The position numbers were made by a program, and so were the translations under genes. Positions 1 to 64,000 of a DNA stretch of 64,000 bases are shown in pieces. Within the stretch, counting starts at the first letter, position 1, and each line of letters starts with the position of its first letter. The notes under the pieces were generated by a model that did not search any database, was not told the origin of the DNA, and saw nothing but the letters and a program-made list of their open reading frames with translations. Location of the stretch: contig CAWHBL010000023.1 of the NCBI GenBank assembly GCA_963827555.1, forward strand, positions 29,568 to 93,567. Reading direction: 5' to 3'. Origin of the DNA: an uncultured beta proteobacterium. GTDB taxonomy: Bacteria > Pseudomonadota > Gammaproteobacteria > Burkholderiales > SG8-39.

Positions 1-108
1 ATCCAGATGGGAGGATTCAAGACGCTCAAGGAGGGGGAGAAGGTCCAGTTCGAGATCACCCAGGGCCCGAAAGGGAAGCAGGCCTCGAACATCCAGAAGG
101 CGGGCTGA
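1..108 (+). CDS. Cold-shock protein (CspA family), 3' part only
   Basis: Frame 1 reads [35 protein letters not shown], the typical cold-shock domain C-terminal half; not in the ORF track. Confidence 0.93.
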
Positions 109-135
109 ACGAGCGCCCGCGACGCCAACGATTGC

Positions 136-166
136 AAAGCCCCGCCGCGCGCGGGGCTTTTCTTTT
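136..166 (+). terminator. Rho-independent terminator of csp
   Basis: Hairpin aaagccccgc-cgc-gcggggcttt followed by tctttt. Confidence 0.8.
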
Positions 167-198
167 GCCTCACCGGCGCCGGATGGGCGTGGCTCCTC

Positions 199-230
199 AA
201 AAGAAAAAGGGCCCCGCGGGGCCCTCTTCT
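199..230 (-). terminator. Rho-independent terminator of icd
   Basis: agggcccc/ggggccct stem preceded on + by aaaagaaaa (U-tract on the minus strand). Confidence 0.7.
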
Positions 231-257
231 GGTCGGGACGACCGGTCGCCGCGGGGC

Positions 258-1472
258 TCAGCTCATCCTGCGCTTCAGCTCCTCGTTGATCGCGTCCATG
301 AACGCCTCGGTCGTGAGAAAGGGGTGGTCGGGGCGAATGAGAATCGCCAGGTCCTTGGTCATCCGGCCCGACTCGACGACGTCGACGCAGACTTTCTCCA
401 GGTTCTCCGCGAACCGGACGACGTCCGGAGTGCCGTCCATCTTGCCGCGGAACTGGAGCCCGCGCGTCCAGGCGTAGATCGACGCGATCGGGTTGGTCGA
501 GGTCGGCTTGCCCTGCTGGTGGAGTCGGTAGTGGCGGGTTACCGTCCCGTGCGCGGCCTCGGCCTCGACCGCCTTGCCGTCGGGCGACATCAGCACCGAG
601 GTCATGAGCCCCAGCGAGCCGTATCCCTGCGCGACGGTGTCCGATTGCACGTCGCCGTCGTAGTTCTTGCACGCCCACAGATAGCCGCCCGACCACTTGA
701 GGCTGGCGGCGACCATGTCGTCGATCAGCCGGTGCTCGTACGTGAGCCCGGCGGCGTCGAACTTCTGCTTGAACTCTCGCTGGAAGATCTCCTCGAACAG
801 GTTCTTGAACCGGCCGTCGTACACCTTCAGGATCGTGTTCTTCGACGAGAGGTACACCGAGTACTTCCGGTCGAGCCCGTAGTTGAAGCAGGCGCGCGCG
901 AAGCCGCTGATCGACGCGTCCAGGTTGAACATCGCCATCGTCACGCCCGCGCCAGGGGCCTTGAACACCTCCCGCTCGACCGGCGCGCCGCCGCCTTCGG
1001 GCGTGAACGTGAGCTTGATGGTGCCGGCCCCGTCGAACTTGACCTCGGTGGCGCGGTACTGATCGCCGAAGCCGTGACGCGCCACCACCACCGGCTTGTC
1101 CCAGTGGGGGACGATGCGGGGCACGTTCTTGCAGATGATCGGCTCGCGGAAGATCGTCCCGTCGAGGATGTTGCGGATCGTGCCGTTCGGGCTCCGCCAC
1201 ATCTGCTTGAGCTTGAACTCCTTCACCCGCGCCTCGTCCGGAGTGATGGTCGCGCACTTCACCGCGACGCCGTACTGGCGCGTCGCGTTGGCGGCGTCGA
1301 TGGTGACCTGGTCGTCGGTCGCGTCCCGGTGCTCGACGCCGAGATCGAAGTACTTCAGGTCGATGTCGAGGTAGGGAAGGATCAGCTGATCGCGAATTCG
1401 GTGCCAGATGATGCGCGTCATCTCGTCGCCGTCCATCTCGACGACCGGGCTCTTGACCTTGATCTTGCTCAC
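258..1472 (-). CDS. icd: NADP-dependent isocitrate dehydrogenase (eukaryote-like type II)
   Basis: [51 protein letters not shown] motifs; GTG start at 1472 with GGAG RBS. Confidence 0.96.
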
Positions 1473-1730
1473 GGGTGCTCCTATGGCGTGGAAGGGGAAT
1501 GGCGGAGGGCGATGATGCAACGCCGCGGGACGGCCGCGATTCTAGCAGACGCGCCCTCCCGCCGGCGGCTCGAGCCGGCCTCCGGCCATGACTCAACACA
1601 TTGGTTATGCAGGGATTTATAGCCGGTAGCCGGGTGTGTCAACCGCCCCCCGGAGCGGACGTTATTGGACATTGACCGGGTAACACCGGTCGTTTCGAAC
1701 AAAACCCGATCCGTCACAGAGAGGAAACCG

Positions 1731-1880
1731 ATGAAACAACTTATCGCCGTCATTTTCGCCGCCATGTTCGCCGCGGTGTCGTTCCAGGCCGTTGCGCAGG
1801 ACAAGAAGCCCACCGCCGAGCAGTGCAAGAAGGACCCGAAGCTGAAGGGCTGCGAGACGGCGGCTCCGGCGAAGAAGTAA
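1731..1880 (+). CDS. Small secreted peptide, copy 1 (signal peptide plus a 2-Cys Lys-rich mature part)
   Basis: RBS gagagga; MKQLIAVIFAAMFAAVSFQAVA-QDKKPTAEQCKKDPKLKGCETAAPAKK; has its own terminator; paralogue at 2026. Confidence 0.85.
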   Translation: MKQLIAVIFAAMFAAVSFQAVAQDKKPTAEQCKKDPKLKGCETAAPAKK

Positions 1881-1898
1881 TCGCCGTACGAGCAAGGG

Positions 1899-1928
1899 AA
1901 GGCGGGGCGAACCCCGCCTTTCTATTTT
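1899..1928 (+). terminator. Rho-independent terminator
   Basis: aaggcgggg-cgaa-ccccgcctt followed by tctatttt. Confidence 0.8.
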
Positions 1929-2025
1929 GTGCGCGGGACGCGTGCTAAACTGCCGCGCTTCCGGTTCCCGGAAGCAGAGACTTGCCCGCCCCCGCGGGTG
2001 CCAAACTAGGCTCAAGGAGGAGTTT

Positions 2026-2166
2026 ATGAGGAAGCTCGTAGCGCTCGTTCTCGCCGCAACGTTCGCGGTCGTGTCGTTCCAGGTCGTCGCTCAGGACAAG
2101 AAGCCGACCGCGGAAGAGTGCAAGAAGGACCCGAAGATGAAGGGCTGTGAGCAGATGAAGAAGTAA
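2026..2166 (+). CDS. Small secreted peptide, copy 2
   Basis: RBS aaggaggag; MRKLVALVLAATFAVVSFQVVA-QDKKPTAEECKKDPKMKGCEQMKK. Confidence 0.85.
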   Translation: MRKLVALVLAATFAVVSFQVVAQDKKPTAEECKKDPKMKGCEQMKK

Positions 2167-2184
2167 TCGCGGCTCGAGCGAGTG

Positions 2185-2211
2185 AAGGCAGGGGAGCGCC
2201 CCTGCCTTTTT
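2185..2211 (+). terminator. Rho-independent terminator
   Basis: aaggcagggg-agcg-cccctgcctt followed by ttt. Confidence 0.8.
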
Positions 2212-2229
2212 CGTTTGCAGCGCGCCAAG

Positions 2230-2686
2230 ATGAAGCAAACCCTCGTGCGACTCGCCCTGATCGCCGCCGTGGCTGCACCGTTCCCGGGCGGCACCCAGCA
2301 GCCCCAGCAGCTGCCCACGATGCCGCTGAACGCCGGCATCCACCTCATCCAGGCCGAGGTGGCGAACACGCGCCGACACGCGAATGATCGGGCTCATGCA
2401 CCGCAAGAAGCTGGGCGCGAACAACGGCATGCTGTTCGTGTTCCCCGACGTCGGCCGCCACTGCATGTGGATGAAGAACACCTTCGTGCCGCTGTCGGTC
2501 GCGTTCATCGACGAGCGCGGGGTGATCCTGAACATCGCCGACATGCAGCCGCTGAACGAGGAGTCGCATTGCGCGACCGCCCCGGCGCGCTTCGCGCTCG
2601 AGATGAATCAGGGCTGGTTCGCCGCCAAGGGCATCAAGCCGGGTGCCAGGATCTCCGGGATCGAGAAGGCACCGCCCCCGCGCTGA
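2230..2686 (+). CDS. DUF192 family exported protein (one frameshift near 2375)
   Basis: N-part ...LNAGIHLIQAEVANT in one frame continues as GLMHR...GMLFVF...CMWMKNTFVPLSVAFID...ALEMNQGWF in another. Confidence 0.85.
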
Positions 2687-2700
2687 CGCCTGCGGCGCCC

Positions 2701-2739
2701 GAAAACGGAAGGGGCCCTCGCGGGCCCCTTCTCGTTTTC
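2701..2739. terminator. Bidirectional terminator between convergent genes
   Basis: gaaaacggaaggggccc-tcgc-gggccccttctcgttttc. Confidence 0.75.
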
Positions 2740-2753
2740 AGCGCTGCCGACGG

Positions 2754-3347
2754 TCAGAGACCGCCGTTCTGCTGCGCCACCATACAGTAGAGCATCGGGA
2801 TCGACAGCATGGTGTTGAAGCGCGAGGTCATGCCCGCCATCTTCGCGGCCTTGGCCTTCTCCTCCGGGCTCACCTGGACGATGCCGAGCGCCTTCTTCTG
2901 GTTCGGCCAGATGATGAACCACACGTTGAACGCCATGATCAGCCCGAGCCACATGCCGATGCCGATCGCGGTGACCGGCGGCTTGAGCGCGAGCGCCTGG
3001 CCGATGTAGCCCATCATCCACGCGAGCAGCGCGCCGGTGACGATCGTGGCCAGCGCCGCCCACCGGAACCAGAACAGCGCCCGCGGCGCGATCACCTTGC
3101 TCACGGCGGGCTTCTGCTCGTCGGGGATCTGCGGCATCGACGGCGTCTGGACGAAGTTGAAGTACCAGAGCAGACCGATCCACATCACGCCCGACAGGAC
3201 GTGCAGCCAGCGCATGAAGAACGCCCACCAGGCGTGGTCGAACTTCATCGCGCCGCCGACCGCGGTGCTCACCACGATGATGATGATCACCAGGAGGACG
3301 ACGCCGGCGGTGATGGTGCGTCCAAGCGATTGAAAGATTGCGCCCAT
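2754..3347 (-). CDS. Membrane protein of the urate hydroxylase PuuD N-terminal domain family
   Basis: RWLHVLSGVMWIGLLWYFNF, ALFWFRWAA, IMAFNVWFIIWPNQKK, SRFNTMLSIP motifs. Confidence 0.8.
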   Translation of the reverse strand: MGAIFQSLGRTITAGVVLLVIIIIVVSTAVGGAMKFDHAWWAFFMRWLHVLSGVMWIGLLWYFNFVQTPSMPQIPDEQKPAVSKVIAPRALFWFRWAALATIVTGALLAWMMGYIGQALALKPPVTAIGIGMWLGLIMAFNVWFIIWPNQKKALGIVQVSPEEKAKAAKMAGMTSRFNTMLSIPMLYCMVAQQNGGL

Positions 3348-3461
3348 GCGAATGCCCCCTTTCTTGTCGTTTGATCGTTGACTCGTTGAACAGCGGTGCA
3401 GCGCGGCGGAGTGTAGCAGCGATTCCGGCGCACCGCCGCGCGGGTAGCGCGCCGAAAGACC

Positions 3462-4817
3462 CTACTCCGACCGCTCCACGCGCGCGGACGCGGTGCCTTC
3501 GGCGAACGTGATGCCGACGAGGTCGCCGCCTGCAACCTCGCGGCTCCGCCGCACGATCCGTCCGGCCTCGTCGCGGACGATGCTGTAGCCGCGCTCGAGT
3601 ACCGCACGCGGATCGAGGTGCGACAGGCTCCGCGTGAGCGCGTCGATCCGTACCGCCCGCTCGGCGAGCCGGCGTTCCGACGCTGCTGCGACCCGCGCGC
3701 CGAGCTGAACGGCGCGCAGCGAGAGCATCTCGAGGGGGGGCAGGTGCCGACGGCTGCGCTCGACGAGGTCGCGGACCCGCCAGCGCTCGCGATCGAGCCC
3801 GCGCGCGACGGTTTGCGCGAGCCGCGTCGAGAGCTGGGCGACCAGCGCACACTGCGCCTCCAGCCGGCGTCCGGGGTGAACCAGCCGGCGCGACAGATGG
3901 TCGACGGTCTGCATCCGGTTCTCGAGGTCGCGCCCGACGCACCGCCGGAGCCGCCCGGCCAGGAGCCCGATCCGCGCCAGCAACTCGTCGCGCGCCGGGC
4001 TGACGAGCTCGGCGGCGGCAGTCGGGGTCGGCGCGCGCACGTCGGCGGCGAAGTCGGCGATCGTGAAGTCGGTTTCGTGGCCGACGCCGACCACGACCGG
4101 GATCGGCGAGGCGCGGACCGCCCGCGCGACCCGCTCGTCGTTGAACGCCCAGAGGTCCTCGATGCTGCCGCCGCCGCGGCAGAGGATCAGCACGTCGCAC
4201 TCGGCGCGCCGTCCCGCTGCCGCGAGCGCAGCGACGATGTCCGCCGGCGCGCCTTCGCCCTGCACGGCGGTCGGGTAGACGACCACCGGGATCGACGGGT
4301 TGCGGCGCCGGAGCGTGGTCAGAACGTCGCGCAGCGCGGCGGCGGCGCGCGAGGTGACCACGCCGATCGCGCGCGGATAGACGGGCAGCGGCCGCTTCGC
4401 GAGCGGATCGAACAGCCCTTCGCGCTCGAGCCGGTCGCGCAGGCGGAGGAATGCTTCGTACCGCGCGCCGAGCCCCGCCGGCCGCATGAACTCGACGATC
4501 AGCTGGAAATCGCCGCGCGGCTCGTAGAGCGTGACGAGCGCGCGCACCTCGACCTGCATCCCGTCGTGCGGCTGCCAGTCGAGCAGCATCGCGCGGCTGC
4601 GGAACATGACGCAGCGCACCTGCGCCGCGCTGTCCTTCAGCGAGAAGTAGAGGTGGCCCGAACGGGCGTGCAGGTAGTTCGAGATCTCGCCGGCGACCCA
4701 GGCGAGCGGCAGGCGATGTTCGAGGAGATCGCGAACGCTGCGGTTGAGCGCGGAAACGCTGAGGATCGCCCCCGCCGGAACCTCGCTTCCCCGCGCCAAC
4801 GCTGGATCTCCGGCCAT
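3462..4817 (-). CDS. xseA: Exodeoxyribonuclease VII large subunit
   Basis: WVAGEISN, SGHLYFSLKD, RGGGSIEDLWAFNDE, GVGHETDFTIADFAADVRAPTPTAAAE. Confidence 0.97.
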   Translation of the reverse strand: MAGDPALARGSEVPAGAILSVSALNRSVRDLLEHRLPLAWVAGEISNYLHARSGHLYFSLKDSAAQVRCVMFRSRAMLLDWQPHDGMQVEVRALVTLYEPRGDFQLIVEFMRPAGLGARYEAFLRLRDRLEREGLFDPLAKRPLPVYPRAIGVVTSRAAAALRDVLTTLRRRNPSIPVVVYPTAVQGEGAPADIVAALAAAGRRAECDVLILCRGGGSIEDLWAFNDERVARAVRASPIPVVVGVGHETDFTIADFAADVRAPTPTAAAELVSPARDELLARIGLLAGRLRRCVGRDLENRMQTVDHLSRRLVHPGRRLEAQCALVAQLSTRLAQTVARGLDRERWRVRDLVERSRRHLPPLEMLSLRAVQLGARVAAASERRLAERAVRIDALTRSLSHLDPRAVLERGYSIVRDEAGRIVRRSREVAGGDLVGITFAEGTASARVERSE

Positions 4818-4831
4818 TTCGGCATCCTAAC

Positions 4832-5035
4832 CTATCCACAGGTGCGGCCCGGCCGGGCGAGGACCGCGCGGCGCGCGCGAAGTTCCCCTACGGCGACGCA
4901 CGTAACTCCCTGACGAAGCAACCGAAATCGAGTCGATCACATTTTCATCACCGGCGGAAATCTCTTTACCTGCGGTCCACTTAGCGCTTGTGCTGACACA
5001 CTATTCACAACCTTATCCACAGCAACTGTGGATAA
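4832..5035. promoter_or_regulatory. Cluster of DnaA boxes
   Basis: TTATCCACA at 5013-5021, TGTGGATAA at 5027-5035 (inverted), near-matches ctattcaca at 5001-5009 and ctatccaca at 4832-4840. Confidence 0.75.
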
Positions 5036-5155
5036 CGCGCGTATGCCGCCCGCATGCGGCGCGCGCGTGGCATCCTGCGCAGCGCCGCTCGCCTTGCTCA
5101 AAGCGGGCTGCGCCGCTAAAGTCTCGACCTTTGTTTTCACTGAGATTTCGCGCGC

Positions 5156-5761
5156 GTGTTCAGCATCATTCAAGCAGCAGGCTGGCCGATCTGGTTCCTG
5201 CTCGCCGCGTCAGTGATCGCCGTCGCGCTCATCATCGAACGCTTCATCGTCCTGCGGCGCCAGCGCATTGCCCCGCCGAGCCTGCTCGAGAAAGTCGTCG
5301 ACGCTTACCGCAAGCAGGGCGTCACCGCCCAGCTCGTCGAGAACCTTTACCGCGACTCGCCGCTCGGCCGCGTGCTCGCGTCGGGCCTGCGCAACCATCG
5401 CGCGCCGCGGCCGGTGATGAAGGAGGCGATCGAAGAGGAGGGCCGCGCGGTCGCCCACGACCTCGAGCGGTTCCTGACCACGCTCGGCACGATCGCCACG
5501 GCGAGCCCGCTGTGGGGCCTCTTCGGCACCGTCGTCGGCATGATCGAGATCTTCGGCTCGCAGGCGCCGTCCGGCGCCAACCCGGCGGTGCTCGCGCACG
5601 GGATCTCGGTCGCGCTCTACAACACCGGCTTCGGCCTGCTGGTCGCGATCCCGGCGCTGATCTTCTACCGGCACTTCCGCGCCAAGGTCGACAGTTTCGT
5701 GCTCGACATGGAGCAGCAGGCCGCGCGGCTCGTCGACATCGTGCACGGGGACCGCGGGTAG
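5156..5761 (+). CDS. exbB: MotA/TolQ/ExbB proton channel family protein
   Basis: LGTIATASPLWGLFGTVVGMI and GISVALYNTGFGLLVAIPA; followed by exbD. Confidence 0.9.
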   Translation: MFSIIQAAGWPIWFLLAASVIAVALIIERFIVLRRQRIAPPSLLEKVVDAYRKQGVTAQLVENLYRDSPLGRVLASGLRNHRAPRPVMKEAIEEEGRAVAHDLERFLTTLGTIATASPLWGLFGTVVGMIEIFGSQAPSGANPAVLAHGISVALYNTGFGLLVAIPALIFYRHFRAKVDSFVLDMEQQAARLVDIVHGDRG

Positions 5762-5771
5762 GGCCCGCGCG

Positions 5772-6188
5772 ATGAACTTCCGCGGCACCAGGAGGGAAGA
5801 TCCGGAGATCAACCTGATCCCGATGATCGACGTACTGCTGGTCATCCTGATCTTCCTGATGGTCACCACGACCTACTCCAAGTACGCCGAGCTGCAGATC
5901 AACCTGCCATCGGCGGACGCCGAGAAGCAGACCGACCGGCCGAACGAGATCAACATCACCGTGAGCGCCGCCGGGCAGTACACGATCGACCGCAAGCCGG
6001 TGTCGTTCACCGGCGTCGCCGCGTTCGGCGAGGCGATGCGCGCGGCGGCCGCCGGCCTCAAGGACCCGATCGTCGTCATCAACGCCGACGCCGCCGCGAA
6101 CCACCAGTCGGTGATCCACGTGATGGAGGCCGCCCGGCTCGCCGGCCTCTCGCACGTCTCCTTCGCCACCCAGACCCAGACCAAGTAG
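5772..6188 (+). CDS. exbD: Biopolymer transporter ExbD
   Basis: EINLIPMIDVLLVILIFLMV, VVINAD. Confidence 0.92.
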   Translation: MNFRGTRREDPEINLIPMIDVLLVILIFLMVTTTYSKYAELQINLPSADAEKQTDRPNEINITVSAAGQYTIDRKPVSFTGVAAFGEAMRAAAAGLKDPIVVINADAAANHQSVIHVMEAARLAGLSHVSFATQTQTK

Positions 6189-6216
6189 GAGGGGCGGCCC
6201 GCCGCCGCTCGGACGC

Positions 6217-7180
6217 GTGGTCGCGAGCTTTCCCGAGCGGCACTGGTATCGCCTGAGCTGGCTCTCGGCGGCGCTCGCGCCGCTCTCGCTCGCCTTCGGC
6301 GCGGTCGTCGGCGTGCGCCGCATCGCCTACCGTACCGGGTGGCTCCGCGTCGAGCGCTTGCCGGTGCCGGTCGTGGTGGTCGGGAACCTCGTCGCGGGCG
6401 GCACCGGGAAGACACCGCTCGTCCTGTGGCTTGCCGAAGCGTTGCGCGCCCGCGGCTTCCGGCCGGCCATTGTCGCCCGCGGTTACCGCGGCGCGAACGA
6501 GCGGCCGCGCGAGGTCGCGATCGGCGGCGACCCGGCCCGCTACGGCGACGAGCCGCTGCTGCTCGCCGAGCGGAGCGGCGCGCCGGTGTGGATCGGCCGC
6601 GACCGCGCGGCCGCCGCCCGCGCCGCGCTCGCCGCGCACCCCGATCGCGACCTCGTCATCTGCGACGACGGCCTGCAGCACTACGCCTTGGCGCGCGACT
6701 TCGAGATCGCGGTCGAGGACGAGCGCGGCTACGGCAACGGGCTGCTGCTGCCGGCGGGGCCGCTCCGCGAGTCGCCGTCGCGGCAGGTCGACGCGACGGT
6801 GCTCAACGGCGCGGTTGCCCGCGCCGGCACGTTTGCGATGCGGCTCGAGCCGGCCGGCTTCCACGGCGTGCGCGATGCGCGACGTACCGCCGGCGCGGAG
6901 GCGCTGCGCGGCAAGCGGCTGCACGCGGTCGCGGGAATCGGCAATCCGGCGCGGTTCTTCGCCACGCTCGCGTCGCTCGGCCTCGCCGTCACGCCGCACG
7001 CGTTCCCCGACCACCACCCGTTTGCGCCCGGCGATCTCGATTTCGCCGACTGCGACGCCGTCCTGATGACCGAGAAGGATGCAGTAAAATGCCGCGCATT
7101 CCCGCGCGACGACCTCTTCGCACTCCGCGTCGAGGCGCGCGTGGACGAGCGCCTCGCCGATCTCGTCGCCCTGCGCCTCC

Positions 7181-7200
<20 letters not shown>
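6217..7200 (+). CDS. lpxK: Tetraacyldisaccharide 4'-kinase
   Basis: [41 protein letters not shown]. Confidence 0.96.
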
Positions 7201-8891
<1,691 letters not shown>

Positions 8892-9033
8892 CCGGCGCGA
8901 GAGCCGCGGCGGGCTTCAAACGCCGACCCGGCGCGGGCTATAATCCCCCGCTTTTTGAACACACAAACCTGGGCCCCGGGGCGGGCCTGCCGGTGCGCCG
9001 CTCGCCCACGCGCGTCCTTCGAAGGGGGATTCC

Positions 9034-11501
<2,468 letters not shown>

Positions 11502-11505
<4 letters not shown>

Positions 11506-13256
11506 TCCCGCGACGCATCGGCGCGCGATCGACGAGGGCAGCCTGGTGGCTGCCCTTGTTTTTTGTCGCGTCGGTCGCGTTCGCACAACCCGCGCCCGAA
11601 GCGGCCACCGGCCGGACGCCGAAGGAGGCTGCGGTCGGCAGCCGCTTCATGGCCGTTGCGGCGCATCCGCTCGCGGTGGACGCCGGCTACGAGGTCCTGA
11701 GGCACGGCGGCAGCGCGGCCGACGCGGCGGTGGCGATGCAGCTCGTGCTCGGACTGGTGGAGCCCCAGTCCTCCGGCCTCGGCGGCGGCGGCTTCATCCT
11801 GCACTACTCGGCGGCCGACCGGCGGCGTGCGGGCGTACGACGGCCGCGAGACCGCGCCGGCGGCGGCGCGCCCGGAGCGGTTCATCGGGCTGTACGGCCG
11901 GCCGCTCGGATTCATGGAGGCGGTGCTGTCGGGCCGGGCGGTCGGCGTGCCCGGCACGATCGCGGTGCTCGAGGTCGCCCACCGCAATCACGGCCGGCTG
12001 CCGTGGCACGAGCTCGCGGCGCCCGCGATCGAGCTCGCCGAGCGCGGCTTCCCGGTCTCGCCGCGCCTGCACGCGCTGCTCGCGTTGGACCCGTTCCTCC
12101 GCCGCGATCCGTACGCCGCCCGCTACTTCTACGAGCCCGGCGGCAAGCCGAAAGCCGGTCGGGACGATCCTCCGCAACCCGGACTACGCGGCGGTGCTGC
12201 GCGAGGTGGCGGCAGGCGGGGCGATGGCCTTCTACAACGGCCAGACCGCGCGCGACGTCGTGGCGGCGGTGCAGAAGCACCCGGTCGAGCCGGGCAACCT
12301 CGACGCTCGCCGACTTCGAAGGCTATGCGACGCAGGAGCGCGCGCCGGTCTGCGGCGCCTTCCGCGCCTATCGCGTCTGCGGCATGCCGCCGCCGAGCGC
12401 GGGCGGCATCGCCGTGCTGCAGATCCTCGGCATCCTCGAGCGGCTGCCGCGAACCGACTATCCGCGCGACCCGGTGGCGGCGGTGCACTTCTTCGCCGAG
12501 GCGGGCCGGCTCGCGTACGCCGACCGCGACCGCTACGTCGCCGATCCCGACTTCGTCGACGTGCCCGTCGCCGGCCTGATCGCGCCGGACTACCTCGCCG
12601 CGCGGGCGGCGCTGATCGCGCCCGACCGCTCGCTGCGGCGCGCGCCGGCCGGCCATCCGCGCGGTGCGCCGACCGCCGCGTACGACGGCGCCGCGCTCGA
12701 GCTCGAGGCGACGACGCACTTCTCGGTCGTCGACGCCGAAGGCAACGCGGTGGCGTCGACGTCGAGCATCGAGGCCATGTTCGGCAACCGGCGGTTCGTG
12801 CGCGGCTTCCTGCTGAACAACCAGCTCACCGACTTCGCCTTCCTGCCGGAGGCGGACGGCGCCCCGGTCGCGAACCGGGTCGAAGGCGGAAAGCGGCCGC
12901 GCAGCTCGATGGCGCCGACGATGGTGTTCGACGCCGACGGCGGGCTCGTCCTCGTCACCGGCTCGCCCGGCGGGCAGGCGATCATCAACTACGTGGCGCG
13001 GGTGGTGGTGGCCGCGCTCGACTGGGAGATGGATCTGCAGGCGGCGCTCGACGCGCCGCACTTCGGCAGCCGCAACGGGCCGACCGAGGTCGAGGCCGGC
13101 ACGTCCGCGGCCCAGCTCCGGGCCGGCCTGGCGGCGCTCGGCCACGACGTGCGGGCACAGGAGATGACGAGCGGCGTGCACGCCATCCGGCGAGTCGGCG
13201 CGCAGTGGGTCGGCGCCGCCGATCCGCGCCGCGAGGGGATCGCGCGCGGCGAGTGA
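11502..13256 (+). CDS. ggt: Gamma-glutamyltransferase (frameshifts between about 11825 and 12305)
   Basis: [22 protein letters not shown] (alternate frame), [38 protein letters not shown]. Confidence 0.9.
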
Positions 13257-13284
13257 CGCGCGGCGCCGCGAAGCGGAGTTCCGA

Positions 13285-13824
13285 TCAGGCCGCGAGCCTC
13301 GCGCGCAGCCGTGCGAGCTTGCGGTAGAGCGGCACGAGCTTGTCCAGGTTCGCAGCCGGGTTCGCTCCGCTCGGATTGGGCGTGACGAACACGCGCGTGA
13401 TGCCGACGCGCTCGGGCTGGAGGCCGGGGACGACCTTCGAGCGCGCCGCGCCGAGATGCTCGAGGAAGATCCGGTACGCGCTCGTGCCCTGGAACCAGGC
13501 GATCGCCGGGCGATGGCGGCGGAGCTTGCGCTCGAGCACGCGCGCGCCGCGAGCGTAGTCGGCGCCGGTCAGCTGGTCGGCGCGGGCGGTAGCGCGCTTC
13601 ACGAGGTCGGTGAAGCCGATGCGATGCACGCGAAAGAGCCGCCTGATCGCCGCCGCCGAGGGCTCGAGCCGCTCGGGCACCAGCCCCGAGGCGTTCAGGG
13701 CGGGCCAGAACCGGTTCCCCGGACGCGCGAAGTTGAACCCGCGCTCGACCGAGTACACGGACGGGTTGATCCCGATGGAGACTATGTCGAGCCCGGGGCC
13801 GAGGTAATCGGGGAGGGTCTTCAT
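13285..13824 (-). CDS. mug: G/U mismatch-specific DNA glycosylase
   Basis: MKTLPDYL...IGINPS...FARPGNRFW...PNPSG; ATGA overlap with miaA. Confidence 0.9.
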
Positions 13825-14785
13825 CCGGCGGTCGCTCCCACCGCGCCGGCCACGACGTCGGCGGCGCGGGCCGCGAGATCCGGAGCGAGGCAGTCGAGCT
13901 CGATGACGTCCGGCGTCGAGCGCAGCCAGGTGAGCTGGCGCTTGGCGAGCTGGCGCGTCGCAACGATGCCGCGGTCGCGCAGGGTCGCGCCGTCGTATTC
14001 GCCTTCCAGATGTGCCCACGCCTGCCGGTAGCCCACGCAGCGCATCGACGGCAATCCGGCGTGGAGCGCGTAGCGGCGGCGCAGCGCCGCGAGCTCTGCG
14101 ACGAGACCGTCGGCGAGCATCCGCTCGAACCGCGCCTCGATGCGCCGGTGGAGGGCCGCGCGGTCGCTCGGCACGAGCGCGATCGGCACGAGGCGGAGCG
14201 GCGGGGCGCCGGTGCGTCCGCCGAGCAGCCGCGACATCGGCACGCCGGTCGAGCGCCAGATCTCGAGCGCGCGCTGGATGCGCTGGGCATCGGTCGATTT
14301 CAACCGCGCGGCCGCGTGCGGATCGACCTGCGCGAGCTCGGCGTGCAGCGCCGGCCAGCCGCGGTCCCGCGCCTCGGCTTCGATTGCCGCACGCAGTCCC
14401 GGGTCCGCCGCGGGCAGGTCCGACAGGCCTTCGCGCAGCGCCTTGAAGTACAGCATCGTCCCGCCGACGAGCAGCGGGAGGTTGCCGCGCGCCGCGATCC
14501 CGCGCACCGCCGCGAGCGCGTCGGCGCGGAACCGCGCGGCGGAGTAGGCCGCGGTCGGATCGAGGATGTCGATCAGATGATGCGGCACGCTCGCGCGCTC
14601 GGCCGGGGTCGGCTTGGCGGTCCCGACGTCCATGCCGCGGTAGACCTGCGCCGAGTCGACGGAAACGATCTCGACCGGGAACCGGCGCGCCAGCGACGCG
14701 GCGAGCGCCGACTTGCCGCTCGCCGTCGGACCCATGACCAGCACCGCCGTCGGCGGCCTGTGGTGGCGGAAGGAGGCGAGCTCAC
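13821..14785 (-). CDS. miaA: tRNA dimethylallyltransferase (5' end affected by an apparent indel near 14760)
   Basis: [45 protein letters not shown]. Confidence 0.95.
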
Positions 14786-14848
14786 TGGACTACCCTCGCG
14801 CCAAAACCGCGCTCGGGGTTCGCCCTTGGGGCGGCCCGGCGGGCTCAT
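14781..14848 (-). repeat. Small 63-bp intergenic/coding element at the mutL-miaA junction
   Basis: ATGAGC...GTGAGC direct ends 63 nt apart, in-frame [22 protein letters not shown], short hairpins; only one copy in this window. Confidence 0.5.
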
Positions 14849-16597
14849 CGCCCCCGGAGGAACAGCCGGTCGAGGTCGGCGAGCGAAAGCTGGTACCAGG
14901 TCGGGCGGCCGTGGTTGCACTGGCCGGAGCGCTCGGTTTCCTCCATGCGGCGCAGGAGCGCGTTCATCTCCGGCACCGTGAGCGCACGGTGCGCGCGCAC
15001 GGCGCCGTGGCAGGCCATCGTCGCGAGCAGCTCGTCGCGCCGCTCGGTGAGCACGCGGCTCGCGCCGTACTCCCGGAGGTCCGCCAGCAGCGCCTTCGCG
15101 AGCGCCGGGATGTCGCCGCCGGCGAGCGCGCCCGGGACGCCGCGCACGACGATCGCGGTCGGCGAGAGCGCGGCCAGCTCGAACCCGAGGGACGCGAGCG
15201 CTGCGCCGTGCTCTTCGAGCGTCGCGACGTCCGCCGCGTCGGCGTGGAAGGTCACCGGGATCAGGAGCTGCTGGGTGTTGACCGACGACGCGTCGAGCGC
15301 AACCTTCAGCTCCTCGTAGAGGATGCGCTCGTGCGCCGCGTGCATGTCGACGAGCACCAGCCCGGCGCGGTTCTGGGCGAGGATGTAGACGCCGTGCAGC
15401 TGCGCGACGGCGAAGCCCAGCGGCGTCTCGGCTTCGGCCGGGGCTTCCGCCACTGCGGCGGCAGGACCACTCTCCCGCTCGCGCTCGAACATCGCGCCGT
15501 ACGCGGCGACCGGCTGCGCGACCCCGAGCGAGCGCTGGATACGCCTGCGGACGCGCGACCAACCGTTCGCCGGAGACCGCTGGCGCCGCCATCGGCACCG
15601 GCGTCGCGCCGGCCGCGCCGGCGAGCGCGCGCGAGGCGGCGTGGAACACGAACTGGTGCACCGCCCGCGCGTCGCGGAAGCGGACCTCGGTCTTGGCCGG
15701 ATGCACGTTGACGTCGACGGCGCCCGGGTCGATGTCCACGAACACCACGTACGCCGCATGGCGGTCGCCGTGCAGCACGTCCGCATACGCTTCCCGCAGC
15801 GCGTGGGTGAGCAGCCGGTCGCGCACGAACCGGCCGTTGACGAAGACGTACTGTGCGTCGCGGCCGCCGCGCGCCTGGTCGGGCGCGCCCAGGTACCCGT
15901 TCACGCGCAGTCCCGGCACCTCCGCGTCGAGCTCCCGCGCGGCGCGGCGGAAGTCGTCGCCGAGAACTGCAGCGACCCTGGCGGCGGGCGGCGCCGCCGG
16001 GTAGTGCCGGGTCACGCGGTCGCCGTGTCGCAGCGTGAGCGCGACGTCCGGGCGGGCGAGGGCGACGCGATCGAAAGAGTCGGCGCAGTGCGCGAGCTCG
16101 GTCGGCTCGGACTTCAGGAACTTCCGCCGCGCCGGCGTGTTGAAGTAGAGGTCCGCGACCTCGACCGTGGTGCCGAGCGGGTGCGACGCCGGTTCGGCCG
16201 CGCCAGGCGGACCGCCCGCGGCGGCGATGCGCCAGGCGTGCGCGGCGCCGGCCGTGCGCGAGGTGACCGCGACGCGCGCGACCGAGGCCATGCTCGCCAG
16301 CGCCTCGCCGCGGAAGCCGAGCGTCGCGACGCGCTCGAGATCGGCAAGCGTCGCGATCTTGCTGGTGGCGTGGCGGGCGAGCGCGAGCGGGAGCTCGTCC
16401 GGCGGGATGCCGCCGCCGTCGTCGGTCACGCGGACGCGCTTCGTGCCGCCCTGCTCGAGCGCGACGGTGACCGCCTGGGCACCGGCGTCGAGGCTGTTCT
16501 CGAGCAGCTCCTTCACCGCCGAGGCCGGCCGCTCGACGACCTCGCCGGCGGCGATCTGGCTGACCAGCGTGTCGGGCAGGAGCCGGATCGTCGTCAT
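14845..16597 (-). CDS. mutL: DNA mismatch repair protein MutL (frameshift near 15550)
   Basis: [47 protein letters not shown]; C-terminal [19 protein letters not shown]. Confidence 0.95.
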
Positions 16598-17097
16598 TGC
16601 TGCTCGACCACGTCCTCGACCGCCCCGCCGGTGATGCGGACGAGCTCGTCCGGCGTCAGTCGGAAGACCGTGTGGGGATGCCCGGCCGCCGCCCAGATCT
16701 CCGCGAAGCCGAGCAGGGTGCGGTCGACGAGCGTGCGCACCGGCGCGACGTGGCCGACCGGCGCGACGCCGCCGATCACGAACCCGGTCGCCGCGCGGAC
16801 GAACTCGGCGTCGGCCTTGCCGATCGTCTCGCCGACGACCGCGCCGACGCGCGCGACGTCGACCCGTCTGGCGCCGCTCGCCATCACCAGCAGCGGCGCG
16901 CCGCTCGAACCGCAGCGGAAGACGAGGGAGTTTGCGATCTGCGCCACTTCGCAACCGATCTGCTCGGCCGCGGCGCGCGCGGTGCGCGCGGCGGCCGACA
17001 GCTCGACGATGTGCGTCGCGACGCCGGCGGCGGCGAGCGCCGCGCGGACGCGATCGACGGCGGGGTGATTCGAGAGGGTTCCTGCGGACACGGTCAC
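16594..17097 (-). CDS. YbaK/EbsC family aminoacyl-tRNA deacylase
   Basis: ARTARAAAEQIGCEVAQIANSLVF, TGFVIGGVAPVGH, WAAAGHPH. Confidence 0.9.
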   Translation of the reverse strand: MTVSAGTLSNHPAVDRVRAALAAAGVATHIVELSAAARTARAAAEQIGCEVAQIANSLVFRCGSSGAPLLVMASGARRVDVARVGAVVGETIGKADAEFVRAATGFVIGGVAPVGHVAPVRTLVDRTLLGFAEIWAAAGHPHTVFRLTPDELVRITGGAVEDVVEQQ

Positions 17098-17134
17098 CGG
17101 GAATTATATGGCCCGCCGATACAATGGGCGCCTC

Positions 17135-17776
17135 ATGGAACTCGTCGCCTTCTTCTGGGACCTGCTGGTCCATCTCGACCGGCATCTCGCTGCGCTGCTG
17201 CAGCAGTACGGGCCGTGGATCTATCTGCTGCTCTTCGTGATCGTGTTCTGCGAGACCGGGCTGGTCGTCACGCCCTTCCTGCCGGGCGACTCGCTGCTGT
17301 TCGTCGCCGGGACCCTGTGGGCGGCGGCGGGAATGGACGCGCGCGTGCTGGCCGCGACGCTCATCACGGCGGCGCTCTGCGGCGACAACGTGAACTACTG
17401 GGTCGGCCGCTATCTCGGGCCGAAGGTGTTCCGGTGGGAAGGATCGCGGTTCTTCAACCGCGCCGCGCTCGACCGGACGCACGCGTTCTACGAGCGCCAC
17501 GGCGGCAAGACGATCGTGATCGCGCGGTTCGTCCCGCTCGTGCGCACGTTCGCACCGTTCGTCGCCGGGGTCGGCAAGATGAGCTATCCGAAGTTCCTCG
17601 CCTTCAGCATCGGCGGCGCGCTCCTGTGGGTGGTGTCGCTCGTCGGCGCCGGGTACTTCTTCGGCAACATGCCGGTAGTGCGGAACAACTTGACGATCGT
17701 GATCTTCGGCATCATCGCGCTGTCGCTCGCGCCGATCGCGCTCGAGTACTTGCGGGCGCGGTCGCGGGCGCGTTAG
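17135..17776 (+). CDS. dedA: DedA family membrane protein
   Basis: VFCETGLVVTPFLPGDSLLF, GDNVNYWVG, IARFVPLVRTFAPFVAG. Confidence 0.93.
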   Translation: MELVAFFWDLLVHLDRHLAALLQQYGPWIYLLLFVIVFCETGLVVTPFLPGDSLLFVAGTLWAAAGMDARVLAATLITAALCGDNVNYWVGRYLGPKVFRWEGSRFFNRAALDRTHAFYERHGGKTIVIARFVPLVRTFAPFVAGVGKMSYPKFLAFSIGGALLWVVSLVGAGYFFGNMPVVRNNLTIVIFGIIALSLAPIALEYLRARSRAR

Positions 17777-17905
17777 TCGAGCCCCGGTCCCGCCGGAAAC
17801 CGGCCATCGCCGCCGGAGTCGGCTTGACAGCTTGACCGCCCGCCCGTAGCGTTCGGTCGAACCAGAACAAGGCCAACGGCCGGTCACCCAAGGAGGGAAA
17901 GTCCC

Positions 17906-18866
17906 ATGCGCAGGCTCGCGCTCGTGCTGCTGCTCGCCGTCGGGATGATCCCGGTCGCGCGGGCCCAATGGCCGGATCGCCCGGTCACCATCATCGTGCC
18001 ATGGGGCGCTGGCGGCGCCGCCGACCAGCTCTCGCGCGCGCTGGCTCCGCTCCTCGAGAAAGACCTGAAGGTCCCGTTCAACGTCGTGCTGCGGCCCGGT
18101 GGAAGCGGCGCGGTCGGCCACACCGCGCTCGCGCAGTCGAAGCCCGACGGCTACACGTGGGGTCTCGCCACGGTCGAGATCACGATGATGCATTGGCAGG
18201 GGCTCGCGACGATCCAGCCCAAGGACTTCACCGTTGTCGCGATCATCAATGCCGACGCGGGCGGTCTCATGGTGCGCACGGAGTCGCCGTACAAGACCGC
18301 CCGGGAGCTGATCGACGACATCAAGAAGCGGCCGGCGGGCGCGCTGAAGGCGTCGGGGACGGGGCAGGGCGGCATCTGGCACCTCGGACTGGTCGGCTGG
18401 CTGCTGGCCGAGAAGGTCGATCCGAAGAAGGTCCCGTGGGTGCCGAGCCAGGGCGCCGGGCCGGCGATGCAGGACCTCGCCGCCGGCGGCGTCGACTTCG
18501 TCACCGCGTCGCTGCCGGAGGGCCGCGCATTGATCGACGCCGGCAAGGTGCGCGCGCTGGCGCAGATGGACGCGAAGCGGCTGTGGCTCTATCCGAACGT
18601 GCCCACGATGAAGGAGGCGACCGGCACCGACTGGTCGGTGCTCACCTGGCGCGGTTTCCTCGGGCCGGCCGGCGTCCCGAACGACATCCGGGACAAGATG
18701 CTCGTCGCGCTCCGCAAGGCGCACCAGAGCCAGGAATTCCAGGACTTCATGAAGCAGCGCGGCTTCGGCGTCGCCTGGATGGAGCCGGCGGAAGGAACGG
18801 CGCACATCATGACGCGCGAGCGAGGATTTCGGCCGGATCATGAAGGAGGCGGGGCTGATCAAGTAG
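17906..18866 (+). CDS. tctC: Tripartite tricarboxylate transporter substrate-binding protein (Bug/TctC); frameshift near the 3' end
   Basis: WPDRPVTIIVPWGAGGAAD, PDGYT, PNVPT; native end IMKEAGLIK* in a shifted frame. Confidence 0.88.
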
Positions 18867-18888
18867 GCGCGGGCGCGAGCCGCGCCAG

Positions 18889-19369
18889 GTGAAAGTCTCC
18901 GACCTTCTCGTCGGTCTCGCGTCGGTCGTCTTCGGCCTCGCCGTCCTCGGCTACGGCGTAACGCTCCCGCCGATGCCGGGGCAGCGTTACGGCGCCGGGC
19001 TGTTCCCGATCCTGCTCGGCGCGAGCTTCGCGATCTGCGGCGCGCTGGTCGCGCACAAGGGGTGGCGCGAGCGGCGCGACGCGCATGCGCCGCTCGTCGC
19101 GCTCGCGGACTGGGCGCGCGATCGCTACCTCGTCGGCAACCTGCTCGTCGTCCTCGGGCTGATCCTCGTCTACGTCGTCTTCTCGGAGCGCATCGGGTTC
19201 ATTCCGCTCTCGATCGCGATCCTGATCGCGCTCTTCCTCCGGCTGCGGGTGCCGCCGGTCCGCAGCGTCGTCATCGCGGTGGCGGCGACCGCGTTCATCT
19301 ACGTCGCGTTCGCGCCGCTTCCTCCGCGTGCCGCTGCCGCGGGGGCTGCTCGAAGGGATCGTCTGGTAG
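18889..19369 (+). CDS. tctB: Tripartite tricarboxylate transporter TctB (frameshift near 19315)
   Basis: Four-TM protein with YGAGLFP; ends LRVPLPRGLLEGIVW* in a shifted frame; lies between tctC and tctA. Confidence 0.85.
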
Positions 19370-19372
19370 GCC

Positions 19373-20851
19373 ATGGACGTCCTCCTTGCCGCGCTGAAGC
19401 TGCTCGCCGACCCATACGTGATCTTCCTGATCATCGCGTCGTCGCTGTTCGGCCTCTTCGTCGGCGCGATCCCCGGCCTCACCGCCGCGATGGCGATCGC
19501 GCTCCTCGTGCCGGTGACGTTCTTCATGGCCCCGGTGCCGGCGCTGGCGGTGATCGTGACCACCGCCGCGATGGCGATCTTCGCCGGCGACATTCCCGGC
19601 GCGCTGCTGCGGATACCGGGAACGCCGGCGTCGGCCGCGTATGCCGACGAGGCGTACGCGATGACGAAGAAGGGGCAGGCGGAGCTCGCCCTCGGCGCGG
19701 GCGTGGTGTTCTCCGCGATCGGCGGCATCCTCGGCACCATCGTCCTCGTGACTTCGGCGCCGGCGCTCGCCGAGGTCGCGCTCAAGTTCAGCTCGTTCGA
19801 GTACTTCTGGCTGGTGTGCCTCGGCCTCACGTGCGGCGTCTTCATCGCGCGCGGCTCGCAGACGAAGGCGGTGATGTCGCTGCTGTTCGGTCTCTTCGCC
19901 GCGACCATCGGCATGGAGAACCCGGCCGCCTACCCGCGGCTCGCCTTCGGCTCGGTGGACCTGGGTGCGGGGATCGACATGATCCCGGCGATGGTAGGCA
20001 TGTTCGCGATCGCCGAGATCCTGCGCGTGGTGAGCCAGGCGAGCGTGCACGTGCCGCCGGTGTACGGCGCGAGCGGGCCGATCTTCGCCGGGCAGTGGGG
20101 GCTGATCAAGCGCTATCCGAAGCAGTGGTTGCGCGGCTCGGCGATCGGCACGCTGGTGGGGGCGCTGCCCGGCGCCGGCTGCGACATCGCGGCGTGGATG
20201 GCCTACGGCAGCTCGAAACGGTTCTCGAAGGAGAAGGAAAAGTTCGGCACCGGGCACGTCGAGGGCATCGTCGAGTCCGGCGCGGCGAACAACGCCTCGG
20301 TTTCCGGCGACTGGATCCCGGCGCTCGTGTTCGGCATTCCCGGCGACTCGATTACCGCGATCGTGATCGGCGTGCTCTACCTCAAGGGCCTCAACCCCGG
20401 CCCGATGATCTTCCAGAACCAGCCGGAGATCGTGACCGCGGTCTTCATCGTCTTCTTCATCGCCAACATCCTGATGGTCCCGTTCGGCTGGCTCGCGATC
20501 AAGTCGTCGGTGCACATCCTGCGCGTGCCACGGCCGGTGCTGATGCCGATCATCATGATGTTCTGCATCGTCGGCGCGTTCGCCATCACCAACAGCGCGT
20601 TTGCCGTGGCGGTGATGCTCGTGTTCGGGGTGCTCGGTTTCCTGATGGAGGAGAACGGCTTTCCGGTCGCGCCCGCCATCCTCGGCATCGTGCTCGGGCC
20701 GATGCTGGAGAACAACTTCTTCAACTCGATGATCAAGGCCGACGGCGCGATCTGGCCGTTCTTCGAGCGCCCGATCGCGGGCGGGCTCGGCGTAGCGACG
20801 CTCGCGGTGTGGGGCGTGATGGTCTGGTACGGCTTGCGGCGGCGCGCCTGA
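19373..20851 (+). CDS. tctA: Tripartite tricarboxylate transporter permease TctA
   Basis: GAIPGLT, IPGTPASAA, ESGAANNA, FGIPGDS, APAILGIVLG. Confidence 0.93.
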   Translation: MDVLLAALKLLADPYVIFLIIASSLFGLFVGAIPGLTAAMAIALLVPVTFFMAPVPALAVIVTTAAMAIFAGDIPGALLRIPGTPASAAYADEAYAMTKKGQAELALGAGVVFSAIGGILGTIVLVTSAPALAEVALKFSSFEYFWLVCLGLTCGVFIARGSQTKAVMSLLFGLFAATIGMENPAAYPRLAFGSVDLGAGIDMIPAMVGMFAIAEILRVVSQASVHVPPVYGASGPIFAGQWGLIKRYPKQWLRGSAIGTLVGALPGAGCDIAAWMAYGSSKRFSKEKEKFGTGHVEGIVESGAANNASVSGDWIPALVFGIPGDSITAIVIGVLYLKGLNPGPMIFQNQPEIVTAVFIVFFIANILMVPFGWLAIKSSVHILRVPRPVLMPIIMMFCIVGAFAITNSAFAVAVMLVFGVLGFLMEENGFPVAPAILGIVLGPMLENNFFNSMIKADGAIWPFFERPIAGGLGVATLAVWGVMVWYGLRRRA

Positions 20852-20876
20852 GCGGCGGGCGCCGCGCGAGGACCGG

Positions 20877-22150
20877 TCAGTTCCGCTGCGTCTTCGCGGC
20901 GGCGGAATTCTCCGGCGGGTCGCTCGCGGCGACCGTGCGCGCCGCGGCGCTCTTCGCGAAGTAGCTCTTGATGCCGGCGAGCACCGCGCGTGCCAGCCGG
21001 TCCTGGTAGGCGGAGTCGCCGAGCCGCTTCTCCTCCTCCGGATTGCTGATGAACGCCGTCTCGACCAGGATCGAGGGAACGTCCGGCGACTTCAGCACCG
21101 CGAATCCCGCCTGCTCGACGTGCGCCTTGTGCAGCGTGTTGATCTCGCCGAGCTCGGCGAGCACCGCGCGGCCGACCTTGAGGCTGTCGTTGATGGTCGC
21201 CGTCTGCGACAGGTCGAGCAGCGTTTCGGCGAGGTACCGGTCCTTGACCGGGAGGTTGACCCCGCCGATCAGGTCGGCTTCGTTCTCCTGCTTCGCGAGC
21301 CAGCGGGCGGTGGTGCTGGTTGCGCCGCGCTCGGAGAGCGCGAACACCGACGACCCGCGCGCGTGCGGCAGCAGGTACGCGTCGGCGTGGATCGACACGA
21401 AGAGATCCGCCTTGACGCGGCGCGCCTTGTCGGCGCGCGCCGCGAGCGGGATGAAGTAGTCGCCGTCGCGAGTCAGGACGGCGCGCATGCCGGGCTCGGC
21501 GTCGATCAGGTTCTTCAGCTTGCGCGCGATCGCCAAGGTCACGTGCTTTTCCGAGGTGCCGCGCCGACCGCGGGCGCCGGGATCCTCGCCGCCATGGCCG
21601 GCATCCACGACGATCGTCAACATGCGCGACGCAGGCGGCCTGGCACCGGCCGGCGGCGGCTTGCGCGGCTCGGCGGCGGGCGGGCGGCTCGGCCGTCTCC
21701 TTCCGCTGCAGGAGCGCCATCAACGGATCCGGCGGGACGACCGGGTACACGTCGATCACCAGTCGGTGACCGTACTCGCCGATCGGCTTCAGCGTGAACA
21801 CCTGCGGCTTCGCTTCGCCCTTGAGGTCGACGACGAGGCGCACCGCCCCCGGCTTGAACCGGCCGGCACGCAAGCCGCTCACGTAGGGATCCTCCGCGCC
21901 CACCTTCTTCGCGGACTGGTCGACGATGCTCAGGAAATCGACGTTCTCGAGATCGAGGACGAGGCGCTCGGGATTCTTGAGCGTGGTCAGCTCGTAGCGG
22001 AGCTCCGCCCCGGTCTCGATCGTGACGCGCGTGTAGTCCTGCGACGGCCACACGCGGAGGCTGCGGATCCGCTCGTCCGCGCCGGCCGTAGCGGGCGAAA
22101 GGAGAGCGAAACCGACCGCGATCAGCGTCCGGAGTAGGCGCGCGCCAGTT
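20877..22150 (-). CDS. amiC: N-acetylmuramoyl-L-alanine amidase with AMIN domain (start approximate; frameshifts near 21650)
   Basis: RVWPSQDYTRVTIE AMIN domain; VDAGHGGEDPGA, FVSIHADA, SILVETAFISN; downstream of tsaE. Confidence 0.9.
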
Positions 22151-22604
22151 CCGTCAGGCTGACGCGCCCGGGCTCCGTCGCCGCTTCGAGCGTCGCGTCC
22201 CGCCCACCCCCGGGCGGCGTGGCGAGGCGAACGAGGAGATCCGGGGGCGGCAGCAGCCCGGCCGCTTTCTCGGGCCACTCCACCAGGCAGATCGAGCGCT
22301 CGTCGAAGCACTCCCTGAAGCCCGCATCCCGCCATTCGCCAGGTTCTCTGAACCTAAAGAAATCAAAATGGTACAAGCTTAACCTAGAATCGACGTAAGG
22401 TTCAACCAGGGTATACGTCGGACTCTTCACTTTGCCCGCGAATCCGAGCCCCGTGAGCACCCCGCGCGCGAGAGTCGTCTTCCCGCTGCCGAGATCGCCG
22501 GAAAAGTGGGCCGACATCCCGGGTTGCAGCACGGCCGCGAGCCGTTCGCCCAGGCGCCGCGTCGCGCGCTCGTCCGCGAGATGAATGCTTAACGGCGCTA
22601 ACAT
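22122..22604 (-). CDS. tsaE: tRNA threonylcarbamoyladenosine biosynthesis ATPase TsaE
   Basis: GDLGSGKTT, VKSPTYTLVEPY, YHFDFFR, LVEWPE. Confidence 0.95.
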   Translation of the reverse strand: MLAPLSIHLADERATRRLGERLAAVLQPGMSAHFSGDLGSGKTTLARGVLTGLGFAGKVKSPTYTLVEPYVDSRLSLYHFDFFRFREPGEWRDAGFRECFDERSICLVEWPEKAAGLLPPPDLLVRLATPPGGGRDATLEAATEPGRVSLTELARAYSGR

Positions 22605-22612
22605 GGCTGCGG

Positions 22613-23677
22613 ATGACTGAAGCGTCCGCGCGCACCGACCTCGCACCGCTCGCCGCGGCGATCAAGTCGTGGGGCGTCGAGCTCGGTTTCCAGGCGGTGG
22701 GGATCGCGAATGCGGATCTCGGCGCGGCCGAGGCGCGCCTCGCCGAGTGGCTCGCGCGCGGGTTCCATGGCGAGATGGATTATATGGCGCGCCACGGCGC
22801 CAAACGCGCGCGGCCGGCGGCGCTGGTGCCGGGCACGCTGCGCGTGATCAGCGCGCGCATGGACTACCGGCCCGCGGCGGCCGACGCCGAGGCGACGCTC
22901 GCTGACCGCTCGAAGGCGTACGTCTCGCGCTATGCGCTCGGCCGCGACTATCACAAAGTCCTGCGCGCGCGCCTCCAGCGGCTCGCCGACCGGATCGAGG
23001 CCGAGGTCGGCGAGTTCGGCTACCGCGTGTTCACCGATTCCGCGCCGGTGATGGAGGTCGAGCTCGCCGCGCGTGCGGGGCTCGGCTGGCGCGGGAAGCA
23101 CACGCTCGCGCTCACGCGCGAGGCGGGGTCGTTCTTCTTCCTCGGCGAGATCTACACCGACCTGCCGCTGCCGGTCGATCGCCCGGTCACCGAGCATTGC
23201 GGCACGTGCACACGCTGCATCGAAGCGTGTCCGACCGGCGCGATCGTCGCCCCATACGAGCTCGACGCGCGGCGGTGCATCTCGTACCTCACGATCGAGC
23301 TGAAGGGCGCGATCCCGGAGCCCCTCCGGCCGCTCGTCGGCAACCGGGTCTACGGCTGCGACGACTGCCAGCTCGTGTGTCCGTGGAACAGGTACGCGCA
23401 GACGAGCCCCGAGCCCGACTTCGCAGTGCGCCACGGCCTCGACGCAGCGAGCCTCGTGGAGCTCTTCGAGTGGCCCGAGGAGACGTTTCACGCCCGGCTT
23501 GCCGGCAGCGCGATCCACCGCATCGGCTACGAGCGCTGGTCGCGCAATCTCGCGGTCGGGCTGGGCAACGCTCCGACGACGCCCGCGGTCGTCGCGGCGC
23601 TACGTGCCCGCGCCGACGATCCGTCCGCGCTGGTGCGCGAGCACGTCGCCTGGGCGCTCGGGCGGCACGGCGCTTAG
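22613..23677 (+). CDS. queG: Epoxyqueuosine reductase
   Basis: SRYALGRDYHKV, CGTCTRCIEACPT, RRCISYLTIE, YGCDDCQLVCPWN. Confidence 0.96.
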   Translation: MTEASARTDLAPLAAAIKSWGVELGFQAVGIANADLGAAEARLAEWLARGFHGEMDYMARHGAKRARPAALVPGTLRVISARMDYRPAAADAEATLADRSKAYVSRYALGRDYHKVLRARLQRLADRIEAEVGEFGYRVFTDSAPVMEVELAARAGLGWRGKHTLALTREAGSFFFLGEIYTDLPLPVDRPVTEHCGTCTRCIEACPTGAIVAPYELDARRCISYLTIELKGAIPEPLRPLVGNRVYGCDDCQLVCPWNRYAQTSPEPDFAVRHGLDAASLVELFEWPEETFHARLAGSAIHRIGYERWSRNLAVGLGNAPTTPAVVAALRARADDPSALVREHVAWALGRHGA

Positions 23678-23681
23678 AGCA

Positions 23682-24491
23682 CTACGACCGCGGGTCCGGA
23701 ACGAACCTTCCCGCAGGGAAGGGATTGGGCGCCGACACCGGCGCCGTTCCCGGGATGATCCCGCGCGCGACGAGGTTCGCGCGCGTGTCGTAGTGGATCG
23801 CGATCGTCTCGTTCGGGACGCTCGTCGCCCGACGGAACTGCGTGTAAACGACGTCGGAGCGCTCGCGCTCGCCGTGACCGGTGCCGATCTTCTCCTGCCG
23901 CCGGAGCGCGCGCTCGGCGGCGGCGTTCTCGGCCGGGGCAGAGGCGGCGGGCGCGCCGGCGGCATCGGCGGACGACTCTGCCTCCCGCGCCGCGCCGTCC
24001 GACCGCGCGTACGGCCGCGGCTGCGGCAGGACGGCGGGGCGCGGCGGCCGGAACTCGCGGAACACCGCGACGCCGATCACGCCGACGTTGTCCGGACGGT
24101 CGGTCCGCGCCGCGTAGCTGTCCGGCAATTGCGTGAAGTAGAACGCCGCGACCTCGCTCGTGCTCTTGCGCCAGCCGGCGATCTCGAACGACTGGTGGGC
24201 GCCGAGGACGTAGCCGTTCTGGTCGGGGCTCGCGGTTTCCCCGGTGACGGCGTTGATGCCGTCGACCGAGACCACCGCGAGCACACGCCCTCCGGTGCGG
24301 TTGGCGACGTGGACCGCGTAGCGCTCCCCGGGCGTGCCGGCCACGTAGAGCCGGCCCTGATGGTGATAGACGGGCGCGCGCTGACCGGTCGCCCGGCTGA
24401 TCACGGCCACGTCGAGCAGCTCCCCTGCGGCGGCCGGGAGGGCGACACCGGCAAGGCAAAAAGCCGCAACCGCGGCGATGGCTGACTTCAT
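23682..24491 (-). CDS. Conserved exported protein downstream of the ECF sigma/anti-sigma pair
   Basis: Signal peptide MKSAIAAVAAFCLAGVALPAAA; VSVDGINAVTG, GWRKS, SYAARTDRPDNVGVIGVAVFRE, GTGHGE; RBS ggggag. Confidence 0.82.
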   Translation of the reverse strand: MKSAIAAVAAFCLAGVALPAAAGELLDVAVISRATGQRAPVYHHQGRLYVAGTPGERYAVHVANRTGGRVLAVVSVDGINAVTGETASPDQNGYVLGAHQSFEIAGWRKSTSEVAAFYFTQLPDSYAARTDRPDNVGVIGVAVFREFRPPRPAVLPQPRPYARSDGAAREAESSADAAGAPAASAPAENAAAERALRRQEKIGTGHGERERSDVVYTQFRRATSVPNETIAIHYDTRANLVARGIIPGTAPVSAPNPFPAGRFVPDPRS

Positions 24492-24525
24492 GGCGTTTGC
24501 TCCCCTCGTTCGGATCGACACCGGG

Positions 24526-24555
24526 TGAAACGGCGCCCGGCCCCGGTCGGGGTTA
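24526..24555 (-). promoter_or_regulatory. Putative ECF-sigma promoter TAACCC-N17-CGTTTCA
   Basis: Same bipartite motif and spacing as at 26064-26093; lies upstream of the exported-protein gene. Confidence 0.65.
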
Positions 24556-25453
24556 GCGAGCGAGGTCGGTGGGGAGCTGAAAGTCCGGATACGCGCGCCG
24601 GAATTCGGCGAGCTCGGCCGTCGCCTCCGCCTCGCGGCCCTGCGCCCGGAGGCTCCGGATGTGGTCGATCCACGCTTCCGGGGTGCGGATCGCTGACGCG
24701 TCGCGCGATGCGCGCTCCGGGCGATCGCCCAGCGCGCGGTCCCGCCGCAAGGATTCCGATGCGGCGCCGGCGGGCGCCATCTGCCGCGCGGGTTTCGCCG
24801 CGGACGGGGGCGCGGGAGGGGGCGCTGGAGCGGCAAGCGGAGGCGCGGCGGCCGGCTGTGGTGCCTGACGGCGCATCTCGAGCTGCCCGGGCGCGACGGG
24901 CGCGGGCTCGCGCCGCAGCGGGTTGCTGCGCTTCGAGCGTGGGCTCCTCGCGCTTCTGGTTGGACGCGGGCGGCCTCGGCGCCTTCGCCCGATCCGGCGG
25001 ATCCGGAACTCGCGCCGCCGCGGCATCCGGTTCCGGACTCCGTGGCGCCGGCGGCGGTGCCGCCGGCGCCTGTGCCGGAGCTACAGAACGGGCTGCAGCC
25101 TCCGGGGTGCTCGCCGGCGCCGGCCGCTCCGCTTCGCGCGGCGCGACGATCATCGGGGCGGCGCCGCGACCCGCGTCGTCGCGGGGACGTCGTTCCTCGT
25201 CCTGCACCATGACCGTCAGCGTCGCGGCGATGACGACGGTCGCCGCCACGGACAGCGGTACGCGCCATCGTGACGCCCAGGAGCGACGACGCTTTTCGTC
25301 GGCCGCCTGCTGCTCGAGCGATTGCGGTCGCGTGCCGACGGCGCGCCGCGCCGCGGCCCGGATGCGCTCGTCGAGCTCGGGCGGCGGCTCGTCCCGCGGC
25401 GTCTCCCGGTACGCCCGATCGACGTTCGGATCGCGGAAGTCGGGGTCGGTCAC
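24553..25453 (-). CDS. Putative anti-sigma factor (single TM, low-complexity linker; frameshift near 24920)
   Basis: EPPPELDERIRAAARRAV, WRVPLSVAATVVIA TM, C-terminal WIDHIRSLRAQGREAEATAELAEFRRAYPD; GTGA overlap with the sigma gene. Confidence 0.78.
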
Positions 25454-26010
25454 GTCCGCTCCGGTTCGCGCAGGCTCGCGCGCAGCTTCGTCAGGGCGTA
25501 CCGCAACCGGCTCTTCGCGGTCTCGCGATTGACGCCGGTCGCCGCGGCGATCTCCTCGACCGACAGTTCGCCCTCCTGCTGCAGCAGGAACGCTTCGCGC
25601 TGGGCGGCGGGCAGCGCCTCGATCGCGGCGAGGAGCTGCGCCGCCGTCTCGCGGCGCTCCGCCGTCTGGTCGGGCCGCGGCAGATCGGTGGGGACGTCCG
25701 CGGCGGGATCGTCCTCGTAGCTCACCAGCGCGCCGCGGGCGCTCGAGCGGAAGTGGTCCATGAGGCGGTTGTGCGCGATCGTGAAGAGCCAGGTGGTGAA
25801 CTTCGCGCGCGGCTCGTAGCCGGCGCGGGCATCGATCAGCTTGAGCCACACGTCCTGGAACAGCTCCTCGGCGAGCGCCGCGTTGCCGGTCTGCCGGCGC
25901 AGGTATCTCAGCACCGCGCCCTTGTGGCGCGCGTACAGCACGTCGAACGCGGCCGCGTCACCCGCGCCGTAGGCGAGCATCAGCTCCTCGTCGGGCCGCC
26001 CGGGCTCCAT
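25450..26010 (-). CDS. ECF RNA polymerase sigma factor
   Basis: GDAAAFDVLYARH, AEELFQDVW, FTTWLFTIAHNRLMD, ETAKSRLRYA. Confidence 0.95.
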   Translation of the reverse strand: MEPGRPDEELMLAYGAGDAAAFDVLYARHKGAVLRYLRRQTGNAALAEELFQDVWLKLIDARAGYEPRAKFTTWLFTIAHNRLMDHFRSSARGALVSYEDDPAADVPTDLPRPDQTAERRETAAQLLAAIEALPAAQREAFLLQQEGELSVEEIAAATGVNRETAKSRLRYALTKLRASLREPERT

Positions 26011-26063
26011 GAGCGCGGAGTGTAGCCGCCCGGAGCGTGGTAAAGCGCACGCGCTACCCCCTG

Positions 26064-26093
26064 AAGAACGTTCCCGGCCGCTGTTTGGGGTTA
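26064..26093 (-). promoter_or_regulatory. Putative autoregulatory ECF promoter TAACCC-N17-CGTTCTT
   Basis: Second copy of the motif, about 55 bp upstream of the sigma start codon. Confidence 0.65.
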
Positions 26094-26128
26094 GACTTTG
26101 GCCATTCGGTCAACTGGATACGCTACGA

Positions 26129-26656
26129 ATGCGTCTCCATCAGCTCAAGATCGAGTTCGTCGCCGAGCACGACCGGCTGCTGATGCGGCTCGCCACCGAC
26201 AGCGGCAGCGAAGTGCTCGTCTGGCTCACGCGCCGCTGCGTCAAGCGGCTCTGGCCGCTGCTCCTCAACATGGCCCAGACGACGCCGGACATAGCGTTGC
26301 AGCAGAACCCCGAGGCGAAGCGCGCCCTGCTCGGCTTCCAGCACGAGAAAGCGGTCCGGCAGGCGGACTTCTCCAAGCCTTACGAGGAAGCGCAGCGCGA
26401 ACGGCCGCTCGGCCAGACCCCGCTGCTCATCACGCGTATCCAGCCGCGGCGCGACCAGCTGGGCCGCCACGTGCTCGGGCTGCTGCCCACGGTCGGGCAG
26501 GGCGTGCACATCACCCTCGACGACAACCTCCTGCACGGCGTCGTCAAGCTTATCCAGAACGCCGTCGCGCGCGCCGACTGGGATCTCGAGCTGCAGGTGC
26601 CCACCGGCCTCGCCGCGGCCGTGCCCGAGGAGAGCGGCCGCCCGACGATCAACTGA
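26129..26656 (+). CDS. Conserved hypothetical protein
   Basis: MRLHQLKIEFVAEHDRLLMRL...WLTRR; normal codon usage. Confidence 0.75.
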   Translation: MRLHQLKIEFVAEHDRLLMRLATDSGSEVLVWLTRRCVKRLWPLLLNMAQTTPDIALQQNPEAKRALLGFQHEKAVRQADFSKPYEEAQRERPLGQTPLLITRIQPRRDQLGRHVLGLLPTVGQGVHITLDDNLLHGVVKLIQNAVARADWDLELQVPTGLAAAVPEESGRPTIN

Positions 26657-26675
26657 CGCGCGCGGACGGCGCGCG

Positions 26676-28562
26676 TCACTCGATCGCCTCGAGCTCGGCC
26701 TGCACGCGCAGCCACTCGCTTTCCGTCTGTTCCAGCGCCTCGGCGCATCGTGCCTGGTCGCGGAGCGCCGCGGCGACTTCGTCCTGATCGCCTTGCGCGT
26801 AGAACTCCGCGGAGGCGAGCTTCGCTTCGATCCGCGACTTCTCGCCTGCCAGGCGGTCCATCTCCGCCTCGAGCTTCTTCAGCCGGTTCTCGAGCGGCTT
26901 GCGGGTCCGGGCGCGCGCCTGCCTCGCCTCGGCTTCCGCCCGCTTCTCGCTGCGGCGCGACGCCCCGCTCTCCGCGCGCGGCCGGGCGGCCGCGCGCCGT
27001 GCCGCGAGCCAGTCGCGGTAGTCGTCCAGGTCGCCATCGAACGGCGCCAGCGCCCCGTCGGCGACGACCATCAGCGTGTCGGTCGCGGTCCGCAGCAGAT
27101 GGCGGTCGTGCGAGACGAGCACCATCGCGCCCTCGTACTCCTGCAGCGCGAGCGCCACCGCCTCCCGCATGTCGAGGTCGAGGTGGTTCGTCGGCTCGTC
27201 GAGCAGCAGCAGGTTCGGCTGCTGCCAGACCACGAGGGCGAGCGCCAGGCGCGCGCGTTCGCCGCCCGAGAACCCGGCGACCGGTGCGAGCGCCATGTCG
27301 CCGGAGAAATCGAAGCTGCCGAGGAAGTCGCGGAGCGCCTGCTCGCGCGTCGCGCCGTCGAGCCGTCGCAGGTGCTGGAGCGGCGTCTCGTCCGGGCGCA
27401 GCACCTCGAGCGTGTGCTGCGCGAAGTAGCCGACCCGCAGCCCCTTGCCCTCCCGGCGCGCGCCCGCGAGCGGCGCGAGCAGCCCCGCGGCGAGCTTGAC
27501 GAGCGTCGTCTTGCCCGCGCCGTTGCGGCCGAGGAGACCGATGCGCGCGCCCGCCTGGATCGTGAGCTTGACGTTCGCGAGCACCGCGGCGCCGTCGTAG
27601 CCGGCGGCGGTGTCCTCCAGGACGAGCACCGGGTCGGGGCTGCCCGGAAAGTCGCGGAAGTGGAAGTCGAACGGCGAATCGACGTGCGCCGGCGCGATCA
27701 GCTCCATGCGCTCGAGCGCCTTCAGCCGGCTCTGCGCCTGGCGCGCCTTGGTCGCCTTCGCCCGGAAGCGGTCGATGAACGCTTCGAGACGCGCCACCTC
27801 GCGCTGCTGACGGGCGTAGAGCGCCTGCTCGTTCGCGAGGCGCTCGGCCCGCGCGGCCTCGAACGCCGAATAGTTGCCGGTGTAGCGGCGCAACGATCGG
27901 TTCTCGAAGCTGACGACCGTCGCGGCGACGGCGTCGAGAAACTCGCGGTCGTGGGAGACGAGCGCGAGCGTGCCCTGGTAGCCGCGGAGCCAGCCCTCCA
28001 GCCAGACGATCGCGTCGAGGTCGAGGTGGTTCGTCGGCTCGTCGAGGAGCAGCAGGTCCGACGGGCACATCAGCGCGCGCGCGAGGTTGAGCCGCATGCG
28101 CCAGCCGCCGGAGAACTCGGCGACGCTCCGCTCGAGGTCCGACGGCGCGAAGCCCAGGCCGTCGAGCATCGCCGCGGCGCGCGCGCGCGCCGAGTAGCCG
28201 TCCCGGTGCGCGATCTCCTCGTGCGCGTGCGCGAGGCGCTCGCCGTCGCCCGCCCGCTCGGCGTCGGCGAGCTCGCGCTCGGCGCGCCGCAACCCCTCGT
28301 CGCCGTCGATGACGAACTCGATTGCCGCGCGGTCGAGCGCGGTCGTCTCCTGGGCGACGTGGGCGATCGTCCACCGCGGCGGCAACTCGACGTCGCCGGC
28401 ATCCGGGTGCAACTCGCCACGGAGGAGCGCGAACAGGCTCGACTTCCCGCAGCCGTTCGGGCCGACCACGCCGACTCGCTCGCCGGGATGAATGGCGAGG
28501 TCCGCGCCGTCGAGCAGGAGCTTGGCGCCGCGGCGGAGCGTCAGTTTGCGCAGCGTGATCAC
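26676..28562 (-). CDS. ABC-F family ATPase (YheS-like)
   Basis: Two ABC cassettes (GPNGCGKS/FSGGWRMR/LLDEPTNHLD; GRNGAGKT/FSGGERAR), no TM segments, C-terminal coiled coil. Confidence 0.93.
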   Translation of the reverse strand: MITLRKLTLRRGAKLLLDGADLAIHPGERVGVVGPNGCGKSSLFALLRGELHPDAGDVELPPRWTIAHVAQETTALDRAAIEFVIDGDEGLRRAERELADAERAGDGERLAHAHEEIAHRDGYSARARAAAMLDGLGFAPSDLERSVAEFSGGWRMRLNLARALMCPSDLLLLDEPTNHLDLDAIVWLEGWLRGYQGTLALVSHDREFLDAVAATVVSFENRSLRRYTGNYSAFEAARAERLANEQALYARQQREVARLEAFIDRFRAKATKARQAQSRLKALERMELIAPAHVDSPFDFHFRDFPGSPDPVLVLEDTAAGYDGAAVLANVKLTIQAGARIGLLGRNGAGKTTLVKLAAGLLAPLAGARREGKGLRVGYFAQHTLEVLRPDETPLQHLRRLDGATREQALRDFLGSFDFSGDMALAPVAGFSGGERARLALALVVWQQPNLLLLDEPTNHLDLDMREAVALALQEYEGAMVLVSHDRHLLRTATDTLMVVADGALAPFDGDLDDYRDWLAARRAAARPRAESGASRRSEKRAEAEARQARARTRKPLENRLKKLEAEMDRLAGEKSRIEAKLASAEFYAQGDQDEVAAALRDQARCAEALEQTESEWLRVQAELEAIE

Positions 28563-28747
28563 GGGGCCGGAATGTAGCCGATCGCCTCGAAGTGCGGCAT
28601 TTCCTGCTATCGGCGCCCGGTCGCCCTGCTATACTCCGCCCCGTCAATGATTTAGGGCCGCACCGGCTTCATCCCCCTGGACCCCGACCGTCCTCTCCCG
28701 ATCCCGCGGATCGCGCGCGGGAATCGCGTCTCCCGGAGCCCCGCTGT

Positions 28748-30156
<1,409 letters not shown>

Positions 30157-30160
<4 letters not shown>

Positions 30161-30918
30161 ACGCAGCGCGCGCCGTCGACCTCCAGGCACACGCCGCTGA
30201 TGAACGCCGCCTCGTCCGAGGCGAGATAGAGCACCGCGTTCGCGATGTCGAGCGGCGTCGATGGCCGCCCGAGCGGGATCGTCGCGACGAACTTCGCCTC
30301 CACTTCCGGCGTGAGCTTCCCGCCGACGAAATCGGCCGAAAGGCCGGTGAAGGGGCTGAACACCGGGTTCACCACGTTCACCCGGATCTTGTCGGGCCCC
30401 AGCTCCCCCGCCATCGAGCGGCTCATCGTGATCACGGCACCTTTGCTCGAGTTGTAGACCGTCAGCCCGGGCCGCGGCCGTACGCCGGCGGTCGACGCAA
30501 TGTTCACGAACGCGCCGCCGCCCTGCTTGCGGAACACCGGCACGACGTGCTTTGCCGAGAGGAAGATCGAGCGCACGTTGATCGCGTAGACCCGTTCGAA
30601 CTCCTCTTCGGTCACCTCCAGCAGCGGCTTGTTGCGGTGGGTCCACCCGGCGTTGTTCACGACGACGTCGATCCGGCCGAACGCCGCGAGCGTCGCTTTG
30701 GTCATCGCGGCCCAGTCGGCGCTGACGGCGACGTCGGCCCGCGCAACCTCGGCCACACCGCCGTCCTTCCGGATCGCGGCGGCGACGCGCTCCGCGCCGG
30801 CCAGTTGAATGTCGTTCACCACCACTTTCGCGCCCTCTTCGGCGAGCCGTTTGGCGATGCCCTCGCCGAAGCCGGATCCGGCGCCGGTTACCACGATCAC
30901 CTTGTCCTTCAGCCGCAT
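30157..30918 (-). CDS. Short-chain dehydrogenase/reductase (FabG-like)
   Basis: TGAGSGFG, NNAG, YNSSK. Confidence 0.92.
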
Positions 30919-30999
30919 GGTTGCCTCCGTTCCGCGTCCGGGCGATTATCCGGCCCGCCGCGCGCAGCGGTCAAACCGCGCACATATAATGCGCCCGTC

Positions 31000-31548
31000 A
31001 TGAACCTGGACCGCGTGAGCCCCGGCAAGGACGTCCCCGACGACTGCAACGTCATCGTCGAGATCCCGATGCACGCGGTGCCGATCAAGTACGAGATCGA
31101 CAAGCAGACCGGCGCGATGTTCGTCGACCGGTTCCTCGCGACGTCGATGCACTACCCGTGCAACTACGGCTACGTGCCGCGCACGCTCTCGGGCGACGGC
31201 GACCCGGTCGACGTGCTGGTGGTGAGCCCGCTGCCGATCGTGCCCGGGGCGGTCGTGCGCTGCCGCCCGATCGGCATGCTGAAGATGGAGGACGAGGCGG
31301 GCGACGACACCAAGGTGCTGGCGGTGCCGATCGACCGGCTCTCGCCGCTCTACCGCAGCGTGCAGTCGGCGCGCGACCTGCCCGAGATCACGCTCGCGCA
31401 GATCGCGCACTTCTTCGAGCACTACAAGGATCTCGAGCGCGGGAAATGGGTCAAAGTGGTGGGCTGGGCGGGGCCGGAGGACGCGAAGCGGGAGATCCTC
31501 GCCGGCGTGGCGGCCTACAAGAAGGCGAAGAAGAAGCCGGCGTTCTGA
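31000..31548 (+). CDS. ppa: Soluble inorganic pyrophosphatase
   Basis: KYEIDK, YPCNYGY, DGDPVDVLV, FFEHYKDLE. Confidence 0.96.
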   Translation: MNLDRVSPGKDVPDDCNVIVEIPMHAVPIKYEIDKQTGAMFVDRFLATSMHYPCNYGYVPRTLSGDGDPVDVLVVSPLPIVPGAVVRCRPIGMLKMEDEAGDDTKVLAVPIDRLSPLYRSVQSARDLPEITLAQIAHFFEHYKDLERGKWVKVVGWAGPEDAKREILAGVAAYKKAKKKPAF

Positions 31549-31577
31549 GCGGCAAGCGGCAACGGACAGGAGGTCCT

Positions 31578-32004
31578 ATGAGCAAGAGCATTGCGAGGGT
31601 GGCGCTCGCCGGAGCGTTCGCCGCGTCGGTGGCGATCGCGCAGACGGTGCCGGAGCAGGTGCCCGCGAAGCGCCCGGACGGCTCGGTCGTCCATCCCGAC
31701 GCGGCGGGGAGCGGCGCGGCGGAGCAGGGTTCGGCGTTGCGCCCGGACGGCTCGGTCGTCCGTCCCGACGCGGCGGGGATCACCCGGACCGCGCCGGACC
31801 CGATCACCGTGCGGCGGCCCGACGGCACGGTCGTCCATTCCCGTCCCGACGTGCAGCCCCCGCAGTCGTCCCCGGCGACGGACGCCAGGGCCGACGAGCG
31901 CGAGCGGATGCGGCAGCAGGCGCAGCAGGCGGCCGAGGAGCGCATCGAGCGGAGCCGCCGCGAGCGCGAGGCCGCGGGCTCGAGCCCGGCGCGCCAGGTC
32001 GCCC

Positions 32005-32021
<17 letters not shown>
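31578..32021 (+). CDS. Exported hypothetical protein with three RPDG(S/T)VV repeats
   Basis: RBS aggagg; signal peptide MSKSIARVALAGAFAASVAIA; internal repeats; charged helical tail. Confidence 0.7.
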
Positions 32022-33615
<1,594 letters not shown>

Positions 33616-33621
33616 GCGCCG

Positions 33622-34176
33622 TCATCCCTTAAGCAGCACCAGCATCGCGCCGCTGCCGCCCTGCGCCGCGGGTGCCTGGCAGAACGCCAGGACCTCCTCG
33701 CGCTGCGCGAGCCACAACCTCACCTTGCCCTTGAGCACCGGCTCGCGGTTCTTCGAGCCGAGCCCCTTGCCGTGCACGATGCGGACGCAGCGCCGCGCGC
33801 GGCGCACCGCTTCGCGAACGAAGGCGGCGACCGCCTCGCGCGCCTCGGGGCGGGTCATGCCGTGGAGGTCGAGCTCGTCCTGCACCACCCAGTGACCGCG
33901 CCGCAGCTTGCGCAACACCTGCCGCGACAGGCCGTCGCGGAGGAACGCCGCCTCCTCGCCGGTCTCGAGCGCGCTCTCCGGATCGAGCGCGGCATCGCGG
34001 CTCTCGGCGAGCGCCGCGTGCTCGTCGAGCAGCGCCTGGACGGCGATCGCCGGCCCGGGCGGCGGCGCCGGCGCGCGGCGCGGCGCAGCGCGCAGCGGGA
34101 CCGCGTCGCCCACCGCCGACCGGAAGAGCGCGGCGCCGTCGTCCTCCTCTGCTGGCGGGGTTGGCGGACGCTTCAT
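33622..34176 (-). CDS. Smr/MutS2 domain protein
   Basis: LDLHGMT, IVHGKGLGS, GGSGA. Confidence 0.9.
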   Translation of the reverse strand: MKRPPTPPAEEDDGAALFRSAVGDAVPLRAAPRRAPAPPPGPAIAVQALLDEHAALAESRDAALDPESALETGEEAAFLRDGLSRQVLRKLRRGHWVVQDELDLHGMTRPEAREAVAAFVREAVRRARRCVRIVHGKGLGSKNREPVLKGKVRLWLAQREEVLAFCQAPAAQGGSGAMLVLLKG

Positions 34177-34181
34177 GGCTC

Positions 34182-35213
<1,032 letters not shown>

Positions 35214-35299
35214 TTACCTTAAAAACGCGCGATAAACTTATGTTTATCCTAGGTTCGCGCGCTATACTCCGCGCTGGGAGCTGCCATCAGGACCGGTCC

Positions 35300-36223
35300 T
35301 GACCAACGAAACAACAACCGGGGTTTCGGCGCGGACCGGCCTCGTTGCGCTGCTTTGCCTGTTGACCTGGCAAACAGCCTTTGCGCAGACGCGGCCGGAG
35401 CGGCGGTATTCGAGGTCCGACGCTTCGCGATCGAAGGCGCGACCTTGCTCGCACCGGAGCGGATCGACGCGGCGCTCGCCCCGTACTATGGGGGCGGATC
35501 GCACGATCGACGACCTGCAACGGGCGCGTGCGGCGCTCGAATCGATGTACGCGCGGCGCGGCTACGGCGCCACCCAGGTGCTCCTGCCGGAGCAGGAGAT
35601 CAAGGACGGCGTGGTCCAGCCTGCGGGTGGTGGAGGTGAAGCTCGGCGCGATCCGGATCGAGGGGAATCGCTTCTTCGACGACGACGACGTCCGGGCGAG
35701 TCTGCCCGCGCTCATTCGGGCGAGCCGCTCGCGACCGGTCGGCTGGCGACGGAATTGCGACTCGCCAACGAGAACCCGGGTCCACCGCTGCCACGCGACC
35801 TCCAGACGCGCGTGCGGTTCACCGCGCAGTACACGTCGGACATGCTCCTGCCGGGCGAGCAGTTCGGCCTCGGCGGCATGGACTCGGTGCGCGGCTTCTT
35901 CGAGCGCGAGTTCACCGGCGACAAGGGTTTCTCCGGCTCGGTCGAGCTGTACTCGCCCGAGCTGGTGGCGCTGGACTCCGGGACGGCTTCGGACGTGCGC
36001 GTCCGGCTGCTCGCGTTCTACGACTACGGGCGGGCGTGGATCAACAACCCGCAGGTGCTCGAGCAGCGCGTCACCGGCATCTCGTCGGTCGGGCCCGGGG
36101 TTGCGCATCGCCTACCGGTCGAACGTGAGCCTGCGGCTCGACTACGGTTTCATCATCCAGCAGGGCACGCCCTCCAACCAGTCGAGCGGGCGGGCGAACT
36201 TCAGTCTGGTGTGGGTGTTCTGA
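35300..36223 (+). pseudogene. ShlB/FhaC/HecB (TpsB) outer-membrane transporter, frameshifted and internally deleted; start approximate
   Basis: POTRA-like FEVRRFAIEGATLL, LPEQEIKDGV, RLANENP; then jumps to EQFGLGGMDSVRGF and ends ...FSLVWVF*; only about 300 codons. Confidence 0.7.
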
Positions 36224-36420
36224 GGATTATGGATGGCGGACAGGAAGAGCGCGACTGGTCCGGATCTCGCTTGTGCAGGAATGCCGGCGGAAGCGGGGTG
36301 CTGACGCGCTCGATCGGGTTGTGGCCGCGGCGTTTGCACCTGACGCCGAGGGTCGCATAAGTGGCTCAATCTGCTAACATTGAGCCGGCGAGGAGTGAAT
36401 CCGTGAGGGGAGAAAAACGT

Positions 36421-37104
36421 ATGGCGGGCCCAGCGAGTGTTTCAACCCTGCTGCTGCGCAACGTGCCGTTGTTCGCGGCGTTGCCGGAAAGCCAACTGCA
36501 GTTGCTCACCCGGGTGGTCGGCCGCAAGTCCCACCCTCGCAACTCGACGATCATCGCCGCCGGCGACCCGACCGATGCGCTGTACATCGTGATCTCGGGC
36601 CGGCTCAAGGTCATGATGAGCGACGACGAGGGCCGCGAGGTCATCCTCGCCATCCTCAACCAGGGCGAGTTCTTCGGCGAGATGGGGCTGATCGACGAGG
36701 CACCGCGCTCGGCGACGGTAATCGCGATCGAGCCCTGCGAGCTGCTGACGATCAGCAAGCTCGACTTCAAGAAATGCCTGCAGGACAACTTCGACATCTG
36801 CACCGCGGTGATGAAGGGGCTGGTCAAGCGCCTGCGCGAGGCCGACAAGAAGATCGGGAGCCTCGCCCTCATGGACGTGTATGGCCGCGTCGCCCGCCTG
36901 CTGATGGAGATGGCGGAGCTGGTCGACGGCCAGCGGGTCGTGACGAAGAAGCTGCCGAAGCAGGACATCGCCAAGATGATCGGCGCGTCGCGCGAGATGG
37001 TGAGCCGCGTGATGAAGGATCTGCAGACGAGCGGCTACATCGAGGTGAAGGCCGGCTCGATCTTCCTGCGCGAGGCGATGCTGGTGTCGGAGGCCCGCGC
37101 GTAG
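36421..37104 (+). CDS. Crp/Fnr family transcriptional regulator
   Basis: [33 protein letters not shown]. Confidence 0.93.
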
Positions 37105-37225
37105 TGCCGCAAGAGCTGCGGCGCGTTCACGCCGCGGCGCCGGGGAGGGTGGCCTCCCGCCCGGCGCTGATTCTCCCCTCGTCGCACGTTCGCCCGGCGC
37201 TGCCGGGCGAACTCGTTTTCCGGGC

Positions 37226-39493
37226 ATGAAAGCCGGCACCGCCGCCCAACCCCTGCCGGGCAAGATCGCGGCCCGGTTGCGCGAGGCCAAGTGGCTCGCG
37301 CTGGTCGCGGTCGCGGCCTACCTCGCGCTCATCCTCGGGACGTTCAATCGCGCCGACCCCGGGTGGTCGCACAGCGCCGCAGTCGAGCGCATCCACAACG
37401 CCGGCGGGCACGCCGGCGCCTGGGTCGCCGACCTGATGCTCTATCTCTTCGGCGTTTCGGCGTGGTGGTGGGTGGTCCTGCTCGTCTACGCCGTGATCTG
37501 GGGCTACCGCCGGCTGGACGGCTCGTCGATCTCCGACAAGCGGCCGTTCATCATCGCCCTCGCCGGCTTCTCCATGCTGCTCGTGTCCTCGTGCGGCCTC
37601 GAGGCGCTCCGGTTCCACTCGATCCAGGCGAGCCTGCCGCTCGCCCCGGGCGGGCTGTTCGGCGCGGTGCTCGGGCAGGTCCTCCACGCGACCTTCGGCT
37701 TCACCGGGGCCACGCTGCTGCTCCTCGCGATGGGCGCGATCGGGCTGTCGCTCTTCACCGGCGTGTCGTGGATCGGGCTGATGGAGGCGATCGGCCGCGC
37801 CTGCGAGTGGACGTGGTTCAAGACGATCGAGTCGTGGCAGCGGCGCGAGGACCGGAAGCTCGGCGAGATCGCCGCGGTGAAGCGGGAGATCGTCGTCGAG
37901 GCCGAGAAGAAGCGGGTCGAGGACCACGCCCCGATCAGGATCGAGGCGCCGGTCGCGGCCATCCCGAAGTCGGAGCGGGTGATCAAGGAGAAGCAGGTGC
38001 CGCTGTTCCAGGACCTGCCCGACACGCCGCTCCCGCCGCTCGCGCTGCTCGACGAGGCGCCGCCCGATCCGGAGCAGATGAGCCCCGAGACGCTCGAGTT
38101 CACCTCGCGGCTGATCGAGAAGAAGCTGAAGGACTTCGGCGTCGAGGTGAAGGTGCTCGCCGCCTACCCGGGACCGGTCATCACCCGCTACGAGGTCGAG
38201 CCGGCGGTGGGCGTCAAGGGCAGCCAGGTCGTCAACCTGGTGAAGGATCTCGCACGTGCGCTCTCGGTCGTGTCGATCCGTCTGGTCGAGACGATTCCCG
38301 GCAAGTCGTGCATGGGCCTCGAGATCCCGAACCCGCGGCGGCAGACGGTCCGCCTGACCGAGATCCTCGGCTCGAAGGCCTATCACGACCTGCACTCGCC
38401 GCTCACCCTCGCGCTCGGCAAGGACATCGGCGGCCACCCGGTGGTGGCGGACCTGACGCGGATGCCGCACCTGCTCGTCGCCGGCACGACCGGTTCCGGG
38501 AAGTCGGTGGCGCTGAACGCGATGATCCTGTCGCTCCTCTACAAGGCCGAGCCGCGCGACGTGCGGATGGTGATGGTCGACCCGAAGATGCTCGAGCTCT
38601 CGGTCTACCAGGACATCCCGCACCTGCTCGCGCCGGTCGTCACCGACATGAAGCAGGCGGCGTCCGCCTTGATGTGGTGCATCGGCGAGATGGAGCGGCG
38701 CTACAAGCTGATGTCGTGGCTCGGGGTGCGGAACCTCTCCGGGTTCAACCACAAGATCGCCGAAGCCGAGAAGCGCGGCGAGAAACTCGAGGATCCGAAC
38801 ACGATCGACACCGGGACGCCGGTGCCGCTCCAGCGCCTGCCGCACATCGTCGTGGTGATCGACGAGCTGGCCGACCTGATGATGGTGGTCGGGAAGAAGG
38901 TCGAGGAATTGATCGCGCGGCTCGCGCAGAAGGCGCGCGCCGCCGGCATCCATCTCCTGGTCGCGACCCAGCGGCCGTCGGTCGACGTCATCACCGGTCT
39001 GATCAAGGCCAACATCCCGACCCGGATCGCGTTCCAGGTGTCGTCGAAGGTCGACTCGCGGACGATCCTCGATCAGCAGGGCGCGGAGATGCTGCTCGGG
39101 CAGGGCGACATGCTCTATCTCCCGCCGGGCGTCGGGTTCCCGCAGCGCGTCCACGGCGCGTTCGTCGCCGACCAGGAGGTGCACAAGGTGGTCGAGTACC
39201 TCAAGCGGCAGGGCGAGCCCGACTACGTCGAGGGCTTGCTCGACGCCGACGAGGAGGGCGGTGGCGACCTCCTCCCCGGCGAGGGCGGCGGCGAGTCCGA
39301 CGCGCTCTACGACCAGGCGGTGGAGATCGTGATGCGCACGCGGCGGCCGTCGATCTCGCTGGTGCAGCGGCACCTGCGCATCGGGTACAACCGGGCGGCG
39401 CGCCTCCTCGAGCAGATGGAGCACGCGGGGCTCGTGTCGTCGATGCAGACGAACGGCAACCGCGAGGTGCTCGTCCCGAACCGGGCGGAGTAG
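37226..39493 (+). CDS. ftsK: DNA translocase FtsK
   Basis: N-terminal TMs, [30 protein letters not shown], gamma domain [13 protein letters not shown]. Confidence 0.97.
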
Positions 39494-39495
39494 CG

Positions 39496-40113
39496 ATGCG
39501 GTTCGTCCCGGCGGCAGCCGCCGCGCTGTGCATCGTCGCCGTTCCCGCGCACGCGTCCGGGATCGAACGTCTCAACCAGTTCATGACCACGACGGTCACG
39601 GCGACCGGCGAATTCGAGCAGCGCGTTCTCAACCGCGAGCGCAAGCTCATCCAGGAGTCGCGTGGCACCCTCGCGTTCGCCCGGCCGGGCAAGTTCCGCT
39701 GGACCTACTCGAAGCCCTATCCCCAGATCATCGTCGGCGACGGCGCGCGCGTCTGGGTGTACGACCAGGATCTCAACCAGGTCACCGTGCGCAAGATCGG
39801 CCAGGCGCTCGGCGCGACGCCCGCGGCCCTGCTCGCCGGCTCGAACGAGGCGCTCAAGGCGTTCGAGCTGAAGGACGACGGGACGCGCGACGGCCTCGAG
39901 TGGGTCGAGGCGATTCCGCGCGACAAGGAGTCGGGTTTCGAGCGCATCCGGCTGGGCTTCGGATTCTCGGGCATCGAACGCATGGAGCTCGTCGACGCCT
40001 TCGGGCAGACGACCGAGCTCCGGTTCAGCGGACTCCAGCGCAACCCCCGCGTCGACCCGGCGCTCTTCAGCTTCACGCCGCCCAAGGGCGCCGACGTCGT
40101 CGGCGACAAGTGA
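39496..40113 (+). CDS. lolA: Outer-membrane lipoprotein carrier LolA
   Basis: RPGKFRW, IVGDG, YDQDLNQVT, FTPPKGADV; ftsK-lolA-rarA order. Confidence 0.94.
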   Translation: MRFVPAAAAALCIVAVPAHASGIERLNQFMTTTVTATGEFEQRVLNRERKLIQESRGTLAFARPGKFRWTYSKPYPQIIVGDGARVWVYDQDLNQVTVRKIGQALGATPAALLAGSNEALKAFELKDDGTRDGLEWVEAIPRDKESGFERIRLGFGFSGIERMELVDAFGQTTELRFSGLQRNPRVDPALFSFTPPKGADVVGDK

Positions 40114-41426
40114 GCGACCTCTTCGCTGCGCCGCAGCCGGTGGCGCCGCTCGCCGAAGCGCTCCGGCCGCGGGCGCTCGACGATGTCGTCGGCCAGGCGC
40201 ATCTGATCGGTCCCGGCAAGCCGCTGCGGCTCGCGTTCGAGTCGGGCAAGCCCCACTCGATGATCCTCTGGGGGCCGCCGGGCTCCGGCAAGACCACCAT
40301 CGCCCGGCTCATGGCCGACGCGTTCAACGCCGAGTTCATCGCGCTCTCGGCCGTGTTCTCCGGCGTCAAGGAGATCCGCGAAGCCGTCCAGCAGGCCCGC
40401 GACGTCCTCGCCCGCAACGGGCGATCCACGATCCTCTTCGTCGACGAGGTGCACCGCTTCAACAAGGCGCAGCAGGACGCGTTCCTGCCGTACGTCGAGC
40501 AGGGCCTCCTCACCTTCGTCGGCGCGACGACCGAGAATCCGTCGTTCGAGGTGAACTCGGCGCTGCTCTCCCGGGCCGCGGTGTACGTGCTGCAGCCGCT
40601 GACCGCGGCGGAGCTCGGAACGCTCTTCGACCGCGCGGCGGCGAAAGCGCTGCCCGAGCTCGGGTTCGATGCCGAGTCGCGGGAGCGGATCGTCGGCTTC
40701 GCCGATGGCGACGCGCGCCGGCTCCTCAACCTGCTCGAGATCATCCAGACCGCGGCGGCGAGCGCCGGCGTGCGGGAGATCGACGGCGCGTTCGTGGAGA
40801 ACGCCGTCGCGCGGAGCCTGCGCCGGTTCGACAAGGGCGGCGAGGCGTTCTACGACCAGATCTCGGCGCTGCACAAGGCGGTGCGGGGTTCCAATCCCGA
40901 CGCGGCGCTGTACTGGCTGGTGCGGATGCTCGACGGCGGGGCCGATCCGCTCTACCTCGCCCGGCGGATGATCCGGATGGCGACCGAGGACATCGGGCTC
41001 GCGGACCCGCGCGCCCTGTCGCTCGCGCTGGAGGCGGCCGAGACGTACGAGCGCCTCGGCACGCCCGAGGGCGAGCTCGCGCTCGCGCAGGCCGTCATCT
41101 ACCTCGCCTGCGCGGCGAAATCGAACGCGGTGTACGTCGCCTATAATTCCGCGCGCTCGTTCGTCGCGGAAGACGAGTCGCGGCCGGTGCCGCTGCGCTT
41201 GCGCAACGCGCCGACGCGGCTCATGAAGAACCTCGGGTATGGACGCGAGTACCGGTACGCCCACGACGAGGCCGAAGCGTACGCCGCCGGCGAGAACTAC
41301 TTTCCGGACGGGATGCCCGACGTGAGCTGGTACCGCCCGACCGATCGCGGGCTGGAGGCGCGCATCGCCGAGCGGCTCGCCGAGCTGCGGGCGCTCGACG
41401 AGCAGGCGCGGCGCGGGAAGGGCTAG
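40110..41426 (+). CDS. rarA: Replication-associated recombination protein A
   Basis: PLAEALRP, WGPPGSGKTT, FVDEVHRFNKAQQD, GATTENPSFE, EDIGLADP. Confidence 0.96.
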   Translation: MSDLFAAPQPVAPLAEALRPRALDDVVGQAHLIGPGKPLRLAFESGKPHSMILWGPPGSGKTTIARLMADAFNAEFIALSAVFSGVKEIREAVQQARDVLARNGRSTILFVDEVHRFNKAQQDAFLPYVEQGLLTFVGATTENPSFEVNSALLSRAAVYVLQPLTAAELGTLFDRAAAKALPELGFDAESRERIVGFADGDARRLLNLLEIIQTAAASAGVREIDGAFVENAVARSLRRFDKGGEAFYDQISALHKAVRGSNPDAALYWLVRMLDGGADPLYLARRMIRMATEDIGLADPRALSLALEAAETYERLGTPEGELALAQAVIYLACAAKSNAVYVAYNSARSFVAEDESRPVPLRLRNAPTRLMKNLGYGREYRYAHDEAEAYAAGENYFPDGMPDVSWYRPTDRGLEARIAERLAELRALDEQARRGKG

Positions 41427-41692
41427 TGCGACGTGGTCGCGGGGTGCGCGGCGTCGAACCGGCGGTAGACGGCGTAGAGCGCGTCGGCGCGGTCGAAGTG
41501 GCCGTTGCGGCGCGCGTGCTCGATGCAGTCGAGCATGTACGCCTTGATCATCACCACGCCGTCGTCGGAGTGGAGCAGGCCGTTGCCGAGCTCGGCGGCG
41601 ACGATCTCGGGGATGTGCTCGTGTTCGGCGATCACCTGGACCTCCTCGTCGGTCAGCTCGCTGAACGCGAAGCAATCGCGGAGGGAAAGCAT
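41423..41692 (-). CDS. Small conserved hypothetical protein
   Basis: MLSLRDC...IAEHEHIPEIVAAELG; RBS ggaggt. Confidence 0.75.
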   Translation of the reverse strand: MLSLRDCFAFSELTDEEVQVIAEHEHIPEIVAAELGNGLLHSDDGVVMIKAYMLDCIEHARRNGHFDRADALYAVYRRFDAAHPATTSH

Positions 41693-41827
41693 GCGAACCT
41701 CCAACGGAAGAACTACTGCGGGGATGGGTGCGTTTATAGTCCCGGCGCCCGGATTGGGCAAGTCATTAGGCAACGAAAACCCGATGCTGATGTCATCGTG
41801 CGGCGACGCCGCATGACAGCGGCGTAA

Positions 41828-43123
<1,296 letters not shown>

Positions 43124-43139
43124 TAGAATCCGCCGCCCC

Positions 43140-43229
43140 GGAGAGGTGGCAGAGTGGTCGAATGCGGCAGACTCGAAATCTGTTTTACGGCTTACCGTAA
43201 CGGGGGTTCGAATCCCTCCCTCTCCGCCA
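43140..43229 (+). tRNA. tRNA-Ser (anticodon CGA)
   Basis: GGAGAGG acceptor stem, gcaga-ctCGAaa-tctgt anticodon arm, long variable arm, GGTTCGAATCC, ends GCCA; 90 nt. Confidence 0.97.
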
Positions 43230-43274
43230 GATCAAGCACTTGCGCGCGTCGACGCGACAATTTCCCTCTCGGCA

Positions 43275-43298
43275 TCTTCTCTAATTCTTCTCTAATTC
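43275..43298. repeat. 11-bp tandem repeat (tcttctctaat)x2, possible integrase arm-type sites
   Basis: Exact AT-rich duplication about 45 bp from the tRNA 3' end. Confidence 0.55.
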
Positions 43299-43511
43299 GA
43301 CGCGCCCTTCACCGCGCTAGGCACCGATGGCTTCGGCCGCAGCGACACGCGCGCAGCCTTGCGCCGTTTCTTCGAGATCGACCGCCATCACGTGGTACTG
43401 GCCGCACTCACGGCGCTGCGCGAACGGGGCCAGGTCGACGCGAAGACTTGCGCCGAGGCGATCGCGCGCTACGGACTGGCGCCCGACGTCCTGGCGCCGT
43501 GGCTTGCTTGA
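43299..43511 (+). pseudogene. C-terminal fragment of an AceE-type 2-oxoacid dehydrogenase E1
   Basis: FTALGTDGFGRSDTRAALRRFFEIDRHHVVLAAL...AEAIARYGL...PWLA*; no start codon. Confidence 0.85.
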
Positions 43512-43522
43512 ATGGAGTGCCG

Positions 43523-44410
43523 CTACATCTCGGCAAACCGCCGGGCCAGGTGATCCACCATCGCACGAACGCGGGTCGGCACGTGGCGACCGCTCGGCAT
43601 GACCGCGCTGATCGGCACCGGCTCGCCCTCGTGGTCCTCGAGCAATCGCACGAGTCTCCCGGCTCGAAGATCGGCCGCGACATCCACGTGGGCCTTGTAG
43701 GCAACGCCTTCCCCTCTCACAGCCCACTGCCGAGCCAGGAGCGAGTCGCCGCACAGGACGGGCTTGACGACCACGGTTTCGGTCGTCCCCGCGGGTGAGA
43801 CGAAGCTCCACTGGACCTTGGGCTGATCGCGCGACAGCCACGCGAGGCAGCGATGGTTGGCCAGGTCCGCCGGGGACAGGAGAGGCGCCGATTGCTCGAG
43901 ATACTTCGGCGCGGCGACGAGGATGCGGTGCGTGCGCACCAGCAATCGGCTGACCATGGACGAGTCGGTCAGCTCGCCGTACCGGATCGCGATGTCCACC
44001 GCCTCGCGCGGCAACTCGTGCATCCGGTCGCCGACACGCAGTGTCACCGCCAGGCGCGGATGCATCTTCGTGTAGTCGCCGACCCATTCGGCCAGGAACT
44101 GCGTGCTCGTGTCCGTGGGGGCGGCAATGTGGATGCGGCCTTCCAGTGCGCGGGCATCATGGCGAAGAAGGCTTCGGCCGCGGGCCCACGTCGTGGTGAT
44201 CGCGTCACACGTCTGCAGGAATCGCTCGCCCTCGGGAGTCAGGCGCAGCGTCCTCGTCGTGCGCTCGACGAGGCGCACGCCGAGCTCCTCCTCGATCCGC
44301 TTGAGCCGTGCGCTGACCGAGGCGGGTGTCTGGTCGAGCTGCCGAGCCGCCTCGCTCAACGACCTGGCGTGCGCCACGCGAAGGAACAGGCCGAGGTCGT
44401 CGAGGTGCAT
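43523..44410 (-). CDS. LysR family transcriptional regulator
   Basis: SLSEAARQLDQTPASVSARLKRIEEELGVRLVERTTR HTH; VDIAIRYG. Confidence 0.95.
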   Translation of the reverse strand: MHLDDLGLFLRVAHARSLSEAARQLDQTPASVSARLKRIEEELGVRLVERTTRTLRLTPEGERFLQTCDAITTTWARGRSLLRHDARALEGRIHIAAPTDTSTQFLAEWVGDYTKMHPRLAVTLRVGDRMHELPREAVDIAIRYGELTDSSMVSRLLVRTHRILVAAPKYLEQSAPLLSPADLANHRCLAWLSRDQPKVQWSFVSPAGTTETVVVKPVLCGDSLLARQWAVRGEGVAYKAHVDVAADLRAGRLVRLLEDHEGEPVPISAVMPSGRHVPTRVRAMVDHLARRFAEM

Positions 44411-44436
44411 GCTCCATTATGCGGGCCTGCCGGTGG

Positions 44437-45684
44437 TCAGGAGCCCGGCGTTCCCCGCGCCTTCGGGCGGAACCGGTAGATCCGGTACGGCGCTGCGTTG
44501 TTGGCGGTTCCCGACGGCGTCGCATTGCTCTGGAAGACGCCCGTCTGGATCAGCTGCGCGGCGCCCGAGTACATGTGGCCGTCGGAAAGGTACGTGACGC
44601 CGTCGGGCCAGATCATCTCCGGGTCCGAAGCGTAGACGCGGTATTCCCGCGTGTCCGGTGGAATGATGCCGATGGCGTGCCTTCCGACTTCGGTCAGGTA
44701 GAGGTTGTTGTCCTTGTCGATCGTCAGTCCGCCGTTGTACGGCTTGTGGGCATAGAACTCGATCCTCGCGGACAGCTGCGCATCGCTGAGGGTCGTGTCC
44801 AGCAGGTCGGTCATGCGCACCCGGTACATCTCGTAGCCGCTCAGCGGCGCGAAGTAGAGCCACTCCTGCTTCCTGTCCAGCGTGATGCCGTCGACGCCGA
44901 CCCGCAAGCCCCACGCCGCCGCAGGCTGTCCCGCCTGCGCCACCCATCGGATCGGATCGGGGTTCGGCGTCACGTGCGGATCGCCCTGCAGCACCCGGCG
45001 GCTCTTGCCCGTCGCAATGTCCGTGACGACGAGCGCCGCGGTGCTCCCAACGCCGTTCGAGTTTTCGCCGATCGCCTCGTCCGCGGCGATCAGCACGCCG
45101 TGCTTCAGAGAGATGGCGAAGTCGTTGTGCTGGGATTGCGGCAAGGTGACCGCGTCGAGGTCGATCACCTTGTACAGCCTGTTGAACTTGGTATCCCATC
45201 CGACGTATTTCGCATGCAGGGCGAGCGGCCTTGGATGCACCGGGTCGGCGCGATCGGTCGACTTCGCGGAGTCGAGGATCCACAGGATGCCGTTCGCATC
45301 CGCATGGAACCCGAGCACCCAGTCGAGGCAGTAGTCGTACCGGCCGTTGACCGCTGGCAGGAAGCTCCCATCGGGCTTCCGGCAGCTCTGCAGCAGCCCC
45401 GACCCCGCGGGAGGATAGGGCGTGCTCGACCTGCGATCGGCGTTCAGCGTGGCCACCTGCACCGAGGTCGGCGTGAGGTAGAAGGGGTGATACCCGATGA
45501 TCATGTGGCCGTTCTGCATCTGCGTGATGGCAGCAATGCCGGACTGGGTCAGTTCCGCGTACACCTCGAGGTGCACCTTGCCCTTGTGGTCATCGCACTC
45601 ATCGTCTCGGGCATAGCCCGCGGCGGACGCGGCCAGGGTGAACGCAGCGGCAGCTGCGATTGCGACGGCGTTTCTCGTCAACAT
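44437..45684 (-). CDS. Exported beta-propeller of the yellow/major royal jelly protein family
   Basis: Signal peptide; ILWILDS, GVDGITLD, WLYFAPLSG, MIWPDGV. Confidence 0.78.
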   Translation of the reverse strand: MLTRNAVAIAAAAAFTLAASAAGYARDDECDDHKGKVHLEVYAELTQSGIAAITQMQNGHMIIGYHPFYLTPTSVQVATLNADRRSSTPYPPAGSGLLQSCRKPDGSFLPAVNGRYDYCLDWVLGFHADANGILWILDSAKSTDRADPVHPRPLALHAKYVGWDTKFNRLYKVIDLDAVTLPQSQHNDFAISLKHGVLIAADEAIGENSNGVGSTAALVVTDIATGKSRRVLQGDPHVTPNPDPIRWVAQAGQPAAAWGLRVGVDGITLDRKQEWLYFAPLSGYEMYRVRMTDLLDTTLSDAQLSARIEFYAHKPYNGGLTIDKDNNLYLTEVGRHAIGIIPPDTREYRVYASDPEMIWPDGVTYLSDGHMYSGAAQLIQTGVFQSNATPSGTANNAAPYRIYRFRPKARGTPGS

Positions 45685-45960
45685 CGTGGTCTCCGTAGTG
45701 AGTTTCGTTGGGTGATCCGACAGGCGCGCCCCGAATGGTCGCCCTGCGCAATCGAGCTCACAACGCCGCCGTCACGACAACACTTTCGGGATTTCGTTGA
45801 AGCCCGGGTTCGGGTTGGGTCAGCAATGAACGATGCGAGGCGCCGGCTGGGGCCGGCGCGCAGATCGTGCGCGCCGAAGAGGCCTGAGCGCGGCGGCTCG
45901 CCGCTGCGACGTCGCCGGGTTCTCGATGGTGGTCAGGTGCCGAGTGCAGTAAGTTCGGCG

Positions 45961-46345
45961 GGGATAGGAAATTCAACCCCCCTTTTCTGTTCAGCTTGAA
46001 AGCCGCAGAGTGGCGCTGCGACCGGTCCGGCGGCTGGGCGCCGTGCTTGCCGCGGTGAAGATCGCCCCGTTTGGGGACGGCCTGAGTCGGGTGCGCGAGT
46101 TAGACGCCCCGCGAGTGCCAGGCCGAGGGTACCCCGGGCTGCAGACGCCAAGCCCAGGCACAGCCGGCACCTTGGCTCGGGGCGTCGGTGCGCTCGAACG
46201 GGATGGGTTGAGCTGAAGTCAGGCCGCGTGAAGCAGGGCCGGCGCCTGTGCCGGCGAGCGTGGTGGGGCGCGCGCGCAAAGGCCCAGATGGGTCTGGTGG
46301 GGCGCGCGCGCGAAGGCCCAGATGGGTCAGGGCGTTTCTCAACGA
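45961..46345 (-). mobile_element. IS91/ISCR-like element 3' end: transposase C-terminal remnant plus oriIS-like terminus
   Basis: THLGLCARAPPRSPAQAPALLHAA* (stop 46219-46221); terminus GGGGTTGAATTTCCTATCCC resembles ISCR oriIS ends. Confidence 0.72.
46261..46328. repeat. 34-bp tandem duplication inside the transposase remnant
   Basis: tggtggggcgcgcgcgc(a/g)aaggcccagatgggtc twice, one mismatch. Confidence 0.9.
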
Positions 46346-46694
46346 AGCCGCGCGATGCGGCCGTGGGGGAAGGCCCCCTCAGGGGGCCGCGCGGTGGGTG
46401 GGCGCGGGGGACCTGAGCAAGGACTCCGCACGCCATTCGAGTGTGCGAGGTCGACGAATCGATCGTGAGCTGCTTGCGGCGCTGGGTTCGGCTAGCGACG
46501 GGCCGTTACTCGTGGCGCAGCGCCATGAGCGGGTCGATGCCGAGCGCCCTCTTCGCCTACGCGCCCGCCACCACCTTGAACGGAATGTCTGCGCGCTCGA
46601 ACAAATGGTTCTCCGTCACGGCTATTCGACGACAACGCCGCGAAGGGGGCTCGCGTGACCACCGTCCGCCTGCGACCTTGGCTGACATCGCGAT

Positions 46695-47720
46695 GTGATT
46701 GCACTTCAAGACACTCAGGAACACACTGATCTCGTGGCCGGCTCTCAGAAACACGTCTGGTTCTTCGCCGTGCCCGGCACGGACTTGCTCGACGTCACTG
46801 GACCATGGGAGGTCCTCCGGCACGCCAACGACGTGCTCAGACGCACCGCCTACGAAATTGAGCTCGTGGGCCCCAGTGGCCCCACGCTGCGGACGCGACA
46901 CGGGCTCGTCATCGCAGGGGTTCGACCGCTGCCGGCGAAAGTACGTCGTCTCCCTGACGTCGCGATCATTGCCGGCGGCTCGCCGGCTACGCCGGTGCCC
47001 GACCAGCAAGCGCGCCTGGTGGGATGGCTTCGACGCCATCATCGACGAATCTCAACGATGGTCAGCATCTGCACAGGTGCCTTCATCCTCGGCGAAGCCG
47101 GTCTGCTCGACGGCCATCGTGCCACAACACATTGGCGCTTCCTCGGTGAGCTACGCTTGCGATTTCCAGCAGCCACGGTCGTCGACGAGGGTATCTTCGT
47201 TCACGATCGCCGCCTCTGGACATCTGCAGGCATCACGGCGGGCATCGACCTTACCCTCGCGCTCGTCGAGGAAGACCACGGACACGCGGTCGCCATGGCG
47301 GTCGCGAAGGAGTTGGTCCTGTTCCTGCGGCGGTCCGGAAATCAAGCGCAGTTCAGCTCCACACTTCGCCGGCAAGAGAGAGCCCCTTCCAAGCGCGACG
47401 ACACGTACGCGTTCGTCCTAGAGCACATCGACGAGCCTCTGCCCGTCGAGCGGCTAGCGGAGGGCGCCGGAGTGAGCCCGCGCACACTAAGCCGTTGGTT
47501 CCGTACGCACCTTGACGAGTCTCCCGCGGAGCTCGTGCGCCGCGTCCGAGTCGATGAGGCGCGACGACTGCTCGAGGAGACCGATCTCTCCATCAAGGAA
47601 ATCAGCGCGCGAGCGGGACTCGGCGACGTCAGCACCATGTGGCGCGTCTTCACCCAACACCTCGGAGTCACTCCGACGGAGTATCGCGGTCGCTTCGCGG
47701 TCCAGCGAGATCGCGCGTAG
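46695..47720 (+). CDS. GlxA-family AraC regulator with DJ-1/PfpI domain
   Basis: LLDVTGPWEV, SICTGAFIL, ATTHW, WTSAGITAGIDL, double HTH. Confidence 0.93.
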   Translation: MIALQDTQEHTDLVAGSQKHVWFFAVPGTDLLDVTGPWEVLRHANDVLRRTAYEIELVGPSGPTLRTRHGLVIAGVRPLPAKVRRLPDVAIIAGGSPATPVPDQQARLVGWLRRHHRRISTMVSICTGAFILGEAGLLDGHRATTHWRFLGELRLRFPAATVVDEGIFVHDRRLWTSAGITAGIDLTLALVEEDHGHAVAMAVAKELVLFLRRSGNQAQFSSTLRRQERAPSKRDDTYAFVLEHIDEPLPVERLAEGAGVSPRTLSRWFRTHLDESPAELVRRVRVDEARRLLEETDLSIKEISARAGLGDVSTMWRVFTQHLGVTPTEYRGRFAVQRDRA

Positions 47721-47952
47721 CTCCGCGGCGCTGGAGCGTGAGCATCGAGACGAGAACCCTTCGCCGCGAGCATCGGCTCGGGATCCCGGTGTCCCAAAGT
47801 GCAAGATGCTTGTCCTTTACGCCATCTCGCTGGCTCGCTAGTCTTCGCAGTGTGCCGACGACGAAGCTCGACGTCTCACACGCCCCGCTGAACATGGCGC
47901 TCGATGGCCCACGTTCACGAGCGCTTCGATCGCAACGGACGTAGGAGAAAGC

Positions 47953-48639
47953 ATGTCGAGCTCAAAGAGGGCCCTGCCAGACTCGGAGCTGTGTAACGCC
48001 GCCGTTGAGTACGCCCGGACCGTGTCCGACCCGTTCTTGTTTCATCACGTCATGCGGTCAGCCATCCTCGCCGACTCGATCGGTCGTAGGTCGGGCATGA
48101 AATTCGACCGCGAGGTCCTATGCGTGTCGGCAGTGCTCCACGACCTCGGTCTGACGACGATCGCCCCCGTACAGATGCGCTTCGAGATCGAAGGAGCGGA
48201 TCTCGCGAAGGACTTTCTCGCGAAGAAGGGGATGAGCGAAGGCCACCTCGAGATCGTCTGGGACGCCATCGCGCTGCATACGACTGCCGAGATCCCGTCG
48301 AGGAAATGCAGCGAGGTCGCCCTGTGTCAACTCGGCATCGCTGCTGATCTCGGGATCGCACCGCCGGACGTCATCAGCAACGAGACGGTCGACGACGTGC
48401 TCGCTGCGTACCCGTGGCTCGAAATGCACCAATCACTGCCTACGGCGCTCGTCGGCCTTTTCCACAAGAACCCCAAAGCCGCCTCCTCGAATCCCGTCGC
48501 AGAGGCGTGCGAGCAGCGGGTCCCAGGATTCAAGCGCTTCAACGTGTGCGATCGCTTGATCGACACGCATGCGCGAAGGAACGGGGGGACCCTGCGCACG
48601 AACAGCGAAGTCGAGATGCAACGGGGAGAAATCGCGTGA
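47953..48639 (+). CDS. HD-domain protein
   Basis: HHVMRS, LHDLGL, RFEIEGAD, WDAIALHT. Confidence 0.88.
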   Translation: MSSSKRALPDSELCNAAVEYARTVSDPFLFHHVMRSAILADSIGRRSGMKFDREVLCVSAVLHDLGLTTIAPVQMRFEIEGADLAKDFLAKKGMSEGHLEIVWDAIALHTTAEIPSRKCSEVALCQLGIAADLGIAPPDVISNETVDDVLAAYPWLEMHQSLPTALVGLFHKNPKAASSNPVAEACEQRVPGFKRFNVCDRLIDTHARRNGGTLRTNSEVEMQRGEIA

Positions 48640-49472
48640 GCGACGACCTCCCGAAGCTCGGACAAGTCAGCACGACGCGAGTCGACAACCTTCAGGTCCG
48701 AAGTGTGCGGGGCGGAGCAACGACCGGAATTCCGGTTCTCCTCACGAACCCTTGGCCGGAGAGCATCTACGCCTTTCGCGGGGTCCTGCCAACGATCGAG
48801 CGCCGCCATCCGGTGATCGCGGTTGATCTGCCGGGATTCGGCCGCTCTGAAGGCCGACCGGATGTGATGTCGCCAGAAGCCATGGGTCGTTTCATCGTGA
48901 AGTTGGCCGAGCACTTCGGGATGAACCGACTACACGCGGTCGGCCCGGATGTCGGCACCTCCGCGCTCTTGTTTGCGGCGGCGAAGAAGCCGACGCTCTT
49001 CGAGAGCCTAATCGTCGGCAGCGGCGCAGCGAGCCTGGAGCTCACGGCCGGCGCGCTGAAGGATATCGTCGCGTCACCCCCAGGCGCGTTCGCCCAGACG
49101 GATGGCGGCGGGATCGCCACGAGCTTCGTATCGGATTCGGCCGCTCGCCCGACGCCGGCAGCCATTCTTGAAGACTACAGGCTTTCCGCCGCCGGGAGCC
49201 GCTTCGAGGAGCAGGCGAACTACGTCAGAGCGTACGCGAACGACCTTCCGCGACTGAAGGAGCTCCTTCCCAACATCCAGACGCCGGTCTTGATCCTTGC
49301 GGGAAGAAGCGACCCGATCGTCCCGCCCGCGAACGGGCAGTTCCTGAAGGACCGCCTTCCCCGTAGTCGGTTCACGCTGCTCGAAGGGGGCCATCTCGTC
49401 TGGGAGGACGCCGCCGAGGATTATGCGGACGAGCTCGCGTCGTGGCTCGGCGGCGCCTATCGCTCCCTCTAG
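48636..49472 (+). CDS. Alpha/beta hydrolase (Asp-nucleophile, epoxide hydrolase-like)
   Basis: PWPES, DLPGFGRS, GPDVG, GGHLVWE; GTGA overlap. Confidence 0.88.
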   Translation: MSDDLPKLGQVSTTRVDNLQVRSVRGGATTGIPVLLTNPWPESIYAFRGVLPTIERRHPVIAVDLPGFGRSEGRPDVMSPEAMGRFIVKLAEHFGMNRLHAVGPDVGTSALLFAAAKKPTLFESLIVGSGAASLELTAGALKDIVASPPGAFAQTDGGGIATSFVSDSAARPTPAAILEDYRLSAAGSRFEEQANYVRAYANDLPRLKELLPNIQTPVLILAGRSDPIVPPANGQFLKDRLPRSRFTLLEGGHLVWEDAAEDYADELASWLGGAYRSL

Positions 49473-49512
49473 TGTTAACAGTGATCCATCCGCTCAGAGA
49501 AAGAGGAATTCC

Positions 49513-49884
49513 ATGACCAACAAACAGGTGGTTCTCGAAGCCATCACCGGGCTGTTCGTACGACGCGATGCGAGCGTTCTCGATACACATTTCGCCCCCG
49601 ACTATCGGCAGCACAATCCGACCATCGGGAATGGCGTGGCGGCGTTGCGCGCGCTTGCGCCCAAGCTGTCGCCGAACCTTCGCTACGAGCCTGGGATGAT
49701 CGTCGAGGACGGCGACATCGTCATGATCCACGGGCGCTATGTCGGCTGGGCCGAGAAGCCGCTCGTTGCCGTCGACATCTTTCGCGTGCGGGACGGAAAG
49801 CTCGTGGAGCACTGGGACGTGATGCAGGAAGAGGTGCCGGTGTCGGCGACGGTGAGCGGCAACCCGATGTTCACCATTCCGTGA
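49513..49884 (+). CDS. SnoaL/NTF2-like protein
   Basis: YRQHNP, VDIFRVRDGKLVEHWDVMQ; RBS gagga. Confidence 0.9.
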   Translation: MTNKQVVLEAITGLFVRRDASVLDTHFAPDYRQHNPTIGNGVAALRALAPKLSPNLRYEPGMIVEDGDIVMIHGRYVGWAEKPLVAVDIFRVRDGKLVEHWDVMQEEVPVSATVSGNPMFTIP

Positions 49885-49920
49885 ACGCGAGCAATCGAGA
49901 CCGAGGCGCACGATTCCACT

Positions 49921-50093
49921 CGCAAAACGCGCTCGATGCTGCTCCGCTACAACATCGTACCGAGCGCGAGACGGCAGATGCGCTGCTCCGCGCAGACGTC
50001 TATCTCTCAACGCAGCCGACGAGAGCCGAAAACGAAGGGACAGTTGAGGGACATTCAGGCCGACGGCGGCGGCAAGTCGTTGGCAGCCCGTGA
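49921..50093 (+). pseudogene. C-terminal remnant of a tyrosine integrase
   Basis: RKTRSMLLRYNIV/TERETADALLRAD resembles the GH-KT-x-S-M-x-x-RY-NIV catalytic-Tyr region; adjacent to a tRNA 3' fragment. Confidence 0.55.
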
Positions 50094-50099
50094 AGCGGT

Positions 50100-50129
50100 T
50101 GGCTCCCCACCGGAGTCGAACCGGTGTTC
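50100..50129 (-). other. tRNA 3'-end fragment (att-site remnant)
   Basis: Minus strand gaacACCGG-TTCGACT-CCGGTggggagCCA = T-arm, 3' acceptor strand and CCA; no 5' half. Confidence 0.65.
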
Positions 50130-50229
50130 GTGGTCGATGCAGACGGCAAGAACGCTATCCCGCGACGCCTACCACCGGTCGTGTCGTCGCTTTCAGAACG
50201 TCCTCGAATCCCGCCCGCTGCGGCCCTTG

Positions 50230-50800
50230 CCTCCCACTGCCTTGCACCAAGCAGTGCAGATGGATATTCAGGTTTGCGGCCGAGCCGAAGCGCTGGATCA
50301 GCGTAACCGCACCGCTGTCGGCGTGGCCTGCCTTCAATCCAGCTTGTTTGAGCAAGAAGCGGGTGATCACCCGATGGACAACCTGCAGCACCAGCGTGAG
50401 CACCTGGGGCTGCGCCGCCAGCAGCAAGCGCAGCGGGATCGGGAACGACAACACCCACTGGCGCATCGGCACGCGCGGGATGACGTGATCGATCAGGTGG
50501 GCGGCGGTCTGCGCCATGCGCCGGGCGCCGCACGAAGGGCAGAACCCGCGGCGCTTGCAGGAGAAGGCGACGAGCTTGTCGTGGCCGCAGTCGCCGCAAC
50601 GCAGTCGCAAGAAGCCATGGGCGAGGATGCCGCATTCCAGAAAGGCCTCGAACTCGTCCCTGACGAACGGTGGCAGGCTTGCACCCGCGGCGCCTTCGAG
50701 GTGGGCGAAGAAGGTCGCGGCGTTCTCCTGGACCAGCCGGTACAGCGTCGTTTGCTCCGGACGACGCAGATCGCAGTTCGAGGCTGGGCGTGGCGGTAGG
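50230..50800 (-). mobile_element. IS91-family transposase, N-terminal fragment
   Basis: RPEQTTLY, CGILAHGF, CGDCG, SCKRRGFCPSCGARRM, RQWVLSFP, QRFGSAANLNIHLHCLV (HUH); truncated right after the HUH motif. Confidence 0.9.
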
Positions 50801-51209
50801 GAGCGGTCTGAGCTAGTTGAGAGTTGGGGGGCACAGGACCGGGTGCAGCCGGTCGCGACGGTCAGATTTCGCAGGGCGACAGACAACGACTGCGTCCAGC
50901 CTGCCGCTCACTGCCCGATATAGGTGCGTTATTGGGACGCCAGCCACAGCGAAGTCACGCCGCCGCCGAGCGCTCGGCGGCGGCATTCAGAGCGGCCTCG
51001 GTGACCACTCGGGAAGCCTGGAAGCTGCCATTCGCCACCGGCGGCTCCTGGCCGGTTGCGTGAGTTCGCAACTAAGTCCGTAAGCTGCCCTTCGCGGCAA
51101 GAGCCTGATTCTTCCAAAACCCGCTTTCGGCGAACATAGGGAACCGCGGCTGTCGGCCACCTCCGGCCGTTCGCGGTCGCCGCAGGAATTTCCAGTGAGC
51201 GGCCGGCCG

Positions 51210-51400
51210 CACCAGCGCGCAGAAGTAGCGGTGGCGATGCATGCGCGGCGGCGGGCGCGGCAAGACGTGGTCGCCGGTCGTCACCATGCGCCGGGTGTTG
51301 CATGATGGGCAGACGCCGCGGCGTGGCACGAGAAGCGATCAGGAAGCCGTGGCCGCACTGCGCGCACCGCGCCGAGCAAAGCCGCGGGCTAGGATGCGAT
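51210..51400 (-). mobile_element. Second degraded IS91-family transposase N-terminal fragment
   Basis: Frameshifted ILARGFAR-RCAQCGHGFLIA-RGVCPSCNTRRMV-DHVLPR. Confidence 0.75.
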
Positions 51401-51405
51401 ACGCC

Positions 51406-54400
51406 CTATCGTGCATCGGCATTGCCAAACCGGTCGACCGCTCGCGCCATGTCAACGGCACGAACAGTGCCAGCGGCCAGATCCACGGTCGCCGGCCCAT
51501 CGGCCGGCAAGCCAACTACCGAGAGGTAATCCTGCGACCGGCAGGTGATCACGATCACCTGAGTGTTCACCGCAATCCTCCGCAGCGCATCCTGAAACCA
51601 GTCCAGCCGGATCGCGTCGGTGTGAACGAGGTGATCGTCTAGGACCACGGTGCTCCGCATCTGGTCAGCAATCGACAGTCTCAACAGCACCGCAAGCTGA
51701 GCGCGGGTACCGACAGACAGGGCCTCCAGCACCTCGCTGCCCCCGGAGTTTGACGCCGTCGCGCTAAGACCCTCAGCACGCAGCGTAGCGTCGAGGCGTA
51801 GGCCGCTGTAGCGGCCCTGGGTCAGCTGTTCAAAGCGCTGCGTGACCGGGCCGGCGAGCGCACGGCCGAGATGCGTGCCTTCCTCGTTCTCGGTTTCGCG
51901 CAGCGTGTCGCGCAGGAGTTTCCACGCATCTGCATCGACTTCCAGCTCGCGCTCGCGCGCTTGCGCCGCGGCTCGGGCCTCTTCTAGTCGCTGTACTTCC
52001 TCGCGCAACGCGGCGCCGCCCACGTGCGCGAGCGACCCTTCCTTTACATTCAGGTCAGACTTGGCTTGCTCGTGGGCGGCGGCGGCGACTCTGACTCGGG
52101 CCTCGGCTTGCTCCACGTCGATGGTTGTCGTCGGCGTTTCCGCCGGCAGCGCTGCCAGTTCCAACTCCCGGGCCTCCACCGCTCGCACTGCGGTACCGCG
52201 GTCCAACTGCTCGATCCGGGCACGCATCTCATCCAGCGCGCCCTTCCGGCGGCTGCACTCGCCGCGCACTTCTTCGAGCGCCACGAGCGTGCCGTCCCGC
52301 GCAGCCTTCGCTTCGCCCAATACTCCCTGCGCAACCGTCACCGCCTGCTTCGCGCTTTCCACCTTGCTGCTCGCGGTTGTGGCCAGCTCCGCGAGCTGCG
52401 CCTGGTCTTTCGACTTCGCCTGCTCGATGCGCGTGATCTCCTGGCGCGTGCTGGCGAGTAGTTCGTCGACATCACCGCTCCCAAGCGAAGCGGCCTTCGC
52501 TTTCCATGCGGCGTTCAATTCGCTGGCGCTCTTCCGCCTTTCCGCGAGCTGGAACTCTGCCATCCTCACCGACTCGTCGCACGTAGCAAGTCCTTCGGAG
52601 AGCTTGCGGTGGGCTCTCGCAAGCTCCTCGTGCAGTTGCTCGACACGAGCTTCGGGTGGCTTGCCCAGGGTTCGGTAGTGCTCCTCTATCTGTTGCACGT
52701 CTTGTGCGCCGATTGCCGCCTTTCGCGCCTCGAGCTGCTCGGGTGTGAAGGGCGGGGCAGCGGTGCCCTGGTGGATGGTCGCCTGGTCGCGAAGGCTCTT
52801 CGCGTCAAGCCGGAGCCGCTCGGCGCTGCGCTTCAGTTCGCCGAGCGCCGCCTGCTCCGTGGTCAGCGCGGCGCGCAGATCGACGATGTCGCGGAGCGTC
52901 TTCACCTTGGCCTTGGTCAGAGCCGGTTGCGCGTCGTCCCGCCAGCGGCTACGCAGCTCATCGACGGCCTTACGCTGCTCGGCGCTGCCGGCCGTGATGT
53001 CGAGCTCGCCGACTTCGGCGATGACCAAACGCACTTGGCGCTGCGCGTCGAACGTTCGCTCCGCCGCAAGCTGGGTATCTTTCGGAGCCTCGTCGTCGAG
53101 TTGAACGCGCACGCCGAGCTTCCTGGTCGGCCGCACGGCGACACTAAGGCCGCCACCCAGCGCTGCCTCTGCTCTTTCCAACTCGCGCTCCAGCTCTTGG
53201 AGCGCCTGTAGCTGCTCCGCACCCGGCAGCTTTGCGGCGCGCTTCTCGAGCCCCGCCTCGGTGGTCTGTGCCTGCGCTTCGAGCTTCACAGCTTCGGCGT
53301 CCTTGCGCGTCGCCTCTTCCTCCGCGTGCCGCGCCGCGGCTGCCGCCTTGCCCGCCTCCTCGACGGCGGTCACGGCGGCGCGCCAGCGGATGTAGGCGAG
53401 GATGGCACGTGCGGTCTCCAGCTCGGTTGCGCGCTTGCCAACCGCGTCAGCCTCGCGGACCCTCGCCTCCTTGGCCGTCTCGAGCGCATCAGCCGAAGCA
53501 GCCACGGCCTTGTCCGCGGCCGACGCTTGCGTGCGAGCAGAGATGGCCGATTCGATCTCCGCCTTCCTCGCCGTAGCCACACCCAATGCCGCGCTCAGCT
53601 CGGCGATGCCTTTTTCAAGCTGCGCTTGCTGCAGCGCCCGCTCGCGCGCGGCGTCTTCGCTGCTCGCCGCCCGCAGAGCATCCTCCGCTGCTCTGACCTG
53701 GGATTCTGCTGCGGCAAATGCCAATGTCGCCGCGTCGGACGCGGCCTTCTGCCGGTCCAGCGCGCGCCTCGCACTCCTTCAGCTCGCCGGCGAGCGCCTG
53801 TGCGCGCCCAACCTCTGCATCGATGCGCCCCAACGCCTCCTTGTCGGCCGCGAGCCGTTCGGCGACCTTGCGTCGCGTCTCGCTGGCCGCGAAGCAGCGC
53901 TGTGTCGCCGCCAGCTGCGACTGTGCGTCGTTCAAGGCGGCGAGCGTATCGGCATGGCGCACGCGTAGCGCGCTCACCTCGCCCTCGATGGCCTGCGACG
54001 CCTGCATCTGCCGGTTGCGCTCACTCCAGCTCCGCGTTGAGCGCATTGACGCGGTCCCCGGCCTCCTTGAACGGCGACGACTGTCCGCGCCGGCGCTTGA
54101 CCGGTGTCCGTGAAGAAGGAGTCGACCTCGCGCTGGGCGCTGTCGAGCACGCGCTTGAACAGCGGATCCTGCGCCAGGGCCGCCAGCGCATGGGTCAGGC
54201 GCAGCTTGCCGGACTCGTCCGGATCCTCGGCGATGCTCGCCTCGAGGATGTCGTCCGCCTCGGCCTGCGCGCCGAGCAGCGCGGTTGCTAGAAAGCTGTC
54301 GGGCGCACCGCGCGGTGCGCCCTTGCCGCCCGGTGCCGGGATTCCCCAGGCGAGCATCGTCCGCAGTTTTTCTTCGACCTGCCGCCCCTTGCAGTCAGGC

Positions 54401-54724
54401 GTGAAGGTCTTGCCGTCCTTGGAATACAGCAGCTCCGCCGATGACGATGAAGAAGTCCCGAATGTCTTCTTAACCTTCCAGTAGCGCCCTTCATTGTCGG
54501 CGAAGGTCAGCTCGACGCGCGGATTCTCGGCCGTGAACCACGACGCATAGGTGTCCGCTTCGGACGAACTCGGCGGTGTCAGCAACGCCGCGCGGATCGC
54601 CATGGCAATGGTCGACTTGCCGAGGTCGTTCGGGCCATAGAGCACGTTCAGGCCCGGCGCCGAAGTCGATCGCCGCCTGCCGGACGGCCCGGAAGTTCTC
54701 GACCGAGATGCGGACCAGGCGCAC
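51406..54724 (-). CDS. Rad50/SbcC-like (YhaN-type) coiled-coil ABC ATPase, about 1100 aa, several frameshifts between 53700 and 54670
   Basis: MRLVRISVENFR, GLNVLYGPNDLGKST (Walker A), long coiled coil, LSVGT signature, VVLDDHLVHTD (Walker B/D-loop), QVIVITC. Confidence 0.88.
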
Positions 54725-55865
54725 TTACGACGCCTTCCGCTTCGCTGACCGGTAAAGGTGGAACAGCGCCCGCTCCGCGACGAGTCGCTGCGCCGGATCG
54801 TTCTCCGCGACACGCTTCAGGCGAGTGACGGCCGAGCGTAGGACGTCGGGCAGATCACCGCAATGCTGGTCTACCGTGGCGGTCTCGAGCTCGAGGCCAT
54901 TGCGGTCGAGCTCCAGAACGCCGGCGCGCGCGTGCCGGGCCGGCGTGCCCTGCAGCTCCTCGATCAGCACCTCGGCCTCGTCGTACTCCGGTGCCGGCAC
55001 TTTCATGTTGACATGCAGACGCAGCACCCGATCGGCCAGGTCGGTGCGACGCACGAGCGCACGCAACTCGTCGATGCTCGTGACGGTGCGCTCCTCCCAG
55101 GTCCAGCGCGCGACGCGCTCGGGGCGGACCGTCGCCACACGCTGCCGGTTGATGAACACGACGGCGACACAACCCGGATCCTTCTCGTCGAAGGCCGTCG
55201 CCTCCGGCGCGCCCGGATAGATCGTCGGCGGGTGCTGGCGGCCCGGCGGGATGTAGCGGAAGCCGTGCGTGTCGCCAATGGCCAGGTAATCGAGTCCGCG
55301 CTCGAGCACCGCGTCGGGATGCGATCGGGAAGTTCGTCTGCCAGTCCTTGGCGTCGAACGTGCTGCCGTGGACCATGCCGATGCGGATGCGCTCGTCGCC
55401 GGCGGCGCGCTTCGGGATGCATTCGGTCGGGTCGCGCTGGCCGGCTTTCGACATGCAGGGCACGGCGTAGAGCACGGCGCCGTTCGGGAAGCGTGTACTG
55501 GAAGTCTTCGCGATCGACGACGTGGACCCAGTCCGGCAGCAGACCCCGGAACTTGTGGCCCTTGGCCCAGATCGACTCAGTCGTCAGCGGGTCATGGTTG
55601 CCCGGCAGCAGGAACACCGGCCGCGTGCTGCGGGCATTTGCGCAGGCGGGCTGCGGTCTGTTCCCACCACTCGGCCGCCGGGTTCGGCTCGTCGAACAGG
55701 TCGCCAGCGCACAGCACCGCATCGACCGCGTAGCGATCGGCGGTCAGCAGGATCCGGTCGAGCACCTCCAGGCGCGCGCGCGAGAGCTTCAGCGCGCCGT
55801 CCTCCGGGAAGCTGCGGAAGCTGGCGACCGAGGTGCCAGTCCGCGGTGTGCACGAGCTTCAGCAT
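54725..55865 (-). CDS. Mre11/SbcD-like (YhaO-type) metallophosphoesterase nuclease, about 380 aa, frameshifted
   Basis: HTADWHLG, AGDLFD, LPGNHDP, MVHGS, DYLAIGDTH, YPGAPE across frames; its stop abuts the ATPase start. Confidence 0.88.
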
Positions 55866-55890
55866 GATGTCGTCCCCCGTCCTGCGGCGC

Positions 55891-58877
55891 TCATTCGATC
55901 ACCAGCATCCAGATCGAACAGGCGCTCGACGCGCGGCGGCGTGTAGCGGCGCCGGTGGATGTGCTCGCTGGTATTGCTGGAAGGTTGCGTCGTCACGGTT
56001 CTCGAGCCGGTGGATGGCACCGTCCACTTCGGCCAGGCTCGTCTTCCACGCTCAGCACGGCGCGCTCGGCCTCCGAGCGCGCTTCGGACCCGGCGGCGCC
56101 ATCGCGGCGCGCCCGGGCTTGCTCGAGCCGCTCTTCCAGTCCCTGCCGCCTGCGCCGAGGACCAGCAAGCGATCCTCGATGTAGCGCTCGGCCTGCTGCG
56201 ACGCGCGCTCGAAGCGCTTCTGCTCGTCCGCATCCACCGCGGCCTGGACCTCGAACATGACTTCCTGCTCGGCGTCGGCGAGCGCATCCTCGTCGACGTT
56301 CACGGTGCTGTCGGCGGCGAGCCATCGCGCATCGGTGCCTGCAAGCAGCTTCTGCGCGACTTGCGGCGGAATGGTCCGCGCCAGACTCACTGACGAAGAC
56401 AGGCACCAGCAGCTCCACCTTCTCGAAGCCATCGAAGGCGACCTTGACGAGGCGCAGGCACCCGCGCTGGCCGGCAAGAGCTGCCAGCTCTTCCGCTGCG
56501 CCATCAGGGAGGGTCACGACCGCGGACGCCCGTGCCGGCATGTCGCGGCGATGCAGCCACTGCGGCTTGAACGAGCGGATGGCCCAGGTGCAGCGGCTGG
56601 TGTTCCTTCGACGGGCCAACCGCCGCGATGGCGCCTTCCCGCAACCCCTCGGGAAGCAGCGGTGACGGCGCAACGTGAAGCAGTTCCTCCTCGCCGACCT
56701 GCTTGCGCTCGTAGAGCGATGCCCGCCGCGTCGAGGAAGCTGCGTGACGACGGCGTACAGGTCCCGATCGAGCTCCGCGAGTGCGCCGGGCACCCGTTCC
56801 TTGTGCTGCCGGAACACGCGCTGGATGCCCTCCTCGAAGCCGCTTCTCGATGAGGTCGTGCGTGCGGGCGTGTGCCTCCTCGAAGCGCTTGCGCTCTTCG
56901 GCAACCTTGTCGCGCAGAGCGCGCAACTCCGCCGTGACCTCGTCCAGCGTGCGTGCGCGCTCGTAGATGCGACGCAGCTCCGACTCGAACTCGCCGCCGA
57001 GGACGCTGACCAGGACCTCGCCTCGCGAGTCTGTCTCCGCGCGGTGCAGGACCTGGTCCGAGGCGTCGAGCACGGTGCCGAACAGCTCGAGCTTCTGGCT
57101 CAGGATCTCGAACGTCAGGCGCTGCGCCTCGTTGTCCTTGGCCAGGAAGTTGATGACCGTCACGTCGTGCTGCTGACCGTAGCGATGGCAGCGCCCGATG
57201 CGCTGCTCGATGCGCTGCGGATTCCAGGGCAGGTCGTAGTTCACGACGGTGTCGCAGAACTGGAGGTTCAGGCCCTTGGCGCCGGCCTCGGTGGAGATGA
57301 AGACGCGCGAGCGTGTCCGGAACTCGTGGACCAGCGCCAGCCGCGTCGCGATGTCGCGGATTGGCGTTCTGCCCGGCGTCGCGCGGCGACTTCCTCGTTC
57401 CAGCGCGCGAGCGCCTCCTGCGCGCGCTTGCGCCTCGTTGGTGCCGCGAGAACAGCGTGATCTCCGATTCGTCGGACGAGACGGCTTTCGATCAGGCGCT
57501 CGCGCAGATACGTCCTGCGTGACTCAGCGACTCCGTGAAGATGACCATCTTGCCGCTGCCGTCTGCGGCCGCTCGCGCGGCACAAGCGCAGCGCCTGCAG
57601 CAGCGCGCGGAACTTGCTGTCCTCGGCAGCCAGCTTTCGGCGCGCTCGATGTAGCCTTCGACGCGGGCCAGCTCGGCCTTGACTTGCGCGGGGCTCGGCG
57701 CTGCGCCCCGATCGTGCTCGGAAGCCGGATCGTCGGAACCGGCATCGTCCTCTTCGAGATCGGCGAGCAGCGGTTCCGTCGTCCTCGTCCTTCGCGCCGG
57801 CCTCCGGCGTGCGCTCGAGCATGCGCCGCAGCCGCTTTGCCACCCCTTGCAGGCTCGCCGCGAGCGCAGCGTTCGACGATGCCATGCGGCGGTGAAAGCC
57901 GAGGAGCAGCAACTGCCGATGGCCGCCCTTCGAACGCGAGGATGCCGGGCTCCGAGCAGATACTGGCGTGACGTCGTCGTAGAGCGCCTCTCCGTCCGGC
58001 GCTCATCGCGTACTCGAAGAGCCGCGCCTGCGCGGCCCACGAACGGCTTTTCGAGGAACTCCTGCGCCTGCGCGGCGCAGCGTTCGCTGCAGGACGCTGC
58101 GCAGGCGGCTGCGCAACTCGTCCTCCTGCCCCTGCGCGAGCTGGCGATCGTCCACGCCGCAGAACACCTCGCGGAAGGTCGCCAGGTCGCCGAGCAGCGT
58201 GCCCAGCGGGTCGACGTACTGCACCAGGCCCCACAGCTCCGCGAGGCTAGTTCTGGATAGGCGTTGCCGTCAGCAGCAGCACGGGCGTGCGGCGTGCGGC
58301 GAGCACCTCGCGCACGCGCCCAGCGGTCTGCGCCGTCGTTGCGTCCTCCTTGTATTGCCCGAACCGGTCAAAGCGCTTGTGGATGCCCGCGAATACTTCG
58401 TGCGCCTCGTCGATGACGCACGAGGTCGAACTCGTCCGACAGCAGCAGAGCATCGCGCCCACGCGCGCTGCCCGCGGCTTCGCGACCAATCAGGAACACC
58501 CCATCGCCGTCGAAGCCGCCGATGCCCGCCCGCGCCTCGACAGCATCGATGTCGAAGAGCTGGTAGAGCTCCTGACGCCACTGCCCGAGCAAGGGCTTGG
58601 GCGTGATCAGCAGGACGCGGCGCGCCCCCTCGGCCATGAGCTGGGCGATGACGAGGCCAGCCTCGATGGTCTTGCCGAGCCCGACTTCGTCCGCGAGGAT
58701 GCAGCCGCCCTCGCGCAGCCGGGCCAGGGCGAAGATGACCGCATCGATCTGGTGGGGATTCGCATCGACCTTGGCGGCGCGCTGAGGTGCAGCGAAACGG
58801 CGCTGCTCGTCGGAACGGCGCAGTCGCACGAGATCCTCGGCAAGATAGCGAACCTGAGAAGGATGGCGCATGGTCAT
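55891..58877 (-). CDS. SNF2-family helicase, about 990 aa, many frameshifts
   Basis: NPHQIDA, ILADEVGLGKTIEAG, IDEAH, LLLTATP, STEAGAKGLNLQ, NYDLPWNPQRIEQRIGRCHRYGQ; C-terminal coiled coil. Confidence 0.9.
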
Positions 58878-58888
58878 CCGGCGCGTTA

Positions 58889-59420
58889 AGGATAGCGATT
58901 TCAATCGCGCGAGCCTGAGTGTGGTGGGGTCGGTGGTGCGGGTCAAGCGTTGACTTTCGGCGGTAATGGGCTGCTCCGCGCGCTTGTCGTCGTACTTGCG
59001 CGCGGGCGCCGACGCCAAGGTGGCCGCGCGCGGTCAGGCTGGCGGGCACAGGCGCGAGCAAGTCCGGCGGTGCGCACAGGCGAGCGCCGACGGTAGTGGC
59101 TACCAGGCGAGGCGCTGGTCGAACTCGTAGGCCGGGATGGGCGAGAACGCCGGATCGGCGGTCGGCTCGTGCTCGGCGCCGGCGGCCTTCCACAGTGGCG
59201 GGCCGCGGGCGGGCGCGATCCGGGGTGGTGCTGTCGGCTCGCCGAGGTGGGCGAGGATGTCGCGGACGTTGGGCGGCGTCGGTGATGAAGGCGATGACGC
59301 GCATCTCGCGCGCCGCAGAGCGGGCACACGAGGGGAAAGACTTCATAGATGCAGGCGAGCAGCGCCGCCCAGGCGTAGCGGGAAGCACGGCGATGGGCCG
59401 GTTCGGTGGCGGGCTGCGGA
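58889..59420 (-). mobile_element. IS91/ISCR-like element 3' end: transposase C-terminal remnant plus oriIS-like terminus
   Basis: CPLCG-EMRVIAFITD-VRDILAHLGEPTAPPRIAPARGPPLW...YEFDQRLAW* (stop at 59100); terminus GCGATTGAAATCGCTATCC. Confidence 0.78.
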
Positions 59421-59704
59421 TTGGCTGCGGGCGGTGGGGTCGTCGCGGCGGCTAGGGCGATGGCATGACAGCGGTGCGCAGCGGTGAGTTGGGCGCGAGC
59501 ACGCCGAAGTAACGGTGGCGCGAACGTCAGCTTCCCTCAAATTGACAGTCAGCTTTCAGGAACATCGACGGGCGGCTCAGGGTCGACTTGAGCCCTTCGG
59601 CTGACGGTCGCCGACCGGCCAGAAGCGGCGGTACGGCGACGTCGCTGAGAGCGGTCTTTCGACGGCGCTATCGACTCGAAGCGGACGTTCGTGTCGATGT
59701 GAGC

Positions 59705-60535
59705 CTATGGGGCACGGGATATCGGAAACTGCATCTCGACAACCGCTTCCGACATCGCATCCAGCCGCGGTGGCTGAAGAAAGACTTCCCGGCTCGGTCC
59801 GTCCAATCGATCGCCGCTCGTCTCGATGAACCTGCCGATCTTGGCGGTAACTAGGTGCGCATCCTCCGGAAGACCAACGCGGACACAGACGGCCATTCGT
59901 TCAACGGCAGAAAGCTCGCGAACACGAAGTTCACTGCCGGCAGGGACGACGAGCCGCGCGCCCGGATCGAGTGTGTACCCAAACTCAACGTCGATATGAT
60001 CGAACTCGAAATCCTGAGAGTGCGCCACAGCCACCAACTGGCCCAGTGGGACCTTTGGAACGAGGGCGCGTGCCGAGTCTTTCAATTGTCGAATCAGCTC
60101 GCGAGCGGCGGAAAACGAAGGCACGATACGACGTAGCGAAAGTAGTGTTCGCGCCGGTTCGGGTCGTATAACGACGTCTTCTGAAGAGAGCTGGCCCTCG
60201 GACTCGATCTGCGCGATGCGCGTTTCGATGCGTCTTAGCCGTTCCTTCTCGACCGCCAGCGCCTGTTCGGCATCCGATCGCCGTACCAGAAGCATGCCTC
60301 GCAACTCCGCTGCGGTGACATTGTTGTCCAGGATGTCGCCGACCTGGTCGAGTGTGAGCCCGAGTTCCTTGAGCACCATGATCCGGTTCAATCGGGACAA
60401 TTGGGCCGCGCTGTAGTACCGGTAGCCGCTCTGGGGGTCGGCATGGGCCGGGGTCAGCAGACCGATCTCGTCATAGAAGCGCAGCAGTCGTGCTGACACG
60501 CGCGCAATCCTCGAGAAATCTCCAATCCTGAACAT
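59705..60535 (-). CDS. MerR-family regulator with GyrI-like ligand domain (BmrR-like)
   Basis: IGDFSRIARVSARLLRFYDEIGLL, SGYRYY; C-terminal GPSREVFL...EMQFPI. Confidence 0.92.
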   Translation of the reverse strand: MFRIGDFSRIARVSARLLRFYDEIGLLTPAHADPQSGYRYYSAAQLSRLNRIMVLKELGLTLDQVGDILDNNVTAAELRGMLLVRRSDAEQALAVEKERLRRIETRIAQIESEGQLSSEDVVIRPEPARTLLSLRRIVPSFSAARELIRQLKDSARALVPKVPLGQLVAVAHSQDFEFDHIDVEFGYTLDPGARLVVPAGSELRVRELSAVERMAVCVRVGLPEDAHLVTAKIGRFIETSGDRLDGPSREVFLQPPRLDAMSEAVVEMQFPISRAP

Positions 60536-60563
60536 GCCGTCTCCCCCAAGCGCTTTGGTCGGC

Positions 60564-61244
60564 CTACGCCATCAAGGGCTCCAAGAAACTGCGTTTCAGA
60601 CCCATTGCCTCCGCCACTTGCTGTTCCGCTTTGAGCGCGGCACAAATAGATGGATGCTGGACGCAGCGACAGAAGAAGGCCGAGAGCCTTGGATACCGTT
60701 CTGAGTCCAGCTCGAAGCCGAGATACTGGTAGTTCAACAGATTGGACGTGACGGCGATATCAGCCAAGCTCAATTGGGAACCCGCGAGATAGTGTTTGCC
60801 CGTCACGGTCTCCAGATAACCAAAGACCTTCGGCAGCGCCTCACGACGGGTCGCATCGACGATCGACCGATCTGGTTCCTGCTTGAGGATGTTCGGACGG
60901 ATATACGTCTGAAAAAACAGTGGGTGCACAACCTCGCGGAACATAGTGCCGTCAGCATATTCTTCGAACCAGAGAGCCTGGATGTAGTCCTTCGTGTCCG
61001 GGGGATAGATCGGACGCTCGGGATAGGTACGATCGAGATAGGTGCAGATCACGGAGGAGTCCGCCAGCGACGCATCCCCATCAATCATCACCGGGATCTT
61101 GCCGGTCGGACTCAGACGGTCCCATCCAGGCGGCGGGGTGAACGGTATGACCGGGTCGTTCTGATACACCAGCCTCTTCTCGATCGCAGCGACAATCACC
61201 TTGCGCGTGTGGACGGAGATCGGCACACCATAGATCTTCAGCAT
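60564..61244 (-). CDS. Glutathione S-transferase family protein
   Basis: SVHTRKV, SPTGKIPV, ADSSVICTYL, SLADIAV. Confidence 0.92.
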   Translation of the reverse strand: MLKIYGVPISVHTRKVIVAAIEKRLVYQNDPVIPFTPPPGWDRLSPTGKIPVMIDGDASLADSSVICTYLDRTYPERPIYPPDTKDYIQALWFEEYADGTMFREVVHPLFFQTYIRPNILKQEPDRSIVDATRREALPKVFGYLETVTGKHYLAGSQLSLADIAVTSNLLNYQYLGFELDSERYPRLSAFFCRCVQHPSICAALKAEQQVAEAMGLKRSFLEPLMA

Positions 61245-61273
61245 TTTCAGCTCCTTCCGGGTGAGGAGCCGAC

Positions 61274-61304
61274 AACGTAGGGAATGACGCTACGTCAAAG
61301 TCAA
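61274..61304 (-). promoter_or_regulatory. MerR-type promoter of the gst-merR operon
   Basis: TTGACT, 19-bp spacer containing the dyad TGACG-tag-CGTCA, then TACGTT. Confidence 0.8.
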
Positions 61305-61481
61305 GCTGCCAGGATCCTATTCGCTATGGCGGCAGTCGTGAGCGGGCTCGTCACTTCAGGCCCGGCCGGCCGCAGGCGGGTGCGGAGCCCGCATGAAGGG
61401 CTTCGAAGCAGGGACAGACTTAGAGTATGGGGCACCGCGACCTTGCACTCCCGTGCGCCGCCGCCATCGACCGCTTCTGTC

Positions 61482-61562
61482 AAGGGTTGTCCGACACCTG
61501 CCCGTGCGAGGAGGTTGATCCACGCACGGCAGTGGTCTGAGGGCAGGTGTTGAACAAGCCTT
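61482..61562. repeat. 81-bp MITE-like element with 22-bp terminal inverted repeats
   Basis: aagggttgtccgacacctgccc versus gggcaggtgttgaacaagcctt (19/22 complementary); internal stem ccgtgcg/cgcacgg. Confidence 0.65.
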
Positions 61563-61747
61563 AACAAGAGTTGCCCGTCCGCGAACGTCTCGGGCCGGTC
61601 CGACTGCGGACCTTCAGCCGCACAAGCCGCTGCTATTGCCCGCATCGCATCGCACACGACGCCCCGACCTCCGGTGGCGTCCCTTGCTCATGCTAGGCGA
61701 CGCGAGGAGTCGGGGGGATTCGAATATTGCCGGAAGCTTTTAATGTG

Positions 61748-62479
61748 TCATCGCGCGTCGACGCTGCACAGGTAGGGAATCCAGGGATGCAGCCACGGCG
61801 CGGCGGCGACGATCTGCGGCGCGAACAGCGTAAGCGCCGCGCTGCCGATCAGCACCGCGCCGGCCACCCGCCTGCCGGCGTTGCCGGCGGCCAAACTCGC
61901 ACCGCGCCGCGCGCCGAACGCGACGGCGATCATCGCCGGTGCCGTGCCGATGCCGAACGCTAGCATCGTCGCCGCCGAGCGCAACGCGTCCTGCTCGAGC
62001 GCGGCAATCACCATCACCGTATAGACGAATCCGCAGGGCATCCATCCCCACACCATGCCGAAGCCGATCGCGCGCGCGACGCTCGTCACGGGCAGGAGCC
62101 GCCGGCCGAGCGGCGCGAGCCGTGGCCACAGCAATCGGCCAATGCGCGAACCCGGATCGCGCAGCACGCCGAACGCGACCAGCGCTGCGGCGACGAGCGC
62201 CACCGCCGACAGTGCGCGTAGGCTCCAGCGCACCGCGTCGACGTCGAGCCAGCCCACGATGAAGCCGAGCATGCCGCCGATCAGCCCGCCCGCGATCGCG
62301 TACGAGAGCATCCGCCCCACCTGGTAGGCGACAAGCAGCGACGCTCGCGGCCGCCCGTCGGCGCGTTTGGCCGTGGCGATGCCGAGCGCAGCGGAAATGC
62401 CGCCGCACATCGCGAGGCAATGCCCGCTGGCCGCGAAGCCGAGCATCAGAGCGGCGCCGAGCGTGAGGCCACCGGTCAT
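61748..62479 (-). CDS. Sulfite exporter TauE/SafE (DsbD_2) family protein of the cbb3 assembly cluster
   Basis: SGHCLAMCGG, YQVGR, WGWMPCGFVY, FGIGTAP. Confidence 0.9.
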   Translation of the reverse strand: MTGGLTLGAALMLGFAASGHCLAMCGGISAALGIATAKRADGRPRASLLVAYQVGRMLSYAIAGGLIGGMLGFIVGWLDVDAVRWSLRALSAVALVAAALVAFGVLRDPGSRIGRLLWPRLAPLGRRLLPVTSVARAIGFGMVWGWMPCGFVYTVMVIAALEQDALRSAATMLAFGIGTAPAMIAVAFGARRGASLAAGNAGRRVAGAVLIGSAALTLFAPQIVAAAPWLHPWIPYLCSVDAR

Positions 62480-62688
62480 GGCAATGGCCGCGCCTTGTCG
62501 TCGGAATCGGCTGCCGACGCGCCGCTTGGCGCGGTGCCGGGCGGCTGCCCGTCCGCGTCGAAGAGTGGCACAAGGCCCGGCGTTTCCATGTCGTCGAATT
62601 GCCCGTGGTCGACCGCCCAAAACAAGGCGATGCCGGCGCCGACGAGGAACAGGATCGACAGCGGAATCAGGAGCACGAGGCTATTCAT
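62476..62688 (-). CDS. ccoS: cbb3-type cytochrome oxidase assembly protein CcoS
   Basis: LLIPLSI...FWAVDHGQFDDME. Confidence 0.92.
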   Translation of the reverse strand: MNSLVLLIPLSILFLVGAGIALFWAVDHGQFDDMETPGLVPLFDADGQPPGTAPSGASAADSDDKARPLP

Positions 62689-64000
62689 GCCGATGCGCGC
62701 CGGTGAAGGATCGTCTCGGGCGGCACGGTCACGCTTTCATGGCCTTCGTCCGTTCGGGTCGCGCGGCCGATTCGCAGCGCGTTCAACACCACGCCAAGCG
62801 AGCTCGCCGACATGCCGATCGCGGCGAGCCACGGTGGCACGAAGCCCAGCGCGGCGAGTGGGACGGCGGCGATGTTGTAGCCGAGCGCCCAGCGCCGGTT
62901 CTGGCGCAGGATCGACAGCATCTCCCGCGCAAGCGCTCGCGCGTCGACAAGCGCGCCGAGTTGTCCGGTGATCACGACATCGCTCGCCGCCTGCGCCGCG
63001 TCGGCGGCCGAGCCCACGGCAACGGCGACGTCGGCAGCGGCGAGCATCGGGGCGTCGTTCACGCCGTCGCCGACGACGGCGACGCGCGCGCCGGTCGCGC
63101 GCAGCGACGCGAGCCATGCGAGCTTGTCCGCGGGTGCCTGGCGCGCAGCCCAGGTCACGATGCCGAGGCGCGCGGCGATCGACGCGACCTTTGCCTTCGC
63201 GTCGCCGCTCGCGATCGCCACGCTAAGGCCGGCGCGAGCGAGCGCGTCGACCGCAGCGCGCGTCCCCGGCCGCAGCTGCTCTTCGACGTGGAACGCCGCG
63301 ATAGCGCCATCGTCGTCGGCGAGCACCACCGCGTCGTCGAGGTCGGGCGCCTGCTGCTCGCGCGCCAGCGCGTAGTCGGCTCGACCGAGGCGATAACGCC
63401 GTCCGCCAATGACGCCGCCGATTCCGCGGCCCGCAACGCTTTCGCGCGCGTGGACCGGGGGCAACGCTGCTGGCGCCGCGGCCGTGAAGGCGCGCGCGAG
63501 CGAATGGCGGCTTCCCTGCGCGAGCGCAGCGGCAAGTGCGAGCGCAGCGTCGCGATCGATATCGCGCAGCGTCACCGTGCGATCCTGCGCGATCCAAGGT
63601 TCGGTCAACGTCCCGGTCTTGTCGAACAGCACGTGCGTCGCCGAGGCGAGCGCTTCGAGCGCATCCGGACGCACCACCAGCACGCCGCGGCCCGTGAGCA
63701 CCGCGAGCGTGCGCGTCACCGCTGCCGGCGCGGCCAGCGCGAACGCGCAGGGGCATGCCACGACGAGCACCGCGACGGTCGCCGCGAACGCGCGGGTGGG
63801 ATCGACGATCGCCCAGCCGACCGCCGTGCACACCGCGAGCACCAGCACGCGGGCGACAAAACCCGCCGCTGCGCGCTCGCCGGCGCGCGCCAGCCGCGGC
63901 CGCGTGCTCGCCGCGCGCGCGGTCAGCGCGACAATGCCTGCAACGACGGTGTCGGCGCCGACGCGCGTCACGCGCACGGTCGCGGGCGTGCCCATGACGA
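62685..64000 (-). CDS. ccoI: Heavy-metal P1B-type ATPase CcoI/FixI (5' part outside the window)
   Basis: VACPCA, FDKTGTLT, GDGVNDAP, YN and MSASS motifs; upstream of ccoS. Confidence 0.9.
   Translation of the reverse strand, partial: VMGTPATVRVTRVGADTVVAGIVALTARAASTRPRLARAGERAAAGFVARVLVLAVCTAVGWAIVDPTRAFAATVAVLVVACPCAFALAAPAAVTRTLAVLTGRGVLVVRPDALEALASATHVLFDKTGTLTEPWIAQDRTVTLRDIDRDAALALAAALAQGSRHSLARAFTAAAPAALPPVHARESVAGRGIGGVIGGRRYRLGRADYALAREQQAPDLDDAVVLADDDGAIAAFHVEEQLRPGTRAAVDALARAGLSVAIASGDAKAKVASIAARLGIVTWAARQAPADKLAWLASLRATGARVAVVGDGVNDAPMLAAADVAVAVGSAADAAQAASDVVITGQLGALVDARALAREMLSILRQNRRWALGYNIAAVPLAALGFVPPWLAAIGMSASSLGVVLNALRIGRATRTDEGHESVTVPPETILHRRASA

Follow-up and report, generated by a model that had tools for sequence, protein, structure and literature searches.

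A conserved three-gene cassette of a SNF2 motor, an Mre11-like nuclease and a Rad50-like ATPase, a candidate end-processing defence module

We describe a cassette in which a SNF2 ATPase, an Mre11/SbcD-like nuclease and a Rad50/SbcC/YhaN-like ATPase are encoded in a fixed order, identified in a 64,000-nucleotide stretch of a beta proteobacterial metagenome-assembled genome (MAG), hereafter referred to as the window. The gene order is conserved in other genomes, the catalytic residues of the proteins are invariant and the distribution of the cassette is sporadic. We read the trio as a mobile, motor-coupled end-processing nuclease machine that is probably defensive, a reading to which we give even chances.

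Gene boundaries were set by frameshift-aware alignment to intact homologues. The three genes and the features that flank them are as follows.

58877-55891, minus strand: SNF2 gene, ATG at 58877, last codon ending at 55894, stop codon at 55893-55891
55865-54725, minus strand: Mre11/SbcD-like nuclease gene, ATG at 55865, stop codon at 54727-54725
54724-51406, minus strand: Rad50/SbcC-like ATPase gene, GTG at 54724, stop codon at 51408-51406
58943-59536, minus strand: putative C-terminal end of an IS91-like transposase, fragmented over three frames, directly upstream of the trio, read by eye
50158-50907, minus strand: IS91-family transposase, N-terminal part, immediately downstream of the trio, with Pfam matches to Zn_Tnp_IS91 (72.3 bits) and to the beginning of Y2_Tnp
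43140-43229, plus strand: tRNA-Ser (CGA) found with ARAGORN, after serS (41840-43123), possible left edge of a lower-G+C island

The coordinates give intergenic gaps of 25 nt between the SNF2 and nuclease genes and 0 nt between the nuclease and ATPase genes, confirming the original prediction of three closely spaced, co-directional genes, and every SNF2, nuclease and ATPase motif that it had named was found. The SNF2 ATPase is about 995 aa long when read through and consists of a helicase core with the motifs ADEVGLGKT, VIDEAH, TATP and QRIGRCHRYGQ, preceded by a short N-terminus that is conserved and followed by a putatively RapA_C-like C-terminal domain. It is identical to the intact 995-aa protein of locus L004, an Acidobacteria copy, at 733 of 989 aligned residues (74%, frameshift-aware alignment), and both the window fragments and the intact homologue matched Pfam SNF2-rel_dom and Helicase_C. 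Across 52 sequences K74, D161 E162 A163 H164, R563 and R566 are invariant.

The nuclease, of about 379 aa with a calcineurin fold, carries DWH, GDLFD, GNHD, HGS and GDTH in the window and shares 313 of 377 aligned residues with the L004 protein. Its intact homologue matched Metallophos at 51.7 bits and TIGR00619 (sbcd) at 65.9 bits, and all 52 sequences compared keep the metal ligands D9, H11, D55, N90, H91, H166, D198 and H200, giving the complete Mre11 phosphoesterase motif set. The third protein is an SMC-type ATPase of about 1104 aa with Walker A (GPNDLGKST), signature (LSVGT) and Walker B (VLDD) motifs and a long coiled coil; 992 of its 1104 residues are identical to those of the homologue P0002. 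AAA_23, AAA_27 and SMC_N matches were obtained for its window fragments and its intact homologue, and K37, Q154, S1004, G1006, D1030 and D1031 are invariant in the family alignment. A Thr-Cys stands at what we take to be the position of the Rad50 H-loop histidine. At the apex of the coiled coil, an AF2 model of the L004 homologue places a six-strand beta domain (residues 526-577) where a zinc hook would be, and a search of the middle of the protein across the family found no invariant or near-invariant Cys and no conserved Cys pair. One relative is labelled ‘YhaN’ in its JGI record.

None of the three genes is a single open frame in the window, as the earlier call for frameshift correction had anticipated. 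Alignment to intact homologues confined the breaks to one stretch.

53761-58421: region of 37 small indels, of which 34 insert a single base

There are 26 one-base insertions in the SNF2 gene, along with 3 small shifts of other kinds; the nuclease gene has 4 one-base insertions and the ATPase gene another 4 (at 54661, 54096, 54026 and 53761), with none in 51409-53760. The inserted bases are not restricted to homopolymers and share no common motif. In a GC3 frame plot the frames step 1, 2, 0, but the signal from the coiled coil, rich in Ala and Glu, was too noisy, and protein-guided alignment took its place; a genome scan by longest ORF was likewise insensitive, spurious long ORFs being frequent at 70% G+C. 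A Viterbi scan of the whole 39-contig MAG detected 726 +1 frame switches versus 68 others, distributed over all 39 contigs, and these counts are lower bounds because the scan saw only 8 same-strand frame switches in the trio versus 37 aligned events. A GGT-like housekeeping gene is itself interrupted by three frame breaks, at 11826, 12151 and 12308. The extra letters are missing from contigs of four other studies that are about 96% identical; the gap count equals the number of predicted insertions in 16 of the 23 contig pieces listed, and the protein P0001, 97% identical over the 790 residues of the query, is open across three of the window’s insertion sites.

Because the +1 bias is MAG-wide, a housekeeping gene is affected and the 96% identical contigs are free of the extra letters, the 37 indels are most likely assembly noise and the organism itself most likely carries the window copy in intact form. 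Broken frames as a property of the trio locus were rejected since the insertion noise spans the whole MAG. A dead, decaying pseudogene cluster, whose indels are real mutations of the lineage, is a very improbable alternative. The packing of the indels into 4.7 kb while the final 2.35 kb of the ATPase gene is free of them would suit such decay, as would the IS91 pieces on the flanks and the arrangement in locus L005, where the SNF2 match stops at residue 794 and abuts a nuclease match that starts at residue 111, resembling an internal deletion. However, nearly all of the events are single inserted bases, no in-frame stop has arisen by substitution, and identity to intact homologues between the breaks remains at 74-90%; the genome-wide one-directional bias, the broken housekeeping gene and the clean contigs of the other studies speak against decay as well. 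Organism-wide decoding of the +1 shifts, through programmed frameshifting or four-base codons, hardly deserves credence. It would explain why the shifts run overwhelmingly in one direction throughout the genome, but the 34 well-placed sites have no motif, codon or following stop in common, the density of detected events is very uneven (0 to 14 per 10 kb), and near-identical genes elsewhere lack the extra letters; we know of no bacterium that decodes +1 shifts genome-wide. As one-base insertion errors occur on every contig of this MAG, its broken genes should not be taken for pseudogenes.

Conservation of the cassette was assessed in loci where 4300 nt or more of sequence precede the ATPase gene. 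The order SNF2, Mre11-like, Rad50-like was kept in 58 of 65 such loci in other genomes, which upholds the expectation of three-gene synteny in distant taxa, and 52 loci gave an unbroken full-length SNF2 match with no stops. Seven of the 65 lack SNF2, three of them also lacking the nuclease; no substitute helicase was seen near these seven loci, where the neighbours are unrelated genes. Nor did a search around the trio reveal a conserved fourth gene, the best conserved neighbour cluster occurring in only 7 loci. Identities of SNF2 and nuclease to the L004 proteins covary across loci, from 48-88% and 43-85%, respectively.

The family comprises 1091 representatives at E <= 1e-30 in a library clustered at 50% identity. 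Hosts of the trio, many of them from soil and water, include Myxococcota, Acidobacteriota, Caldimonas, Binatota and Rokubacteria, and one carrier, Paraliomyxa miuraensis SMH-27-4 (locus L043), is in culture. Among relatives of the MAG, which SerRS homologues place probably in Burkholderiales, the ATPase query matched none of 8 same-genus and none of 24 same-family genomes. A search of sequencing runs gave none that is the source, the best one containing 0.24 of the words. In a SNF2 tree, built with FastTree only and with taxa that rest on MAG labels, Caldimonas and four Acidobacteriota nest within a Myxococcota clade, and Binatota and Rokubacteria nest within an Acidobacteriota clade; members of a phylum mostly group together, so that vertical descent may account for much of the spread. 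In our reading, the cassette travels between lineages as a self-contained unit. The family was not found among IMG/VR viral contigs, where none of 34 pattern matches was a relative, or in PLSDB plasmids, where tblastn gave no match, and is not obviously carried on the usual vehicles of defence genes.

The local setting in the window is that of a tRNA-linked island, as first proposed: the tRNA-Ser gene lies at its possible left edge, and the composition profile shows a G+C of 0.62-0.69 across 44-62 kb versus 0.70-0.75 in most of the core. Bracketing by IS91-like fragments, a further part of that proposal, holds on the downstream side, where the Pfam match is clear; the upstream piece gave no match in a Pfam scan, and is tentatively assigned to IS91 by its C-terminal motif. 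Around the trio in other genomes, the 191 nearest flanking ORFs of 62 loci included AAA_21/AAA_15 (4), UvrD/GajB (3), AbiEi (3), BrxL (2) and one each of BrxC/D, DUF3323, N6_N4 methylase, Mrr and BrnT, and a giant gene joining an SF1 helicase to REase_MTES_1575 adjoins two further loci. These are Pfam assignments, used because the top 25 entries of the PADLOC flank tally were redundant GajB, AbiEi and AbiLi models. Defence-type families account for about 17 of the 191, a raw count without a background control, and Gabija, AbiE, BREX, Wadjet-type and restriction genes adjoin a minority of loci. Most flanking genes are ordinary, encoding oxidoreductases, transporters and PKS.

Complex prediction docked the SNF2 C-terminal domain on the nuclease with scores of 0.71, 0.72 and 0.69, while the best of three controls scored 0.00; 58 of the 80 solved complexes used for calibration attain the docking-score mark, as do 2 of the 110 mismatched pairs, and the present scores come from a four-chain job with custom alignments, unlike the tool’s calibration. 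Contacts agreed between runs to at least 58%, and partner pLDDT was at least 77. All named confident contacts fall on the nuclease, and among them are those of R978 and Y979, near-invariant residues in the RRY patch of SNF2 (977-979 in L004 numbering). The ATPase head, coiled coil and apex lie mostly outside the job, so the model concerns SNF2 contacts with the nuclease and not those with the ATPase. The modelled interface suggests that the SNF2 C-terminal domain contacts the nuclease.

Among known systems, SbcCD/Mre11-Rad50, typified by E. coli SbcCD and by MR of T. maritima and P. furiosus, resembles the trio in pairing a calcineurin-fold nuclease that has all the Mre11 motifs with a long-coiled-coil SMC-type ATPase, encoded by adjacent or overlapping genes, and in the PDB the nuclease sequence comes closest to T. 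maritima Mre11/SbcD and the ATPase sequence to P. furiosus Rad50. However, the trio falls under the family cut-offs: the TIGR00619 score of the nuclease homologue compares with a cut-off of 77.65, NF008206 gave 47 versus 450, and Rad50 models gave the ATPase 21-22 bits versus cut-offs of 700-1087. Rad50 and SbcC carry a zinc hook (CxxC) at the coiled-coil apex, whereas the trio ATPase has the beta domain there and no conserved Cys pair; its Walker B reads DD rather than DE, and a dedicated SNF2 gene lies upstream in most loci. AAA_27 (PF13514), which we take to be the Pfam family of YhaN, gave the trio ATPase 21.9-22.7 bits, a score that sits on the cut-off of 22.

The nearest studied pair is SbcE/SbcF (YhaN/YhaO) of B. 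subtilis, an SMC-like ATPase and a phosphoesterase described as a repair system, in which SbcE is reported to resemble SbcC, to act in repair and to have a central domain that is unique (PMC2811018). This comparison was made by description rather than with the Bacillus sequences. The distinctive central domain of SbcE may be comparable to the beta-domain apex of the trio ATPase, whereas that description mentions no SNF2 partner.

For the SNF2 protein, the top Foldseek matches are RapA. RapA (HepA) is its best whole-length fold match (E 1.5e-24 over about 1090 columns, with chromatin remodellers at 1e-16), the full-length alignment giving a TM of 0.39-0.49, and its C-terminal domain falls with RapA_C clusters at 0.96 by language-model features (Atlas), a recognition below the mark that serves as a lead only. 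RapA is a Swi2/Snf2 ATPase that recycles RNA polymerase, which it binds through its N-terminal domain. The trio protein lacks that domain, having about 40 residues before the helicase core, and its best fold match is an N-terminally truncated RapA (8so8); in the model its C-terminal domain touches the nuclease, not RNA polymerase, and NCBIfam RapA (PRK04914) scores 135.9 bits versus a cut-off of 576. By profile, the nearest relatives in PADLOC-DB are the defence helicases DrmD, BrxH, HmaA, DpdE and ZorD, the helicase core being matched best by DISARM DrmD (NF038318 DrmD_b, 419.5 bits; PADLOC PDLC02619, 414.5 bits). The first of these scores lies far under the equivalog cut-off of 950 and covers only profile positions 25-617 of 868, and NF038317 gave 222.7 bits versus 610. 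The original likening of the helicase to a SNF2 subfamily found beside type III restriction-modification genes was not supported by either comparison, the fold being RapA-like and the core sequence nearest to DrmD, well below the family cut-off.

In class 1 DISARM, DrmD is accompanied by DrmA (a DUF1998 helicase), DrmB, DrmC (PLD) and a methylase. None of these was present in the top 25 families of 150 + 41 flanking ORFs, save the single N6_N4 methylase, or among the 10 island ORFs that were scanned in the window. The trio ATPase also shows some likeness to Lamassu LmuB and Wadjet JetC, SMC-type ATPases regarded as sensors of DNA ends or topology: LmuB (PDLC03859) matched weakly, at 46.9 bits, and JetC was among the fold matches. 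Lamassu combines LmuB with an LmuA effector and LmuC; the trio, in contrast, has neither LmuA/LmuC nor JetABD partners, and its effector would be an Mre11-type nuclease with a motor. In PADLOC-DB v2.0.0 the nuclease matched no family, the ATPase matches were weak and limited to the N-terminal Walker-A region, and the helicase matches were spread over several systems, so that, as foreseen, no one system matched all three proteins. The original remark that no named system with this trio is known agrees with our literature search, which found no paper describing it and did not reach the candidate listings in the supplementary tables of defence surveys. The passages on SNF2, SbcC and Mre11 in PMC7824862 and those on SNF2 and ‘three-gene’ in PMC10853773 concern other systems.

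We propose that the Mre11/SbcD-type nuclease would, by homology, partner the Rad50/SbcC-type ATPase, and that the RapA-like SNF2 protein, a putative dsDNA translocase, may dock onto the nuclease through its C-terminal domain as modelled. The Rad50-like clamp would recognise free, hairpin-capped or protein-blocked DNA ends, and the SNF2 motor would either drive DNA into the nuclease or strip proteins from it. Linear foreign DNA of phages or plasmids would then be degraded processively and the circular, end-less chromosome spared, making the trio an end-triggered defence module with no need for a methylase. We tentatively suggest, at somewhat less than even chances, an undescribed anti-phage and anti-plasmid system in which the SNF2 motor makes a distributive Mre11/Rad50-type enzyme a processive destroyer of end-bearing DNA, and in which self is recognised by chromosome topology, not methylation. 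Both the substrate and the defence role are what we infer from these features, and the lack of any component visibly devoted to discriminating self from foreign DNA counts against defence.

The main rival, which we consider possible though rather unlikely, is that the trio is an accessory module for repair of double-strand breaks or replication forks. By remodelling nucleoprotein or reversing forks, SNF2 would then open ends to processing by the Mre11/Rad50-like complex, and the trio would be the bacterial equivalent of SbcE/SbcF or of the MRX resection that remodellers assist in eukaryotes. The proximity of the nuclease and ATPase to SbcD/Mre11 and Rad50 by profile and solved structure fits such a role, as do the JGI ‘YhaN’ label and the possible likeness of the apex to the central domain of the repair protein SbcE (PMC2811018). 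Conserved genes that could mark self, such as a methylase, are missing, the neighbours are mostly housekeeping genes, the searched phage and plasmid collections lack the family, and the hosts are large-genome Myxococcota and Acidobacteriota, keepers of many paralogues; all of this is in keeping with repair. A repair module is harder to square with the sporadic distribution, including the absence of ATPase matches in the MAG’s genus and family, with the variable flanks, with the setting of the window copy, flanked by IS91 pieces in a stretch of lower G+C linked to a tRNA gene, with the defence genes that adjoin some loci and with a helicase core nearest to defence helicases.

If the trio is defensive, it would be a new system coupling the oldest DNA-end sensor, Mre11-Rad50, to a chromatin-remodeller-type motor, a pairing otherwise known from eukaryotic end resection, and it would offer a testable model of bacteria that read ‘having ends’ as the signal of foreign DNA. 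If it is a repair module, it would show remodeller-assisted end processing at work in bacteria. In both cases, the predicted SNF2-nuclease interface is open to mutation, and a cultured carrier is at hand.

The SNF2, Mre11/SbcD-like nuclease and Rad50/SbcC-like ATPase genes (the trio) lie in the window at 51406-58877 as three co-directional minus-strand genes. Plain ORF listing yielded fragments only, and gene limits come from frameshift-aware dynamic programming of intact homologues against the DNA:

ATG at 58877, last codon ending at 55894, stop at 55893-55891, minus strand: SNF2 gene.
ATG at 55865, stop at 54727-54725, minus strand: Mre11/SbcD-like nuclease gene.
GTG at 54724, stop at 51408-51406, minus strand: Rad50/SbcC-like ATPase gene.

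These limits reproduce exactly the intergenic gaps of 25 nt and 0 nt in the original prediction, and all motifs that it had listed for the three proteins were found. Pfam matched SNF2-rel_dom and Helicase_C on the SNF2 fragments of the window, and AAA_23 and AAA_27 on its ATPase N-terminus. In L004, a locus of another genome with intact proteins that serves as reference for residue numbering, Metallophos was matched on the nuclease and SMC_N, AAA_23 and AAA_27 on the ATPase.

The alignment mapped 37 small indels in the trio, all within 53761-58421: 26 one-base insertions and 3 two-base skips in the SNF2 gene and 4 one-base insertions in each of the other two, with none in the final 2.35 kb of the ATPase gene. 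The sites share no common motif and are not restricted to homopolymers. Between the breaks, the translations are 74% (733/989, SNF2), 83% (313/377, nuclease) and 90% (992/1104, ATPase) identical to intact homologues. A codon-usage Viterbi scan of the 39 contigs for same-strand frame switches without a nearby stop codon found 794 in the MAG, 726 of them +1 (an inserted base) and 68 of another kind; switches were present on all 39 contigs, with 0.4-8.5 detected per 10 kb. The scan is insensitive, detecting 8 same-strand switches in the trio versus 37 events by alignment, and its count is a lower bound (at least 726 +1). One-base insertions in the MAG's coding regions are clustered, and the densest clusters reach 14 detected events per 10 kb. 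A GGT-like housekeeping gene in the window's core part carries three +1 insertions relative to a same-genus homologue (11826, 12151 and 12308), and the adjoining pyrophosphatase gene carries none.

Four other studies supplied Logan contigs with ~96% identity to the window, and in 16 of the 23 listed pieces inside the mapped interval the number of gaps equals the number of predicted insertions exactly. For example, one 906-nt contig spans 915 nt of the window (57717-58631; 9 insertions predicted), a second spans 912 nt (56313-57224; 6 predicted), and a 388-nt piece at 54747-55134, where no insertion was predicted, has no gap; the remaining 7 pieces are off by 1-5 gaps, mostly at the two-base skips. 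P0001, a protein relative of the window ATPase with 97% identity over the query's 790 residues, is open across three window insertion sites. Because the +1 bias is genome-wide, a housekeeping gene is affected and close relatives do not have the extra bases, we conclude that the extra bases in the trio are most likely errors of this assembly and not biology. A real, decaying pseudogene cluster is very improbable beside these data, and we give almost no credence to decoding of the frameshifts by the organism. The broken genes of this assembly should not be taken for pseudogenes, and we suspect that they have lowered the MAG's marker-gene completeness (66%), which may be an underestimate. Three other relatives (P0003, P0004 and P0005) are 81-82% identical to the window ATPase, yet span 808-881 aa versus ~1100 for the family; in these assemblies too the gene may be broken within its 5' third, or its start may have been called late.

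A word-indexed search returned 52 relatives of the window ATPase's long ORF, most of them ~1100 aa and intact. Among 1.84 billion cluster representatives, a profile search detected 1091 ATPase-family proteins at E <= 1e-30; of the 150 best, most were matched along their whole length. A one-genome-per-species scan found 176 relatives, of which 76 loci were retained and 65 were testable, the ATPase start being preceded by 4300 nt or more. In this synteny search, which the original prediction had proposed, the order SNF2, nuclease, ATPase was kept in 58 of the 65 loci; four held nuclease and ATPase only (L044, L052, L074 and L075) and three the ATPase alone (L027, L029 and L030), with unrelated genes as neighbours. 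SNF2 formed one full-length match without stops in 52 loci, and SNF2 and nuclease identities to the L004 pair co-vary across loci (48-88% and 43-85%). Clustering of all flanking ORFs revealed no fourth conserved gene beside the trio, the best non-trio cluster occurring in 7 loci. These data show a conserved three-gene cassette that is complete in itself.

Two kinds of variant locus were also seen. An ATPase branch at 34-37% identity in Myxococcaceae and Myxococcota MAGs (L027, L029, L030 and L046) has no upstream nuclease or SNF2 gene, with too little upstream DNA in L046 for certainty, and its neighbours (peptidase M20, Ig-domain giants, a sigma factor) are unrelated. In a Thermoanaerobaculia MAG (L005:2787-5966), the SNF2 match runs only to residue 794 and is followed directly by a nuclease match from residue 111, which looks like a ~1.1-kb deletion fusing the two genes.

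Record titles place the 58 trio loci in Myxococcota or 'delta proteobacteria' (39), Acidobacteriota (16), Caldimonas (1), Binataceae (1) and Rokubacteria (1); Paraliomyxa miuraensis SMH-27-4 (L043) is a cultured carrier. Searched with the ATPase query, the MAG's genus (8 other genomes) and family (24 genomes) gave no match, and one same-order genome gave a weak partial match. The MAG's trio is closest to Acidobacteriota copies, and the SerRS adjoining the island shares 80-83% identity with proteins labelled Burkholderiales. A FastTree of 52 SNF2 proteins splits into two large clades, for the most part along phylum lines, with Caldimonas and four Acidobacteriota nested in the Myxococcota clade and Binatota and Rokubacteria in the Acidobacteriota clade (6 label changes versus a minimum of 4). 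Since this is a quick tree without bootstrap, resting on MAG labels, it suggests rather than proves that the trio is mobile and has been transferred between lineages. The trio family was not found in IMG/VR or PLSDB.

In the window, serS and tRNA-Ser are followed by a lower-G+C stretch that holds the trio; the trio is flanked by these features:

49372-50907, minus strand: IS91-family piece downstream of the trio, including the N-terminus below.
50158-50907, minus strand: IS91 transposase N-terminus (Pfam).
~58943-59536, minus strand: putative IS91 transposase C-terminal end upstream of the trio, read by eye.

Of the IS91-like bracketing claimed at the outset, the downstream piece was thus confirmed by Pfam, whereas the upstream piece had no Pfam match. 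The upstream piece is split over three frames, and the insertion noise therefore extends at least to ~59350. An HD-domain protein (PF01966, 32.6 bits) is encoded at 47842-48636 on the plus strand, in a fragmented stretch between a LysR regulator and the IS91 copy.

The L004 helicase (995 aa) matched DISARM helicase models best, followed by BrxH, HmaA, DpdE and ZorD. Assignment as a DrmD equivalog was rejected on score: NF038318 gave 419.5 bits, where its cut-off is 950, and matched only at positions 25-617 of 868 (PADLOC PDLC02619, 414.5 bits). No DISARM partners accompany the trio. The AlphaFold2 model (52 sequences; mean pLDDT 75.9, 85-92 in the C-terminal 300 residues) matched RapA best (E 1.5e-24 over ~1090 columns), the top match being an N-terminally truncated RapA with chromatin remodellers next at 1e-16, and language-model features offered RapA_C as a lead for the C-terminal domain (0.96). 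On these fold matches and this lead, the helicase is a predicted RapA-like motor that lacks RapA's N-terminal domain.

The nuclease (379 aa) falls just below the SbcD subfamily cut-off (65.9 versus 77.65), has T. maritima Mre11/SbcD as its best solved relatives and matched none of the PADLOC models; all Mre11 metal ligands are invariant in 52 sequences. For the ATPase (~1100 aa), matches to Rad50, RecF and SMC models are confined to the Walker A region. In its AlphaFold2 model (pLDDT 81.5), residues 1-205 and 973-1101 make up a split head and the coiled coil is long and antiparallel; Foldseek matches were to Smc5/6, MukB, JetC and Rad50. Whereas Rad50 carries a zinc hook at the coiled-coil apex, this ATPase has a six-strand beta domain there (526-577), and the family sequences show no conserved Cys at the apex. 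The catalytic residues of all three enzymes are under selection.

We modelled the SNF2 C-terminal domain (727-995) with the nuclease and two ATPase head halves. Scores for this domain were 0.71, 0.72 and 0.69, and the best of three controls gave 0.00; 58 of 80 solved complexes attain the mark for this score, versus 2 of 110 mismatched pairs, although our job used four chains with our own alignments, unlike the tool's calibration. The runs share at least 58% of contacts, with partner pLDDT at least 77. The domain's confident contacts are with the nuclease alone (residues 1, 3, 22-46, 235-253, 277-278 and 308-311), through the first helix of a long hairpin (865-913) and a C-terminal patch (975-981) that includes R978 and Y979, near-invariant in the family. 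As we know of no solved RapA_C-Mre11 complex, predictor memory is an unlikely source of this result, and the model supports, rather than shows, docking of the SNF2 motor on the nuclease. Outside the modelled region, an SNF2 N-terminal extension (residues 10-48; window ~58750-58850, minus strand) is unusually conserved, with E19, R23, R25, R32, R38 and D43 to Q48 invariant in 52 sequences. Residues 11-22 of this extension are modelled confidently as a helix, and the extension could serve as a second docking site.

In the proposed mechanism, the Rad50-like clamp would find DNA ends, hairpins or blocked ends; cutting would fall to the nuclease, and the motor would make the process processive or clear obstacles. 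We prefer defence as the purpose because of the sporadic distribution, variable flanks, IS91 and tRNA context and neighbours, and hold this explanation as a whole to be about evenly balanced. Among the 191 nearest flanking ORFs of 62 loci, most are ordinary genes; others encode AAA_21/AAA_15 ATPases (4), UvrD/GajB helicases (3), AbiEi (3), BrxL (2), and BrxC/D, DUF3323, a DNA methylase, Mrr and BrnT (1 each). Defence-type neighbours make up a raw, uncontrolled share of roughly 9%. In two further loci an SF1-helicase and REase_MTES_1575 giant adjoins the trio. The giants of L008:13608-18158 (Caldimonas) and L009:11490-17471 (Polyangiaceae MAG), 1500-2000 aa and directly downstream, combine an SF1 helicase (AAA_11/AAA_12, plus DUF4011 in L009) with a REase_MTES_1575 endonuclease domain (plus DUF3320 in L009). 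The homology and the lack of a self-marking gene fit a repair module equally well, and we regard that reading as rather unlikely.

As the original prediction expected, the trio was not found in PADLOC-DB v2.0.0, nor in NCBIfam or in passages of two Aravind-group papers. The literature searched, with supplementary candidate lists outside its coverage, gave no description of it and turned up only the paper on B. subtilis SbcE (YhaN), which is described there as SbcC-like with a unique central domain (PMC2811018) and, by this description, may be the nearest studied analogue of the trio ATPase. In this family, an Mre11-Rad50-type nuclease is thus paired with a dedicated SNF2 motor, predicted to be docked on it, and with a hook-less ATPase.
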